14,338 nt of DNA, from positions 1 through 14,338 of the forward strand of contig JANLPS010000174.1 in NCBI GenBank assembly GCA_031367385.1. The letters are read 5' to 3'. The notes under the pieces are model-generated. The model searched no databases, was not told the DNA's origin, and was given only the letters and a program-made list of their open reading frames with translations. This document shows, one piece after another, positions 1-14,338 of the stretch (positions are counted from its first letter, which is position 1; each line of letters begins with the position of its first letter). Source of the DNA: Archangium sp. GTDB taxonomy: Bacteria > Myxococcota > Myxococcia > Myxococcales > Myxococcaceae. A program made the translations under genes and the position numbers.

Positions 1-27
1 AACGCAGGGCGTCACAGAACGTATCGA

Positions 28-123
28 GGCGTGGTTCGACAGGCTCACCATGAGGGGGACGGGGTCTCCGGATCTCGTGTGGGGCAAGAGACAGCTCTCA
101 TGGTGAGCTTGTCGAACCACGCC
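28..123. repeat. Palindromic REP-like element (long inverted repeat)
   Basis: Arms ggcgtggttcgacaggctcaccatgag (28-54) and ctcatggtgagcttgtcgaaccacgcc (97-123) are 27-bp reverse complements with one mismatch (G-U compatible). There is an inner stem gtctc (64-68)/gagac (88-92). The TGAGCTTGTCGAA core resembles a dispersed intergenic palindrome family I recognise from other bacterial genomes. Confidence 0.85.
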
Positions 124-128
124 ATCAA

Positions 129-158
129 TTGCTCGCTCCCAGGGCGCTGTGCTACGCC
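129..158 (+). promoter_or_regulatory. Possible sigma70-type promoter of the barrel/protease operon
   Basis: TTGCTC (129-134), an 18-nt spacer, then TG-n-TACGCC (150-158) as an extended -10-like element. The consensus match is weak; the position is plausible. Confidence 0.25.
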
Positions 159-249
159 GCACGCTTTCCGCGCCTGACGCGCGTCTCGAAATTCGAAAAT
201 GAATTCAATGCATTTCGCAGCACCCGCCGCCTCACGCAGGGGGTCGTTC

Positions 250-1404
250 GTGAACAGCTCGAAGCTGATTCTCGCCGCGATGCTGATCAGTGCCGCTGCG
301 TCGGCTGATCAGGCGATCTCGCCGCCGCCCGACCAACCGACGACTCCGGTCGTTGATTCCAACGCGGCGGCTGCGCCCGTCACCTCAACCAACGACACCA
401 CCGTCACCGCGCCCGCTCCTGCGCCGCAGAACGCGCTGGCCAACGCGGTTCAGGCGCGCACGCCCGAAGAGCAAGCGAACCAGACTGGCTTTCAAATCAT
501 CACCGCGCTCGACCACTGGTTGGGCGTCGGCACCTTCGTCGATTCGAAGAGCTACTCGTACCTCGCCGCCAACCTCACCGTGCAACCGCAGTTTCTCTTC
601 GGCGTCAAAGGCACCCGCCTCGCCGCCAGCGCGACCTTGCGCGGCACCTACGAATACACGCTGCCCGACAACGATACGGGTCGCCGCTTTTCACCTGGCG
701 ATGTGCGCCTCGGTCTCGCCGCTCCGGCGCTCTTTCGCGACAAGGCCCTCACCGGCATCTCGGTCACTCCGTCGATGGGCCTGACCATACCCACCTCGCT
801 GGAGAGCTGGAACGCGGGGCTCATCACCAGCCTCTCGCTCAGCGCCGCGGCGACCCGTTCGTTCACCACGCCCATCGGCGGCTTCGACCTTCGCCTCTCA
901 GTCGGCGGCTCGCGCGGCTTCTTCTCAAGCTCGGTCAACTCAATCAAGGCCAACACCGGCCGTGACGTCTACGGCAACCTGTTGGTGGTCTGCCGCACGG
1001 GCGAGGCCAGCTGCGCCTCAGCGGGTCAGAACACCGCCTGGTCCGCCAACGTCGCGGGCCAGGTCAACTGGCGCGTCAACGGCGAGGTCATCGTCTACGT
1101 GGGCTACACCTTCATCAAGACCTGGCGCGAAGCGACGACGGCGAGCCTCGACGACAGCTCGCCCAAGGCGCTCGACTCGAACGGCAACCCGGTGGCTCGC
1201 AGCGGCTACGGTCAAGCTGACCGAACGTCGGGCTTTTTCGGCGGCTCGTATCAACTCAACGAGCACTACTCACTCGACCTGGGTATTGCGACTGCCCAAA
1301 CGCCCCTCACCGCGACTGGCCAAGTGCGCTTCCCCTTCTTCTCTTTCGGCACGCTCGCCGACAACTCGACGACTGCGTACTTCACGCTGACGGCGGCCTA
1401 CTGA
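250..1404 (+). CDS. Secreted protein, predicted outer-membrane beta-barrel (~12 strands) with N-terminal Pro/Thr/Ala-rich linker
   Basis: ORF 199..1404. The preferred start is GTG 250, preceded by AGGGGG (238-243), which gives a Sec signal (MNSSKLILAAMLISAAASA|DQ). A low-complexity P/T/A segment follows, then about 12 amphipathic alternating segments (e.g. YLAANLTVQPQFLF, WSANVAGQVNWRV, VIVYVGYTFIKTW). The C-terminal strand TTAYFTLTAAY ends in an aromatic residue, like a BAM beta-signal. Confidence 0.75.
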   Translation: MNSSKLILAAMLISAAASADQAISPPPDQPTTPVVDSNAAAAPVTSTNDTTVTAPAPAPQNALANAVQARTPEEQANQTGFQIITALDHWLGVGTFVDSKSYSYLAANLTVQPQFLFGVKGTRLAASATLRGTYEYTLPDNDTGRRFSPGDVRLGLAAPALFRDKALTGISVTPSMGLTIPTSLESWNAGLITSLSLSAAATRSFTTPIGGFDLRLSVGGSRGFFSSSVNSIKANTGRDVYGNLLVVCRTGEASCASAGQNTAWSANVAGQVNWRVNGEVIVYVGYTFIKTWREATTASLDDSSPKALDSNGNPVARSGYGQADRTSGFFGGSYQLNEHYSLDLGIATAQTPLTATGQVRFPFFSFGTLADNSTTAYFTLTAAY

Positions 1405-1438
1405 CATGAACTCCCGTTTTCAAACGCCCGGAGCCTCG

Positions 1439-4400
1439 ATGCTGAAACGTTCTCTTCTTGCCGCAGCGCTGTTCGTCACCGCTTGCGCGCAAAGCAACGG
1501 CGACATCAACCGAGTGCTGCCCAACGTGGTGCGAAAGACCGACCTGCTCGACGGGCAGTGGTTCTTTCGAAACTCGGTGTCGTACACGCCCTTCAACACG
1601 CAATTCACCTTCCCCGGGCAGACCGGGTCGATGGAGAAGCTGGTCTTCGAAGCGCAAGAGACCCTGCTTGTCGGCTACCGCAGCTACCCGTACACGCTGG
1701 GCGCCGAGGCGAACGTCGACCCCACCTCGACCGTCTCGCACACCACCGCGAAGTACTGCGACCCCACCGGCAAGTGCACCAGCAGCACGTATTACGGCTC
1801 GCCGGTCGTCGCTTTTCCCATTCTGTCGCACTTCGACATTCAGCGCGGCTACAGCACCGCGACCGGCGAGCAGACCAACGTCATCTCCGAGAACACCACC
1901 GACCGCCCGTGGAACGAGCGCGAATACATGCGCGTGAACTGGGCCTCGAACGTGCTCAACCTGGGCTCGGGCGTGAACTGGGGCACCGTGCAGAACGCCG
2001 GTGGCAAGTCGAGCACCTCGAACTGGATTCAGCCCAACGAGAAGGGCGAAGACCCCTACGATTGGCCGAGCTTCGAGTACGACAAGGCGAAGAAGCTCAA
2101 GTACTTCGACATTACCGCTCGCTACACTGCGGTGCCCGACACCACCTACATCAACGGCTACGGCAGCGTGCCCAAGTGCTACTTCAACTCGGGCATCTAC
2201 GACTGCACCTCGGCTGAGATCAAGGTTCGCACGTCGATCTCGAAGATCGACCCGGTCTGGGCGCAAGACTACGAGCCGATGGTCTACAGCAACGAGCTGA
2301 TGTCGCTCTTCGGGTACTTTCGAACCGAGCGCCTCAATTGGGACAAGAAGTTCGGCCTGATCGACTCGGCGGTGATTCGCCTCGCGAACCGCCACCGCCT
2401 GTGGAAGCAGTCGTACCAGAAAGACGCCGACGGTCACCCGCTGCCGAACCAGCCCATCGCCGCAGCAGACCGCGAGGTGCAGCCGATCGTCTATTACTTC
2501 ACCCGCGCTGACCGCATGGGCGGCCAAGAGCGCTACGACGAGTTCATGGCGCCCGCGCGCGCGGTGCTCGAGCCCGAGTACAACACCGCCTTTCGCAAGG
2601 CCGTCGCCGCCGCCAAGGGTGACACCACCCCCGATGGGTACCGCAACGTCGGCAACGTCTTCGTGCTCTGCGACAACCCGGTCGCCAAGGGCAACGACCC
2701 GGCCTGCGGGGAGATCGGGTTCTCTCCCAAGTTCGGAGACCTTCGCTACAGCTTCATCAACACCGTCGCCGAGCCGGTCGCCAACGGCCTGCTGGGCTAC
2801 GGCCCGTCGTCTCCCGACCCGGAGACCGGCCAAATCGTCTCGGGCAACTCGAACACGTATCTCTGGGGCGTCGACCTCGACGGCCGCCGGGTGACCGATT
2901 GGGTTTTGTTGCTCCAGGGCGAGAAGCCCGTCAACGACTACATCTCGGGCAGCTCGGTGCAAAACTTCATCAAGAACAACCCGGTCTACAACATCAACGG
3001 CATCGCCAAGCAGAACGCGACCGCGGCGTTGCAGTCTGAGCTGCAGGGCACTCCCACCAAGGGCGTCTCGGTCGGCGCGTTCGACCGGCCGACGCAGCGC
3101 ATGGCCCAGCTGCGAGATCAGCTCGACGCGCGCAAGGGGCTGCCGGTCGCGAGCCGCAACGAGATGCAGGCCGCCGCTGATCAGCTCGCCGCCAACCCGT
3201 CGCTCGAGTCGACCGTGCTCGACAACCCCGACGTGCAAGCCGACCTCGCGAACCTGTTGCCCGAGTTCGCGCAGGAGCAGGCCAAGACCAACCCCGACTT
3301 CATGCGCAGCATGTCGCGCTCGGTGCTGGCCAACATTCAGGCTTCTGAAGAATGGAAGAAGGCGCGTCTTCAGTGGCTGTCGAAGAACAACATCTCGATG
3401 AACGAGTTCTACGACCGCACCCTGCTCGGCGTGGCCAACGAGAAGATCGGCTACCGCAACCGCCGCGTCAAAGAGCTCACTACCGCAGGCAATGCGAGCT
3501 GCGCGAATCAAGCGGCCTGCACCACCGTCGAAGCCAAGGCCCTCGCCGATGGCGAAATCGCCAAGCAGGTTCGCCAGAGCGTCTGGCTCGCCACGACCCT
3601 GCACGAGCTGGGTCACACCTTGAACCTGCGCCACAACTTTCAAGGCTCGTTCGACTCGCTCAATTACAACGACAAGTACTGGCCGCTGCGCAAACAGACC
3701 ATCACGGTCGGCCAGCAGGTCGGCGGCGTCACCGAGCAGCGGTTGCCGCGCACGCCCACCGATTTGCGCACCTCGTTCGAGCTCAACGGCGAGCAGATCG
3801 CCGGAGCGATGACCAACTACGAGTACTCCTCGATCATGGACTACTCGGGCAAGATCTACGGCGACTGGGCCGGCATCGGCAAATACGACGTCGCGGCGAT
3901 CATGTTCGCGTACTCGGGCACCTCGGCCCCCGGCGGCACCGGCATCGCCACGCCTGGCTACGTCGAGGTCTTCAACTCGGCTCGCACCGAGAGCAAGTCG
4001 TTCACCGGTACTGACAGCGCGTCGTTGACGAACAGCGGCGCGGCCTCAGACCTGCCGTTGGTGAACGCCAGCCATTTGAACCCCAACGTGCCCAACTACA
4101 CCGAGCGCTACCACTACACGCTCGCCCCGCTGCACTTTGGTCAGGGCAACACCGTCACCGAGGTGCTCAACGACGGCGTGAACAAGATCAAAGACCGCAA
4201 GTGGGTTCGCTACAGCGAGGTCAAGAAAGACGAAGACAAGGTCGCTGCGTTGTTGGCGGCCGACCCCTCGCTGGCCACCGACCCCGATCGCGCCAGCGGC
4301 CTGTTCGGCACCGTCGCGCTGCGCGTGCCCTACATGTTCTGCTCTGACGAGTCGGCCGACGGCCCGGTGTTGTCATGCAACCGCTTCGACCGAGGCCCCG

Positions 4401-5767
4401 ACTACTTCGAGATGGGCCGCACCAAGCTCGAAGACTATTGGAACTACTACCTCGACTCGCACTTTCGAAAAGATGCGATCAACTTCAACGGCAACCGCGC
4501 GCTCAACTCGGCGTACGGCACGTTCTCGTTCATGGCGACCTCGTACAAGCACTGGGTCTACCAATTTTACAAGACCAGCTCGCGCAACCAAGAACAGGTG
4601 GCCCGCTACCCGATCGACCCCACGCTCCAAGACACGTGGACGATGTCGGTGCTCGACGGCATCAACCAGCACCTCAACGTCTTCTCGGTGCCGCCCTTCG
4701 GCCTCTTCATGTACCGCAACCTGCGCTCAGGCCCCCGGTGGGACGTCATCTCAGAGGGTGACGACTACGACGTGCTCAACGCGACCGGTAAGAAGAAGCT
4801 CGAAGACCTCTACACCTCGCAGCTCGGAGGCCAAGACTACGTTGAGCTGCCTCGCGGCCTCGGGCGTCGCATGTACAGCCGCTACGACTTCAAGTCGGGC
4901 TTCGGGTTCTGGAACCGCATGTCAGAGGCCGGTCACTACAATGACCAGCTGGGCGCGATGTTCGCGGCCGTCATACCCGACACTGACTTTCAGGGCGTCG
5001 ACATCACCGCCGACCAGAACCGCTACAACATCCCCTATTACCTGGTGTTTCGTGACGAGCTGACTCGCACGTTCGGCGCCCTGTGGGCCAACGACGAAGA
5101 AAAAGTGCGACCGGTGCTCTACCGCACGTACGACGAGGCGAACCGGCTGAGCGACACGCCGACCTTGTTCAACCGGGTGCCGGTCAACGGCAGCGACCTC
5201 TTCGCCGGGTTCAACTACCCGACCAGAGAGCTGCAGAAGTGCACTGGCAACCTCAAGTGGCCCAAGTGCTTCAACGCCGAGCAGAACGCCGCCCCCGCCA
5301 ACATTCAAATGACGTGGACCAGCCGGCTCTATGCGCTCTACCTGGGGCTCGCGCTCTTCCGCACCAACTACGACCTCGACTACGCCAAGGCGAACCAGCT
5401 CTACCGCCTGGGCGGCAGCGAAGACTTCAGCGTCGCCCCTGGGTTCGAGACGGTCGAGGTCGCCGACGTGACCACCGGCTCACGGTACGTCGCGATTCAA
5501 AAAGTCGGCGCACCCGCCAACAGCACGGCGGCGGTACGCATGATCAACATCGCCAAAGACTACCTGGTGATGGTCAACGACCCGACCACCAACCCGCTGC
5601 CCGACTTCGTGTTCTTGCGCGGCTACCAGCCGATGCCCGCCTCGCAAGCCAACAACCCTGCCTTGGTCGAAGACCGCCGCCGCTTTTGGACTGAGATCTT
5701 CAGAAATCAAATTCGAGACCTCGACCTCCAGCGCGGCATGTTTCAGGCGTTCGGGAAGGCGTTCTAA
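1439..5767 (+). CDS. Large lipoprotein, zinc-dependent metalloprotease (metzincin; DUF4953/EcxA-like catalytic region), paralog 1
   Basis: ORF 1406..5767. ATG 1439 has GGAG at 1430-1433 and is preferred; 1406 is an alternative start. Lipobox FVTA|C (Cys codon 1484-1486), GPSSPDPETG motif, HELGHTLNLRH (3602-3634), Met-turn SSIMDY (Met 3836-3838), and a YMFCSD...CNRFD motif. Confidence 0.9.
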   Translation: MLKRSLLAAALFVTACAQSNGDINRVLPNVVRKTDLLDGQWFFRNSVSYTPFNTQFTFPGQTGSMEKLVFEAQETLLVGYRSYPYTLGAEANVDPTSTVSHTTAKYCDPTGKCTSSTYYGSPVVAFPILSHFDIQRGYSTATGEQTNVISENTTDRPWNEREYMRVNWASNVLNLGSGVNWGTVQNAGGKSSTSNWIQPNEKGEDPYDWPSFEYDKAKKLKYFDITARYTAVPDTTYINGYGSVPKCYFNSGIYDCTSAEIKVRTSISKIDPVWAQDYEPMVYSNELMSLFGYFRTERLNWDKKFGLIDSAVIRLANRHRLWKQSYQKDADGHPLPNQPIAAADREVQPIVYYFTRADRMGGQERYDEFMAPARAVLEPEYNTAFRKAVAAAKGDTTPDGYRNVGNVFVLCDNPVAKGNDPACGEIGFSPKFGDLRYSFINTVAEPVANGLLGYGPSSPDPETGQIVSGNSNTYLWGVDLDGRRVTDWVLLLQGEKPVNDYISGSSVQNFIKNNPVYNINGIAKQNATAALQSELQGTPTKGVSVGAFDRPTQRMAQLRDQLDARKGLPVASRNEMQAAADQLAANPSLESTVLDNPDVQADLANLLPEFAQEQAKTNPDFMRSMSRSVLANIQASEEWKKARLQWLSKNNISMNEFYDRTLLGVANEKIGYRNRRVKELTTAGNASCANQAACTTVEAKALADGEIAKQVRQSVWLATTLHELGHTLNLRHNFQGSFDSLNYNDKYWPLRKQTITVGQQVGGVTEQRLPRTPTDLRTSFELNGEQIAGAMTNYEYSSIMDYSGKIYGDWAGIGKYDVAAIMFAYSGTSAPGGTGIATPGYVEVFNSARTESKSFTGTDSASLTNSGAASDLPLVNASHLNPNVPNYTERYHYTLAPLHFGQGNTVTEVLNDGVNKIKDRKWVRYSEVKKDEDKVAALLAADPSLATDPDRASGLFGTVALRVPYMFCSDESADGPVLSCNRFDRGPDYFEMGRTKLEDYWNYYLDSHFRKDAINFNGNRALNSAYGTFSFMATSYKHWVYQFYKTSSRNQEQVARYPIDPTLQDTWTMSVLDGINQHLNVFSVPPFGLFMYRNLRSGPRWDVISEGDDYDVLNATGKKKLEDLYTSQLGGQDYVELPRGLGRRMYSRYDFKSGFGFWNRMSEAGHYNDQLGAMFAAVIPDTDFQGVDITADQNRYNIPYYLVFRDELTRTFGALWANDEEKVRPVLYRTYDEANRLSDTPTLFNRVPVNGSDLFAGFNYPTRELQKCTGNLKWPKCFNAEQNAAPANIQMTWTSRLYALYLGLALFRTNYDLDYAKANQLYRLGGSEDFSVAPGFETVEVADVTTGSRYVAIQKVGAPANSTAAVRMINIAKDYLVMVNDPTTNPLPDFVFLRGYQPMPASQANNPALVEDRRRFWTEIFRNQIRDLDLQRGMFQAFGKAF

Positions 5768-5769
5768 CC

Positions 5770-8700
5770 ATGACCACTTTGCTCAACTCGAAAGTTGCTC
5801 CGATGACTGCCTCGTTCTCGAAGCTGACGGTGGCCTGCGCGGCGATGGTGTTGGTGGCCTGTGGCCAGCCGGCGATCATCGACCGCACCCAGCCCAACTA
5901 CATCAAGAAGTCTGACCTCACCTCGGGTACTTGGTACATCCACGAGAGCGTGGTCGACGCGCCCAAGACGCTCACCGGCGCGACGGTCATCGGCTCGTCG
6001 AGCGAGATGGAGAAGATTCGCTGGGAAATTCAAGAGGACATGCTCGTCGCGTACCGCTCGTACGAGGTCGTGGCCGGCGCTGACCCCCGGGTCGACCGCG
6101 CGAAGTCGTCGATCGGTCACGTGGTTACGCAAGACGGCAAACCCTACAAGGGCAACCCGGTGTACGCGTACAAGATCACCAGCCACTTCGACCGGCAGCG
6201 CCAGTACAACGCCTCAACCGGAGAGCAGAGCAACGTGCTGCTCGAAGATACCGCCGACCGCCCGTGGAATGAGCGGGAGTACATACGGGTCAACTGGGGC
6301 AGCTCGCTCATTCGCAACGAGTCTGCGTGCAACGGCCCGTACGATCACGGCAAGTGCTTGCACGGCCTCGTGCTGCCACACTTCATCAGCAGCGAAGACG
6401 CCAGGGCCGAAGACTCGGCGCCGACTTTCGAGCGCGACTCATCGGGCGCGCTGACGTACTTCGACTTCACCTCGCAGCTGCTCACCGAGCCGCCGAGCAT
6501 CTACTACCCGGGCTACGGCCGCCTGCCGTACTGCTTGTTCAACCCCCAGGTCGACTGCGAGACCGCCAACATCAAGGTGCGTACTTCGGTCATGAAGGTC
6601 GATGAGGCCCACGTCACTGACTACGAGCCCCTGGTCTACGGCGAAAAATTGATGAAGAAGTTCGGGTTCTTTCGCAACGAGACCTACGCCTACAACCGCG
6701 ACTACTACTACACCGAGTCGGGTCGGCAGCTCTTCGCGATGCGCCACGACATCTGGAAGCAGAGCAAAGAGCCGATGGTCGACGCCAACGGCAACCAGGT
6801 GGTCGACGCGGTCACCGGGTATCAGAAGCTGCAGACCATTCCCGTCAGCAAGCGGGCGCTCAAGCCCGTCGTCTACTACATGACCGAGAACACCCCTCGC
6901 AGCCTCTGGGGCGCGGCCACCATGCGCCACGCGCAGGCCGATGGGTTCAACCCGAAAGACACCATCGAAGCCAGCTGGGACCACTCATTTCGCCGCACCG
7001 TCGCGGTGCCGCGGGGCCTCGAGGCCAACGACATTCCTCAGATGTTCTACATCTGCGAGTCACCGGTGCCTGCTGGTGCGCCCGAGGCCTGCGGCAAGCC
7101 GGGTACCTACGCGCGCATCGGAGACCTCCGGTACAACATCATCCCCTACGTTGAGCAGAACGCGGGCGGGTTGCTCGGCCTGGGCCCCTCAGCGATGGAC
7201 CCCGAGACCGGCGAAGTGGTGCACGCGGCGGCGAACGTCTACGGCCTCGGCATCGACACCTGGTCGGGCGGCTCGCAGCAGATCATCGACGTCGTCAACG
7301 GCGACCTGTCGATCGAAAAGCTGGTCACCGGCCAAGATCAGAAGGACTACGTGTTCTCGAACTTGAACGCGACCGACGCGCGGCGCCCCTTGAGCGGGCC
7401 CTGGCAGTCGCAGCAAGGGCTGACCGCTGACCCGACCAAGCCGACCTCGACCTTCATGAAGACCAGCGGTCACCTCGCCGACCTGATGGCGGTGTGGAAA
7501 TCGCAAGGCAGCATGCCGGTGCAGAAGCAGAACCGTCGCGCGGTGGTCGAGCAGTTGCTCGCCAAGAACCCGGCGCTCGAGAATGAGCTCATCAACCTGC
7601 CTGAGGTGAAGCTCGGCCTCGACTCACTGGTGACCGACTCGGCCTTCAAGGCGAAGCTGAGCGGAGACCCGGCGTTCATGCACCAGGTCGCCCGCAACAT
7701 GCTGCTGGGCATCGACCCCATCGAAGACGCGCGTTCGCGCGCCAAGAACACGCCCGACCCGACCGTGGGCTGCCTGTTCGAGGCCTCGTACGACGACCCC
7801 GATTACGTCGGCCTCGCCAAGCGCAAGAAGAAGCTCTACGGCGAGCTCGTCACCAAGCTGGGCACCAGCGGCAACGCCAGCTGCGCGAACCAGTCGAGCT
7901 GCACTCCCGACGAGGCCGCCACCCTGGCCCGCACCGGAGTGTGGGACTCGCTGCGCCGCGAAGCCTACCGTTCGGTCACCACCCATGAAATCGGCCACAC
8001 CCTGGGCCTGATGCACAACTTCATCGGCTCGGCTGACGCCCTGAACTACCAAGACGGCTACTGGGACCTTCGCAAAGACACCATCGGCGTGCAGGTCGGC
8101 GGCAAGCGCGTGTTGGCGGTGACTCCGCAGAACATGCTCGACGCGACCAAGCCCAACCAGCGGCAGCTCGACAACGACATGTACGAGTACACCTACTCGA
8201 CGATCATGGACTACGGCGCCCGGGTCAACTCGACCAACATGGGCACCGGCAAGTACGACGACGCGGCGATTCTCTTCGCCTACTCGGGCGGCTTCGAGCC
8301 CGGCTGGGTCGAGGTCTTCAACCAGATGCGCACCGACTACGATCAGCCGAACATCTCGGTACCGGTCGACAACCAGGCCAAGGTGTTCACCGTTCGCGGC
8401 GCGCACGTCGAGATACCGGTGGCGATTGCCGAGCACTACACGCCGGTCTCGAGCCTTTACACCGACAAGTACCACTACTCGACGCTGCCCTTTCACTTCG
8501 CCGACCAGAGCGCCTCGTTCGAGACGATGCTCGACCAGGGCATCGCGCGCATGAACAGCCGCTCGTTTCGCCGCTGGAGCGAGATGAGCGCGCATTACGC
8601 CCGCCTCGAAGTGGCCCTCAAAGACTTCAACTTGAGCCAGGCCGGCTTGCAGCAGTCTGACTACGTGCGAGCGCGCGACATCATCAACATGGCGGGCGGG

Positions 8701-10131
8701 GCCGCGATACCGGCCGAGGTGCCCTACATGTACTGCTCTGACTACGAAGTCGGAGCCAACCTGATGTGCAACCGCCACGACCAGGGCGCCGACGTCTACG
8801 AGATGACCAGCAAGTGGGTCGAGCGCTTCAACCAGTCGTACGTGTTCTCGAACTTTCGGCGCGACCGCTTGATGTACTCGCCGGCCTCGGTCGCCTCGGG
8901 CAAGTTCGGCCGCTACCTGGGCAACATTCCCAATGTGTACCAGCAGTGGTTGTTCAACATTTATGGCCTCAGCAACTACCTGCAGCTTGCGCCCGAAGAG
9001 CTCGACAAGTTCTACGGCTTGGGCGACCCGCTCTGGCAAAACTACTGGACGATGGCGGTCGTCGACTCGACCAACACGCTGATGCAGCAGCTCGCGGTGC
9101 CGTCAATCGGCTACCACGGCCGCCGCGCCGACGGCACCTGGGTCTCGATACCGACGACCGACAATCAGAACCGCCGGCTGGGTGACGCGGCCGAGGCCGA
9201 GTTCGTGACCCGCATGAAGCTGCCTGCCAACGGCGGGTACTCCGACGTGCTCTACGTGCCCCGTGGCGCGGGCCGCAGCATGTTCTCGGTGCACGACACC
9301 TTTGGCTACGACAACTACTCGCGCGTCAACGAGGCCGGCCACTTCTGGGACGTGTACGCCTCGATGTTGGCGCTCACCACCAGCGAGACCAACTTCTTGG
9401 GCGTCGACCGTGGCTCCGACGCGCTCAAGTATTCGCTGCCGTACTACACCACGTTCAACCGTGAGCTCGCGCCGCTGTTCAGCGCGTACTGGGCAGAGAC
9501 CCCTGAGGTGTTCGCCCCGATGTTGGGCAAGAACCCCGACGGCACCGGGTCGGTCGTGCTGCCGACGTTCTTGCGCTCAGACACCTACGTGTACGGGTTC
9601 AACTACCCGCCCGCGGCGACGCCTCCGGTCGATGCCAATGGAGCGCCGATGGTGATGTCGAAGGTGCTGCCGACGCCGACCTGGAGCTCGCGCTTCTACG
9701 CCCAGCTGTGGGGCATGGCGTTCTTCACCACCAACTTCAACCTGGAGTACGCCGAGTACAGCAAGGTGTACCGCTTGGGCTCGAGCGAGGCGCTCACCCC
9801 GGCCGCCGGGTTCGATGTGATCAAGTTCGACGACCCGTTCGGTGGTGGGTACATCTACGCGGCGCTGCAGAAGCAGGGCGACACCTCGAACCCCGCTGGC
9901 CCGGTGATGGTCAGCCGCGCCGCCGCCCAAACCGACAAGTGGAAGCAGGCGTGCCGGCTCGACAAGGGCTTGCCGCCGAACGCCACGGTCGATCTGCCCT
10001 GCCGCGGGGGCACTGGCACCAACAAGGTCGACGGCAAGAGCACCGCGCAGTGGGAGAGCGACGTGCGCGAGAGCGTGCGGTCACTCGAGATGATGCGGGG
10101 CCTGTACGACATCTTCGGCCGGGCGCTCTAA
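5770..10131 (+). CDS. Large lipoprotein, zinc-dependent metalloprotease (metzincin; DUF4953/EcxA-like catalytic region), paralog 2
   Basis: 1453-aa ORF starting 2 nt after the previous stop, with GGGAAGG at 5753-5759. Lipobox LVA|C (Cys 5860-5862), GPSAMDPETG, HEIGHTLGLMH (7984-8016), Met-turn STIMDY (Met 8206-8208), YMYCSD...CNRHD. It is colinear with paralog 1 along its whole length. Confidence 0.9.
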   Translation: MTTLLNSKVAPMTASFSKLTVACAAMVLVACGQPAIIDRTQPNYIKKSDLTSGTWYIHESVVDAPKTLTGATVIGSSSEMEKIRWEIQEDMLVAYRSYEVVAGADPRVDRAKSSIGHVVTQDGKPYKGNPVYAYKITSHFDRQRQYNASTGEQSNVLLEDTADRPWNEREYIRVNWGSSLIRNESACNGPYDHGKCLHGLVLPHFISSEDARAEDSAPTFERDSSGALTYFDFTSQLLTEPPSIYYPGYGRLPYCLFNPQVDCETANIKVRTSVMKVDEAHVTDYEPLVYGEKLMKKFGFFRNETYAYNRDYYYTESGRQLFAMRHDIWKQSKEPMVDANGNQVVDAVTGYQKLQTIPVSKRALKPVVYYMTENTPRSLWGAATMRHAQADGFNPKDTIEASWDHSFRRTVAVPRGLEANDIPQMFYICESPVPAGAPEACGKPGTYARIGDLRYNIIPYVEQNAGGLLGLGPSAMDPETGEVVHAAANVYGLGIDTWSGGSQQIIDVVNGDLSIEKLVTGQDQKDYVFSNLNATDARRPLSGPWQSQQGLTADPTKPTSTFMKTSGHLADLMAVWKSQGSMPVQKQNRRAVVEQLLAKNPALENELINLPEVKLGLDSLVTDSAFKAKLSGDPAFMHQVARNMLLGIDPIEDARSRAKNTPDPTVGCLFEASYDDPDYVGLAKRKKKLYGELVTKLGTSGNASCANQSSCTPDEAATLARTGVWDSLRREAYRSVTTHEIGHTLGLMHNFIGSADALNYQDGYWDLRKDTIGVQVGGKRVLAVTPQNMLDATKPNQRQLDNDMYEYTYSTIMDYGARVNSTNMGTGKYDDAAILFAYSGGFEPGWVEVFNQMRTDYDQPNISVPVDNQAKVFTVRGAHVEIPVAIAEHYTPVSSLYTDKYHYSTLPFHFADQSASFETMLDQGIARMNSRSFRRWSEMSAHYARLEVALKDFNLSQAGLQQSDYVRARDIINMAGGAAIPAEVPYMYCSDYEVGANLMCNRHDQGADVYEMTSKWVERFNQSYVFSNFRRDRLMYSPASVASGKFGRYLGNIPNVYQQWLFNIYGLSNYLQLAPEELDKFYGLGDPLWQNYWTMAVVDSTNTLMQQLAVPSIGYHGRRADGTWVSIPTTDNQNRRLGDAAEAEFVTRMKLPANGGYSDVLYVPRGAGRSMFSVHDTFGYDNYSRVNEAGHFWDVYASMLALTTSETNFLGVDRGSDALKYSLPYYTTFNRELAPLFSAYWAETPEVFAPMLGKNPDGTGSVVLPTFLRSDTYVYGFNYPPAATPPVDANGAPMVMSKVLPTPTWSSRFYAQLWGMAFFTTNFNLEYAEYSKVYRLGSSEALTPAAGFDVIKFDDPFGGGYIYAALQKQGDTSNPAGPVMVSRAAAQTDKWKQACRLDKGLPPNATVDLPCRGGTGTNKVDGKSTAQWESDVRESVRSLEMMRGLYDIFGRAL

Positions 10132-10141
10132 GCCCGGGGCA

Positions 10142-10171
10142 GGGGGGACCAGTCGGGTTCCCTCCGTTCGT
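10142..10171 (+). terminator. Possible terminator hairpin after the protease operon
   Basis: Stem ggggggacc (10142-10150)/ggttccctc (10156-10164), 9 bp including 2 G-U pairs, 10 nt after the stop. The U-tract is poor (cgttcgt). Confidence 0.35.
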
Positions 10172-10276
10172 CCTGAGGGACTCGAAGCCTGCCCTGAGGA
10201 ATCGAAGGGGACCCGTTTGTGCGAGTGCTCGGCGGTCCTTCGACTGCGGCCCTTGGCCTCCGCTCAGGATGACCGG
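10164..10276. repeat. Degenerate palindromic REP-like element related to the one at 28-123
   Basis: Outer arms ccgttcgtcctgag (10164-10177)/ctcaggatgaccgg (10263-10276) match at 12 of 14 positions. Inner arms are tcgaaggggacc (10202-10213)/ggtccttcga (10234-10243). There is an internal direct repeat cctgagggactcgaag (10172-10187)/cctgaggaatcgaag (10193-10207). It shares the TGAG-n3-4-TCGAA core. Confidence 0.7.
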
Positions 10277-10307
10277 GTTCCAAATAGGGGCTAAGACTGC
10301 CCCCCAC

Positions 10308-11129
10308 GTGCAACTGGCGCCTCGTCAGCTCGACCTGTTTCGTGCGCCGAAGCCCGGCCAAGCGCCGAGCGCGACCGCCCTCAAGCCGCAGCTGGTCAGC
10401 CCACCAGCGCCGACCCCCGTCGAGCCTCACCGCCTACCGGCGCAGACGCAGGTCACCGGGCTGGCGAAGTCACTCGCGCAGAAGCTCGCCCATCACGTCG
10501 GCTCCGAGCTCAAGGTGTTGCTGACCGTTCACGACAACAAGTCGACGATGATCAGCTTTCGGCGTCAGCCGCCGTTGCTCAAAGTGCGGTTGCATCACCT
10601 CTTTCTCGAAGCCCCCGACACCGTCATCGAAGCCATCGCCGACTACGCCGCGCGTGGCCGCCGGGCCTCGGGCCGGGTGCTCGACGAGTTCATCGCGAGG
10701 CATCAAGAGCGCATCAAGGCCACCGCCTCGACCCCGACCAGCCTCGTCGCGCGCGGAGAGTGCTTCGACCTCCAGGCCTTGTTCGATGAGATGAACGCGC
10801 AGTACTTCGGCTCGGCCATCACCGCGCGCATCGGCTGGGGCCGCAACACCTCGAAGCGGCGCCGCAAATCGATTCGCCTCGGCGTGTACGACCACAAGGC
10901 CCGCGAGATTCGCATTCACCCGGCGCTCGACAAGCCCGACGTGCCGCGCTTCTTCGTCGCCTTCATCGTGTTTCACGAAATGCTGCACCAGCTCTTCCCC
11001 AGCGGGCGAGACACGGGCCGCAACGTGCACCACCCGCGCGCCTTTCGCGCTCGCGAGAAGACCTTCGCCCAGTTCGCCGCCGCGATGCAGTGGGAGCGCG
11101 AGCACTTGGGTCAGCTCTTGCGTCGCTGA
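10308..11129 (+). CDS. SprT/YgjP(DUF45)-like zinc metalloprotease-domain protein with N-terminal QLDLF motif
   Basis: 3' part of ORF 9708..11129; the start is probably GTG 10308 (alternative ATG 10269). It has the SprT-like pattern LFDEMNAQYF..I.WGR..RLGVY..IRIHPALD, then HEMLH (10974-10988) and a downstream HHPRAF giving a third His. Confidence 0.8.
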   Translation: MQLAPRQLDLFRAPKPGQAPSATALKPQLVSPPAPTPVEPHRLPAQTQVTGLAKSLAQKLAHHVGSELKVLLTVHDNKSTMISFRRQPPLLKVRLHHLFLEAPDTVIEAIADYAARGRRASGRVLDEFIARHQERIKATASTPTSLVARGECFDLQALFDEMNAQYFGSAITARIGWGRNTSKRRRKSIRLGVYDHKAREIRIHPALDKPDVPRFFVAFIVFHEMLHQLFPSGRDTGRNVHHPRAFRAREKTFAQFAAAMQWEREHLGQLLRR

Positions 11130-11722
11130 CCCGTCTTCTTCTTCGCGAGCACCGCGAGGCCACGCGGCGAGACCTCGTAGCCGACCTCGAAGCTCTGGGT
11201 CAGGCCCAGCTTCTTGAGCTTGCGCACATCGACCTTGAACGGCAGCGTCTCGCGGCCAAGCGACGCGGCGAGCTTCGATGCGGCGATGCGCGGGCGCTTT
11301 TGAATCAGCTTCAAGACCTTTCGTGTCCACGGTTCGTCGCGGTCGAGGCGGGCGAGCTTTTTTTCAATCACGTCGAGCTCGTCGGGCGTGGGGGCGGTGA
11401 GCGCAGTCTCGACGCGATCTCCATCGCCTCCGTAGTGGAGCTCGATGCGAAACATCGCCAGGTCATCGGTTGCGGTGTCGGGGGCGAACTGTCTCACGTA
11501 CTCGACGAGCTCGGCCTTGTCGGTGAAGCCGGCCTTCTTCGCGTCGGCCGATGTGATGCGCCCCAAGGTGGTGGTGCGCAGGGCGTCGACCTCGACCACT
11601 CCGATCGGGTGCACGCGATACCGGCCTTTGGGCTTGACTCGCGCCTTGGGCCACTGCCGAAAGGAGAGGGTAATCGAACCATCGACGAGCCCAGCATGAA
11701 ACCGTTTCTGGAAGAGGAACAC
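11111..11722 (-). CDS. ASCH/PUA-like domain protein with C-terminal winged helix-turn-helix
   Basis: 203 aa, GTG start. The N-terminal half is ASCH-like (G.IT..FR.W...; ITSADAKKAGF). The C-terminal ASKLAASLGRETLPFKVDVRKLKKLGLTQSFEVGYEVSPRG has a wHTH pattern. It overlaps the convergent SprT-like gene by 19 bp. Confidence 0.7.
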   Translation of the reverse strand: MFLFQKRFHAGLVDGSITLSFRQWPKARVKPKGRYRVHPIGVVEVDALRTTTLGRITSADAKKAGFTDKAELVEYVRQFAPDTATDDLAMFRIELHYGGDGDRVETALTAPTPDELDVIEKKLARLDRDEPWTRKVLKLIQKRPRIAASKLAASLGRETLPFKVDVRKLKKLGLTQSFEVGYEVSPRGLAVLAKKKTGQRRKS

Positions 11723-11745
11723 GACATGCCCGTATAACGAGTCGC
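11723..11745. promoter_or_regulatory. Candidate bidirectional -10 element for two leaderless divergent genes
   Basis: The 23-bp gap contains near-palindromic cgtataacg (11731-11739). TATAAC lies 7 nt before the pyk ATG, and TATACG on the minus strand lies 8 nt before the GTG at 11722. Neither start has a clear Shine-Dalgarno. Confidence 0.4.
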
Positions 11746-13176
11746 ATGCGACGCGCGAAAATTGTGTGCACTCTCGGCCCGGCCAGCAGCAGCCAGGAGA
11801 TGTTGGAAAAGCTGATTCACGCCGGGATGGACGTCGCCCGTTTGAACTTCAGCCACGGCACGCATGCAGACCACCTGGCGACCATCGAGCGGCTGCGCGC
11901 CGCTCAGCTGAAAGTTCGAAAACCCGTGGGCATCTTGGGCGACCTGCAAGGCCCGAAGATTCGCACCGGCAAGCTCCAGCAGGGCGCCATCGAGCTGGTC
12001 GAAGGCCAAGAAATCTCGATCACGATGGACGAGTCGGTCTTGGGCACCCTCGACTTGATCTCGACGACGTACCCACACCTCGCGTCAGACGTGAACGTGG
12101 GCGACCGCATTCTGCTCGACGACGGGTTGCTCGAGCTCAAGGTGTTGCAGACCGACAAGAAGATGTTGCTGCGGGCCGAGATCATTCACGGCGGTACCCT
12201 GAAGAACAACAAGGGCATCAACCTGCCTGGCGTCGCGCTGCGTGCCGAGGCGCTCACCGCGAAAGACAAAGAAGACCTGATCTTCGGCCTCAAGGCCGGA
12301 GTCGACATGGTGGCGCTCTCATTCGTGCGCACGCCGCAAGACATCGACCAGTGCCGCGAGGCGATGCGTGAGGCCGGGCGAATCGTGCCGATCATCGCCA
12401 AGCTCGAGAAGCCCGAGGCGATCGCGCGGCTCGATGCGATTCTCGACAAGACCGACGGCGTGATGGTGGCGCGCGGTGACCTGGGGGTCGAGATTCCTCC
12501 CGAAGAGGTGCCGGCGATTCAGAAAGACATCATTCGCCGATCGAACGCACGTGGGCTGCCGGTCATCGTCGCGACGCAGATGCTCAACTCGATGATCGAG
12601 CACCCGCGACCGACCCGCGCCGAGGCGAGTGACGTGGCGAACGCGGTGTTCGACAACACCGACGCGGTGATGCTCTCGGGTGAGTCGGCCAGCGGGCGAT
12701 ACCCCATCGAGTCAGTCGAGATGATGGACCGAATCGTCGACGCGGCCGAGTCGGCGATGCGTCAGAGCTTCCCCCGGGTGGGGAGCGGCGAGGCGATGAA
12801 GCTGCCGGCCGAGTTCCCCGACGTGACGTGCGGCGTGGCGTGCCGGGCGGCGCGGGAGTCGGGTGCGGTGCTGATTGTCGCCTTCACGCTGACGGGGACG
12901 ACGGCCCGCTTGCTGTCGCGGTATCGACCGTCGGTGCCGATCATCGCGTTCAGCCCGAACCAAGAGGTTCGGCGGCGCTTGTCGTTGCTGTGGGGCGTGA
13001 TGCCGCGAGTGCTCGAGCCGGTGCAAGACACCGAAGAGATGGTGCGGCGTGTTGAAGAGGAGCTTCTCGCGCGTGGGTTGGCGCGGCGGGGCGAGCGCAT
13101 CGTGATCGTCTTCGGTGCGCCGGTTGGGCAACCGGGGCGCATCAACTCCCTGCGGTTGCACACGATTTCGATGTAG
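11746..13176 (+). CDS. pyk: Pyruvate kinase
   Basis: 476 aa with hallmark motifs KIVCTLGPAS, RLNFSHG, DLQGPKIR, IIAKLEKPEA, MVARGDLGVE, ATQMLNSM, PTRAEASDVANA and MLSGESASG. Confidence 0.98.
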   Translation: MRRAKIVCTLGPASSSQEMLEKLIHAGMDVARLNFSHGTHADHLATIERLRAAQLKVRKPVGILGDLQGPKIRTGKLQQGAIELVEGQEISITMDESVLGTLDLISTTYPHLASDVNVGDRILLDDGLLELKVLQTDKKMLLRAEIIHGGTLKNNKGINLPGVALRAEALTAKDKEDLIFGLKAGVDMVALSFVRTPQDIDQCREAMREAGRIVPIIAKLEKPEAIARLDAILDKTDGVMVARGDLGVEIPPEEVPAIQKDIIRRSNARGLPVIVATQMLNSMIEHPRPTRAEASDVANAVFDNTDAVMLSGESASGRYPIESVEMMDRIVDAAESAMRQSFPRVGSGEAMKLPAEFPDVTCGVACRAARESGAVLIVAFTLTGTTARLLSRYRPSVPIIAFSPNQEVRRRLSLLWGVMPRVLEPVQDTEEMVRRVEEELLARGLARRGERIVIVFGAPVGQPGRINSLRLHTISM

Positions 13177-13179
13177 CCC

Positions 13180-13197
13180 CCGAGCTGCCCGGCTCGG
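13180..13197. terminator. Short hairpin between convergent genes, possible terminator
   Basis: ccgagct/ggctcgg 7-bp stem with a gccc loop, followed by ttct, in the 40-bp gap between the pyk stop and the convergent stop. Confidence 0.35.
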
Positions 13198-13216
13198 TTC
13201 TGCACGGTCGTGAGTC

Positions 13217-14338
13217 CTACTGCGCCGTCACCGGAGCCCACCGGCGCGTGCCCCGAATTTCCTTGAGCAGCGCTTCTCCGGCGGCCCGTTCGCTCTCGAC
13301 CGGGCTCAACGCAACGGCCCGAGACAAATGCGGCTCGGCGAAGCGCCCAAGGGCCAAGAATTCAGCTCGCCCGACGCCCGAGGCCAGTGGCGTCGAGAGC
13401 CGTGTCAGCGAAGCCGACAGCCCCGTCTCGGCCGATGGCGCCAACAGCTCGAGCCGAATGACCATCGTTCGCTTCAGCACCCGCGGCGCAGGCGTGATGC
13501 TGAGCGGTATCAACGCGTCGGTGCGCTCTTGCGGCAGCAAATACAGCGCGCGAAGGCCAGGGGTCAGAAAGTAACTGCGCTCCCAGGTGTCGACCATGGC
13601 CTTGGCCTCATCGGTGAACAGCCCGTCGGCGACGAGGCTCGCCATCAAGGTCGCCTTGAGTGCCTTGACGAACTCGGGCAGCGGCTGGAGCTGGGTCGGC
13701 ACCAGGGCCTCGACCGGGTCGCTCCCCACGTCGCCGACCTCGACGAAGGCCGCGCCCTGATTGGTGACCTGCATCAGCAGCACGCGACCCGCCGCAGCCG
13801 CCGCCGTGTTGACGAACCGCGCTCGCTCGGCCCCCGGCCTGCCGTGAACCGTCGCCGTCACCGGCAACTCGAAGTCACCCAAGCCGCGGTAGAACAAGAA
13901 CTGCTCGTGTTGCGTGGTGGCGCCGTCGGGCGACTTCACCGCCAGCGCATTCGAGGCCACGTTTCGCGCAAAGCGCCAGCTCGCGTCACCAATCGGGCCC
14001 GCCAGCACCGGCCTCTCGGTGCGACCGAGAATCTGCACCTCTCCCCAATCGAGCGAGCTGAAGGCCGACCTGAACGGCATCGTGAACTTCTCGGCGCACG
14101 ACTGGGGTAGCGACATGCTCGACGAGAGCCATGAGTCGATCACCACCCCTTTGCTGTCGTCGAAGACCGGCGGCGCCACGCGCTGAACCCAGGGAAACCA
14201 CTGCGTCAACAACCCATTGGTAAACGAGACCGACACCGACGCGACCTGCGGCATCGGCGAATAGAAGTAGGTCACCGGGGTCTCCATTTTCTGAAACGTA
14301 TTCGAGCTCGGGTACGCCGCGACCTGCGCGACCCGGTC
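13217..14338 (-). CDS. Conserved uncharacterised protein ('METPV.YFY...FLFYRG.G' family), 5'-truncated by the window
   Basis: The frame stays open past ATG 14287 to the window edge (DRVAQVAAYPSSNTFQK-METPVTYFY). Motifs GLLTQWFP, W.FAR, EQFLFYRGLG, GLFTDEAKAMVDTW..SYF..PG.R.LY.LP and PL.ITP.P...R match an unannotated family I recognise from other bacteria. Confidence 0.75.
   Translation of the reverse strand, partial: DRVAQVAAYPSSNTFQKMETPVTYFYSPMPQVASVSVSFTNGLLTQWFPWVQRVAPPVFDDSKGVVIDSWLSSSMSLPQSCAEKFTMPFRSAFSSLDWGEVQILGRTERPVLAGPIGDASWRFARNVASNALAVKSPDGATTQHEQFLFYRGLGDFELPVTATVHGRPGAERARFVNTAAAAAGRVLLMQVTNQGAAFVEVGDVGSDPVEALVPTQLQPLPEFVKALKATLMASLVADGLFTDEAKAMVDTWERSYFLTPGLRALYLLPQERTDALIPLSITPAPRVLKRTMVIRLELLAPSAETGLSASLTRLSTPLASGVGRAEFLALGRFAEPHLSRAVALSPVESERAAGEALLKEIRGTRRWAPVTAQ

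Follow-up and report, generated by a model that had tools for sequence, protein, structure and literature searches.

A gene of Archangium sp. encodes a previously undescribed form of SprT-like zincin, a real and conserved feature in which a predicted docking motif for the bacterial beta-clamp (DnaN) is joined by a linker and an additional domain to a protease-type domain. Because the zincin domain follows the predicted clamp-docking motif, a protease stationed at replicating DNA is likely. Confidence falls stepwise from the binding of DnaN, through peptidase activity and contact with DNA, to crosslinks or roadblocks as substrates and lastly to self-cleavage. The architecture of the protein, its start upstream of the motif, and the conservation of the motif, the zinc ligands and the catalytic glutamate can be read directly from the sequences.

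The gene lies in a window of 14,338 nucleotides, the whole stretch of DNA that was analysed. It is present as one copy in the source genome (7.97 Mb, 98% complete), and 987 homologues were retrieved at E<=0.001, the named ones being assigned to Myxococcota, Archangium and Myxococcaceae. The features of the gene and of its product are as follows.

10292..10297, + strand: -10-like box TAAGAC, 10 nt ahead of GTG 10308
10308..11129, + strand: whole gene, 273 aa, GTG start, predicted pI 11
10326..10340, + strand: QLDLF, predicted beta-clamp (DnaN) binding motif, aa 7-11, fitting the QL[S/D]LF consensus
10341..10436, + strand: Pro/Ala-rich linker of variable length, aa 12-43, poorly aligned
10437..10727, + strand: conserved middle domain, aa ~44-140, 95 residues, with a helix, TDNxSTMxS, RxHHMFLxAP and a helix, without HExxH
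10755..11126, + strand: SprT-like zincin domain, aa ~150-273, with basic loop, HExxH, third His and YgjP-like helical tail
10854-10868, + strand: KRRRK basic loop, aa 183-187
10974-10988, + strand: HEMLH active-site motif, aa 223-227
11031-11033, + strand: third ligand H242, downstream of HEMLH

Start codon and clamp-binding motif

The sequence-only reading had placed QLDLF near the N-terminus and had named a start 3' of it as grounds for giving up the clamp hypothesis. In the translated ORF the motif occupies aa 7-11, and the only in-frame ATG, GTG or TTG codons from position 10100 to the middle domain, 10269 (ATG) and 10308 (GTG), both lie upstream of it. A start codon downstream of the motif is ruled out, since the first such option, V70, sits inside the conserved middle domain. 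A TAnnnT-like box 5-10 nt ahead of the N-terminal start was found at 64 of 114 motif-bearing loci, compared with 17 of 1,503 internal start codons, the pattern having been chosen post hoc from the sequences and the best of several starts being allowed per locus. As the -10-like box is enriched before N-terminal starts, the GTG at 10308 and a separate promoter are favoured, and the gene is likely transcribed from its own promoter into a leaderless or near-leaderless mRNA. The 200 nt ahead of the gene contained no M. xanthus-type LexA box, with up to 4 mismatches allowed. A hydrophobic leader is absent (best 11-residue Kyte-Doolittle mean of the N-terminal region, 0.37), in agreement with the earlier view that the protein lacks a signal peptide. 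Just upstream of the gene, a pair of REP-like palindromic elements spans positions 10161-10279, and the genome has 40 further partial matches to it.

QL[S/D]LF is the consensus of beta-clamp binding motifs (PMC11139829; PMC12309361), and pentameric and hexameric forms of the motif occupy the same DnaN pocket (PMC11139829). The pocket residues T172, G174, H175, R176 and L177 were invariant in 29 DnaNs. Only 3 of the 5,669 gene-like ORFs of the source genome carry QL[SD]LF within their first 130 aa, so that its placement here is beyond chance. The wider pattern QL[SDG]LF occurs in MutS, Pol II, Pol IV, DUF72, ExoIII-like and radical-SAM proteins of this genome, six of the eight candidates scanned having a Pfam match; the ExoIII-like protein (L294, G000:C37:9404-10459, + strand), which ends in a C-terminal QLDLFGNAKT, is another candidate clamp partner.

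Conservation of the motif was assessed with the published definition, Q-phi-x-[LM]-[FL] for the pentamer and Q-phi-x-[LM]-x-[FL] for the hexamer, in 140 non-redundant full-length loci (150 loci less six without the anchor, namely five short forms and L059, and less four duplicates). The N-terminal tail fits this definition in 93 of them (74 pentamers and 19 hexamers) and does not in 47, against a background of 2.9% of the 5,669 gene-like ORFs of the source genome; 90 of the 93 matching motifs lie no more than 14 codons from a start. Looser patterns, tuned on the data, matched 108-116 of 144 loci. When a divergent member served as the query, 107 of 120 matches, mostly close kin, had the motif, and among 150 distant representatives it was present in 62 (68 under a relaxed pattern), with 56 lacking it, 19 too short and 7 unscored. 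None of the five cyanobacterial plasmid homologues inspected, out of 11 matching records, carries it.

In a tree built by a quick method from 80 core sequences, pentamers and hexamers replace each other between well-supported (starred) sisters, such as QLALPF and QMSLF, or QLELF beside QLDLDL and QLELAL, and the starred branches force at least eight changes of the pentamer label. The motif is conserved, with swaps of form, across the phylum and in Thermoanaerobaculia, so that a lack of conservation, which would have told against the clamp hypothesis, was not observed. Within an otherwise hypervariable N-terminal tail, the glutamine and the two hydrophobic anchors alone are conserved. The Pro-rich linker described earlier was also recovered (10 Pro in aa 1-43); its composition suggests that it is likely disordered, and the loci differ in the distance from the motif to the middle-domain anchor, which spans 52 to 155 residues. 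Taken at the sequence level, the QLDLF tail very probably binds the DnaN clamp.

Catalytic and middle domains

The HEMLH...H domain and the KRRRK patch reported from the letters alone are present in the translation at aa 223-227, H242 and aa 183-187. The zinc ligands H223, H227 and H242 are kept in all 162 aligned sequences and E224 in 161 of them. The loop preceding the active-site strands has a median of 6 K/R, and the median core pI is 10.7. The window protein itself reaches the Pfam SprT-like profile (PF10263) at E 4.4e-4 with 20.5 bits, below the cut-off of 25.6, and does not match the YgjP-like profile (PF01863). Across the family, SprT-like matched 38 of 43 members (E<=0.05) and YgjP-like 10 of 43, all weakly, with best E-values of 8e-8 versus 1.4e-3; two of the five cyanobacterial homologues exceed the SprT-like cut-off. 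WLM gave no Pfam match among the 43 members and no Wss1 chain was found in PDB at E<=10. The only PDB matches at E<1 were human SPRTN chains (6mdx at E 6.8e-4, the other at 8e-3), in an alignment of 96 profile positions that includes the first helix.

About 65 columns of the catalytic helix and C-terminal tail can be aligned with 12 YgjP proteins, at a probability of 94-95%; E. coli YgjP itself aligns poorly (13-19%), and E. coli SprT reaches 53% with a deep profile. By these profile comparisons the catalytic domain is intermediate between SprT and YgjP. By sequence the catalytic domain is nearer to SprT/SPRTN than to YgjP or Wss1, in line with the earlier assignment; the C-terminal tail is YgjP-like. 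A CxxC/CxC zinc-binding subdomain after HExxH was present in 0 of 161 sequences scored. The domain probably has peptidase activity. The 98%-complete source genome yielded no further SprT or YgjP gene, and an NCBIfam search with the window protein returned no match.

The conserved middle domain had been passed over in the sequence-only reading. Among the 162 aligned sequences, N77 is kept in 160, R94 and H96 in 154 each and F99 in all 162. Comparison with Pfam, PHROG and PDB gave no consistent match, the Atlas returned only unnamed clusters, and the likeness to E. coli YgjP is faint (hhalign probability 8%); the domain is possibly a degenerate YgjP/zincin-like fold. An internal duplication relating the middle and catalytic domains was considered and found unsupported (hhalign probability 0.5-0.7%).

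Distribution, gene neighbourhood and the M. xanthus orthologue

A homologue is present in 124 of 151 phylum (Myxococcota) genomes, and classical YgjP in only 21 of them. Relatives were also found in Thermoanaerobaculia, a name given for a few matches, and on cyanobacterial plasmids (11 records). Many Myxococcaceae possess three copies: one with the motif and HEMLH, one with the motif and HAMLH or HALLH, and one with HEMLH without the motif (L032, L034, L036). The second kind (L031, 1527-2267; L033; L035) keeps the motif and the zinc ligands while its catalytic Glu is replaced by Ala, and is a candidate clamp-binding pseudo-protease. Five short forms (L064-L067, L069) consist of the SprT part only, with neither motif nor middle domain, and belong to one family with genomes of 1.3-2.5 Mb. 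Phage records contained no match to the protein and PADLOC returned none, so that a defence role was rejected. The family's catalytic domain was also met at the C-terminus of a 792-aa ResIII-type SF2 helicase (P0395); such a fusion is a singleton rather than a general feature, since the helicase part alone matched in 4 of 201 genomes (E<=1e-30).

Neighbourhoods were counted at 150 loci with flanks of 1.5-4 kb and, separately, at 80 metagenome loci. In the first set rqcH/NFACT occurs a short way upstream in the same orientation at 47 loci, a pyruvate kinase gene downstream at 51, and recA near the gene at only 3. In the second, an MBL-fold hydrolase gene is adjacent at 53 of the 80 Thermoanaerobaculia-like loci, and the neighbour clusters scanned included no repair genes. 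Since the neighbours are not repair genes, genomic context lends little support to a repair function. Other genes were observed nearby. In the window, an exported protein of 401 aa that falls in no family (199-1404) stands ahead of two tandem 1,453-aa secreted or lipoprotein-like Met-zincins with weak DUF4953 matches (1406-5767 and 5770-10131, + strand), and this cluster precedes the SprT-like gene in 22 related loci. A convergent gene on the - strand (11111-11722), ASCH-like with a winged helix, overlaps the SprT-like 3' end by 19 nt and recurs at 8 loci. A MOSC-MGMT (alkyltransferase-like) fusion gene is divergent from two of the five cyanobacterial plasmid homologues (L185:6771-7562, L188:6780-7502).

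By synteny, that is by gene order rather than sequence, the M. xanthus orthologue is MXAN_6300. The published order is beta-glucosidase, a 1,458-nt gene, MXAN_6300, pyk and a phosphodiesterase (PMC6791715), and the orthology is proposed because order and sizes match those of L084 and L113, two named loci. During development its RNA stays at a low, even level of 40-77 RPKM, similar to that of the neighbouring genes (PMC6791715). The protein has been detected. Under mitomycin C its log2 change was -0.08 after 5 h and, after 10 h, -1.58 (~3-fold down), which is significant and one of 196 decreases at that time; a lexA mutant showed -1.28, short of the fold cut-off (PMC12288472). MXAN_6300 is not SOS-induced, as it rises neither with mitomycin C nor with loss of lexA. 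The drop after mitomycin C is compatible with self-cleavage, but unspecific. The supplements of PMC9705874 and PMC7029660 contain no row for MXAN_6300.

Proposed role, rival readings and known systems

In the proposed mechanism the N-terminal tail would dock on DnaN, and the linker would give the enzyme access to DNA close to the clamp. Contact with DNA would be made by the basic loop together with the middle domain, in place of the zinc-binding subdomain and basic region of SPRTN. The zinc site would cleave proteins that are trapped on DNA or crosslinked to it, either at the fork or behind it. The enzyme would be made constitutively and may cleave itself after damage. This mechanism as a whole, a DnaN-docked constitutive zinc protease cutting DNA-trapped or crosslinked proteins, is put forward tentatively, at a little under even confidence; crosslinks or roadblocks as the substrates are conceivable and slightly more doubtful. 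The fuller version is more tentative still: a clamp-recruited crosslink protease switched by DNA through its middle domain, a bacterial counterpart of SPRTN, convergent or anciently shared, which most Myxococcota carry, as do Thermoanaerobaculia, and whose regulator would be the pseudo-protease paralogue. The crosslink role is only inferred: the SPRTN zinc-binding subdomain is missing, the tail is YgjP-like, the genes nearby do not belong to repair, the motif is lacking in the cyanobacterial homologues inspected and in some paralogues, and mitomycin C does not induce MXAN_6300.

The motif and active-site evidence would apply equally to a clamp-tethered regulatory protease, bound to DnaN and cutting specific clamp partners or replisome or replication-control proteins instead of crosslinked ones. 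Such an enzyme, which the flat expression of MXAN_6300, its lack of induction by damage and the absence of a SPRTN-type zinc-binding subdomain would suit, and for which the motif-bearing Glu-less paralogue suggests a regulator or competitor, is nonetheless unlikely: a strongly basic core with a conserved, likewise basic loop suits contact with nucleic acid, the nearest solved relative is the DNA-dependent SPRTN, and the neighbourhoods link no candidate substrate gene. Somewhat less likely again is a clamp-tethered, YgjP-type metallohydrolase that is not a protease and whose substrates near the fork would be nucleotides or nucleic acid. E. coli YgjP is annotated as a putative metal-dependent hydrolase and has been assigned as a UTP pyrophosphatase. 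The better and more frequent SprT-like matches, the SPRTN alignment reaching into the first helix, and the position of E. coli YgjP below E. coli SprT all argue against this reading, despite the alignment of catalytic helix and tail to YgjP proteins, the ten weak Pfam matches, the faintly YgjP-like middle domain and the scarcity of classical YgjP in the phylum.

It is improbable that the protein is a general cytoplasmic peptidase whose motif is dispensable or serves some partner apart from DnaN. About one third of the loci lack the motif or have it in degenerate form, as do all the cyanobacterial homologues inspected; however, the retention of only the Q and hydrophobic anchors and the repeated pentamer/hexamer swaps fit selection by the DnaN pocket. 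As for a peptidase of ribosome quality control that would act alongside RqcH on stalled nascent chains, the clamp motif would have no role in it, and the upstream position of rqcH, from which the idea derives, is limited to Myxococcales, is lost in the source genome (where rqcH is on a different contig) and is not found among the recurrent neighbour clusters of the 80 other loci. With the SprT-like gene likely having its own promoter as well, this explanation is very improbable indeed.

For the preferred DnaN-docked protease, the literature searched, with most subscription journals outside the search, contained no description of a clamp-binding bacterial SprT protein or of MXAN_6300, no dedicated bacterial crosslink protease and no protease among beta-clamp partners. 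The family offers a concrete candidate for replication-coupled proteolysis in bacteria, and the question is directly testable because its orthologue by synteny, MXAN_6300, belongs to M. xanthus, which is genetically tractable and not a pathogen. Even with substrates other than crosslinks, a zincin tethered to the clamp would be a new class of replisome visitor.

Human SPRTN/DVC1 is among the closest known systems. The metalloprotease subdomain is homologous (6mdx), with HExxH, a downstream His and a basic patch, and both proteins carry a sliding-clamp motif on a flexible tail, that of SPRTN being a PIP box (PMC9240642). The proposal of a bacterial SPRTN analogue is partly supported, by the architecture, the motif and the kinship of the catalytic domain to SprT/SPRTN; it falls short in the zinc-binding subdomain, repair neighbours and damage induction, and in the YgjP-like tail. 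Unlike SPRTN, the window protein has no zinc-binding subdomain and no recognised UBZ or SH domain, its clamp motif is N-terminal and of bacterial type, a middle domain is added, and the conserved basic loop lies inside the domain rather than after it. The zinc-binding subdomain helps SPRTN to bind DNA, and SPRTN PIP mutants still degrade crosslinks (PMC9240642). Despite its SPRTN-like architecture, the protein is not classed as an SPRTN because this subdomain was not found.

Bacterial SprT/YggI (PF10263) is similar in the region of HExxH and of the third His, where E. coli YggI can be aligned with the protein, but YggI has a Cys-rich C-terminus and neither middle domain nor N-terminal tail, and the window protein scores under the family's Pfam cut-off. 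With YgjP-like/DUF45 (PF01863) it shares the HExxH helix, third His and helical tail, whereas few members match that profile and the middle domain has no significant alignment. Yeast Wss1 (WLM) is likewise a zincin without the zinc-binding subdomain of SPRTN (PMC9240642), from which the protein differs in lacking any WLM or Wss1 match. In the text of a beta-clamp review (PMC11139829) the word 'protease' does not occur. The motif classes are those of the clamp partners Pol II, Pol IV, MutS and Hda, and the clamp motif of Hda is also located in a disordered N-terminus (PMC11139829); unlike these known partners, the cargo here is a protease-type domain.
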